This document shows, in pieces, positions 1 through 54,673 of a stretch of 54,673 nt of DNA. The notes beneath the pieces were generated by a model. It saw only the letters and a program-made list of their open reading frames with translations, was not told the origin of the DNA and made no database searches. A program made the translations under genes and the position numbers. The first letter of the stretch is position 1. The number at the start of each line of letters is the position of its first letter. Source of the stretch: Cystobasidiomycetes sp. EMM_F5 (lineage: Eukaryota); assembly GCA_051047955.1 (NCBI GenBank), contig JBPGPT010000041.1, positions 62,001-116,673 on the forward strand. Reading direction: 5' to 3'.

Positions 1-828
1 TCGTTTATGGGGTAGGTAGTATCTTAAGGAGTAAGAGCAGCGCGTTAATCGCGATAATCTAGCCACATTCACGAGGATGCCATCTCCATCTTTTATCGAA
101 ACAACGCCACGAACATCTCCGCTGCCAACGCAGTCAGCGTACAATGGATGGGGCCATCGATAACACCTTTGACAAACCTGAATAGCGGATTCAGGATGTA
201 TGAAGTCGACAGCCAGACTTTCGATGTTATGGACTCATATACGTGAGCTCAAAAGGCTGACTTATCAGCGAAGGAAGCTGAAAGCTCCACATACTGCAGA
301 TGGATCGCAAACGTATCGAACTTTGCTGCATTGTAGGTCTAAGTTCCCAGGAGGATCGAGCCTTTTGTTGACGCTTTCTCCGCTGTCAACAGGGACAGTC
401 AAACGTCGTACGGCCCGACCTGGCAATACGAGTACTCTGCTCGTGAGACTTACGTCAGTACCAAGAACTCTCAAGTAACGCGAATGCCGCAACTGATCAC
501 ACTATCATCAGGGTGGTAACATCTCCTGGCCGGCCAATGCTCCCCTCAATGCGACCTGGTGGCATGTACATCGACTATATTACTGGTTTCCAGATATTTA
601 CAACGCTAACTTGCATGCATACAGCTTGTAACCGAGCAAATGGCAATAAATCCTTCTCTCGTTTCGACCCAGCAATTTTTGCAATCGAAGTCATCGGTCA
701 ATACGCCAAATTGTACCAACTCAGCATGTCAAGCTGCAAAAATCTGCTACATGCGCTCTGGCTCGTCTTCCATAGCATATGCAAATTGCGACGGTGGGAA
801 GTACGCGTCCACACAGAGCAAGTACTGA
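1..828 (+). CDS. Acid sphingomyelinase-like metallophosphoesterase, 3' part (gene starts left of the window)
   Basis: Hand-spliced exons give FMG/HIHEDAISIFYRNNATNISAANAVSVQWMGPSITPLTNLNSGFRMYEVDSQTFDVMDSYTWIANVSNF...GPTWQYEYSARETY...WPANAPLNATWWHLVTEQM...CTNSACQAAKICYMRSGSS...KY*. The GHxH metal motif, PSITP, N.GFR.Y and the C-terminal Cys cluster are typical of fungal sphingomyelin phosphodiesterases. Several GT-AG introns (e.g. 12-62); stop TGA ends at 828. Confidence 0.9.
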
Positions 829-982
829 GACAGAGCCAATATCACTCACAAGCCATAATTAAGCACGCTGCCTGCACTGCATTAATATATCAAGTAAAGG
901 TGGCATTATAGAGGGTAGCCCAATACAATGAGATGGCAAAGTAACATGGTTTCAGACGCCAATTCAAAGAACCTGGTCTGAA

Positions 983-3473
983 CTATACATCTTGCTTCGG
1001 CCGCTTTGACTTGCGCTGACGATCCTGCCCATCCTGCGACTGGCCCTTTCGCTTGATCGATGCAACAAGCGAAGAAAGCGCGTCTGTGGCAGCTTTACGG
1101 TTTGCTGCGGGAAAGGCTGTGCCTGCCTTGTCTGCTGACGCGTCCTGACGGAGTCCCGTGTCTCGTCTTTTCCGGCTCTCTTCCAACAAGCGCTGCATGT
1201 TCTTCGTCTTCATGTACCTGGGACAAATGTCATGTTGGCATTGCTATCAAGTAAACAACCTTTGCAACAGCATACCTTGGATTCGACGGATCGAGCGCGT
1301 ACTCGTGATTCTCATGCAGACTTTTGAAGCGCTCATCCTGAGCATCGACCGTGAACCGATCTTGCTCTTTTCCGAGATATTCGGTTGCCTCTTGATGCTT
1401 TCTGCGATCTTTGCCCTTCTTGAGCGCTTTCTTGGGTTTATTGCTGATCTTCTCTGCTCGCATGATGGCGTGCATGTCGAAATGTCGGCCTTCATCGCCG
1501 GAGCCATCTTCATCGCCCACGAGAAGTGCCAAGCGGGCTGCGTCTTCCTCTTTAGCTTGTTGCTCAAGCTGTTTGGCGGCCTTCTTAGACAGCTTCGTTT
1601 CCGGGATAATCTCGACCTGTTGCTCTTGGTCATCCAAGTTGAAGAAACCGTCTGGCGCATTCTCGTCCTCCTGATTGACGCCGTTATCCTCATCAAACAT
1701 GGCATTGGCATCGTACGCTTCGTCTGGGTCACTTTCTTCAGAGTCATTCATCAATCTCCCAGTGGTCTGTTTGCGTTTATCCGCTCTGCGCTGCTCCTTC
1801 TTCCTCTGACGGCGTTCGCGTTCTCTGCGCTGATAGGCATCAAGCGACGTCTCGTCTTTGTTTGCCTCGTCCTCTTCGTCTTGCGCTTGTCCTGATAATG
1901 CCGGCGTGAAAGTAATCTGCATATCATTATCGTCATCATCACCGTCAGACATTCCGTCCAGTTCGCCGTTTGCAGAAAGACCGAAAGCCTCGCGAATCCG
2001 AGTACGCCGCTCGCCTTCATCCTCCGAATCCGAGGCGAGTAATGCAGAGTAGTCGTTCTCGGTCTCTTTCGCCTTGCCCTTCGTTTTCTTTCCCTTGCTC
2101 TTGCTATCTAAGCCATAAGCGGCTCTTGTGAGCTTCGCACGCTGTGGGTCATCTGCGTCCCAGGTTAATTTCACTTTCGAGTTGCGGAGAGCCTGCACGT
2201 AGTTGTAAAATCAGTCTCAAGGCTTTTGCATCTCGAGTGTTGCAAGACTCACGTCGGTAACGAATTCTATCGGCTTGTAAGCCTGCAAATCGACACCGGC
2301 AGAAGTAGCGACATCGGTCGGCTCGTTGTCAAAGACCGTATCATCTGGTACGAAGCGGAGATCGAAGACGTTGGCTGTAGCTTCAAACTCTGAGCCATCA
2401 ATCTCGGAATAGGCATGGAGGGCGGCAGCTTCGGTATCGAATTCGATGATGGCATAGTAGTATCGCAATCTCTCGAGCTGGTAGCGTCTGAGGGCGACTT
2501 CATCGTATTCGTCCCCTGCGTCTTCTTCAATAAGATCCTCTACGGTGTACTCCTTTTCAGTGGCCTGCTTGCGTTTGCCATTCTTTGTCGCTACGCTTTT
2601 TGCCTTGCCTTTCTGCGGTTTGCCCAGAACAATTTCAGACGAATCACCCGCCTTTAGCTTTGATGCCGCGATATTCTTGTTGAATATAGCTATAGGTGGG
2701 CCTTCCTTCTCTTCGCGAGCCAAGCGAGCTTTGCCAAACTCGCTAGGCATAATCTTGACGCTTACAACCCGACCTTTGCCAATTTTTGTAGCGGATTTGC
2801 GAGATGTTCCAGTGACGGCGTCTCCGGAAGGTAGCGTCGAGGCTGAAGCCGACAGGACGGAATCAAAGACCTTGAATAGATCTATTGCTCGGACATTGTC
2901 CCAATCCAAATTTACCACTGCGATCCGCCTAGTCGTGTCTTGCATGAGGGGTATGGCAGACTCGACCTGCGCAGACTGCGAGGCAGACGTCGACGCCAGC
3001 GGGGCATCTTCGTCCAAGTCGACAGAAATTTCAGATGACGCTCGTCGACGTCTCTGTTGACTCTTTCCGCCGAGAACGATGCTGTTGTCGGATTCTGACG
3101 CGGAGTCGACTGAGCTATCGCTAGCATCATCGTCAGAGTCTTCAGCCTTCCCATCGTCTTCGTTAGCGACATCGCCATCTTCGTCGCTGCTTTCGATCAG
3201 CCCTTCACCGCGAGCCCTATCAACTGCGCGACCAGTACTGCTGTCCAGCCTGTAGAATGCGCGGACATCGCTCTTGTGCTGGTTCCTGTCCACCCTGCGA
3301 CCGTACTTGTCGACCCGAACCTGGCTGGTGCTGTCCCCTTTGCCGTCGACATGGCCGTCATCGAGCAGGCTCTTGAAGCGGTCATCCAGCACGACCTTGT
3401 GGGCTGCTCTGGCTGGCCGTATGAAGCGGGGATCGCTAGTCAGGCGGGCAAATCTCGGATCATTGGACGGCAT
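983..3473 (-). CDS. ESF1: Pre-rRNA processing protein ESF1
   Basis: N-terminal DPRF..L.SDPRF, VDKYGR, TRRIAVVNLDWDNVRAIDL, LRRYQLERLRYYYA, DLRFVPDD, SKVKLTWD and NUC153-like DERFKSLHENHEYALDPSNPRY. Introns 2193-2252 and 1218-1275 join ORFs 2217..3473, 1230..2198 and 983..1213. Confidence 0.96.
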
Positions 3474-3511
3474 GGCTGTGGGCAGGGGGCAGACGAGCTT
3501 GGTGCATCAAT

Positions 3512-3550
3512 TGACGACGAAAGTGACGACGGAACTGACGACGATGAGCT
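3512..3550. promoter_or_regulatory. Three 12-nt-spaced TGACGACG units ending in a PAC-like CGATGAGCT, upstream of ESF1
   Basis: TGACGACG at 3512, 3524 and 3536; GATGAG at 3543-3548, about 70 nt upstream of the ESF1 ATG. Function is inferred only. Confidence 0.3.
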
Positions 3551-3739
3551 GTGAATGTGCTAGCTAATTGCTACGCGCATTGTCTTTCATCCAGCCTTGC
3601 TTGCTTGACTGTGCCCGTCGCCGGTCGAGCAGCTGAACGGTCACGAAATATCCTGATTCGAAGCTAACTCGCCTGGCTATCAACCTCGACCATTACACCT
3701 GACCACACCCTAATTCTCCATCCTTAACTCCCACCCAGA

Positions 3740-5098
3740 ATGCCCGTCTTAGATCTCTCCGATGACATTCTCCGCAGACTTGTAGACTACCTGGATGCAG
3801 CCGATCTGCGAGCAATGGCTCGCATCAACAAGCGAATCAATCCCGTCGTTCAATCAGTACAGTACGCATGTATAGTACTCGGCGCCCGCGAACCCTTCGA
3901 ACGATGTCATGGCATCTTGGAAGTGCAGTCTGCTCATTCAGCACCACCAATCCGGGGTACCATCAGGGGCGATCAGTGGTCATTGCGCAAGGTCGCCGCG
4001 CTCTTGAGTGTCATCTCGGACCAGCCCATCCTGGCAACCTACATTCGGCAGCTGCAGATAGGCACACCAGCAGCGCAGGTCAGCATAACTGCCTCGGATT
4101 TGGCCACCTTGATCTCTGCCTGCACCAATCTCATCGCACTCAAAATACACGACTGCCGAATCATTCGACCAGCGGATCAGTCACGTCACACGCTCACACA
4201 GCTGTTGTCAAATCCTGGTGTAGGCTACCAACTCAGCCAAGGCGCGACCTTCACGCAGATGGAAATCAGAGTGCAAAAGGATGAATGGCTCGCCTTCCTT
4301 CCAGCGAGACCCCTGTCCCACCTCATCATCTCAGGGTATCCGAGCCAATTGACAGCCTTACGCAGCTCCTGGAGACCACTACATCGCGTCGTAGTGGAGC
4401 ACTTGACTCTGTGTCGACTCGGCCGGTGGTGGGACGATGCGGAGGTGTCGGAGTTGTGTGAAGCGTTTGATAGTCCCAAGGTGCTTACCATCGATGATTG
4501 CGAAAATTGGAATAGCAAAGTAGTATGGAGCATACTACGTCACTTTACGCCTGACATACAGGATTTTGGACTCATCTTTAACACCAATGTCTTTACCGTC
4601 CACGAATCTCACACCCGAGTCCGGCCTCCTCTAACAGGTGTTACCCGCGTGACTACGGATGACCTTGAGATTATGGACTCTTTCATTGATATGAGCGCCG
4701 TTCCCGAGATTGTGCTGGACTGCCCCGATGCAACGTCATTTGCAACAGTTGCAAGATGGTTGGATGACGCAAATTACGACTCTCACCGTCAATTACGCCT
4801 AATACGAGTAGTGCTTCGTGGAGACCACATAATGCAGCTAGCTTCATCCGAATTTGGTCTAGCCTTTCTTGCAATGGAACGGCAATGTGTCCGTCACAGT
4901 GTGCAAATAATACCTGCCGGTCTGGGAAAGCTTATCCACACTACGCAAATGCGGCAGCTCCAGTATGAAGAGGATCAACGAAAGCGAGATCAATTGGCAG
5001 ACGAAAGGCAACGATTGCGGCAACGGGACGAGGCGCTAGCCTGGTCGCGCTTGTGGCAGGATACGTTCTCAGACTTTACCCTCTGCAGTGACGAGTGA
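3740..5098 (+). CDS. F-box protein with a leucine-rich/RNI-like repeat region (paralog 1), intronless, 452 aa
   Basis: N-terminal F-box pattern LDLSDDILRRLVDYLDAADLRAMARINKRIN, then LATYIRQLQI, CTNLIALKI and LxxLxL-type segments. Confidence 0.75.
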   Translation: MPVLDLSDDILRRLVDYLDAADLRAMARINKRINPVVQSVQYACIVLGAREPFERCHGILEVQSAHSAPPIRGTIRGDQWSLRKVAALLSVISDQPILATYIRQLQIGTPAAQVSITASDLATLISACTNLIALKIHDCRIIRPADQSRHTLTQLLSNPGVGYQLSQGATFTQMEIRVQKDEWLAFLPARPLSHLIISGYPSQLTALRSSWRPLHRVVVEHLTLCRLGRWWDDAEVSELCEAFDSPKVLTIDDCENWNSKVVWSILRHFTPDIQDFGLIFNTNVFTVHESHTRVRPPLTGVTRVTTDDLEIMDSFIDMSAVPEIVLDCPDATSFATVARWLDDANYDSHRQLRLIRVVLRGDHIMQLASSEFGLAFLAMERQCVRHSVQIIPAGLGKLIHTTQMRQLQYEEDQRKRDQLADERQRLRQRDEALAWSRLWQDTFSDFTLCSDE

Positions 5099-5300
5099 TG
5101 CTGACAGTATATTCGATGCAAATCCGCTATATCCCGGTACCTGGCATGTTGTGTAGGTTTGTTGTACTACCGATTTTCGCCTGACGCAGACTGACAGTAT
5201 GACTGTGACACTCGTAAGTCGATCAGCGTATGCTGCTACCTGGTCATCCTGCCTTGTCCTTTACACACCGTCCAAGAGCAGCACAGCGACGGCTGTCGAA

Positions 5301-6626
5301 ATGCTCCTCCACCTCACAGATTACTTGCTGCGGTCTATAATCGCTCAGCTATACCCGCGAGATTTCTGGAGCTTATCGTTGGTGAATCGACGACTCAATG
5401 CACTTGCGCAACCTCGTCTTTATTCGAATATCATACTCGGATCGCACAAGACTGAAGAAGACATCATCACGGAGATGGATAGTCTGACGCGATGTGCAAT
5501 TAGGAGTGGAGAGGCACCGTGGCCCAAAGTCATGGATGACGAACAACGTGTCCAAGTGCTTCTGACTACGTTGCTAACACGTCCAGATTTGGCTCAGCAA
5601 GTCCAACGTCTTCAACTAGGGTCTCCAGATAGGCCGGGAAAATTACACTCTGACGCTTTTATCGGCCTTTTGCAATGCTGTGCTAAGCTGGAAGCATTGA
5701 CAATCCAACAAGATCTCCCTACCAAGCAACTCGTGTGCATTCAGACCACTGTTGCTCGCTCTCGCATATCCAAGCTCGAGATGCAATTGGACAGATGGTC
5801 TGATTTGCAATATGTCCCTCGCATGACACTTCGCTCGTTGACCCTCTCAAATTCCGGATTTTGGTATCCGTTCGATGAGCCCGCTCCTCCGGCCGAACTG
5901 CGGGTTGAGGCAAACCACATTACGCTCAGAAATCTTGGTGAACCTTACTTCTCGGGGAATTCTGTGTCCACCTTATGTACAATTCTTGCTGCGCCTCGAC
6001 GACTTACTATCGATGAATGTCACTTCAGCCCTGATAGTATTGCAGACCTACTGCGCCATTGCAAACCTCGCCTCGAAAAACTTGATGTCTTCTTCGGCAT
6101 TGACCGTTGGGCAATGGAGAGCCCTGATAAGCCTGAATTCGAGGCCGACCATGTGAGACGTCTGCGTACGAATGACCTGGCGCGTATGCTTCCACACCTC
6201 CGTTTTCCAAGTCTGGAGAGCCTTGTCATATCAGGATGGGCATGCGCGGACCCATCTGCGGTCATCACAGTCGTCTCGGGCATTACAGAGAGACGTAGCC
6301 ATAACCTCTGCGACATCAGGATACTAGACCCCAGAGCAGAAGAGGACGCAATTCCCGACTTCCCCGCCTTTGAGTCGGCGTTCAAAGAGCTAGAGAATTT
6401 ATGTGCGGTCAACAAGATTCAGCTAAGTACGACTACGGTTCTCGAAACTTATAAGGAACTTGCGCTTGAGGAATCGCGCATAATGCTTGCGATACAAGAA
6501 TGCTGGGAACAAGATTCCGTTCATTCAGCAATCTGGAACAAAGATCTCGTAACGGCCACCCCTTATGGGCTGTTTGATGAAGACGAGGGTGAAGCTGAGC
6601 AAGCTATTGCGGGGTCAAGCTCGTAA
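5301..6626 (+). CDS. F-box protein with a leucine-rich/RNI-like repeat region (paralog 2), intronless
   Basis: F-box LHLTDYLLRSIIAQLYPRDFWSLSLVNRRLNALAQPRLYSNI. Colinear with paralog 1 (LAQQVQRLQLGSP, CAKLEALTI, PRRLTIDEC, LLRHCKP). ATG 5301 chosen by alignment to paralog 1; the ORF is open from 5199. Confidence 0.78.
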   Translation: MLLHLTDYLLRSIIAQLYPRDFWSLSLVNRRLNALAQPRLYSNIILGSHKTEEDIITEMDSLTRCAIRSGEAPWPKVMDDEQRVQVLLTTLLTRPDLAQQVQRLQLGSPDRPGKLHSDAFIGLLQCCAKLEALTIQQDLPTKQLVCIQTTVARSRISKLEMQLDRWSDLQYVPRMTLRSLTLSNSGFWYPFDEPAPPAELRVEANHITLRNLGEPYFSGNSVSTLCTILAAPRRLTIDECHFSPDSIADLLRHCKPRLEKLDVFFGIDRWAMESPDKPEFEADHVRRLRTNDLARMLPHLRFPSLESLVISGWACADPSAVITVVSGITERRSHNLCDIRILDPRAEEDAIPDFPAFESAFKELENLCAVNKIQLSTTTVLETYKELALEESRIMLAIQECWEQDSVHSAIWNKDLVTATPYGLFDEDEGEAEQAIAGSSS

Positions 6627-6949
6627 GCGGACACTCTCGAAATGGACTATGCTTTGCCCTAAACTCGCCGTCGAAGTTAAGTATTTCTTAAAGTCAGAAT
6701 GGCTGATTCGCATCAGAATAACAAGTACCGATAAGAAGAGTCAGAATTCGATAGATCAAGCTATCCGGCAGGGCATTCGTCCAAGCTTCAGCTGTAAGAT
6801 ATTAGATAAGCCACCCTATTTTTGTTGAACAGATTTGCTTCGGCTTCGGTTGCAAACATCACAGAGCAGTGAAAGAGTGCTCTGAAGCGCTGAGCCTAAG
6901 CTATGCCCACGCCCTGTCAGTCCAAGGCGGCTTCCCATCCCCGCTTGTT

Positions 6950-8430
6950 CTAAAGCCGAGCGCTACGTTGTTCGCTGACAAACATGCCTGCCACTCCGAA
7001 GCCCGTGCCTGCACACATGCTCGTCACAATGATTCTTTGACCGGTCCGCTCGGCTTCAGCAAGTGCCGTTGCGATCTGGCGTGCCCCGGTAGCGCCTGTG
7101 TTTTGTACACGGTCAGTGGAAAGACACGCATACAATTCGCACTGTACGTGTCCTACCTAAGGGATGGCCTAAAGCGATGGCTCCTCCATTCAGATTGAGC
7201 CGCGCTGTGTCGATCTTCAGTTCGTCACAGCAGTAGATCGCTTGTCCGGCAAAAGCCTCATTGATCTATATTTTCGTTGAAGGCTCGTAAGCGCGCGCAC
7301 AAGAGTAAGGGGAAATCGACGTACTTCGAAAATATCTACGTCGGAAATCTTCAATGAGACCTTGGCCAGCAGCTTCGGTATCGCAACTGCTGGGCCGATG
7401 CCCATGATCCGCGGAGGAACCCCAGCAGTAACAATCTTGATAACTTTGCCAATTATTGGCAGACCAAGTTTCTCCGCCACGCTCCGCCGAGCAAGTAGAA
7501 CGGCTGCTGCGCCATCAGTCAGCTGACTTGCGTTACCGGCGTGTGTTGTTCCATCAGCTTTGAATGCTGGTTTGACGAGTGAGAGCGATGCAGCCGTCAC
7601 ACCGTACCGCAAGCCGTCATCTCGTGACACGACTTGCCCCGCTATCTTCACTGGCACGATCTCCTTGTCAAACCTCCCGGCTTTCTGTGCAGCTTCAGCT
7701 TTCTGGAATGATTTTGCGGCGAAATCGTCCTGTCGTTCGCGAGATATCTTGAACTGCTCAACTACGTTTTCGTTGGTAATGCCCATCGGGATAAGGCAGT
7801 CTCTAGCGTCTGCAATACAATGAGCGCGCAGGTCGATGTAGTGCATGTACACAAGCGGCTCACTGAAATTCTTTTGCACATCTTCCGACACTGGATGGTC
7901 CAATGGCTTGGCGTTCCAATGTTGAGACATAGATTCGACGCCGGCTGCTATTCCAATATCGATATCGCCTTGCGCGATCTGGTTGGATATTGTCCAGACT
8001 GCTTGCAAGGAACTGCTGCATTGCCTATTTACGGTCGACACCGAACAAGATTCTGGGAGTCCAGCATGGAAGGCAGCCATACGTGAGATACTGGCTCCGC
8101 CTCGAGGTGTGCGTACTGAGAGACATGATATCTTTAGTGGAGAATTGGCTTTGCGCCTTTCGCTGTTTATATACCTGTGCCGACTTGAAGATCTTCGACG
8201 AGAGCTGGATCTATTCGACTGGCCTGTAGTACTCCCTTGAGCACCGCAGATAAAAGATCTTCAAAGTGTGCATCTTTTAATGCCCCCTTCTTGGCTTTGC
8301 ACAGCGGCGTTCGCAAAGCACTGACTGGCAGCGAGTCCCGTCAGGCCTCTCTCCCGGTGGATCCAGTAACTCGCTTACTTATGACCGAATCGTTGGGGTC
8401 TCTCTGCAACACTGCTTCCCTTGCAGACAT
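6950..8430 (-). CDS. POT1: 3-ketoacyl-CoA thiolase (peroxisomal POT1/FOX3 type), multi-exon
   Basis: Spliced: [17 protein letters not shown]...[16 protein letters not shown]...[12 protein letters not shown] (active Cys), [56 protein letters not shown] (His), TSMCAGTG (second Cys), ending SEQRSARL*. Confidence 0.93.
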
Positions 8431-9166
8431 GATGTTGGTCTCTTGACGCGCAGTTGGTGTCGGAGGATCTTGCGGGTATTCCGGCTATCGGCTCGGCCGG
8501 CCCACGGCTGTCTGATTACTAAGCAAGGCATTGCTGGAGCTGGAAGCTGAGGATGCAAGTGTCGTTAAAGCCAGCTGGTTGTCAGTATTTAATATGCCTG
8601 CAATGTTCAGCAGTCCTACAGCATGCTCGCAGAATCTGTATGGTCATTGGTTCAAAAGGACTTGACGGCCGTTGACGGCATGCGAAGCGGCGCGAAGTCG
8701 AGACGTGTAAATTACAGGCATGCGGAGCTGATCCATCCACCTTCCGAGGAGCGCACTCGTGTCAACGCCTGTTGGCCCACTCGAGAAGCACTGAGCGGGC
8801 AGTCGTTTTGCGGCCGAGTGCGCTCACTAGCTCCCCAATGTCCTCCTGCTGGGTGGCTTAGAGCACTGGCGCAACTTCAGAAGTCCTGACGAGCTAAAGC
8901 GCATGGATGTCTTCCGCACCCTATCCTGAACGGCGAATGGCCCACACTGGCTGGAACCCATCAGACTGATCCCGAAGTCGGAGACTTGCTGGAATTACTC
9001 CGACCAGACTCCGTCTCGCAATCACGCCAGCCGGTTGGTTTGCATTCAGCCGCCGCGTTGAAATCGCCTTCACTCTCTCCTTGACTTGTCACTCCCCGCT
9101 TTACTCCTCGAACTAATTATCGCTCAAGATCTCCTTGCCTAACACCCCATTTCACACATCCCCACA

Positions 9167-10851
9167 ATGGCAGACGATCCAACACTTCTCGGTCTCGATA
9201 TCCCCACCGCAATCATCGTTTCTGTCCTAAAGAGCGGTGCGTAGTCTTGCCGGAACAGGGGGACTTTGCAAGCGCTGATTATATTGATAGACGTCAAACT
9301 GACGCAAACACTGGGTGCATGCGGATATGCTGTGTGCTTGTGAGTGGATCGTGCTTTATTGGCCCAGGCAATCGTGGCGTACAGAATACTCATTGGCGTC
9401 TTCGCTTCGCAGATGGGATAATCTTGCATATCTCCATCAAGAATATCGCCTTGTATGGGTGAGTTTGGATTGTGACACTCTTTCCGTCATTGCCTTGCTG
9501 ACCAATTATCCTTAGCAATCAAAGTGGTCTCCTCTCAAAGTGTCGTATCTTGTAACAAGATATGCGACATTGTTGACCGGGATTATTTACTTCATTGGGT
9601 ATTTCTGTATGTGTAGACCCGCGCGCCTGGACTCCCGCTTTGGCTAATCGTTAGCTTCGTCGACACGCCAGCCAAGTTTGGTCAACCGGCGTGCGATAAT
9701 TATGTTAAAGCTATGCCAGCGATTGGTACATTGCCCATCTTGGGCGGTAAGCGGGTCGTTGTTTGCAGAGATGCTGCGTCATACTGACGTATCGTATACA
9801 GCAACGCTCGTTCTTGTCACTCGCGCCTACAACCTGTGGGACAATAACAAAGCTGTGCGTCAACTCGCTCCGTGGTGTCATCAGCGCTGAATAACGCTTT
9901 CGCCAGATGCTCGCCTTTATGACCTTCCTTGCCATTTCGCAGACGGCAGTCGCAATCTGCATCGGCATTTCGCAGACCCATGCTATTCCAATCTATCCCG
10001 GTTACGTCGACGCCTGCGTGCCCACATCAGACTCGAATCTGTATGTCTTGTACTGGGTTCTGCCACTCCTTGTCCATACTTTCATTACCGTTTTCACCAT
10101 GGTGCGAGCCTACGAGATCATCGGACTCAAGCAGCCGTCCTCTACGGTTGGCCAAAAGGCCTGGGCTGTCGTCGTCAGCAAGTACGGTCAGATTTTTCCC
10201 CTCATGATCATCACCATCGAGATTTTCCAGGTCGCATTCTACGTCTCCACAACGGGCACACTGAAGGCCGTGAGTGATGCGTTCGATGTTGCCGCGGGTG
10301 ATGAACAGCTGACGCAATCTGCTCGCTGATAGGTCTCTACATCTCTTTCCGGATTCCTGATCTCTGTCTTGGCTTGCCAGATGGTCTTGACAATGCGCTT
10401 GACCACAAAGGCAGGATTGGCTGGCACTACATTCCAGTCGTCACATCCTACTGCATCTGGAGGCTCGCAACCTCCTAATAATGGCCTTACTTCCAATATC
10501 TCCAAGCTATCAGGACCCAGCGGCATACAAGCCTTCATTACCAGTCATGCCACGAGCGACAAGGAGGAGCTGGACTTTGAGAGCGCTGACTCCCACAGTC
10601 CCCGAAAGAATGCTGACGGAACACTACGGGCACAATATATGCCTTCTGCTCGCGACGCTGCTGCAGCAAACCGCATATCTGGGATCCAGGCTCAACGAAT
10701 CGCCATGATGGAGTACAATACCGCCGACAGAGGGACGGCTACCGTCAACGAGAAAGATAAAGACTCGTTCCTTGACACCGACTCCGAGAAGGCTACATCC
10801 AATTCCGAGCGCAGGGAGGTTCGAAGCGGTGTGACCGGACAAGGCTGGTGA
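9167..10851 (+). CDS. DUF6533-type fungal multi-pass (about 7TM) membrane protein, multi-exon
   Basis: Spliced: MADDPTLLGLDIPTAIIVSVLKSDVKLTQTLGACGYAVCLWDNLAYLHQEYRLVWQSKWSPLKVSYLVTRYATLL (WD..L..E..LVW...WS..K..YL..RY signature), then LVTRAYNLW, ACVP, YWVLPLLVHT, GQIFP and a Ser/acidic tail. Confidence 0.8.
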
Positions 10852-10966
10852 AGCCCTCCGTACAGTACAGACTATGGTATAGCAGTATGTGTAGAGTTTT
10901 TCCTTGTCATGGTCTTCGTGTAGAGCGTGGTCGTCTCAACCTTCGGTCACTTTTCAGTTCCTACAT

Positions 10967-12127
10967 TCATATTCGTTGTGAGATTTCCTTAGGTCCGCCG
11001 AGACTCCATTCATGTAAATTGATACAGTCCTCCTTCACAGTATGTGCCCAGACGAGTGCATAGTGTGCCAAAATAAGATCCAGTTCTTCGACCTCGTCTA
11101 GCATCTCCAGGCGAGACAGTCTTGGAGGTGTTCAGCTCGGTGTCCGAAGAGAGCAATACATTAAGCTTTACCTTTCCATTTCCGTTGCAGGCAGGATTTG
11201 TGTCCGTATGGCTTTCAGATCTACGCCATCGACTTGCTCGTATCCTCCTTTGCTCAATCGTTGAATATACATCTGTATAGAGGAATCCTTCTCCAATCCA
11301 AGCAGCTGTATGCCACGAGCCTGAAGCAGCGATAATTAGAAAGCATTGCGGACGTGCAAGCCAGATCTACCTGAAGATTGTGTATCATGACCTTCCCGAA
11401 GCTGTCGTCCAGTCCGACAGGATCATACAGCACGACAGACGAGCTGGATCCTCGCCAGGTATCAAGGGCCCAGCTGAGAACGGATTGCGTTGCGGCTGGA
11501 GGAAGGTATATCGTCACGCATTCTGCTAGAACTAAGAGAGGCAGTTTCGGATCGAGTATAGTTCCCAGCTGACTGGCGAGGCTGCTACGGAAGTCCCTAA
11601 GATCACCAGGCAGCAGATGATATACTGAGCTGCTCAACGCAGTGCCGCCCTGCTCTGAACCGGAGACGTATGAGGTCATCATTAATCAGGCGTTATCAGA
11701 CTTCATGACACAAAGACTGCCTACCTAGACGCAAATCTGGAGAGAGAATACTCGACGTAGTCTTATCTTTCTTGAGAATCATGGCCTTTTTGGCAGTAGC
11801 TTCAGGAAAGTCGACCTCGACATACTTGTGCAGTTTGGCTAGACTGCTTGGAGACGTCGAGGCTATACGAAAGAAGCGGGTGTCCGTGCCAGCTCCCAGA
11901 CTGAGTATCTGCTTTGCGTGCCGACTTGGCGCGTCGAGAAACTGCAACACCAGTCTATCGATGGACCATGTCCGCAAAAAGGTGCCAACATTGATTAACG
12001 GCGGCCGCGTCTGGCCGTGCTTGACGAACAAATGAGCAAATGCGTCTTCGAGATATCCAGCCTTGACGGCGGAGAGACGTGAGGCGGCTGCGTCGCTGTC
12101 AGTATTGCGTATGGCTGCGTCCGCCAT
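10967..12127 (-). CDS. PPM1: Leucine carboxyl methyltransferase 1 (PP2A methyltransferase), multi-exon
   Basis: IRNTDSDAAASRLSAVKAGYLED, RPPLINVGTFLRT, QILSLGAGTDTRFFR, DLRD, LAECVTIYL, DSFGKVMIHNL; last exon RLEMLDEVEELDLILAHY...QRI*. Confidence 0.93.
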
Positions 12128-12363
12128 GTCGCAGCAAGAGGATGGAGAGCGTCTGCAGAGCGAGCTCGACGACGAGCAACGTCTCCATCATGCAGATTCA
12201 GATGCAAACTGATGAGCAGACATATATCACTTAGTGGTCGAATGGCTTGTATGGCTACATGACGAAGATAGCGAGGACACGCTGACTGCACATCTGCACG
12301 ACTATGTACCCGAGCACTACTTACTGCCGGACTGTTTATAACATACTGCCCGGCTCCTCATCG

Positions 12364-15300
12364 TTACGTCGACTGTCTTGTCGAAATTGGTTGTGCGCTG
12401 ACACCATGTGGGTGGTTGCTGCCAGTGGATCCCCGCGCTGTGTTGCCGCGACGGCCGCGAGTGCGTCCTTGACCGCGAGCTTCAGCACCTCCACTACCGG
12501 ATGCTCTATTTCCAGAGTTGCCGCCTCCTCGGCCTCTGCCTGTACTACTTTTATGCGGACCGCCCCTGCCTGTTGTTGATAGACCTGCCGGTTCTGAAGC
12601 CGCCTGAGCACGCTTTGATTCTTCCTCAAACCAAGCAAGAAATTCGGCCTCCCGTCGACGCTCAGCCTCCTCCTCTTGAATCTCAGCAAGGCTCTGCGGA
12701 CCACGTTGCGATTTGAGATGCGCGCGCTCCGTGGCTTGCAAATTCTGTATACTACTAAAAGATTGGTCACTGAAGTCGAGCGAATCCGCTTCCACTGTTG
12801 ATGACACCGTCGAACTATAATTTGCCCATTGATGCGTGCCTCTCGGAGCAGAAGAATCAGTGAAGGAGGGTTTGGAACTAGCAATCATTCGAACTGGCGT
12901 GATTACTGGTGCGCCTACGGCTGAGGATGGGCTAGGAGCGACACGCCCAACTACAGCTGGTGTAGACGGTCTTCCGTCAGCGCCACTTTGGGTCACACCA
13001 CTGGCAACGAGCGGCGTGCCGGCAGAAGTAGGAGCTGCGCTACGCATCGCGATTCTGCCACCGGACGCTACTGCTTGAGACGTTTGTATCTCTGCCAGAG
13101 AAGTTTGCGGCGGGCGATTAGGCGTAGTAGGCGGCTGCCAAGCTACTGGCGGAACAGAGGGTCTCCAGGGTGATACCTTCACTGCCTCGGATGTCGCACT
13201 CGATTGCGAAGTGGCCGTACCCTGTTGCGATTGTTGTCGCTTGCGATCTTTTTGAGAAATCTTCGTAAACACTGCTGCCTTCTCCGTATTTAGACTTGAT
13301 TGTACAGGGCCCACAGGGTGAGCTTCGAATGTACGCCGTGGTCGGTTGACGTCGGTAGCTTGCTCCATGATTGATCGGAGACTCTGTGGAGAAGCGCCGA
13401 CTGCAGCGGGCAGCCACATACGTTTCGATTGCGATAATGGCGATGAAACAGAGTCTTCGCGTGAACGCATCATGCCCTCCGCCACGATTGCATCAGATGC
13501 ACTGAGAGACAGATCGTCCATGTCGGGTAGCATGTCGTCGTCTGCATGGGTAGCCGTCACTAATGGACTTGGCCCAGGCGTGGACAGCGTCGGTGATGGA
13601 GGGGCTTGATCAAATTGACGAGATGGCGGCGAGCGCGACAATAGCGTCTGAGGTGAGACGGATAAACCGTGTGCAGATGAGGAGCGGAGGGACAGGGGCA
13701 ATAGAACAGGTGACAATTTTGGCGACTTTGCTGAAGCAGCAAGCTGCTTTTGGAACTTTTTATAAGCCCCGGTGACTCTAGGTAGATCCAGCTGCCAATC
13801 CTTGACAAGGTCCGCATTGTCTTGGACTAGGCGGGACAATATTGGTATTGAGCGCCGCGTTCTTGCTAGGCGGTCGAGCTGTCGTTGACGGCAGTAAATG
13901 GCAAGTTTAGCCACAGCATCCCTAGGCAATATATCAAGGAGTTGTTGCTCGAGCATAGTCTCGAAATTACAGCATATATACTGCATGCAGCAATCCTGAA
14001 GAGCCGTGGCTTCATAGAAGATGGCCTCGCAAAGGATAGCACACACTGTTGGAAGTGCCACTGCACAAAGCTAATGTCAGCTTGCAGACCACGCTCGTCT
14101 ATGTCGGGTCACAATTACACACCTAAGCTCCTCAGAATATCGGAGCAGACAGCTTTTAGCCCATCCAGCAACAGCTCGTTCGCAGCTGCAAGAACAAGCG
14201 AGATATAATCGATCTTGTCATCGATTCTGTCGAAATCGAGGTTGGCGAAAAGATCGGCCTTGCCATCCGTATAGACATATTGAAGAACAAGCTGCACAAT
14301 GTCAGTGCGCAGATGCTTCAAATCGACGCGCAGATTTCTGCCTGATGCGCCATCAGAAGCTTCTAGACGTGTAGCATACCAGTCCGGATCGTTAAACATC
14401 GCCTGTAATCGAGACCGTTAACAATTTTCCAGCCACGCAACTGCTGTGCTTACTTGAAAGAAGGGGCAGCGAGCGCGAAGTACGGTGGAATGACAAACAA
14501 TGTCTTCGGAGGCAGTCTCCAAAATCACATCTGCAACAAATGTATCTTCTCGTAATGTCCAAATCGCTGGGCTTAGGGTAGGCTCGACTGAAGTCTTGCC
14601 GTACGCTCGAAGCCCTTCGATTAATGCAGGAAGTTGCAGTAAGATTGCCAGACTCTGCAGCTCTGCCTTGAGCTCTGCAATGCGAATTTTGAGCTTGGGA
14701 AAGCCAGCCTGAAGCCGCTGGAAGAGTCGTGGATCGTATATGGCAGGCATTTCATCACTATACAGGTAGTGCACGAGCAGGAGGGCGCTCAGATGGCTAC
14801 AATTCTGGATGTGCAACGTAGCGTTGCCAGACCGAGACAATTTCAGGCCCTTCACGCTCTGGCCTGCTAGAACCTGCTTGATAGCCACACTGCGCGCGGA
14901 GAGAATCACAGCATGCACTGGTAGTTTGGCGCCCGATGAGCCAGCTACAAGAAGTAAATCGCTTCCGGCATCAGGATTAGACCACGAAGGCGACCACAGC
15001 GCAAGAATACAGCACATTCGATCAAGAGCGATCTTGTCACTTTCAATCGAATCATCGTCGAAATCCTCCTCGTTCACCATGCCAGTCTGCTGGTCGCGTT
15101 CGAGCAGGGGCGTTCGAGTATCGCTAGCTAGGTGCTGATTCAAGCGACGATAATGCGGCAGGAGGTCCAGGAGGCACTTCGACAGTGTGTCGCCGGCAGG
15201 TGGAATGCGGAGAAGTGGCGCATCAGAGCGGATGGCAGCAAAACCACCTGAAGGACTGACGGCAACATTCACGACGCGCTGTAGATTACTGATGCGAGTA

Positions 15301-17149
15301 AACTTATACTGCCCCTTCTTATTGCTGTTGCTCAAGGGCGCAGAGCTACCTTGACTTGACTTCAACTCGAAGCCTCGGACGCTGTTGAGTTCTTTGCGTC
15401 GAGAACGCACATACACATGTCCTGATCTTGTACAAACGACAATGGTGTCATCGGCGATGCAACAATCTTTAGCTGCAGTGTAAGACTTGCGATCCTCCCA
15501 TATCCGTGTAGGCTTGACGTCCCTCGTAGTAAAGCTGGTTGCCGACGCTGCTTCGGTGACCGGATTTTCGAGTCGCCAGGAGAAAACGTCACCGAGATCT
15601 GTTAATGCGATGAATGTGCTACCACTTCCAGCAACCTTGAGCACTGAAGGGCGCGCTGCAATGTTGGGCGGACGATACACTTGCATTGCGCTAGGAAATC
15701 GGGACACGGGAAACGTAATACGATAGTAGGTGTCCCGGTGTAGCACAAAGACTTCTCCGCCTTCAAGGAGGCAGCAGGTCGCCACCTCTGTCGCACAAAT
15801 CTGCTTTATAGGCTGAGTGACTGCCGTCACTTTGCGTGGCGCAATCTGAATGGGCGTAGTAGAAGTGGAGTAGCCTAGCTGACCGTTATTCTTGCCCCAA
15901 GTGAACAAGGCATCTGATGTGAAGCAGCAAGAGTGATATCGAGAAGCGGCAACGCCTATGACGAACTCTTTCTTGAGCGCACCTACAATGCGCTTCGGAA
16001 CAGGCTGGACAGGCTCTTCGACCGAGCTGTTTTTTGTGCCCGTACTTTCGACGATATACCCTAAGACAGACAGCGAATTTAGACCAAACGTCCATACGTC
16101 TCCCTTGTCCGTGCATATGATTGTATGATCCTGTCCAAGAGCAAAATCGGTGACACGAGCGTGCGAAAAGTCTCGCAGGGGTTCGAAAGCGAACTGAGGG
16201 TGCTGAGAATTATGCCCTAGACGACCAGTCGTACTGCCGAATCCACACAGCCGGAAGTTGTTCCTTGCATCATCGGTGAGTAAGGCTGAATGCAACTTCT
16301 CCATGGCGATCTTCCGCACATTGACCGGCTGGAAGCTTTCCTCCGCTCGACTTTCGGTGGCAGCTGGCTGTTTGCCGTTTGCTGGTCGTGAGCTGGAAGC
16401 AGTACGCTCCAGAGGAACACGCTCGGGGAACGTGCGATCATTGTCGCCTTGCAGACCTAGTACGAAATTTCGATTGGCGCCCCAGGTGATGAGCTCTCGA
16501 CGCAGTGTATCTTCTTCCGACACTGGCAAAGTTGCGTCGAGCACATCGCCCGGATTGGTACCGAGAATGGTCGAATTGAGCAGATCAAAAGCAGTCATTC
16601 CCTCCGAGTCACGTATATGGATATCGGTATCAGGGTGTTGAAGCAGACGCCTCGCGCTCAATAAATTTCCATAGTATAGCGCTCTGGCACGGATAATATT
16701 CAGCTTGGCTAGACTACACAAGGAGAGCGTCTGTAATACCTATGCAGTGCAGTCCAGCCGCTTTCTCTATCCTGCAAGTTGACGTTCGGTGAGGCTGCGA
16801 GAACTGCCTCGAGATAGTCCGAAGCCTCATCTTCGTTTGTGTTACTGGCGATTAGATGCAAGACTGTCCTTCCCAGCCGGTCGCGGACGTTGATATCATC
16901 CTTGGCTGTGTTACTGCTGTCTGCGTATCCTGCAAACCGCGGGGAGCGAGACAGAGACGACCCTCCATAAGAAGTGTTTCCGCCTGTATAAGACGGATCT
17001 GCCGCAGCGTTGTGCTTTGATTGTTTGCGATGACTGGCAATGGACGTCGTCACGGTGGCCGCAGCCAGTCCTCGAAAGCGACCGATAAGACGCTGCTCGT
17101 AAGCATCGTGGAGTGCCGAAGCTTGAAATATGTTGTAAGCGTTGCTCAT
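12364..17149 (-). CDS. Ankyrin-RCC1-BTB-BTB protein (S. pombe btb1 / IBTK-like Cul3 adaptor), multi-exon
   Basis: Ankyrin DRLGRTVLHL...QDRESGWTALHR/ALYYGN; RCC1-like blades (TWGANRNFVLG, GQDHT, FTWGKNNGQLG); two BTB-like units (VHAVILSARS; CHSTVLRARCPFF...LQYVYTD); C-terminal IDR with SLAEIQEEE and RGG tracts. Joins ORFs 16709..17149, 14418..16721, 14115..14399 and 12364..14061. Confidence 0.9.
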
Positions 17150-17617
17150 GCACTAGAGGCTGACCCCTTCGAACGTTTAATGCGCTGGCTGTCCTCGACA
17201 ACCCAGACGCAGTATCCGTTCGAAAACTGGGTCGATGAGCTTGTACTAGACAAGCTCGATGATTGATGACTCGGCAGTGCTTATCGAGTCAGCTTCCAAA
17301 TGATATTTCTTGTGCTCGCCGTTTGTCTGCTAAACTGTCGCCGCTCGTCCACTGATTTATATCTTCCCGAAATCGGTGACGCTGATAGCTGGAAGACAGT
17401 CGGAGTCTAGGCGGATCCAAGTATTCTACAGCAAGTCGTGAGCTATCAGATTGTTGAGACTCGTCAGAAGTGTGCCCAGACTGGCTCTTGTCCTCGCAAG
17501 CCTGGCTGATGGTCAGAGTAGACGAAACGTGCCGCCATCCAAACGTGACATATCGAAATGACATGACAGCTTGATTACATTTGCGACACCTGCTACTACA
17601 TATACACTTCAAGCTGA

Positions 17618-19109
17618 TTACGACACCGCGCGGTTGCCTACCGTTGCTTGTGCGAATCGATCTACCTTTTTCGGTTTGCCATAGACGGGTTCTGGCATGT
17701 CTGGTGAAAGCCATGAAGCATCAGCCCAAGTATGGAATCAGTGCACAGACAGACACTCACTCAGATCCTTCTCAAATACATCCTTGACTTCTCTTGACCA
17801 TACTTGTCTGAAGAAAGTGACGCCGACAGGGTGCAAATTCCATTGCTTGGCAAAGTCTCGTACACTGAAGCGGTCGCCATGCTGTTGCAACATCTTTGTA
17901 CTCGATGGCGCATCCTTTGCAGGCTGCCGAAACAGGAGGAAAGAGTAGCGATGGTAAGGCGTCCCCTTTTCTGGATGCGGGGCAATGTATGGCAGGAGGA
18001 CTCTGCCAGTCGAGGACGAGATACTCGATGACGTTGCATTCAGTGGTATATCAGAACTTTGCGGTAACATGAGCGAGGAATATAATAGATTCCGAATACG
18101 CAAAGTATGCTCACATTGCCCAGTGACAGACTGTTTTGAAGGTAGCTTTGGCGACGTCAGGGGAATCTGCAAAAAGGTATCAGAATTCATTGGAAAACAA
18201 AGTTGTGCAACAGCTTACCCGGATCTACCATCAGCAGCGTGTACAACCGCTCGTCATTATGATAGACCTGTGCATTGATGACTGGTTCCTGACGTGTCTG
18301 CAGACGTAACATTAGCATGATTCACTTCACATACCACATACCAATCTTGTATACCTGTGAAGCAAGTAGATAGCTTCCTGGCACCACACTTCTCCCTTCC
18401 TTCACCGATATCGACATGTCGACATCAGGGTCGATGATGGCAAGCAAGTCGGGCACTATGTGCATCTGTGTTACTCGTTGCATCTGGAGAAGCACATACT
18501 GTTGTGAGTTTGTGAACAAAGCGGTAATGCAGAGCGCATCTACAAGTATTCCCAGTCGTCCATCTTTTCGCCAGGCCTGTTCTGCCATGTATCGCATGAC
18601 TGGCTCCGACATGCTGCCTGGTGACATATACCAGTGTAAGCGTTCTGAGCAGTAATGAGCGATATCCATTGCCTGATACACCCACTTTGGCCATTCCTGA
18701 ACTTTGTCCTCGTTTCTGGCATATTGATTGCCGCTGCAATCTCGAGCCCTTCTATCCTGTTTTGGAGTTGGGTCTTTCGCCTCGATACGACCTCTGCATT
18801 CCCATCGCTGCTCAACCCCGCCAACTCCGCTTTCGCCTGCTGCAATTGCTTCAATTTATCTTCTCGGTCTCGCTCGAGCAGTGCCAATGCTTCATCGTAA
18901 GCTGGAATTGCACCCTTCTTGACTGGCCGTTTCCATTCTCTGGATGTGGTTTCTGATTGAATTGGCGTCTGCGCTGCTGTCTCGCTTTGACTAGCACCAT
19001 TCTGGACGATGGTAGCCAGTCGCCGTCTTCGAAAGACTGCAGCGGCAGCCCGACAGCACGGCTGCAACGATGAGACGGTCCTGGAAGTGGAAGCGACGAG
19101 CATGGACAT
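17618..19109 (-). CDS. MRPL35: Mitochondrial large-subunit ribosomal protein mL38 (PEBP domain), multi-exon
   Basis: Arg/Ser-rich presequence-like N-terminus, PAYDEALALL..D, INMPETR, MQRVTQMHIVPDLL, LYTLLMVDPD, LPYIAPHPEKGTPYHRY, FSVRDF, VTFFRQVW; last exon MPEPVYGKPKK...VS*. Confidence 0.9.
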
Positions 19110-19243
19110 GATTAAACAGGTGATATTGGAGCAGAAGCAAGCAATTATCGACTTGGTTTATTGCGATCATTTCATTTCAAGTCTGAAGCTGTTTGATGGC
19201 TTGTTTCCTTGTCTCTCACTTCTGCTGATACTGAAAACTCACT

Positions 19244-20834
19244 ATGACTTCCCTTCTGACATCCTACGCAGCCTCGACATCCGCTGCAGCGAGGTGGTCA
19301 GTGTCACTCCAGTGCTGTTGCTGCCAAAGTGCCCAGATATCACAATATTCGGATACAAGACGGCGCAGACTGCATACTGGCAGTGGTCATGGTTCTCGAC
19401 GAAGCACATTCCTTCCCTCTCGGCGCCTCTCGACTTCACCTGGTACCGCCCAATACTCGGCACCCGTGTCGGAACAGATGCTCCTGAAATACTCCGAACA
19501 GCCGCCGTCGTACGGCAAGTGAAATGACTACATATACTCATTAGTACAGCATACAGGTAGCTGAGTCTGAACTGACGTGCAGTCTCGCTCAAAAATCTGG
19601 TCCAATTCGGTAAACCGCCAATAAGCCAAGAAGCATTGATACAGAGTGCCGAAGCGACGAGGGCAGAACTGCCTCACAGACTAGCTCGACGAGTGCTTGC
19701 TCATCGATCCCTTCCATTCATCGTCGGGCGCAACCCATTCATCGCCCAAGTATACAACCTCTACGAATCGTCGTTTGCTACACTCTCCGCCGTTCCCCCC
19801 ATCAAGACCCTGTCTGACAACGAAGCCTTTACTCGTACTCTTGAAGGCCTGGTAGAAGACCATGCAAACAACGTACCTATCCTTGCAAGAGGGTTCAGCG
19901 AGTGTAAAGACTATCTGAGCGAAACGCAAATTACGACATTTTTTGACAAGGCCATCAGGAATCGGATAGGAATACGTCTAATTGCAGAACAACATCTCGC
20001 GCTGAGTTTTCTGAGCGACGACTCGTCTCACTCGCCGTCATCGCCCAACTCGAAGTCACCAGACATGACTGTGGGTATTGTAGATACTGCTTGCTCGTTG
20101 GCGCGCATCATCAAGAATTGCGGTTATCACGTCGAGAATCTTTGCGACGGCGCTTACGGTCGTGCGCCAGAACTCCTCATCGATGGAGACACGGATGCGC
20201 AATTCACCTATGTGCCTTCGCACATCGAATATGTGCTCAATGAGCTACTCAAGAATGCTTTCAGGGCGACTACGGAATCACATCCGCATCTGGCACACCA
20301 TGACCTACCTCCAGTCGTGGCGACTATTGCCAAATCGCCCTCCGAACCAAACATCACCATCCGTATACGTGATTGCGGAAAGGGTATTCCGCCAGAAGTG
20401 ATGCCCCGTGTGCTGGACTATGCATTCACTACTGTCAGTCCGGGTCAGAAAACAGAAGGAGAGGGTGTAGATGCAGACGGAAATGATGATCTGTCGGGAC
20501 CTTATGCTGCACAGAACGTATCGGGAGGTGGACCGGTGCACGATGAGCTGCAAGGTCTTCAGAGTCATTCTGGTCATCTTGCTGGGCTTGTCAGTGGTAC
20601 TGCGTCTTTACAATGACTGCATGTCTGACTTTCTCTGTATCTTTGCATCAGGGCTTCGGACTCCCGCTCAGCAAATTGTTTACAGAGGTGAGTGGGCAGA
20701 TCCGTTTATGCATGTCATAATTCTCAATACGTTGCCGCTCCCAGTACTTTGGGGGATCACTCGAGCTCGTCAGCTTGTACGGCCACGGGACAGACGCGTT
20801 TGTTGTGCTCCGAGGGGAAGAGGCAGCGGTTTGA
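19244..20834 (+). CDS. Mitochondrial alpha-ketoacid dehydrogenase kinase (PDK/BCKDK family, PKP2-like), multi-exon
   Basis: VSLKNLVQFGKPP...ELPHRLARR..LPFIV, RIGIRLIAEQHLAL, ELLKNAFRAT, IRIRDCGKGI, FTT, GLGFGLPLS..YFGGSL.LVSLYGHGTD (GHKL boxes). First intron is GC-AG (19515-19582). Confidence 0.9.
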
Positions 20835-21040
20835 GCAGAGGCCGTAATATTGTCTATATCGTATGCGTGTACTGTACATAGCGTACTTGTTCGTCACCAG
20901 TGCAAGTCTCCGCATGTCGACCAAATATACAGCTGTCCCTGACACTGTACCTCTTTGCCGGACTTACGAGCAGACATGCCGTGAAGAAGTAAAGACAATG
21001 CTGGTTGGCTTCTGATTGATTAACACATATTGACAACATT

Positions 21041-23281
21041 ATGCTGATGCTGAGGAGCGCATTAGCACTCTGCGCCCTCCAGGCTATTGCAGCTGGCACG
21101 CCAGTCGCAGCTCAACACGGTCAATTGACATTCTCAGCGCCGTCCGATGAATCCATCGCGCCAGTCTTAGTAGCCTACTGCCTCCCCGGGCAGCCATGCT
21201 TCCCATCTTCCCACAACCTCGCCCACTTCAACCATTCCATCCACGGACGGCTGTTGATGCCGACGCCGCCTGCTTTTCCGTGCTATGGCGGACTGGGATA
21301 CAACAAGACGCGCTGCCAGGAAGCAGTCGACTCGTATGCAGAGCCGCGTGTGTTTGAGATTGCCCGGTGGGGTTGTTGGAGCTAATCTGTTGCTTCTCAG
21401 ACTGGAGGGCAGACAACCCTGGAGCAGTGCAGTATACGAATTGGAACGGGAATGGCACTGCAGATACATGCCCTATTCCAGCCAATACTGACGGCAGTAT
21501 GCCAGCCAGTCTGTGCAAGCAAGGCGTGCGTACCAGATATTGCGATACACATCAACGCGCACACTCACTGCCCTCGTGTCTACAGCAAACAGCGGCATAC
21601 GTAGTACAAGTGCAGAACGAGCGTGACGTGGTGCGCGCCGTCAAATTCGCGGCAAAGTACCGTCTCCGTCTGCGTATACGCAACACCGGTCACGACTATC
21701 TGTCGCGTTCATCGGCAGACGGGTCATTCACAATCTCCACCCATCACTTGCGAGAGAATCGGATAGTAGACGACTGGAAGCCGCACGGTCATCATGGCAA
21801 GGTCAAGCCTGAAAAGGTGTTGGTGGCTCAGCCTGGTCTGTATGTAGAGGATGTATACAAAATGGCGAGCGAGAATGGAGTCACGCTGGTCGGCGGTGCG
21901 TCTCCTACTGTCGGAGCGACAGGAGGTCAGTCCATGATACAGTTGACTGCCCGAATTTATTACTGAATGATGTTTGCACAGGCTTGTAAGGGGATTCTCG
22001 ACAAGGAGACTATCGCTGCACTGACCAGACTGCTTCTGCGACCACGCTGCTACAGCCTGCTAGGCGGAGGTCACGGCCCTCTCGGAAAACTGTTCGGTCT
22101 CGGTGTCGATAGTGAGTTGCGCACGGACCTTGCTAAGCTTGCTAGTATGTAACGTAAATCCCGCAGACGTCCTGCAAATGAGGGTCGTCACCGCAGATGG
22201 CGAAGTAGTTACTGCCAATCGCTTCGAAAACACGGTAGATACGCAACGCATACAGCCCTCTTGTCGAAGACTGACGACAAGTCTCTGCAGGACCTATTCT
22301 GGGCGCTACGAGGCGGAGGAGCAGCATTTGGCGTAGTGACTGAAGTCGTCGTCCGCGTTCATCCCAAGATGAAGGGACTCGCTGCAGTCACGGGTCAAAT
22401 TACAGCCGACACCCCGGAACTGTACGCTTCGCTCGTATCGAAATGGCTATTGGCAAATCGACAACTCGACGAGGTTCACGGAGCCGGTTACAACTACTTT
22501 TCCTCTCCTGAAAAGAAGATTGTCTTTGCGCATTTTCTGCCAGTGCCTGCCGATTCTGATGTCAAGGATACGGCCCAAGCGGAGGTCATTCTCAAGAGCG
22601 CGTATGACGATGTGGAGAAGTTGTTGGAAGATCATGCTGGTCATGTCGTCATGAATGCGACGTGGGAAACGAATGACGACTGGTACAATTTCTGGAAAGG
22701 ACCCTTTGACGCGGCCATGGGCAGTCTCGACTCTGTTGCTGTGAGTGGTACACTGAGGCCAGGAGACGTACAACATTATTGACGTTGGAATTGCCTCGCA
22801 GATCAATCTCCTTTTGTCCTCCCGCCTCGTTTCGAATGCTACCATGTACGGCGATGCCGAGCTCCAACAGCTCTCAACAGCGATTGCTGGCAGTCCGATT
22901 CCAGTCCTCGGCCACTTTTTGATGGGCGGAGTCATTCCCTCGGTAAATCAGGATGCGACGTCCATTCACCCCGCTTGGCGAAAAGCCATCATGATGCTCG
23001 AGCCGGTTGTAGCATGGCCCAACAATGCGCCGTCCAGCACCGTTGCCGCCTATACGAACTTGCTACAAAGAGTCACGGACACTCTTGGAGCAGTATCTGG
23101 TTTTGCGGGATTGGAACAGGCCAGCTACAGCAACGAAGCGAATCCAAACGAACCAAATTGGCAGAATGTGTTTTGGGGTAAAGAGCATTATGCTCGTCTG
23201 TTGGCAATCAAGAAGAAGTACGATCCGGCTGGCGTCTTTACCTGCTCGAGATGCGTAGGATCGGAAATCTATGGGTCGTAG
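21041..23281 (+). CDS. Secreted FAD-linked oxidoreductase, berberine-bridge-enzyme/VAO-PCMH family, multi-exon
   Basis: Signal-peptide-like MLMLRSALALCALQAIAAG, CLPGQPCFPS, RNTGHDYLSRS (flavinylated His), TVGATGGFLLGGGHGPL..FGLGVD, DLFWALRGGG, BBE domain YSNEA...WQNVFWG..YARLLAIKKKYDP..VFTC..CVGS. Confidence 0.92.
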
Positions 23282-23502
23282 GGCGGGAGGAGTAGGGAAT
23301 AGTATTCGAGGAGTCATTGAGTCAGAGTGATTTACAGTGGGATTTGTGGTGGAATTGTTGGAAACTTTTTGGTACCAGTGACAGACAGGGTTTGTGAAAA
23401 CTAGTTGTTTTACGTTTTTCTCGATGAATGGCACTTTAAGCTTCAGTGACCCAGGATGCAATGCCGTTTTCGTAGTGCGCTCGAACAACACAACAGTCTC
23501 TT

Positions 23503-25151
23503 CTATGACGGACGGTAAACAGGCAACTCTTCCAACACAAATCTAAACACTTCCTGATCCATGAGGTTTTGAAACTCTGCCACCAGAGCATTCTCATCCA
23601 CACCTCCACTCGCGTCCGTCTTTGGCAGCAACTTCTTCTTTCCGCTCTTGTCCTTCTTACCGACGAGTCGTGCAGTAGCTTGATCGGCATTGGGGGTAAA
23701 TGGGGCGAAAAAAGTCTGGAGGGAGGCTAGAGTCTTCTTTGCTTGTTTCTGGTCGGGCGTGATGGCACAGATAAAGTAGTCTGCCGGCAGGCCGTAGCGT
23801 AGCACGCATTCGACGTATGAGGACACGACTTTGAGGTGAATGATGAGAGAGTAGGCTTCTGCAAAGTTTATTCGCGACACGCGCAGCAGGTCGGTCTGCA
23901 AAGTCGGAACAGATGGCGTGAGACAGCGTCAGAGCCAGAATTGACATCAAAGTAGGACTGCATCCTCACCCATAAGTCCTTCTCGCTCGCTTCGAGCTCG
24001 GTCAACTCTTGCCGTTGCTTCTCAATGACTGCCTGGTCGTACTTGTACTCTCTGACCATAAACTTGTTTTCCCTGCACTTTTGCACAAACTCGTCGTGCA
24101 CCCTTCTGAATATCGTGACGGTATAGAGGACAAACTCTTCGTCCTGGGTGATTCTGTTTGCGCTCCGTGGTACGACCATGCCAGCAAGATGCTCATACTT
24201 TGCCTCAAAGTCCTTTACGTTGTTTTTCGGCACTGCTACAAAGACGAGTTCGAGGTACTCGCTCTCTCCGAGATCTGGTATCTGATCCTTCTGTACGACG
24301 GTCGACAAGTCTCGTATTGCTAGGTTTCCGATTCGCTTTCGCTGGAGTACTGCGAGTTGTCCCTTTGCGGCATTGTAGGCCGACAGCTTCTGCTTGTGGA
24401 TGGTGTCTAGGGACTGGACGTCCTTTGCGAGTGCATCTACGACGTCTGTCAGAGCCCTCCCTTCTACACGGTACTTTCTCCTATTCCACTGCCACCCGTT
24501 GGCAGAACTGGACGGGTCTGAGAATGTTGCTGCTACTGCTGCACTGCCGGATGCTTCGTCGAGGTATGCGCCGTTGCTGAGCGGTGTCAGATACGGCTGC
24601 CCATCTTCGGTGAGGAGGTGCTTTGTGAATGTCGAGGCCGAGTCGCCGGCAGACTGTGTGAGGTTGCGGATGGTGTCTAGAGGAGTAATTGAATGAGATG
24701 GGTGTACATTATAGATTGATTGAGCCACGCACCGACAATCTTGTCTGTGACGCCCTCAAACACTGCCTGGTGCTTGGATATGGTATCTGCGAGGCTGACG
24801 AGGGACGACAGGGTTCCGGTCTGAGTGAGAAGATGAAGAGTATGCAAGTGAGCATGTCGTTTAGCGCGTTTAGGATATGTCACTCGAGAATGGCCATCGT
24901 GAGGCTGATTCCGCGACATCCAAACATCCAACCATCCCACCATTCTCCGTCAACGTTTATATTACACCCACCTTGAAGTCTGCAAACTCGACCCTGCTCA
25001 CCCCGCCAGTCCCGCTCCCGCTCCCGCTCCCAGCCCTCTTTCCTGCGCTGCTCGGATCCAGCTGGACTGCCAGGTCGGCGAGCATCTCATCGCGGTCGGC
25101 AGCGTGCGATAAAGGCGACGACACGAGCCATACGGTGTTGGGCTGGGGCAT
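23503..25151 (-). CDS. VMA5: V-type proton ATPase subunit C, multi-exon
   Basis: WLVSSP, FK/TGTLSSLVSLAD, WQWNRRKY, YNAAKGQL...RKRIGNLAIRDL, ESEYLE..FVAVPK, MVVPRSA, HLKVV..YVECVLRYGLPADY. Introns include 24822-24972 and 24677-24732. Confidence 0.95.
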
Positions 25152-25457
25152 GTTGAAGTGGGCAGCAGCCAGTTGGACTTGGAGCAAGCGAGTAGATTAA
25201 AGGTGGATTAATCAAGAGTCTAATCAATCAGAGTAGTTGCATGCAGGATGATTATAATTACAAGCACTCTGATTACAACTGCCCTCATTCATTCCATCCA
25301 TCCACATTAATACTTTACTCCTACATATGCTGTTGTAGTAAATGTCAATTACGATCAACGCCATTCTATGCTCCACACCCACTCCATGACAATGTAGAGT
25401 AACCCCCTGCAATGCAATGCTACTACTACTGACCCGCCCGCTGCTGGGCTCGTCGCG

Positions 25458-28400
25458 ATGGATGCCGTTCCAGAAGGTCCAGAGACGGACACCATCAGCC
25501 AGGCTCGCAACGCTCAATCTCAATCCCAGGCAGCCCCGTATCTGAGACCCACCTCTCCTCGCCCTCGCAATGCCGTATCCATCTCTCCGTCGGGTTACCC
25601 TGTCCCGTCGTCCAGGTCGTCAGAGCGGAGACCCTCCCTCGTACGCGCGAGATCTCACTCGAGCAGCCGTGAGAGCTCTCCCTCTCCACAGAGCGATCCT
25701 GCCTCCTCGCCCGCTCTCGACGGCGTCCCAGGGAGTCGGAGTATAAACACCCCGATCAACCAGAGTCATGTCTCAGTCCAACATTCCGCATCCGACAGCC
25801 CAGACGTAGCGAGCAGCGTACAAGGCATGTCGGGAATAGACCCCCGTACAGCATCAGACATTTCAACCGCTTCAGCTCCAGACGCCGTCGAATCGTCCTT
25901 TCCAGCATCCTCATCCGTAGAGAATGCTGCTAGTCCTCTACAACACAAAGCCATCCCCACGACTGCCCCTACAACATCACGGACATTTGCTACATTTGCC
26001 GGACGAATCAAGGAAGGGCTAGGAGAGCGACCGCGGACGCTGAGCGTATCGAGCACGCACTCTGCGAGCGACGACAACCCCTCCCTCCCTTCATCACGCC
26101 GGCAACCCCTACGCGGTCTCAGCAGAGGTCGTGCTCTTCCCCTCTCTGGCACGCGGAGTCTTGCAGAAGTCGCCATATCCAAGCCTAGCGTTGGCTTTAC
26201 GACAATATCAGGCCAGGACTCTATCGGAGCGGGTGCTGCAGGCGTCCTGTTTAGTATGAGCAGTAGTCCGCCTGCCAATGCCTCTCCTCTTACTGCCACT
26301 GCCCGCTCGGGCGTACGCAACTCGGTAAGCAGTTCGGGGAGCATACCGTCCGTATCTGGAGCGAGTGGCTCTGGCGGAAGTACAGGAACGGGAGCAGGTG
26401 GATGGTCCTTCTTTCGCTCCTCATCTTCCACAAATACAAATGCTGGTAGTAGTGGGTCGGGGATAGGAATGGCCAATCCGAAAAGTAGCTTGCACTCCAT
26501 CTCGTACTCTTCCCTCAAAGGTTTGGCTGCAAGCGCTAGTAATGCGAGCTTTTTGGGAGGACAGGGACCAGGTGCGGCGATGGAACCAATGCTCTCCCCT
26601 ATTATCGGGACGAGCGGTACGACAACGCCGCTTGGGCACCCTCACCCTCACCAGGACGGATCAAGCGATAGTGGCCGGCATACTCCGCTCGTAGGGCTCC
26701 ATATGGCCAACCACTCCCAAACCGATGCTGCAGTAATGAGTTCCGGGGTGGGCGACGACAGGTACCGCACGGGAATGCAAGCTCAGATCGACGCAGCTTT
26801 TCGAAGAAGCAGGCCCTCATTGTCCGCATCATACCAAGTCTACGAGAGTGCACCGAACGGCACTCAAGCTGGTAGAAGCGGGTTTCAGGCACCCTCAGGC
26901 CTATCCGTTGGACGGAGGAAGCCCAGACAGTACTCGCACAGTGCAGCAGAGTCTTCAAGTAGCACAAAGGCAAAAAAGGCAGAAGGGCTTGTAGCTTTTG
27001 CCGTACGGGGTGAAAGTACCTCTGATGACGCTCGTGTTGTAGTGGGCGGCAGAAATCGTAAGTCTCTCAGCATTGATTGTTGCATCACGCCCCACAGCTG
27101 AAATTGGTTCGAAAGTGCTAAAAATTCTATCCATCAAGACACCCCATGGAAGGCGTCGGCAAGCTTCTGCGAGTGTGGATGACGATGAAGGCAACCTCGA
27201 CTATTCTGCTTCAACCTTCTATGGTAGTGTCAGAGATCGATCCCCCGACGCGCGAGCAGGCAACGACGAAGAAGAGTACGATGGCAGATCAAGGCGCTCG
27301 ACCCATGTTTGCATTCAAGAAGAAGTCGATCTGCAGGCAGGCCTGTATCATGCTTCTAACAAAACGCCAAGGGCGGCTCTGATCAATGACGTTAGCTGGG
27401 GATTCGGTCGTGGGTCGCGATCTAGAGGCTGTTCTTCGGAAGATATGAGATTGACATGCACTCCGTCTATTACAGTCACGGCAAACAAGGTGTTGACCGG
27501 CAATTCGAATGGCACTGTGACGTTATATGACCTTGAGAAGTCTGGATCGAAATTAGGTAGGACGACTGGTAGTTCTTGATTTTTGCTTGTCTAACATATA
27601 ATGCGTAGAACGACTGAAAACCATGCACCAGTCGGGCAGACCAATCAATGTGTGTGCGTTCGGCGGCGTGCCAGGCCAAGGCACGCTGATGGCTTCAGGC
27701 TGTCAAGATGGCGATGTCAAGGTCGCCGACATTCGGCACTCGCACCTCATCACGCTCTCGACGCCCCTTGACCCGGTCCGCTCTATCTGTTTTCCTCCTC
27801 AAGAAAATTGTACAGCAGACCCATACTATCTCTTTTCAGTGTACGAGTCAGGAAACCTTGCTCGATGGGATCTGCGCCAACCAAAAATGGCACTAGACCG
27901 TACCTTGGCTCATCAAGGTGGTGCAATCAGCCTCGATTGGCGGGGCACTTTCCCGAGTGATCGTGGCGGAATCTCACCTGAACTCGGTAGTGTTGCAGGC
28001 GATTGGGGTTGGGTCGTCACTGCCGGTATGGACGGCACGGCAAAGGTGAGATTATGTTAGTGGACATCACTGAACGCTGAAGCTGAGATACTGCTCGTTA
28101 CATAGATTTGGAACATGTCGTCTTCACCGCGTACCCCTAGACTGGTTCGCACGCTCCACGTCAACAGGCCGATTGGCTATGTGAGATGGCATGGATCACC
28201 GAGCCGGCCATCCGATGTAGTTGTCGTACCTCTATCAGCGTCTTCAGCCGTAGGCGGCCAGCTAGACTCGAATTGGCAGCCGAATGTGGAGATCTGGGAT
28301 GCAAGGCGAGAGTATGTGCCCAAACAAACGTTCTGGACAGACGGAGTCGCCATTTGTGAGTTTTCGACCGATGGACGTGACTCGGCTGATATGTGATCGT

Positions 28401-30915
28401 GTACGCTCAGCCGCAACTAGCCCGTTCTTCAATGGGGATGTTCTATATGCACTTAGCAAGAATAGCTCCACATTTGAACAGATTGATATCGAGAAAGAAG
28501 CTGCTAATCCGATGGACTATCTACCTCGTGCAGCTACGGCTTGGTCTGCTGAAGGGACTCTTGCCGCAACGGTCGGAAGCCTCGCATACGATGCAGACAC
28601 CCAACTTCTCGCAAGGTTTGATCAATTTTCCCGATTTCTGCGAGTTGCAGGCTGACTGCTTGACCAGTGCTTCACCGAAGATTGACGTAGACGAGCAAGT
28701 GACAATAAGAGGGCAATCGACAGCAATCATTGAGGGTGCAGAAGTAGACTTCGATCCTGAAGTCTTTCGCTACCTCTCAGAGCAGTATCATTTCCGATCG
28801 CGGCCTGACCAAGCCCTGTCTGTTTCGTGCCAACTCAACGCACAAGCTGCTGCTTCAGCCAAAAAGTACGATGCTTCCAAGATGTGGCTACTCATTTCAG
28901 AATGGCTAGTCAGTGAAGAGAAGGAAGCGGTTGCTAAGAAAGCTAGCGAGAATTTAGAAGCCAGCAAATTGCGCAAGGAAAGACCTCCCTCACCTCCCAA
29001 GCTGACAGGCAAGCAGCAATTTCGTTCATCCTCTGGCACTGTCGCGCATCACCATTTGCAACGCGACTTGCATTCCTCACGCCATAGTTCGCCCCTGGTC
29101 ACCAGTCAAGTACTTTCCGAAGCCGATATATCTCCCGGACCATTCGCTGCTATGGATTTGCCCGCAGCAGAGAATTTGCAGCCGCCTCCGATAAAGGCCA
29201 GCAATCTCTTTTCGGCAGTCGAGTATGTCGCAGACGACACCAGCGATACCTCGACAGATCCAGAGACCGAGACCGGCGCTCCTGAGACAGACAGGCCATT
29301 GCCAACGGGAAGCAAAGAAGATGACACGCGTGCTGATACTGCAATCTCTGCAATGTCCCGTTCCGCTGCATCGTTGCTGACTAAAGTACGACCTGCTCTG
29401 CCAGCCATAAGTCGTCAGACATCGCCAGATCACTCAGCCGCAGGCCGCAGTCATGGCCGGTCCGCCCTGACCAGTCCTGCCCATGCCGTGCCGAATGCCT
29501 TCTCGCAGCGATCTGATCTGGACTTTCCTTCGCCATCAACCGCCAGTAAAATAGCTGCGTCCGGTACTGCCGTACATAAGCCTTCGGCTCTTGCTGCACA
29601 AGTCAATGCGGTCGACATGAGCCGCGGATCTTCTGGCACTGTGCGCGGTGGCGCCGGGGATGCTGCGAGCGACTCTGAGCCAGACGTTACGATCAGCCGA
29701 CAAGATCCAGCGTCCTTAGAAGAGCCTGAAGGAAACGACGATGATGAAGATCACGAAAACACAGCAGATGCTCTAAGACAGCGTGCTCAGCGCAGACACG
29801 CTGCAATCTTGAACAGGAGGGATCATCAAATACCGCGGTATGCGGGCGATAGACGTGGACGAGCCAACTCGAGCGGGCTAGAGCAAATTCGGAGCCGGTC
29901 GACCAGCGCACAACGAAAGACATTTGCTACATCGGCAAGTCGTAACAGCAGCCGCTCTGCATCCTCACGAGGGCGTCGCAGTCGCAAAGTGTCGCAATCG
30001 CGACATGATAATCGCATGGCTGATCAGGCAGATGCTCAAAATCGAGCTGCCAAAGACTTGATGACCCAACGAATGGAAGAACATCTGACACGTATGGTGC
30101 AGGACCTTGCCGATGAAGGGGATATTCAGACCAGTACAGTATTGGCGCTGCTGCTGAGAGAGCGTCTCGGCCTACCAGGCTACCAGGTAGCTCGTTTGTC
30201 GACGGCGTATCTCGGTGAGTCGGCATTGCAGCAGGTCATGGCTTGGAAGCTGAAAAGCGTGCGTTCTAGGCTTGTTGCGCTTGCTGGACTGCCATGCAAA
30301 CGCTGCAGGCATATCGAAAGCTTCGACTGTAGATAGCATTCGAAAGACTACGCTCGACCATACCACGCTACATACAGCCTGTGGCAGATGCGAAAAAGCA
30401 ATAGTTTCGCCACCCTTCAATAAATGCCTAAGGTGCACCGCCGTGACAACCGTTTGCAATTTATGGCAAGTCTGTCGGTTACCGTGGACTAGCTTATTAC
30501 TTATCTGCCTCTTTTCAGTCACAAGGTTGAATTGCACGCACTCATATTCTGCGCGACGTGCGGGCATGGTGCACACGAAAAGTGTCTGTACGAGTACGCC
30601 TCGGAATTATCATCGTCACCCTTTGATGACGTTGTTCACGAGGACGAGTGCGTTCCGTGGAAACCTTCTCGCATCATCACCACACCCTCAACTGTCCCAT
30701 CATCACCCCTGGTGCCGTCAGGATCATCTACTGTACACTGGCTGTTCCCTCACGAGCATGCCCTCTTCTCCTCGGCCGGACCTTCAAGAATAGGTTCACG
30801 AGCTGCTTCTCCAGACCCTCACGACGAAAAGAGCCGGCAGATCCTTCTCAGCCAGTGCCCTGCCGGCTGCGGACACCAATGTCTGCTAGATTTACCGTTT
30901 GCAGAAACGGCTTGA
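25458..30915 (+). CDS. RTC1: GATOR2/SEACAT subunit Sea2/Rtc1 (WDR24 ortholog), multi-exon
   Basis: WD40 blades (SGCQDGDVK, WDLRQPK...AHQGG..LDW, TAGMDGTAK, IWDARREYVPK), CQLNAQAA...ASKMW, GDIQT, C-terminal zinc module CGRC...CLRC...CNLC..CATCGHGAHEKC...CPAGCGHQC, which matches the WDR24-type terminus. Confidence 0.88.
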
Positions 30916-31119
30916 AACCATATGTAGCATAGTATTTCGGTATTCGAAGGCTCTTGAGCGATGTGCCGGCACTTGCCCTTTTCCGACAATTGAGATCCAA
31001 TCTGCACCACGCCGCCAGCGCTAGCGGACGGCTACAGGGCGTACTCTGCAATATCAGACGTCGACTGGCAGTATCGATACCGCTGGGTGTACCACCAGCT
31101 CGTCAAAGTGTCGGCCAAG

Positions 31120-32336
31120 ATGGAAGGACTGAGGATGGTCACCCGGTCGCTGCCTGGCGTTGTTCGGGATCCGCTGATTGCACTGATTGGAAAGGAATGC
31201 TACACGTCGCTCGTTTGGTGAGAAGCCAACCCTGGTGCGTTGTGCGAATGCCCGACTTTGTTGACCGGCCACATCCCCGCAGGAATATCGATATCAGCGA
31301 CGTGCAGTGCATCAAGTACAGCGTAAGCAAGGCTATGGGACTCGGTCTTGGTGAGCAGTGGTGTTGGCTCGTCTTTAAAAGTTCCATACTGACTTGCCAT
31401 ATTGCTCGTCACAGTGGCAGGTGGGGGTATCGTCAAGGTGGGCAAGCCAAAGAAGCCGACAGCTCGAATGCTGATTGTCATGTTGACGCTCAGATACCGC
31501 AAATCCTCAAAGTCCTGCGATCTGGCTCAGCGCGAGGGCTCAGTCTCGCTTCGTACCTGCTCGACACCGCGGGGCTGCTAATAACAGTCGCTTATAATGC
31601 AAGGCAACACTACCCCTTCTCCACGTACGGCGAGAATGCCTTCCTCAGCGTGCAGAACGTCATTATAGTGTAAGTGGCTCAACGACACGCCTTCCCCTCA
31701 GTCCTATCTGACTCTCTGCGTTGTTTTTGCAGATTCCTCATCTTCGCCTTTTCGAGGTCATCTGGCAAAGCATTCAAGAGTCTTGCATTTGCTGGAACGC
31801 TGGCAGCGTCCACATACAGTCTCTTCTCCTCGGACGTGACGCCAATTAGCGTTTTACGCAACCTGATTGTTGTGGTGACCCCGCTGTCGCTAGCCAGCAA
31901 AATCCCCCAGATCGCTACCATCTTCTCCAACGGTAGTACCGGTCAGCTTTCCGCATTTCTAGTCTTCAGCTCGCTTGCTGGCACTCTAGGCCGCGTTTTC
32001 ACAACGATGACTGAGACTGGGGACAACACGCTCTGGTGGAGTTATGTCTCGGCTTCCGCACTGAATGCAGTCATAGCCTTGCAGATGCTCTATTACTGGA
32101 ACAAGGACTCGCAGATCAAGCCGCGAAGCAAGACTGCGACGTCTTTCGTCAAGGTAAACTCGAAAGACGAAAAGTCAGACTCGTATGCCGAGGTAGCAGC
32201 GCATACACCTGCGCCTTCTGCGCCAGTAGTAGATGCTACTCCGAGCAAGCCTGTCGGTGCTGCCATAAACGCACGCACACCTGCCAAATCCACACCGAGG
32301 TCATCGTCGACCCGATACACGCGTAAAGTGGATTGA
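31120..32336 (+). CDS. MPDU1: Mannose-P-dolichol utilization defect 1 protein (PQ-loop), multi-exon
   Basis: Spliced MEGLRMVTRSLPGVVRDPLIALIGKECYTSLVWNIDISDVQCIKYSVSKAMGLGLVAGGGIVKIPQILK...GLS...PFSTYGEN; second PQ loop SKIPQI...NGSTGQLSAF...RVFTT..ETGD. Confidence 0.92.
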
Positions 32337-32480
32337 TAAACGTCTGCGCTGCTGTACCATTACCAACCCTACGTTGTCATGAAAGGCAGCAGCACTAGCT
32401 ACTGACTATTGCGCATCTCGAAATCGTCAATCTTAATAACCGGTCATCTTGTTGCCGGAGCTGTTCTTGCTTTCGCCAAC

Positions 32481-33805
32481 ATGGCTTCACCAGCGACCAG
32501 CACCAGCACCCTGAGCGATGCAGACCCCGAGCATGACCATCATGACTCTGCGACGTACAATCCAGTGGTCCGCATCAATGCCCTGTACAGGTCGTTTCTG
32601 CTGTCAAACTCGCAGCGCATCCACCAGGTCGAGAGCAGCGTCCGCAATCTGACTTGGTTTCTGCCGTCCCAAGGGCTCAGCGTCGAGTCGGTCTACACAT
32701 TCTTAAACCTCCTCTCCCTCTACCACGACTCGCTGCTGGCGAGCTCGCCCGAAATGATTGCGGTAAATGCCTCGAGCTCTGCGACTTCAACGCTCGCACT
32801 GCCGACATCGCCGCATACTCGTTATACAAAGTTCTGGTTAAAGCAGAGTCGCTTGTACAAGGGCGTTGCGCGGGCACTGTCAGTCATTGCGTACGCTCAG
32901 CTCCTCCTCGAAATGGCCGGCAAGAAGTACAAAGGGGAACGAGGGCGATGGAGGGTCGTCATAGGCTTAGAGACTGTAAAGTCAGCTTTTATGCCTTGCG
33001 CTAAATCACCGATGTGCTGATTGCCGTCGATCTTGGTTGTTATCAGAGCGTTATTGCGGCTGGTACTGCTGCGACTGACAGCGCAACGGACAGTCTTGCA
33101 GCCAAGCATACCGGAGAGAGAGGTTGATCCTTCTACTCTAGCCCAAGCTGAAGCTAGAGCCAAGTCACCCGCTGCTGCAGTCCCCGAGACATGGAAGGCA
33201 GCCCGGAGCGGCTTCGAATTGCCAACAATCGCTTCCTTACGGTCACAAGCTGGTGGTGGTGCACTCCGAGTGGAGAATGAAATTACCGCATTCTTGCAGA
33301 AGAAGGTCTTGACTATCGATGGAGTCTGCAAGCCGTACGATCTGGTTCGCAAACGCCACGGACTGGGCGTGATTGCCGAGATTGTGTGGATCTTGAGGCC
33401 TTTGATATACGGTGAGCCGCATCAGCATACTCAGTATGTATGATAGATTCTGATGGCTTGCTGCACAATCTAGTCTTGGCTCTCAAGCGCTACGGCAAGA
33501 AGCATCTGTATCCATTCCTACTGTCGCTCGCACTAGAATATTTCGCATATCAGAACATGGCAGACACGTTGAGAGCGAGTTCAACACGTGGCGGTACAGA
33601 AGTTGAGAAGCAAGAGCTAGCAAAGAGGCGGAAAGCCTTCTGGGCGTACTGTTTCCGCGGTCCACTCTGGTATGGCTGGACTCGCGAAAGGGTCGAAGGC
33701 TTCACGGCAAAGTTCCAGGGCGTTTTTGGCATTGGTCTCATTGCCAATATCGTCGACGAGTACAAGCACCTCATCGATGACTACCACTACTATTCGTCAT
33801 CGTGA
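32481..33805 (+). CDS. PEX16: Peroxisomal membrane biogenesis protein Pex16, multi-exon
   Basis: YRSFLLSN...VESSVRNLTWFLP, LSLYHD, SPHTRYTKFW, QLLLEM, RWRVVIGLETVKALLRL, PEREVDP, AEIVWILRPLIY, ELAKR...YCFRGP.W..WTR, DYHYYS. Confidence 0.93.
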
Positions 33806-34305
33806 CCGACACACGCCGGGCTGAGTCTCAAGCGGTGCCCCAGCGGCCCCGACCACGCTGTGTTGATCTCGAAGTCCATAATGCTCGGCAACCTATTTTC
33901 GCTCAAGCTATCCGAAGCAATCTTTGTCGTTGTGCCTCTAATGCCAATCCAGTCGCGTCTGTTTCAGCACTGTCGCTCACGTGCATCCTTCGCTAGCGGC
34001 GGCTGCAATTGCTGGAGAAATGCCGCTGACCTTTGACGTCTCCGAGCTAGCGTATGCTGTGCCGCTTTCAAGCCGACTGATCAGCTGGACCCGGTAGCTG
34101 GACGGCAGGCACAGCAAGCGGAGCAGTAGCGGGATTGCCTTTATATGAGGTCTTGAGGCTTGCACTGCACTACAGCGCATGTTGATAGCCAAAGCTGAGC
34201 CCTAGCTGATGTTTGTGGCTTACGGGCTTGACCTACAGTTCTTCTATACTCAGCATTCCCGCATCCCATTTTCCGCAACCACAGCAGTTCAACTCAACCA
34301 TCGAT

Positions 34306-35124
34306 ATGGCCCGCTCTGCAATCACAGCCAAGACGACGCTGAAGAGCAGCCCGCCAAAAACCAGGCATGTCTCCAAGGTCGCCGGCAGGCGGACAAGGGT
34401 GCCTTATCCTATCAATCATCCGCTACCACAACTTTCGTCATACGCGAAGTGTAGAACGGCTCAAATAGCTGATAGTACACCCGTTGACTGCGAAAGACTG
34501 CTCATTCGCAAGCGGAATGTAGCTAAAAGCCTCAGCCAAAGCCTGCTCGCCATGGCAGTGCTTACCGAGATTGAGCTTGTCAACACAATTCATCGAGAGA
34601 CTCTCTCTGTACGCAAAGACCTCATCCGGAACGCTTTCTATCTCCCGGCTGTGCGCCTCTGCGCCACGAACGACCTGCCCACTTCAGGCGTACGTAGCTT
34701 ACAACGCCGGACGAGATATCTGCACAACATCTTGTGCGAAAAGTACCTTGCTTTACATGCGCAGCCTGTACCGACAGCCTTGTCTGCACCTGGCTATACC
34801 AACTTATATCAACCCTACGCCACCCCTATCGTGATCGGGCGGATACAGACATGGTGGACAGAGATGGTCCTTCCTCCTCGTCAAGCTGTATGTCAGCTGG
34901 CTGTAGACATCGAAAAAGTAGTCGATTCCAAGCCCGGACTCTCACTGTTGTCAAGAAAGCAGCAAAATGCTTTGTTCAGAGAGCGAGCGGGAGCACAACT
35001 GCTACGGCTGGATTCAGAGCTTCTTCTGGCAACGCCTGCATGCGTGGGCTTCTCGTATCTCATTGAAGATCTCGATGGGCACTTGGAGCAAAAATACGAA
35101 TTAGCAGATACTTACAGCATGTAA
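34306..35124 (+). CDS. Hypothetical protein (about 270 aa) with a basic N-terminus, no recognised family
   Basis: Long open frame 34213..35124, first ATG at 34306, TATA-like TTTATAT near 34140. A possible in-frame short intron near 34449-34496 cannot be excluded. Confidence 0.5.
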   Translation: MARSAITAKTTLKSSPPKTRHVSKVAGRRTRVPYPINHPLPQLSSYAKCRTAQIADSTPVDCERLLIRKRNVAKSLSQSLLAMAVLTEIELVNTIHRETLSVRKDLIRNAFYLPAVRLCATNDLPTSGVRSLQRRTRYLHNILCEKYLALHAQPVPTALSAPGYTNLYQPYATPIVIGRIQTWWTEMVLPPRQAVCQLAVDIEKVVDSKPGLSLLSRKQQNALFRERAGAQLLRLDSELLLATPACVGFSYLIEDLDGHLEQKYELADTYSM

Positions 35125-35410
35125 AGTAGGATATATTGCTGCACACATCAATCAATGGGCAAACGGGTCAAATGGAAGTGCGCTATCTTCTCTGTCGCGT
35201 TGAGTGAAGGATGCCAGCAGATTGTTGATAAGCAGCTGGGTTGGGAAGACAGGGCAATGTTCACTTAAAGGGGTAAGGGATTCATCGAATAACGCCGTAC
35301 AACCGCGACGAGAAGGGTGCTACAGATGACGTGACAAATCTTTCAGCCACAGTGGAAGTTGCAGAGTTTTGCCCTGTGCTCAGGTTTTGGAAACAAGCTG
35401 TCCGTCGTAA

Positions 35411-35704
35411 TCACGATCCAGCAATTTGTGCCTGTTGCGGAGATGGTCCGCGGGATCTTGGAGGTGAGTGTGGACCGTCCTGTGGTGCATCTGCTGTAGG
35501 TTGCGTCTGCCGCGAGTTGTGTCTAGATGGACCATTTTTCTTGCTGTGACGACCTCCAGACGGTGGCACTTGAGTATTTCTAGTCTTTCTTGCGTTTCTC
35601 ACGGCGTGAACGGCCGGCCATACACAACAGGTTGCCATAGCCAAACATACGATTCCTGAACTGAGCCCAACACGATCTGCCGTCCTATGCCTGTTGTGGG
35701 CCAT
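35411..35704 (-). CDS. Microprotein A (97 aa) with a Cys-containing hydrophobic segment and a basic/Pro-rich tail
   Basis: SSGIVCLAMATCCVWPAV and DGPHSPPRSRGPSP align with microprotein B; ATG start, no intron needed. Confidence 0.65.
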   Translation of the reverse strand: MAHNRHRTADRVGLSSGIVCLAMATCCVWPAVHAVRNARKTRNTQVPPSGGRHSKKNGPSRHNSRQTQPTADAPQDGPHSPPRSRGPSPQQAQIAGS

Positions 35705-35818
35705 CTGAGGAGTTGTTGAGCAGTGCGAGAGGTGTTTAAAGCGGAGCTATCGGCACGGAGGTCGTTATGCAAAGCAGAGGATGAAATTGCAAAGTGTCAG
35801 TTGCACGTCCCGACTCCG

Positions 35819-35832
35819 GGGACAGCCTTTAC
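35819..35832 (-). promoter_or_regulatory. Conserved upstream element GTAAAGGCTGTCCC of microprotein A
   Basis: 13/14 identical to 36699-36712 and at a near-identical distance from the ATG. Confidence 0.45.
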
Positions 35833-36297
35833 GAGTGGAGTTTCATCAGCGTGTATAGCTGTATGTGAAACCGCTGAGTAAGCGGGTGGACTCCGGTCAA
35901 CATCACAATGACTGATGTGGAAGACACGTGTGAAGCGTTAGCCTCCTTTGCGTGAAAGTTAATGTTTTCTGTATTGGGATGTGAGGGATGTCGGATCAGC
36001 GATTTCCATTTCAAGCGAGATTCGGGAGAAGGAATGCATTGGATAGACCACTCTATCTCAGTCAATGCTGCGTGAGAAGGGGTATAAACCTGGCAATCTG
36101 ATCGATATCTGTTAGACATTTGTCAACGCGCCTGATGAATGTTTTCCGCGGTCTGGGTATAATCCGCTCGATTAATTCCTTGTCAAACAGAACCGTGTCC
36201 TGCAGCAAATGGAGTACAACAGATGCACGGAGGACACGCAACCTCAGCTAGGGGTAGCAGTCAGCACGGATAGGCTGGCTGCGCATGTCGAGTACCA

Positions 36298-36576
36298 TTA
36301 AAGCGCAGCATATGGAGCCGGCGGGGTTCGGGGTCTTGGAGGCCGTCCACGTGAGATAACAGGAGGCGGATGCGGACCATTGTGCGATGAATCTCCGACG
36401 CTTGATCCTTGCCGCTGCCGATGTTTGGAGCCTTTCTTGCGGGGCCGTGTCGACCCTTGACTTTGCGCACGTAAGTTGATTCCGTCCCTAATGCACTGCC
36501 ATACACCGCAGGTAATCATACAGCAAAATACTTCCCCTGTATTGTAACTCATGCTTGTTCCCGTCCTCGGCGCCAT
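36298..36576 (-). CDS. Microprotein B (92 aa), paralog of A
   Basis: MAPRTGTSMSYNTGEVFCCMITCGVWQCI...NGPHPPPVISRGRPP; shares G.V...M.TC.VW and GPH.PP..SRG with A. Confidence 0.65.
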   Translation of the reverse strand: MAPRTGTSMSYNTGEVFCCMITCGVWQCIRDGINLRAQSQGSTRPRKKGSKHRQRQGSSVGDSSHNGPHPPPVISRGRPPRPRTPPAPYAAL

Positions 36577-36698
36577 CTCTGCTATCGACGAGCAATGCAG
36601 TGGAAATTTGCAGGGGAAGCTGTCGCTGAAGGAAGGGCTTGATGTGAGCAAGAAGAAGAGATGGAATGGCAAATTTATATCTGACCACCTGATAACGC

Positions 36699-36712
36699 GG
36701 TACAGCCTTTAC
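36699..36712 (-). promoter_or_regulatory. Conserved upstream element GTAAAGGCTGTACC of microprotein B
   Basis: Matches 35819-35832; followed on the sense strand by TATA-like ATATAAAT (about 36673-36680). Confidence 0.45.
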
Positions 36713-37753
36713 CTGTAGATTCACATGAAATTGTTTAGTTGTGTGGGATTGCACTGCATAAGCGAGTAGATACCGCTCGACAGCATTTCAGCTCTGTGAG
36801 GCACGTATGTGAGGGTTGCATATCTTTCAGTTGATGTCGTCTGAGGATTCACGCACAAGGAGAGTGGAAGGAATAAGCGTAAGGCATCTCTTGTAGATGT
36901 TCGTTCCCAGACCGCTTAGCAGCGTGAAGAGATCTTTGCTTGACAGACCATTGTCGTTTAAAGCAGTCGCTTAGAGCAAAGCCGGGAGTCAAGTGAGGAC
37001 TACGGTATCTCCTGAATTAACGTTAGTGCTTTCATACTGTACAAGTCGATTTATTTCACCATGAGCGGCATTGTCACCATTACAGCTATGCTGCATCATT
37101 CTAAGGTGAAACAGAAGATGCAAGAGCATAAACCTGTGCTTGGCTCGTTTCGCTCCTCAAAGTTAGCATCGCTCAAGCTAGATAAACCACGCCAACATTG
37201 TTCTTGCAAGACAGCGACGGACGTAGTCGCCGTCATTGACTGCCGGTACTGGGTGATGATGTTCGACGAACATTCCTACGGTGTGGGTCGCTTGGGCTGG
37301 CTACAGCTGTTCCAAACCGGAGGGCTCGCTTCTGACTTGTGGACATCAATTCTTCGGGCGCAGAAACCCTGTTGGAACGTCGTGCAACGGGCATGACTCC
37401 GCTCGTGTTCCTGCCAGAAGCAGATCGCCTGGGAATAGGCAGGCCACAGCCTCCTCCAATGAGTCTGTTGATGAGCGAAGGATGGACGCATGCAGCCGTA
37501 TTTGAATTGTGTGGCATTTTCTTGTGCTGGGACGTGATTTTGTGCTGGCGATTGTGAGTGTGAAGCAGAGAGAGAATTGGGCCGTAGAATCATCTTAAAA
37601 GCGACCAGCGGTGTAAGTGAACAGCCACTACGCAGCTGCACCGCAGCCATTCGGATGATCGGCAGAGTACCGCTTGCGACGACTGTGCGAATGCTGAACT
37701 CAGCTTCAGTCCATTTCCGGGCATCGTGTTGCATCTACTGTGCGTCGACCGAC

Positions 37754-38268
37754 TCATCCGATGAACAATCGTCTCAAATGCAATATGCGGCAAAAATGCT
37801 TTGCAAATAAAAGTGGATCGAGGCGGTCGTCTGTGAGACTTGTAAGAGAGTTCTAATGGACCTATTCTTGTACCGCGACGTTTCCATACGAGCGTGTGTT
37901 CATCGTAATTGTGGAAATACTCTCTGTACGTTTATACGCACGAGTCGTCTCTTGAAGTAAAGGGAAAGGGGCCAAGCGATAGTACCGTAGGGCTGTATGT
38001 GGATTATTCTGCAGGATAGCAGCTGTCGTGTTCGGTCCGAACGGCGAAACACCGTTACCTAGTAGATCTGAACAAAGCTGTTGGTATCGCCAAATTAGAT
38101 ATTGAGCCTGTCCCGTAACTCTGCAGATACACTCGGGGATACTTTCGCGCGCGAGTATTGGGTACAGTGCCACATGAGATTCTTGAAAGCTCGGGGCTGG
38201 CGTTTCGGTGTGCAGACAAGCAGCGTCATGGGGAAGGACTGCTTCGCGGAAAGCGTTCTGGCTGTTAT
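37754..38268 (-). pseudogene. Degenerate fungal HNH-endonuclease (HNH_2-like) gene relic
   Basis: Extending the frame of ORF 37862..38173 gives NSQNAFREAVLPHDAACLHTETPAPSFQESHV...TAAILQNNPHTALRYY...E*VH*...DDRLDPLLFAKHFCRIL. This follows the order FR..V..RD..C..T...AHI, NG.LLR.DLH..FD, P.LL..HF seen in fungal HNH proteins. Two in-frame TAGs (37862-64, 37853-55) and degenerate catalytic motifs. Confidence 0.5.
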
Positions 38269-38788
38269 CTGTATCGTTGGATTACTGGATATATAGTAAG
38301 AATGAGTGCTCCCACGAGCTTAAGTCCAGTATGAGCCAGGTGAGGCATGACGCATCGTCACTCTCGCGTCCATAGACCGGTAAGCCCGCCATGAGCCCTC
38401 AGGACCACATTTCCACAAAAAGTGTCACTTATCTCGCAGAATCGCCAATCCATCACATTGCACTTGGCTGTATCCAGACCAACTGGGTGCGGCTGACTTG
38501 TCGATTTAAGATTGTATTCGCCAGCTGTCGCTCCTGGCGCGAGTGTAAGGCGCCGCTCTGGCTCATGGACATGGTGGGGGGAATCGAGCCTTCAAGTTGC
38601 TCGTTGACGAGATTGTGCAGAATAAGACTGACTACAGACATCGTCCCCGCTTTGCATATGAAAGGCGATGGTAATTATGACTGGGAAACCAGAGAGCGCA
38701 ACACTAGTCGGACCTCTTCGAAAGACAGGCACCACCACAAATTGACATCCACGATATACTCTGATACAAGTCAAACGCCTACAAACTA

Positions 38789-39163
38789 TCACGCATCTAC
38801 ATCTCCTGAACGTGAACCGCTGGGCGTACGCATGCGCCGTGCTGGCGAAGCTTGTCGACTGCTAACTGTACCTGGAGCCGGAGCATGTTGACGGTCGTCT
38901 GAACTTCCCGCTGAGCCATTCCTATCCTTGCGTTCGGAGCGTCGATGACGAATGAGAGATTGTGAGGTTTGAGCTGCCGACCCACTGTTTCCTCCATTTC
39001 CGCTCTTTGTTTTATTGACGCCCCGCTTTGTAAAGCTTTTTGGCAGGCAGAAGAGGGCGAGACCGCAAGTACCTGCTATTGCCAGATTTAAACAGAAATT
39101 ATTCGCAGTATTCGCTCCTCGTCGGTACTCCCGGGGAGATGATGCAGGACTCTGGCGCGACAT
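38789..39163 (-). CDS. Microprotein C (124 aa), same architecture as A/B but more diverged
   Basis: Short basic N-terminus, FCLNLAIAGTCGLALFCLP (TCG core), then a Lys/Arg/Ser/Gly-rich disordered tail. Confidence 0.55.
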   Translation of the reverse strand: MSRQSPASSPREYRRGANTANNFCLNLAIAGTCGLALFCLPKSFTKRGVNKTKSGNGGNSGSAAQTSQSLIRHRRSERKDRNGSAGSSDDRQHAPAPGTVSSRQASPARRMRTPSGSRSGDVDA

Positions 39164-40344
39164 GCTCGGCTAGTCGCAGGAGGTGTGAGTCGAGTCGCAG
39201 AGCTCTCACAACATCTGAAATAGGCGGTACGCTAGCGTGCGGAGTGTTGGACGTTGGGATACAGCCTCGGCATTGCCGCCTTTTGGCAAGCACGCTCCGA
39301 GTCCCCTTGACACGTCTGGGTGTTTAAGATCCGGATCATGCGCAGAGTCCTGCTGGGTTCCATCAATCTGCACGAGTTGCTACTCTGTGCGAGGGACAGC
39401 TGTAGAGTGCTCCGTGACCGTCTCGGACAGTCGTAGGGGCTTTGCAGAGTAGCCGCGTATCATCGACCAAGTTGAGAGGGTCAGTCTCGGCGGTTAGTCA
39501 GTGTTAGAATCCAACTGTCAGTGGATGATTAGAATGCTCGTTTCTGTCAAATGAAATAGTCAGCTTTCATCAAACAAGATGCAATGCATAAAAGTTGCCT
39601 GAATGCGTCTGCGTCACTCATAAGCAGGCCAACCCTGCCAACCTGCCAACCACCTCTGAGCACTGCACGATCTCGAGTCGACCAAGCTGCCCGATGCCAT
39701 CCTGAAGTCTGCCATCCGTCCTGCCAGTCACGGCAATACACTGCATATTGGAGTAATTGCAAGCCCAGAGTTGGACAGTCGCACAGTCAGAAGAGGCGAC
39801 GTCCAGGCGCGAGTCCAAGGACGGCGAGCTGTGGAGGGTAAAGTTCTGGACAACATATGCCTACCGTCCTCGTATCCAATATCCAGCCAGAGCTTCACCC
39901 GGAGCCCGAGCTTTTAAACGCCGGACTGTCAATTTGAATCTCCAATTGAACAAGCAGGTAGATACTAATCACCACCAGCCCACACTACAAGCTGAGCATC
40001 CATCCCATCCTCACATCCACAGCGCTCCTCCTTTGGCATTACTCACAGCCACGCCACCCAGGTCTGAAGAACATTCAAAGGGTGGGTTGAACCGCCGCAT
40101 AACACGCAGAGCCCATCCATTGCTGTCAAAGCGTCAAAGACTGGCTGCAAGGACGCTTACAACTGCTACGATACCTCGTTGTATACTGCTGATCGAGATC
40201 TGACCGGGTTGCAAAGTGACGGCGCGAAAGCAGGTGCTGCAAGAGTAGTATTCGTACTCTAGTCTCAATACTCATTACTCAGCTCCCGACTTTTAATCTC
40301 CCACCCTCGACCAGGAGTGGCCTCCCTCTTTCGGACTCGCTGCC

Positions 40345-42119
40345 ATGCAGCAGGGTCACATGTACGGCCAGCCGGGTGGCCCCAACAACGGGCAACCTCT
40401 GCCATTCCAGCAGATCCCCATGCAGGGTATGAACAATGCTGGAGGCGTCGGTCCGATGCAGATGCCGTTTGGCCAGCAGTTTCATCAATTAAATCAACCT
40501 CCGCAAATCCAACAGCAGCACATGTGGACGTCTCCCGTCAAGCCTCAAGCTGGACTCGGTATTCCAAACGCCGGGCAACATGGGCAGAGAAATCTCTATT
40601 CCCCTCATCCGCCGCAACAGCCAGTCATGCCGGGCAATCCTTTTGCAGCGGGCGCTCAACAACAGCAAAATGGTACTAACCCGTCAGGACAAGTTCCACC
40701 TCAGCTTACACAAGCAGAGATACAAGCCATGTTTGCATCGTTGGGAGCGCCAGGTCCCGCCTCCAATTCTCCAGCTCTGATTCCGTTGCACAATAATGCA
40801 ACTCAGCAACCCCTGCCACAGACGTTTAATCTCAATCCTGCGTTTCCAGGAGGTCCGACGCCAGGGATGACGCAGCAGTCGATGCAGAATGCCGCTTCGA
40901 TGCAATTTGCCCCACAGCAACCGCCCGGATCGGGCAACATGCCATACAATCCGCAACTGCAAGCTGCACTACAGCAGATGCAGAACGCTCTGGCAGCGCA
41001 GCAGCAACATATAAACAACGGGCAAGGTGGTCAGTTCAACAGTATTCCAGCCCATCTGCTCTCGCAGCAGCCCGCTGTTGCAGCGGCCATGAAGAATATG
41101 CAGGTGCAGAACATGACACCAAATATGAATATGTCGATGCAAGGTTTTTCGCAACAACAGCAGCAGCAGCAGCAACAACAACAACAAGCTGCTCAAATTC
41201 CCAATGCCAATGCCAAAGCCGGCGGACAAAATAGCACAAGTAACAATGCCGCTCTGTCCAACGCTAATTTCATGACCCTGCTAAACAACAATCTGCTAAA
41301 TAATGGTAACAATGGCAATCCGCAGCATGATCTCAATTTCCTTACGAAGCTTCAGCAATCTGGCATACAGCTCTCGCCCGAGCAGCAGGTGCTCCTTTCT
41401 CGGGCTATGCCGAGAAGGGGCGGTATCATCAATCAGGATCCTAGGACTGCGTTGAACGCAGGGCAGGCCCCAAATAGAACGCCCCAGCAGCAACCGATGC
41501 AATTGCAGCAGCCTCAACAGCAGCAGGGAAACCAGGTACGGATACCACCCCAGCAACCGCAATCACAACAGAATCAGCTTCCTCTGGGACTGCAAGGTAT
41601 ACCAATGCAGCAATTTCAGCAAGGCCCAAACATGCAACAGCAGCCTTTTACTGCCAGTGCCAATCTTCCGCCACACATGCAGCAATTACAACCTTCACAA
41701 AAGGAACAAACCCAACAACAGCCGTTCCAACCTCCTGCTCCACAACAAACACAGCAGCCGCAGCCGCAGCCGCAGCCGTCGCAGCAGAATAATACTACAG
41801 TTCCACCCAATGTCGTTGGAGAGTACGCCCATTATGTAGATCATTTGCGACTCTTGGCAGCACAGGAGCAGCGCATTGAACACTCCCTCAATACAAATAC
41901 ACTGATATCTGTAAAGCAGAGTGGACAGCAACAGGTGCCACCGCGAGCCATGGATGCGACGACGCGGGGCCAGATGGAGAAGCAATTGGACAATATACGA
42001 AAAGCGTTGGTCAAGTACAAGGAGAATGCTGCAAAGCTGGAAGAGCAATGGGGTGGCAGAGATCAGCTTTTATCGATCCTGAAGAATCAGCAACAACAGC
42101 GAGCGTGGGCATCGCAGGC

Positions 42120-42155
<36 letters not shown>

Positions 42156-45137
42156 GGCAGCTGGACCAGGATCGAATGCTGGTGCGAATGCATCGCAAAC
42201 GCTCGACAGACAGCAGATGCGCACGCCTGTCAATGGTGTGCAAGCAGCCGCGCAGCTCCAACAGCAGTCGCAAATCACTCCTGGCAACATACTCGGCCTG
42301 CAGAATCAGACGCAAACGACGCCTCAGCAAGCGCAGGCACAAGCTGCCGCACAAGCTCAGTATCAGCGATTTGCTGCCTTTCAGCAACAGCAGGCGGGAA
42401 CAGCCAGTCCGGGTGGACGCCAGGCGTCTCTCCAGGGCGCAGCGCAACCTCACATGCAGATACCGCAGCAGCCAGATATAACGGCCTCTCCGGCGAACAC
42501 TGCTCAGAGTCTCGCCGTGCCCGCTGCGCAACAGCCACCATCCCAATCTAGCGCGTCTCCATACAGGATCGTCCAGCATATTATGTACAACCCGGCTTTC
42601 AATGCTCTCCCGGTTGGTCAGCAGCAGCTGGTACGGCAGCAGTATACGGCAATCAACGAAGAAGTGCAAAGAGCGTTGCAAAACGCTTCACCGAAAAATT
42701 TCGTAGCAGCTTTGTTCGAAATGATGGCCAAGAATGGTACTGACATTACCACCACTCCTCGCGTGGAGATGCGTGAGATCGATCTTTTCACGCTGTACAA
42801 AGTTGTCCAGAAGCTCGGTGGCTGTACAGCGGTCCGACGGGGCAATGGCTGGCTGGCCGTGGCAATGGAGACTGGAGTTGTACATCAGGATCTACAGCAG
42901 AGTCGGCCACAGGAGGCTGCCCGCCTGGCTGACATATTATCTGGGGTCTATGCTAAATTTTTGGAGCCGTTTGAAGACGTTCAGCGAAGGGCAGCTTTCA
43001 ATGCGGTTATGAAAGCGCAGCCGCACCTCGCTCTGCCCCTTCAAGCTGTCTTATCTGCCTTGCCCCCAATGCCAGCATCGAATCCACAAATGCAAGCAGC
43101 TCATGAGCAGGCGAAGGCAAGTTTCATGCAGAATATGCAGCAACTTCAACAGCAAGCTCAAGTCCAACATCAATCGCTTCAGCAGCAATTTCAGCAAGAG
43201 CAACAGCCACGACCGCAGTCAAGAGCGAGCGCTTCGAAGGCTGTCGGACAAGCCGAGACAGCAGGACAGAACGCAGTGCCGAGCCCCGCTCAAGGTCAAT
43301 CTGAGGGGTCTCTGCCTACGCGGATTCCTTCGATGGGCCAACTGTCGAATCCTAGCGGATCGCCGACCACCCGGCCGCTCAATTTGCCGCCCCCAGAGGA
43401 AATTAACAAAGCTCGAGCTGAGGTCGAGGCTATGAAAGCAATCATACTAAAAGGCAATAGACGTAAGCTGGCAGTGCTGGCTTTCGTCTCATTACATCAG
43501 CGGTGGCTGATTTCTTTTCCCTCACTGTATAGAATATCGTACGCTCGACAATATCGATGCTGCTGAGCAGGAGAAATTCATCGCGACCGCGCGACCGATG
43601 GCTGGAATGGTTGACAAAATAATCGATCTTCTGCCAGTCTACCTCGCTATCAGCCAAGAAAGAGAAGGGTCGCGACGCTTGTTGGTGATGGTATGTCGAT
43701 TGCTCTATCGTGTCATCGATACCCTGACTGATATGTTATCCTCAGCTTTACATGTTCAAAGAGCAATTAACGATGCTAGATAGGAGGGAGTTTGTTCTCC
43801 GTCTCAGCGACATAGACAAGCTCAGGCTACAAATACAGCGCTGCTGGTCCTACGTTCAGAGTCACGCAGGCCCAACACCACCACCACTCAGCTCTCCGCT
43901 GCCGAACGTGGTGAACGGTCCCAGCGCCAGCTCTGCGCCTGGAAGAGACAATCCTGCCTCACGCCCGACCGAGTCCAAACAGTCAAACATGACATCTGCC
44001 CTGGACAACATCGCAGGGCATGACTCTGCCAATGTCGAATCTGGAAATGGCAGCGGCTTTATGCTCAAGGCCGGCTTACGTCGCGAAGATCTTAAGCCTC
44101 CGCCAACCAAGCATCGTCGAATTGCATCCTCCGCAAATTCTGATACGCACTCAGCAGGTCGTTCTCCCGCAGCAGTATACATCAATGGCACGTACGGGCA
44201 AGCGCAGGGCACAGGGCAATCGTACGCCTCCCCGATCGCTATCGATTCCCCTTCTCCGCGCAGCAAGAATGCGGCTACACAATCGCAACCAACAGGTAGT
44301 CTACCTGTCCGCTCAAGCTCTCAGCAGGCCCGAAATGCACCATCTCCTAAATATACAACGCTAGACAGCGCGAACCCGCAGAGCAAAGCACTCAAGTCAC
44401 AAAGTAAGGCGCCCGTGGCAAAGGCCTCCCCTGCAAAGAATGAAGCTACCGATGCAGACGTGCATGTACCTCCGCTACCACAGCCGAATCCGGCAGAGTT
44501 GTTGGAAATACAGCGAGCGATGCAGGAGAGACAGAATGTCTCCCTGAAGCGTAAGCGCGAAGAGGAAGAGGCAAAAGCGGATCCTGCTGCTTTCACCGAG
44601 CGTATACTGTCATCCATGTGGTGCGCTTCATCTGCGCCGACACAACCTTCACTTGACAAGAACATGGTGGCAGCCCGAGTATCCACCACTGGCTTTGAAG
44701 AGTTCTTGAGTGCTGAACTTTTAGATCTCATGGGCGACGATCCTGCACAACCGAATCTCACTCCCGTCCCCGGAGTGATAAAAAATGGCAGTGATGGATT
44801 AGCCGCGAGTGCACTTCCCGATTGTGCATTGGATATTTTCGTGGATTTCGACGTGGACTCCACACACAATGTGTGGTTCAACGACCCAAGCAATGCGTTG
44901 ACACCAGATCTTACTATCGGCGACGATCCCACGAAGACAAGTCCTCCAGACAATGATCTGGTAGCGACACCTCTCGACCCATTGCAAAACAGCAAGCCTG
45001 CCCTGCTCGCTAATAATAGTATACCAATCTATGATCAAGAGTATGCGACGTATTTCGGACCGTCTGCAACTCTGGCCCCAGCTCCCGACAACGCCTTCTC
45101 GACGTGGAACTGGTCGTCTGGCTTAGTTTCCTCGTAA
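40345..45137 (+). CDS. Large Q/N-rich transcriptional coactivator with an ARID domain and a Med15/Gal11-like C-terminal helical region
   Basis: About 780 aa Q/N/P-rich N-terminus; ARID FVAALFEMMAKNG...REIDLFTLYKVVQKLGG...W..VA...YAKFLEPFE (about 42700-42975). Introns 43463-43532 and 43691-43745 join ORFs 40345, 43598 and 43752. In-frame TAA at 40294 upstream of the ATG. Confidence 0.8.
41152..41187 (+). repeat. CAA/CAG polyglutamine tract
   Basis: Mixed CAA/CAG run encoding 12 Gln. Confidence 0.9.
42121..42156 (+). repeat. CAG/CAA polyglutamine tract
   Basis: Mixed CAG/CAA run (cagcaa units) encoding 12 Gln. Confidence 0.9.
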
Positions 45138-45966
45138 AAAAAATCGCCTCTAAGGCACTCTCGCAGTGACGAATGCTCATCTATGTATAACGCTCGACAG
45201 GTCGTCTACTTGGAGACGTCTGCATACAGCAATTAGTGCAGTGCGCTGTACAGGTACTTGTGTTCCGACAGGCGGGTATGCGTCATTTTTGAAGTTTCAG
45301 TGATTGTGGCGGGTCATAGGGGGAGGTATTGTCACATCCATGTGTATCGTTAGCAACTTCCAATGAGATCAATCATGCTTCTCGCCTGCAACTCCGATGC
45401 AATTTGATCAATACTTTGCTCTTCTATTTCTCCTTCGTCGCGTCGTAAACCCACCCCAAAACCTAGTTGAAAAGCTTCAGCCTGTCGCGACCTTATATTC
45501 CGGACCAGCGGACGCGCTGAACTGACGTACACACCACTGCAATTGGCTAAACGGACGAGATTTAGGCGCTGACGGTTCGGTCTCCTGCGGGCTTGCTGAC
45601 TTTTGGCTCCCCCACCGGAAAAGGCAGCCCAGGGCTGACCGCAGGCGGCCGCACGTCAAGTCGCGCGCGACCTAGGCCGAGTAGATAGAGCTAAGTCGAA
45701 GTGCACCTGAAACTTAAGAATTCAGTCTTTTCGCAAGGAGGTGGTCAAGGGGTCTAGAGACTTATCGGTCTGAATTCGCATGAATTTCCCGCATACAGTA
45801 CCGTCGCCGCCTGGGGGCTGGCGGACGCACTTGTCTCTTCACTCTCACACAACCTGACACAACCTGATCCAGCACCCGACTCTGTCGCCCTCTGCAGACG
45901 TTACGTCTCCTGACCATTCTAGCCGACACACCTGTCAGACGTTTGAAGAGGTTACGCAACGACATT

Positions 45967-47316
45967 ATGCCAGGCTACGCTGCGCAAACGCATGCAAGCA
46001 CAGATGCAGAGCAGTATATGCTCGTCTATTACGTCGCCTTGTATGCGATCGTATGGTATGATTGGGCCGTGCTCCTCAATAAGGAGTACAAAAGGATATG
46101 GCGAGCAGATTGGACATTGGTCAAATTCTTCTACCTGGCCAACCGCTATACGATGCTTCTGCTGACCGTTGTGGTATGGGCCGGTGAGCCTTGATGACGA
46201 GCGTATCTGTGCTCCCCTAGCGAAGGCTGAACCGGACCCCCACAGGTCTCGGCATGAATCGCCAAACATCCAACTGTGGTGTCATTCTTGGCTTCCAGCA
46301 AGCTTTCCCTATCCTAGTCTACTTTTTCAGCGGCTTCATACTCGTAATGCGTTGCTACGTAATTTGGGGACGGAGCAAAGTAGTCGGAGCTGCCTTGCTG
46401 CTCGTACACATTGCTCATGTCGTCATCTCAGGGTGGACATTGGAACAGTACGTCGCGGGATGCAATTCACAGCAGTCGTTCACTAATCATATTGATACTC
46501 GAAAGGACCATCGCCTTGCCGTTTCAGGAGGATGGTCCGTGTATACCTGTCGACACTAAAATCATGTCTGCCTTTTACACTTGCGTAAGTTCGATGCCAC
46601 TCGTCATTGATAGCCAAATTTCCTGACTGGCCACTCTTAGTTTTCGGCGCTAGTCTTCGATTCTCTGGCAAGTGGCCTTGCTCTCTGGAAGGCGGTTTCG
46701 ATACGTCACTCCTACAAAGACACTGCCAATATCAGGACGAGCGTACTGGATAACATTATACAGGTGACGCTGAGCCAACGCCACCTTATTGAAACCTTGC
46801 TCACTTCGTTGTGTCGCAGAACGGGTCCCTGTATATGGTCGGTTCCGTACTCGCGACATGCCTGAACATGTCATTCCGCTTTTTGTCCGTTCCAGCTGAG
46901 TTCAGTCATGCGTCAGACGCTAACGTTTTCTCCTTTGCAGATCTGCCAGTCCATTTCAGACTGCTTTCGATGGCTACGTTGGCGGAAACACCTGTTTAGT
47001 TATCACGAGCATACTTTCGGCTCGACTGGCATTATCCCTGAAAGACGCTCAGAAGATCATGCGCGGCAGCTCAGCAGGCGGATCTCGCAGGACGTCGGAA
47101 CATATCGGCATGCCATCGGGTAGCAGTAATAGAACTCGCCAGATGAGCGCGGCTGGCGCAGTCGAGGTATCCGTTACTTCGGTTACCCATGTCGATGCAC
47201 CCAGCACATACAGCGTCAATGACGAGAAGAAGTGGCTGGGCAGGGACTCGGATCTTGAATCCGGTACCATCGCATTGAACAAGTCTCCACATCACATTGA
47301 ACTTGATAGTAGATAA
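45967..47316 (+). CDS. Second DUF6533-type multi-pass membrane protein, multi-exon
   Basis: YYVALYAIVWYDWAVLLNKEYKRIWRADWTLVKFFYLANRY signature, then NCGVILGFQQ, LVMRCYVIWGRSK, GPCIP, NGSLYMVG, RLALSLK and a Ser-rich tail. Confidence 0.8.
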
Positions 47317-47476
47317 CTCAGCACGGCAGGTTGGGCAGGATGGGCGTAAGAGAGGCGATGCGAAAGGCATTAGGTATCAGGACATTTGACGCTCCTTTAA
47401 TGACCCAATTGTATGTACTGTATCCGCATAACAACAAGTACTGATAGGCGAGCAAAGCAATTTGTGCTTCCTCGAT

Positions 47477-50234
47477 TTACTGAAGGTTCCAAATTTTGAC
47501 AAAGCCATCTTTGCCTCCAGTCGCCAAGTATCTGTCCATAAAGCGCAACCGCTCGACAGGACTAGTGTGGCCATTGAGCATGAGTTCCGACTGTTGTAAG
47601 GTGGTGCGGTTGTATACTTGAACAGCGTTGGTTCCGCCAGCTACTAAAATTCTGCGTGTATCGAATTGCAGCGCCGTGACGGGACCATCGTAGCGAAGGG
47701 TATCGACAGTGCGACCAGTTCTTAGATCCCACACTCGCACCGAAGTGTCAAGCGAGCCTGATACGAGGTTGAGAGAGTCGAATTGTAGACAAGTCACTGC
47801 GCCAGTATGGCCATAAAGTGTTCGTACCGCTTGTCCCGTACGCGTGTCCCACATGCGAACACATCCATCTGCTGATCCCGAAGCTAGGGCATAACTCCAC
47901 AACTGCAGTCCGCCTACAAAGTCGGAGTACATTTCCCAACTGCCGTCACTAAACGGCGGAGTAGGTTGGGAGAAATTAAACTGATGCGGATTGTTGTGCG
48001 CATTCGGGGTTGTGGGTGAATTGGGCGACCCTGCGTAAGAGGACATGCCGTAGGTGGATGACAGTCGCCGCAAGCCAGAGAGGGAAGCCTGCCGTCTGTT
48101 GGGCGTCACTAGCGCGGAAGACGTTCGCCAAGGATAGTCACTGTCATAGGAAAGCCTACTAGACGGGCTTCTATGCGACAGGCTAGGTCGATACGGCGAC
48201 GGAACGTTGGGTCTGGCTGCAGATCCCGCTTCATTCTGAGTTGTTGTTTCTGATGCTGAGGCGGTGGTCGAGGTGGCACCTTCCGTTTCATCGACCTGGC
48301 CAGGATTCGAGATTGCCCAAAGGATGTCCATAGTTACGACACACTGCCCTGTAGTTAGATCCCAAAGCCTAAGTGTCTTGTCTGATGAGCCTGACACGAG
48401 CGATGTGTCTTCGTATGACAAGCATGTAACGTCTTTACTGTGCCCGCCAAGGCATCGTAATCTAGATTTCGGTGCATTCGACTCGTCGCCTTGGGTACTA
48501 CTTTGACGAATGGAAGACGTTTCATCCCTACTGTCGTCACGTTCCTTCTGCTGTGGCTGCCCATCATGCAATGACGATGCACTAGACTTGGCGGACTCAG
48601 TCTGCGACTGATGTTTGGAAGCAAAGAAGACGTCTTCTGGTTCTTCGCGCATTCGTCGACCTAGGTAAGAGTTGGCGTACGCTTGCTGCTCAGCTTGACG
48701 AACGTCGCTCTCTTCGTCTATCGCAACTTGAAGATCCCAGATATAGATCTGGCCGTCCTGTCCGCCAGTAACGCATAGGTTGCCTTCCGTAAGCAAGGCT
48801 TTCACGTTGCCTCGGTGTCCACGGAGCTGAGCCAGCTCGGCACCATCTGTAAGGTCCCAAACGCGGACTGCATTATCTGGATCGTTATAAGAGGACACCA
48901 GGGTACCGTAAGGTTCGGAGAAGTCGAGAGCAGTGATAGAAGGTGGAGTTGGGTATGAATTTTGAGTTGTTGTAGCGAGGGTCATAAAGCACATGTTCGG
49001 TGGAAGATCATCGTGTTCAGAGGGCAGGAAGGCAGGACCTCTTCGCCGCCTAGAGGAGGTGGATGAGATGATGCGACCAGCATTTCGAGCGTCCAGAGCT
49101 ACTAGACGGTCTTGTATTCCTTCACCTGGATACGGAAGGAATGAAAGTATGGTCAGCGGGGCGTACCTACGGAACCAACGTTGTTACATACGCTCGTCGT
49201 CAAGCTCAAGCTCCTCTTCCTTCAAATTCAACAGTCTGTTCCTAAGCTCTTCTCGCACGCTTTGCAGCTTTGCTATCCGCTTCTCAATCTCGCTGAGATC
49301 GCTGTTTAGTAATTTCCGCCGAACGTGTAAAGCGTCTTTATCGAGGTTTATTTCCACGAGCTCCTGCTCCAACTCTGTCCGAGACAGCTCCTCTATCGCT
49401 TGATCTGCATTCAGCTTGTCCTCGCCGTTGGACACGCCCAGTCGGTCGTTGAGTGCAGCTGCACCGGGATGCAGTGTCGTCCGCCGTCGACTTTTGACTA
49501 TACGCCTCTTTGCCGTCGATTCAACCGATTCGATTTCGTAACCATCTGTACTGAGCAGACCCCTAGCTCTGTCTGATAATTCCCGCAAGCCCAGACTCGT
49601 CGCTGTTGCATCGGGATCGTGCAAGCCTAGCGCTCGTTCAGAAGCTCTAGCTCGCCGTTGTCTACGTCCAGTCTTCCGCGCAGACACGGAAGGAGCGGTC
49701 GCAGAGAATCCAGCATACAGCCCCACTTGATTTTCGGATTCAGGCTCTCCATCTTCCGGAACTGTCGGTAAGGCGAGGGGTATGGGAAGATCCAACAATC
49801 TATCGACGCCTTGTATGATTCGAAGATCCGTCGCCGTCAACTTCTGCTTGTTGCCGTAGCGAGCAGAATTGCTGTTGTATGAAGAATGTTGGCTGTTTGT
49901 AGATGAAGGCAGGGCTAACCGTAACCGGGCGAGCGAGACAAATGCGCTATTCGGTCCTGTGAGCGTGAGTGCAGATGAGGAAGAAGCTGAGGAGGACGAA
50001 GCTGTATTCGAAGAGTCTGATAATCCACCGGCGCGAAAAGCCGGCGACTGCAATATTCGGGGGTGTAGGATCTGAGGTGCCTGGAGGGTTGTGGAACAGA
50101 GCACCCAGCATCAGAGCAGACGTCAATGAAGCGACTAGTATTGCAAAGCTCCTCACCAGGTCTCGCAGTATTCGCGTAGACTTGCTGCCCGCACCACCCG
50201 CAATAGGCTGCAGGGCTTCGCGGTAGTCGGCCAT
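47477..50234 (-). CDS. MDV1: Mitochondrial division protein 1 (Fis1-Dnm1 adaptor, Mdv1/Caf4), multi-exon
   Basis: N-terminal extension with VGLYAGFSAT, coiled coil (IEKRIAKLQSVREELRNRLLNLKEEELELDD), ITALDFSEPYGTLVS, QCVVTMDILWA, ALASGSADGCVRMWDTRTGQ..RTL.GHTG, GGKDG.VKIW. Introns about 50081-50154 and 49127-49190. Confidence 0.93.
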
Positions 50235-50479
50235 TTGGACGGGGATGCAGGGTATTACTGTGCAGATGGGTGCACGGTCATTCAAGACTCAGTATGCATA
50301 GCATCGTGGCATGGATGGATGGAAAGGAGAGCAGCAATCAAGTTGGTTATTATAAAGTCGTTGTAATAAATTGATCAAAGTCAGACGACAACAACGCAGC
50401 CATTCTTCTGCTTTCCTCTGCTCCATTCAAGCAATCTGAAGTCTTGACATCCAGTCAACCCACACTCAGCCTGTTGACC

Positions 50480-51347
50480 ATGTCGGCCGCCGTGAACGCT
50501 CCCAGAGCGATATCGAAAGAAGCGATGCGAATGACGGAAAAGCTGCACAAGCTCCGGAATGGGCCAGGAGCATTCGAGCTGCCCAGAGAGATAAAGGAGA
50601 TTGAAATGACATTCGCAGCAAAGAACCGAGACTATGGCGCGAGGTGCGGATTTAATACAAATGGGTATCCAATTTATACCAAACTCACAGACGCAACACA
50701 GACACTTTTATCGGAATGCGCTACAGTCACTCATGTACACCAATCCTGATGTCAAATTCAACGTGCAACGGATTCCTCCAGCTCAGAATAAATCTGCCGT
50801 GATCTTGAAGTACCGTAGGTGGCAGCCCCATCTTGATCTTCATCAACGAGACAACACTGAACCACAAAGATATCCTTGCTGCCGGACACGTTGCGTGAAT
50901 ATCTTGTGTTTATCCCTGCGCGGGAAACTGTAATTAGGAGACGGGAGTGACAAGGTCTTGAGGGTGCAGCACAAGAAAGATTCGCACCTACTCAATCTAC
51001 TCCGGCATCACGCACTAGGCGAACCACTACTTCCTACTCCACCTAAACCACAGCGGCCTTCTGCCGTCAACGCCAAAGGTAAACAACCGGAAAGCAGTAA
51101 AAAAGGCGCGAAAGCGAATTCGGTGACGAAAGCAGAGTCGCCAGGGGCAGTGGCAGGAAACGCCTCAGAATCCACACCTCCATCTTCCACAGCAATCATA
51201 GCGCCTTCTAGCAAGTCTGCGAAACAAGAAAAGAAGGATTCAAGGAGAAAACCGAGATCGTCTCCCAAAGTCGACGCCTTGGAAGGCACGCCAGCGCCGA
51301 ATGAAGGAACAGAGCAGGGAGTCGCTCTCGGGACGGAGCGGCAGTAG
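50480..51347 (+). CDS. MRP49: Mitochondrial ribosomal protein mL61 (L51/S25/CI-B8 fold) with a low-complexity C-terminal tail
   Basis: LRNGPGAFELPREIKEIEMTFAAKNRDYGAR/HFYRNALQSLMYTNPDVKFNV resembles fungal Mrp49 (GPGA..LP...GAR.F.R..L..L.Y.NP). Second intron 50815-50937. Confidence 0.75.
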
Positions 51348-51587
51348 CTAGATCACGTCCATCAGAGCGTGATTTGAAGTGTGCGGGGGAATAGTCAGAG
51401 TAAACGGGTCACTTCAGACGCGGTGGTCTGTCCGTTTTACTGTAGAGTAATTGCGGCAGTGCAGTTCCATGCATATGCGTGTTGTAGTAATCTCAGAGCA
51501 GTCTCCTCAAACATGATTGCATCTTTTCTGACATCCTGACATCAGCTTGGCGTTGCTTTCTTTGCTTTTCGTCAATAGACCCGCAAC

Positions 51588-52841
51588 ATGCCCAAGGAAT
51601 CATTCGGCGGCACGACTGAGCGACATGAGCAACCACTCGAAGTGCCGCCGTCGTATGGCGAGAGCGTGCGGACAACGGGCAGTACTCGATCCAACAATCA
51701 GCAGCCAGCTCGGCCGCAGTCAATCAGCGGCCCAGTCATGGTAAACCAGCAATGGCAGCATCCGCAGGCTTCGTCGTCGTCGTCTAGCGCACAAGCGAGT
51801 CCTGTGATGCTGTCCTCGCCGTATGCTTCTGGCCTCAGTCCTGACTTGCTGCAGTTTGGCAACGACGACAAGGCTGGCTATTCAGCAGCAGCGACTGATG
51901 GACCCACTGCATCCTCATCGCGGACTTCCATGTCGTCCTTTGCTCGCCGTTCCAGCATGTCAAAAAAGGAAAAGAAGCCGTCGAAACAGGAGCAACAGAA
52001 TGACCGCGAAAGCAGTCATTTGCGACAATGGACGCCCTGTATCCCTCCGGAAGCACAGAAGGCACTAGCACCACTCACCCTGACTGCGGACGTCAAGCCC
52101 ATCACTGGCGTCTATTCGATAGAACTGTCCAACGCAGTCGCAACAAGCGATAACGGCAACGGAGTGTTGACGACAGTCTCGCCGACTGCCAGCTTCACCG
52201 CGACTCTTCGACACGATATAGACGTCACTCTCTTCTTTCGACCGAATCCATCGTCTCCTTCGCCTTTATCACCACAGAGCAAAGCACAGCCTCCTCCGCT
52301 TCCTGCTCGACGAGGTGGTGCAAGCAACGCTGCCCCGTCGCCAGCTGCGGATAGACCACCTGAAGATATTCCACTCCAAGTGCTCGTCAAATGCAATAAG
52401 GGCAAGCTCAAGCTATCCGTCCCGGATCGAATACCGTCTCGGCCACTACGTATCATATGCGTTCTTGAGAGTGAGATCTATACTTCATCTCGTAGGTGAA
52501 TGCCAGGTGACTGAAGCCAGCACCTTCAAACAGACAATGCTCAGATCTCACTTCCCCTCGGATTCGATGGCAAGCTGGCCATCTGGGCACCAGCGGGGAG
52601 CATCGAGTTATCAGAGCCTTTGCGATTAAACAGCACCATCATTCCATCAACACAGAACAATTCATACATTACCGTATACCGCATCACGCCATCTGTGACG
52701 GCCAGCGCGCCGAGCGCAGACAAGCAAGCAACCACTGTCGATTTGTGTCAGGTCAATACGAGTAAAGGCAAAGTCAGGGTCGATTATGCGAAACCGCCCA
52801 GAAGACCGGCAAATTCAGATGGGAATTGTACTGTAATGTGA
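51588..52841 (+). CDS. Uncharacterised protein with an N-terminal PPSY motif, a beta-rich (DUF7330-like) C-terminal domain and CaaX (CTVM)
   Basis: ORF 51588..52499 spliced (intron about 52471-52533) to NAQISLPLGFDGKLAI...VDLCQVNTSKGKVRVDY...NCTVM*. The domain name is tentative. Confidence 0.7.
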
Positions 52842-53078
52842 AGAGGTGGGACGATATACACGATATGTCACGCTGAAGCGGTATTTGTGGAGGTTGAGGA
52901 ATCGAAAATATGTCGTTGTATTGGTATCGTCAGCTTGGTCGGTGTGGGGGATGTTACGATACTTAGCATGCGTTACACTGCGGACACTACAAGATGACTG
53001 CGAAAGATTCCTGCTTGATATACTGTAATTGATGATACTGACTGCAAGACTTTATCGACTTTGTAATACTGATTTGAC

Positions 53079-54472
53079 CTACTGTGCAGCAATTCTGTCC
53101 TCCTCTTCTCTTGCAGCTTTCGCTTCTGCCTCACCCTCGTAGCCTTCTACCTGAACGTCATTCAAGCCAAGGTCTTCATTCTGCTCAAAGTCGCGTTCAT
53201 ACTCCTCCTCGACCATGTTTGGGTCTTGGTCTGGAGCATACGGATTCTGGATGTAGCTGTTTGCGAGCGGGTCGTCTAGGATCACAGTGAACGGCGTGTC
53301 TACTTGCATAGTCTAGAAATGCAGTCATCACGATGTCAGTCTGATGAAAGCAGGAACGCCGTAGGCTTTGCGCACCTGCTTTAGCTTGATGAGGAAAACG
53401 TCCATCTCTGACCCTTCTCCTTTTGCCGCTGCATCACCTCTTGCAAATACCTTCTCGTCGAGCTCCTCGTACACCTGATTGAGGAGTCCTTCCAGAGTCG
53501 TAAACCGTCCTCCGAGGGTGCCTGGCTGGAGGTGCAGCTCAATCTCTGGAATGGTGAGAGCGGCCGTCTCGCTCTTGAGTACGTCTCTGCTCAAGTCCTC
53601 TACATCCTCAACTTTGAGCGTCACCTTTCTTCCCTTTGCAGAAATGGCTCCTCCAGATTTAATCTCGTTGTCTCTGTACCCGCACGAATGGCAGTTTGTA
53701 GACATGAGCATGACTTCTTTGAAGTGGGGTATATCTACACTCTTCATGTAGGTCTCGAGCGTCGCACCGCACGATGAGCAGACGTCGGGAAAACTGTAGA
53801 CCTCCTCTGGGTTCTCCGAGATGTAGTCGTCCGTCAGGCTTACTGTTGGCGCGAGACCTACGTTTCGTCTATTCGTATCAACACTTCTTTGTTGCGTGCT
53901 AGATGAAGAGGAAGGTGGAGCTTTTCGAGAATGTAGAGCGGCAGTAGCGGCTGCTATAGCTGCTTCGCGTGACATTTCCTTGTGCGCCGCCGCCGACGAC
54001 GAACCATCATTCTGAGCAGCCGACTGTCCTGAATTTGCCATTCCAATCGCTTCATTCTGTGCTGTCGTACGTCTATACTCCTTCTTGGACCACTTTGGAT
54101 CCGACAGACCTCCTCTTGCCTCTACAAAACTGTTGCCCGTTGGGTCATCGAGCTTTACTGTAAATGTCTTTTCTAGCGCGAGGGATTGATCAAGACTCTG
54201 TGAATCATCGGGAACGACAGTCCGCAGTCTTTCTAGGAGCGATGCAATCTTTTCGTAAGTAGGAGGGTCGGTGTGTTTCCGTAAGGGTTGATCTAGTTCG
54301 AGATCTGCAATTGTCGCGCTGAGTACAGACTCGATCGTGGTCAATTGGCCTTTGCCCGGTGGAAGGGTGAGCTCGTATTCTGGAATACTGAGCGTCGCGA
54401 ATTCAGACTTTACGAGCTGGCGATCCAGGTCTTCTCGGATGGTTGCTTTGACGGTGTATGTACTGCCGAGTT
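53079..54472 (-). CDS. ZPR1: Zinc-finger protein Zpr1 (eEF1A chaperone); first zinc finger not present in the window
   Basis: [25 protein letters not shown], second finger CSSC...[71 protein letters not shown]...[13 protein letters not shown]. Acceptor CAG ends at 54473. Confidence 0.95.
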
Positions 54473-54673
54473 CTGGGGTGTACATAATGTAGAGACATGA
54501 GACAGATTACGAGGAAAAGTTGAATGATAGGCGATATCGCAGCCAGAGGAGGGCGGGGTGAGTCAGAGCGAGGTGAGATGAGGTGAAAATGGCGGTGATC
54601 AAGCAAGCAAGAGCAGTGAAAAGAGGGAAGAATAGAATGAGTAATCAGAGGAGAGCGAGATGAGGGATGGCGA

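Follow-up and report, generated by a model that had tools for sequence, protein, structure and literature searches.

A candidate pair of tandem, lineage-restricted small protein-coding genes sharing a conserved upstream block in a Cystobasidiomycetes yeast

Do small, unannotated open reading frames (ORFs) in a gene-poor stretch of a fungal genome encode proteins, and do they form a family? The question is raised by three ORFs, here A, B and C, within 54,673 nt of contig JBPGPT010000041.1 from Cystobasidiomycetes sp. EMM_F5 (the whole stretch analysed, hereafter the window). A preliminary description of this DNA had proposed that they form an undescribed tandem family of single-pass, probably palmitoylated microproteins. 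All three are present with the peptides and lengths quoted there, co-oriented on the minus strand and opening with ATG. The features discussed below are as follows.

35411..35704, minus strand: ORF A, 97 aa, an ATG ORF with homology to B and frame-specific conservation
35717..35932, minus strand: upstream non-coding block of A, a putative promoter/5′ UTR, assigned by homology to the upstream block of B
35819..35832, minus strand: motif GTAAAGGCTGTNCC, A copy, 115-128 nt upstream of the ATG of A, exact match
36298..36576, minus strand: ORF B, 92 aa, an ATG ORF and paralogue of A, assigned by homology to A
36589..36809, minus strand: upstream non-coding block of B, assigned by homology to the upstream block of A
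36699..36712, minus strand: motif GTAAAGGCTGTNCC, B copy, 123-136 nt upstream of the ATG of B, exact match
38789..39163, minus strand: ORF C, 124 aa, an ATG ORF listed as part of the original finding, not as a family member

The ATGs of A and B lie 872 bp apart, in head-to-tail orientation. ORF A has a basic N-terminus, a hydrophobic Cys-bearing stretch (residues ~12-35), a polybasic stretch and a Pro/Ser/Gly-rich tail containing GPHSPP. In B the hydrophobic core spans only ~14 residues (VFCCMITCGVWQCI) and is followed by a polybasic stretch and a tail with GPHPPP and RPPRPRTPP. The layout of C resembles that of both: its hydrophobic stretch carries Cys, and its tail is basic and rich in Ser and Gly. 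No protein ends in a CaaX box, as had been noted (C-termini IAGS, YAAL and DVDA for A, B and C). It had also been anticipated that gene finders would miss these ORFs; all three are indeed absent from the public NCBI annotation of the host yeast genome, onto which the window maps exactly, and A and B were likewise missed by the ORF caller that produced the Logan entries. A, B and C were originally picked for being ORFs, an ascertainment caveat to the coding-gene reading.

A and B align well beyond chance. BLASTP finds 24/76 identical residues (37 bits, E 2e-9), and in reciprocal tblastn (E ~1.5e-6) each is the sole significant match of the other within the window. Their local BLOSUM62 score of 110 compares with 33.3 ± 6.5 in plain shuffles (0/2000 as high), the check that the preliminary description had named, and with 44.5 ± 9.0 in shuffles that kept the compositions of N-flank, hydrophobic segment and tail separate (0/3000 as high). 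The protein alignment has 32 invariant columns and bears out the two shared blocks first seen by eye, G.V...M.TC.VW and GPH.PP. In a protein-guided alignment the ORFs are 49% identical in nucleotides and 37% in amino acids (32/87), while a local alignment of their DNA scores 15 against 10.0 ± 1.3 for shuffled sequence (4/500). By these alignments, A and B are true homologues, that is, diverged duplicates. Searches by tblastn, hmmsearch and nhmmer for additional degenerate copies spaced at ~875 bp found none. A 94-aa ORF at 37233-37517 appears to share an MxHN start and was matched by no similarity search.

The similarity between the two loci extends into non-coding DNA. Across the ~220 nt upstream of each ORF, 143 of 209 ungapped columns are identical (68%), with an alignment score of 40 compared with 10.8 ± 1.4 for shuffled sequence (z 21, 0/500), and this identity exceeds that of the ORFs themselves. 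Exact matches to the 14-mer GTAAAGGCTGTNCC are confined to the loci of A and B, and one further site carries a single mismatch (1110-1123). Little obvious DNA identity had been reported outside the shared peptide blocks, and protein-level selection had been argued from its absence; the observation was mistaken, and the argument fails because conservation is higher in the upstream flank than in the ORFs. Since the non-coding block is the better conserved of the two, selection may act mainly on something other than the ORFs. An upstream exon was rejected, as stops occur in every frame of the block in at least one copy. A 5′ UTR intron (GTAAAG...CAG just 5′ of the ATG) is not supported either: it would measure ~125-133 nt, against 40-86 nt for the introns mapped in the host genome (n = 15), and GTAAAG is absent among the donors of those 15.

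The pair could be read as a decaying tandem duplication of intergenic or regulatory DNA, whose ORFs are fortuitous, have not yet been hit by a stop and yield no protein. The greater conservation of the flank agrees with such decay, as do the absence of A and B from both sets of gene calls, the lack of homologues in all searches (below) and the abundance of chance ORFs, 80 of which (80-140 aa) occur in the 54.7-kb window. Coding scores point the same way. Codon log-odds are 0.022 for A and -0.042 for B, relative to 0.12 ± 0.084 for genes and -0.026 ± 0.071 for small ORFs; the corresponding Markov scores are 0.047 and -0.014, relative to 0.090 ± 0.071 and -0.054 ± 0.091, placing A, and especially B, between the two distributions or inside the null. 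By Markov score, the ORF frame is the best of three for A and C; that of B is no better than its +1 frame. The stretch from 33.4 to 40.3 kb has low coding potential throughout, and A is its highest coding-score peak. The composition-based scores of A and B are not gene-like, and the gene and chance-ORF distributions overlap too much to decide.

The pattern of divergence between the two copies, by contrast, argues against neutral decay. Same-frame comparison gives a score of 110 in the ORF frame and 38, 42, 41, 76 and 27 in the other five, the 76 belonging to the antisense frame with the same wobble position. With the alignment held fixed, the 32/87 identities in the ORF frame compare with 19.1 ± 3.0 after shuffling of aligned nucleotide columns (0/5000) and 20.8 ± 2.7 after shuffling within 9-nt blocks (1/5000), tests that the protein-guided alignment biases toward the ORF frame. 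Only the wobble-sharing antisense frame also reaches 32 identities, and it contains two stops in each copy. Differences fall at codon positions 1, 2 and 3 in 38, 42 and 52 of 87 codons, and 18 of the 32 identical residues are encoded by different codons. Values of pN and pS are 0.46 and 0.64, in a paralogue comparison that is saturated at synonymous sites (dS ~1.4) and is not an orthologue dN/dS.

The reading frame itself also appears to have been maintained. The N-terminal block alone is significant (3/3000; 46 in the ORF frame, 17/17 in other frames), as is the C-terminal block (16/3000; 50 versus 17/19); the frame has therefore been kept across the intervening indels. Indel lengths are multiples of three in 3/3 cases within the ORFs and in 1/10 within the upstream block (Fisher p 0.014), where the other nine are not. 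Start codons (within a common AGATGGC) and stop codons align. In neutral simulations at 50.6% divergence, 2.3% of copies remained free of stops and 0.29% retained the ATG as well; at 32% divergence these fractions were 6.9% and 2.2%, so that only 0.3-2.2% of neutral copies would be expected to keep both an open frame and the ATG. Conservation between A and B is thus frame-specific and wobble-biased, with the frame kept across indels, and this coding-type pattern supports the earlier claim of protein-level selection even though its original premise does not hold. From these comparisons, A and B are probably real coding genes, and their origin as decaying, untranslated DNA seems rather unlikely. 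On balance, we favor the view that A and B are paralogous small protein-coding genes in tandem, unannotated and restricted to this lineage.

Membership of C was part of the original, full version of the proposal, in which all three ORFs belong to one single-pass palmitoylated family. C does share the layout: its 19-residue Kyte-Doolittle maximum is 1.86, its hydrophobic stretch contains three Cys, and its tail is basic and rich in Ser and Gly. Of the 80 small ORFs of the window, just 3 have three or more Cys together with a hydrophobic segment at the N-terminus. C is also the top scorer against B among the 78 other small ORFs (54, next 41), with a BLASTP E of 0.007 and 2/2000 in plain shuffles. 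Under composition-preserving shuffling, however, the B-C score of 54 falls to 85/3000 (37.2 ± 7.0), and the A-C score of 38 lies at chance (38.4 ± 7.5, 1469/3000). An A/B profile matches C at E 0.39 among 167 ORF pieces, tblastn of B reaches the tail of C at E 1.3, nhmmer detects neither a duplicated unit nor an upstream-block match near C, and C has no homologues of its own. By sequence comparison, C is not detectably related to A or B and is an ORF of unproven status; a family of three is improbable, and an orphan family of two genes is the probable one.

The upstream block invites a further reading, in which selection acts on the ~220 nt as a regulatory module or as an RNA, whether non-coding or leader, and the ORFs are translated incidentally or serve only as a spacer. 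Its 68% identity against 49% for the ORFs (z 21), the exact 14-mer common to both copies and the lack of a conserved open frame within it all fit. A structured RNA is nevertheless rejected: Rfam gives no match at E ≤ 1 within 33000-40500, a tRNA search finds none, folding of the two copies is not significant (z-scores -0.41 and -0.26), and their consensus fold is weak, at -9.6 kcal/mol across 244 columns. Selection on the block would also leave the frame-specific, indel-tolerant conservation of the ORFs unexplained, and we consider this reading very unlikely.

If A and B are coding genes, how might their products behave? Every Cys in A (20, 26, 27), B (18, 19, 23, 28) and C (24, 33, 39) lies within the hydrophobic stretch (residues ~12-35, 15-29 and 23-41). 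In the alignment of A and B, just one Cys column coincides (A C26/B C23), and the total per protein (3-4) is about equal to that expected of random sequence. On the Kyte-Doolittle scale, a 19-residue mean of at least 1.6 is the threshold for a membrane span. A (1.84) and C exceed this value, but B, with a maximum of 1.01 (1.54 over 15 residues), falls below it; the single-pass description applies only partially. AlphaFold2 predicts a helix at residues 5-43 of A followed by coil, at low confidence (pLDDT 54.4, pTM 0.20). A hydrophobic helix is plausible in A and is a weak proposition in B; a transmembrane span in B is not supported.

Flanking charge bears on orientation. Net charge in A is +2 over residues 1-11 and +4 over 36-45; in B it is ~0 to +1 over residues 1-15 and +2, rising steeply, over 30-48. 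By the positive-inside rule, the more basic flank lies on the cytosolic side, so the tails of both proteins would be cytosolic. Attachment of A and B to membranes through the N-terminal segment is a real possibility, though somewhat short of an even expectation, and S-acylation is doubtful.

Secretion is an alternative. Here the N-terminal segment would act as a signal peptide, whether or not it is cleaved, and the rest of the protein, basic and rich in Pro and Arg, would be released, possibly after dibasic processing, as a small extracellular peptide of a leaf-surface yeast. In A, the n-region is basic and the hydrophobic core measures 13 residues, with Pro at -5 and V-H-A ahead of residue 35, in line with the -3/-1 rule of signal-peptide cleavage; the 14-residue core of B has signal-peptide rather than transmembrane length, dibasic sites (KK/RKK) occur, and the C-terminus is rich in Pro and Arg. 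But B has no comparable -3/-1 site, the hydrophobic core (M.TC.VW) is the most conserved part, which is unusual for signal peptides, and the more basic C-terminal flank favors a cytosolic tail, making this reading highly improbable.

Relatives of A and B were sought in protein, structure and metagenome collections. Pfam-A hmmscan assigned A, B and C to 0 families at E ≤ 0.01; the sole match at E ≤ 10, of A to Rv2743c, scored 13.8 bits where the cutoff is 27.7 and was discarded. No homologous proteins of near length were found for any of the three. An exhaustive HMMER search of 1.84 billion representatives with the A/B profile, with no length filter, returned two matches at E ≤ 1e-3, both spurious: these are tandem-repeat or low-complexity proteins aligned over the disordered tail or a 33-residue stretch only. 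Among metagenome contigs, 260 pattern matches gave 0 confirmed cases. In the Atlas, the best score for A was 0.80, a level that shuffled proteins reach about one-third of the time, and C had no usable match; a PDB profile search gave 0 matches at E ≤ 1. We found no described fungal family of this type in the open-access literature searched. The claim of an undescribed family therefore stands for A and B. The host genome has no sequenced sister taxon; its published announcement describes DNA reads only, and a listing of RNA runs for 34000-40300 gave none.

The nearest known systems resemble A and B in layout. CYSTM/CYSPD proteins include yeast YBR016W, YDL012C, YDR210W and YDR034W-B, Schizosaccharomyces pombe Uvi15 and plant PCC1 and CDT1 (PMC2804304, PMC10840359). 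Like A and B, they are small (60-150 aa) and combine one hydrophobic Cys-rich segment with a non-globular, Pro-rich remainder. However, the CYSTM module always occupies the very C-terminal end of the protein, with 5-6 Cys in the helix, 3-4 of them consecutive, and a conserved acidic residue directly after (PMC2804304). The segments of A, B and C instead lie near the N-terminus and hold 3, 4 and 3 Cys with at most two consecutive; in B, the acidic D31 lies two residues past the core, the first acidic residue after the stretch in A is D72, and C has none nearby. In yeast, the Cys-rich segment of CYSTM proteins has been shown to bind the membrane by palmitoylation rather than as a true span (PMC2804304, PMC10840359), and by analogy such binding would be the most plausible mode for the short core of B. 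The absence of a Pfam match at E ≤ 0.01 further separates A, B and C from this group. They are not CYSTM/CYSPD members, and the 'CYSTM-like chemistry' attributed to them is an analogy only.

LAT-type transmembrane adaptors and GAP-43-type N-terminally S-acylated polybasic anchors are metazoan, with tails that use Tyr-based or other motifs. The layout proposed for A and B resembles theirs in its very short N-terminus, hydrophobic or acylated Cys-bearing segment, basic cluster and long disordered tail with short docking motifs, but there is no sequence relationship to A or B. Taxonomically restricted and de novo small genes of yeasts (PMC9544372, PMC10063215) are similarly short, lack homologues, occupy gene-poor intergenic locations and pair one hydrophobic helix and disorder with weak codon adaptation. 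A and B differ in that the unit is already duplicated and coding-type constraint persists in both copies, an argument that they have some age and a function.

We propose that one ancestral unit of at least ~520 bp, comprising the ~220-nt promoter/5′ UTR and an ORF, was duplicated head-to-tail. The non-coding leader would have stayed 68% identical, and the ORFs would have diverged to their present identity while keeping the start codon, stop position and reading frame across several indels, together with two peptide blocks, the core G.V...M.TC.VW toward the N-terminus and GPH.PP...R.R.P.P toward the C-terminus. The N-terminal Cys-bearing helix may attach the protein to a membrane, in A as a short-N-out/C-in anchor and in B, whose core is too short for a span, more likely as an in-plane hydrophobic patch stabilized by S-acylation. 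The basic C-terminal flank and disordered Pro-rich tail would face the cytosol, where partner domains could bind the conserved motifs of GPHxPP/PxxP type. A fuller version, in which A and B are founding members of a lineage-restricted family that possibly arose de novo in a gene-poor stretch before duplication, act as N-terminally anchored S-acylated microproteins mirroring CYSTM/CYSPD, recruit partners through a Pro-rich cytosolic tail and are held under shared regulation by the 220-nt leader, is speculative and improbable as a whole.

Together, these findings revise the original picture: the family has two members rather than three, the duplicated unit includes a better-conserved non-coding leader, and the transmembrane and palmitoylation readings of A and B are inference only. 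Their practical importance is modest: the two copies come from a single genome, and neither is tied to a known pathway. If real, A and B would exemplify small genes skipped by ab initio annotation in a sparsely sampled fungal lineage, and would offer a test case for young genes, as a duplicated orphan lets comparison of paralogues stand in for outgroups. A Cys-bearing N-terminal anchor joined to a conserved Pro-rich tail, if true, would be a new sequence family for studies of S-acylation.

Three minus-strand ORFs had been proposed as one tandem family of Cys-motif, single-pass, probably palmitoylated microproteins. All three are among the 21 ATG-initiated ORFs of at least 50 aa (standard code) in 34500-40200, at the lengths originally given and with peptides exactly as quoted.

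Small ORFs of the proposed family, from the ORF listing
35411-35704, minus strand, ORF A, 97 aa
36298-36576, minus strand, ORF B, 92 aa
38789-39163, minus strand, ORF C, 124 aa

The similarity between A and B is real. BLASTP aligns them with 24/76 identities (37 bits, E 2e-9), and their local BLOSUM62 score of 110 was reached in none of 2000 plain shuffles (33.3 ± 6.5) and none of 3000 in which N-terminal flank, hydrophobic segment and tail were shuffled separately (44.5 ± 9.0), bearing out the claim of relatedness. Searched against all six frames of the window, A and B match only each other (E ~1.5e-6; next best 0.22 and 1.0). The alignment conserves a core, M.TC.VW, and a tail block, GPH.PP...R.R.P.P. 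The tail of A also carries two related short motifs, KNGPSRH (residues 56-62) and QDGPHSP (residues 76-82), together spanning ~35459-35539 on the minus strand, the first of which shares an exact 8-nt word, at an in-frame offset, with the single NGPH motif of B; this hints at a possible internal duplication.

The similarity is concentrated in the ORF reading frame, where the A-B score is 110 compared with 38, 42, 41, 76 and 27 in the other five. Across a fixed alignment of 261 nt (49.4% identical), residues in this frame agree at 32/87 positions and their BLOSUM scores sum to 160. Shuffling the aligned nucleotide columns yields 19.1 ± 3.0 identical residues and reaches 32 in 0/5000 trials; confining the shuffle to 9-nt blocks yields 20.8 ± 2.7 and reaches 32 once in 5000. 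One other frame also has 32 identities, an antisense frame sharing the wobble position, and it contains two stops per copy. Differences at codon positions 1, 2 and 3 number 38, 42 and 52 of 87, 18 of the 32 identical residues use different codons, and pN is 0.46 versus a pS of 0.64. Taken separately, the N-terminal block (3/3000 shuffles; 46 in the ORF frame versus 17 and 17) and the C-terminal block (16/3000; 50 versus 17 and 19) each score best in the ORF frame, so the frame has been kept across the intervening indels; the block between them gives a weak signal (109/3000; 34 versus 31 and 14). The sequence around the ATG (AGATGGC) aligns too, as do the stop codons. Neutral simulation left the frame free of stops in 2.3% of runs at the observed divergence of 50.6%, and stop-free with the ATG intact in 0.29%; at 32% divergence these values were 6.9% and 2.2%. 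Several tests thus point to A and B evolving as coding sequence, with the caveats that the alignment was built on protein, that synonymous sites are saturated and that the loci were originally picked for being ORFs. Codon-usage and 3-periodic Markov scores, which separate genes from chance ORFs poorly in this genome (GC3 0.52), place A between the two classes (0.022 and 0.047) and B inside the chance distribution (-0.042 and -0.014).

The preliminary description had argued that selection acts on the protein, seeing little DNA identity outside the shared peptide blocks. This premise does not hold: the ~220 nt preceding each ATG (35717-35932 for A, 36589-36809 for B) align better than the ORFs themselves. 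These upstream blocks reach a local DNA score of 40 versus 10.8 ± 1.4 in shuffles (z 21, 0/500), compared with 15 versus 10.0 ± 1.3 (4/500) for the ORFs, and the 400 nt downstream show no similarity (393/500). The blocks are identical at 143 of 209 ungapped columns (68%), and 9 of their 10 indels are not multiples of three. They share an exact 14-mer that occurs without mismatch only at these two sites.

What this block represents can be narrowed. It is not an upstream exon, because every frame is interrupted by stop codons in at least one copy. A 5′UTR intron with its donor at GTAAAG and its acceptor at the CAG preceding the ATG would span ~125-133 nt, longer than any intron mapped in the window. 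Rfam has no match to the block, or anywhere in 33400-40300 and its margins (33000-40500), and the block folds no better than shuffled sequence (z -0.41 and -0.26; consensus -9.6 kcal/mol). We read it as a putative promoter and leader that would have been duplicated together with the ORF and either held under constraint or homogenised by conversion. At its 5′ end, copy A has a CACGTG palindrome (35925-35930, minus strand), which we take to be an E-box-type site; the aligned position in copy B reads TACGTG, making the pair a candidate shared regulatory site. A 96-aa ORF overlapping the A leader (35829-36119, minus strand) ends at a TAA within the common GTAAAGG motif; it has no counterpart upstream of B and a coding score of -0.067, and is probably a chance frame.

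ORF C shares only its layout with A and B, and the evidence does not support its inclusion in the family. Similarity of A to C is at chance (477/2000 plain and 1469/3000 segment-preserving shuffles). B to C is closer by BLASTP (E 0.007) and plain shuffling (2/2000), and among the 78 other small ORFs compared with B, C scores highest (54, next 41), but this weakens to 85/3000 once composition is kept by segment. The A/B profile gives C an E-value of 0.39 among 167 ORF pieces, and nhmmer, run with profiles for the duplicated unit and for the upstream block, places nothing near C (other matches E ≥2.1). Searches with C alone turned up no homologue, Pfam family or Atlas lead. Of the 80 small ORFs in the window, only three pair a hydrophobic stretch near the N-terminus with three or more Cys. 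What stands of the original proposal is the three ORFs as quoted and the kinship of A and B; C and the DNA-identity premise fall away, and the interpretation is supported in part.

All three ORFs are very probably absent from public annotation. Exact look-up in a collection of 15 billion proteins recovered 5 of 10 submitted window ORFs, and none of A, B or C; the five hits are all ORFs called on a single Logan contig of 60,971 bases, and they cluster at ≥90% with the NCBI proteins KAL7004674.1, KAL7004677.1, KAL7004684.1 and KAL7004690.1 of this isolate, Cystobasidiomycetes sp. EMM_F5. These four map to the window at 790/790, 418/418, 1663/1663 and 396/396 residues, with 15 introns of 40-86 nt that have variable GT donors and 11 CAG and 4 TAG acceptors, which identifies the window with that annotated sequence. 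Only five accession numbers separate the gene ending at 30912 from that starting at 51588. Long ORFs nearby carry Pex16, PQ-loop, ARID, Med15_fungi, WD40 and RCC1/BTB domains (Pfam), which mark the window as fungal. Judging by the numbering, the PQ-loop, Pex16, ARID, Med15-like and WD40 ORFs, perhaps with a 272-aa ORF at 34306-35124, would already consume the five numbers, very probably leaving none for A, B or C. The genome (18.6 Mb, 6,580 genes) was annotated with funannotate using BUSCO training, and its announcement describes DNA reads only (PMC12697161), so public RNA evidence is not to be expected.

The surrounding ~7 kb (33400-40300) scores low for coding on both strands (every 240-nt window ≤0.046 bits/codon) and apparently lacks an annotated gene, the 272-aa ORF being the possible exception; the announcement puts coding sequence at ~58% of the genome and gene density at one per 2.8 kb (PMC12697161). 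The interval has no tRNA, and blastn finds no internal DNA repeat. The 272-aa ORF (plus strand, convergent with A; 304 aa stop-to-stop, 34210-35124) has no Pfam family or PDB relative, and its exact sequence is absent from the protein collection. Its coding score is only ~0.01, although its length argues against a chance ORF; possible explanations are an orphan gene and an alternative gene model. Further along, an ARID-domain ORF (40345-43566, plus strand) is followed after 186 nt by a 461-aa ORF on the same strand (43752-45137) that matches Med15_fungi weakly (E 1.4e-6), and the accession count would fit these as one fused model or two.

A and B match no known family. Pfam gave nothing for A, B or C at E ≤0.01 (sub-threshold noise only at E ≤10), a PDB profile search with A/B nothing at E ≤1, and exhaustive HMMER against 1.84 billion representatives no true homologue; its two matches were repetitive low-complexity proteins aligning to part of the profile. 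The Atlas score for A was 0.80, and 0 of 260 pattern matches in metagenome contigs were confirmed. Because the isolate has no sister taxon among 27 class genomes (PMC12697161), these negative searches carry little information on age or conservation. Among the open-access papers searched we found no described fungal family of this type; young or taxonomically restricted yeast ORFs encoding a hydrophobic helix plus disorder are well described generally.

The earlier comparison with CYSTM proteins, the known small Cys-rich transmembrane-module proteins, is useful only in part. As defined in PMC2804304, the CYSTM module always lies at the extreme C-terminus, with 5-6 Cys including 3-4 consecutive and an acidic residue next; A and B lack each of these features, their Cys lying at residues 20, 26 and 27 in A and at 18, 19, 23 and 28 in B. 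The useful part comes from work in yeast (PMC10840359): palmitoylation of a hydrophobic segment that is short and rich in Cys can keep a protein at the membrane without a true span.

The best 19-residue Kyte-Doolittle window scores 1.84 in A and only 1.01 in B, whose core is 14 residues. From an alignment of the two sequences, AlphaFold2 models a single helix (5-43) followed by a coil tail, with low confidence (pLDDT 54.4). It is possible that A is instead a secreted peptide, given V-H-A before residue 35 and a Pro at -5, but this pattern is not conserved in B. We favour membrane attachment for both, with A anchored by its helix and B by a hydrophobic patch plus S-acylation; anchoring and palmitoylation are plausible predictions. 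Both proteins are more basic on the C-terminal than on the N-terminal side of the segment, and by the positive-inside rule the polybasic stretch and the tail would then face the cytosol. The tails contain PxxPxR in A and RxxPxxP in B, candidate docking motifs. Together, A and B probably constitute a genuine, unannotated, orphan two-gene family, whose products would be membrane-attached microproteins with a cytosolic docking tail.
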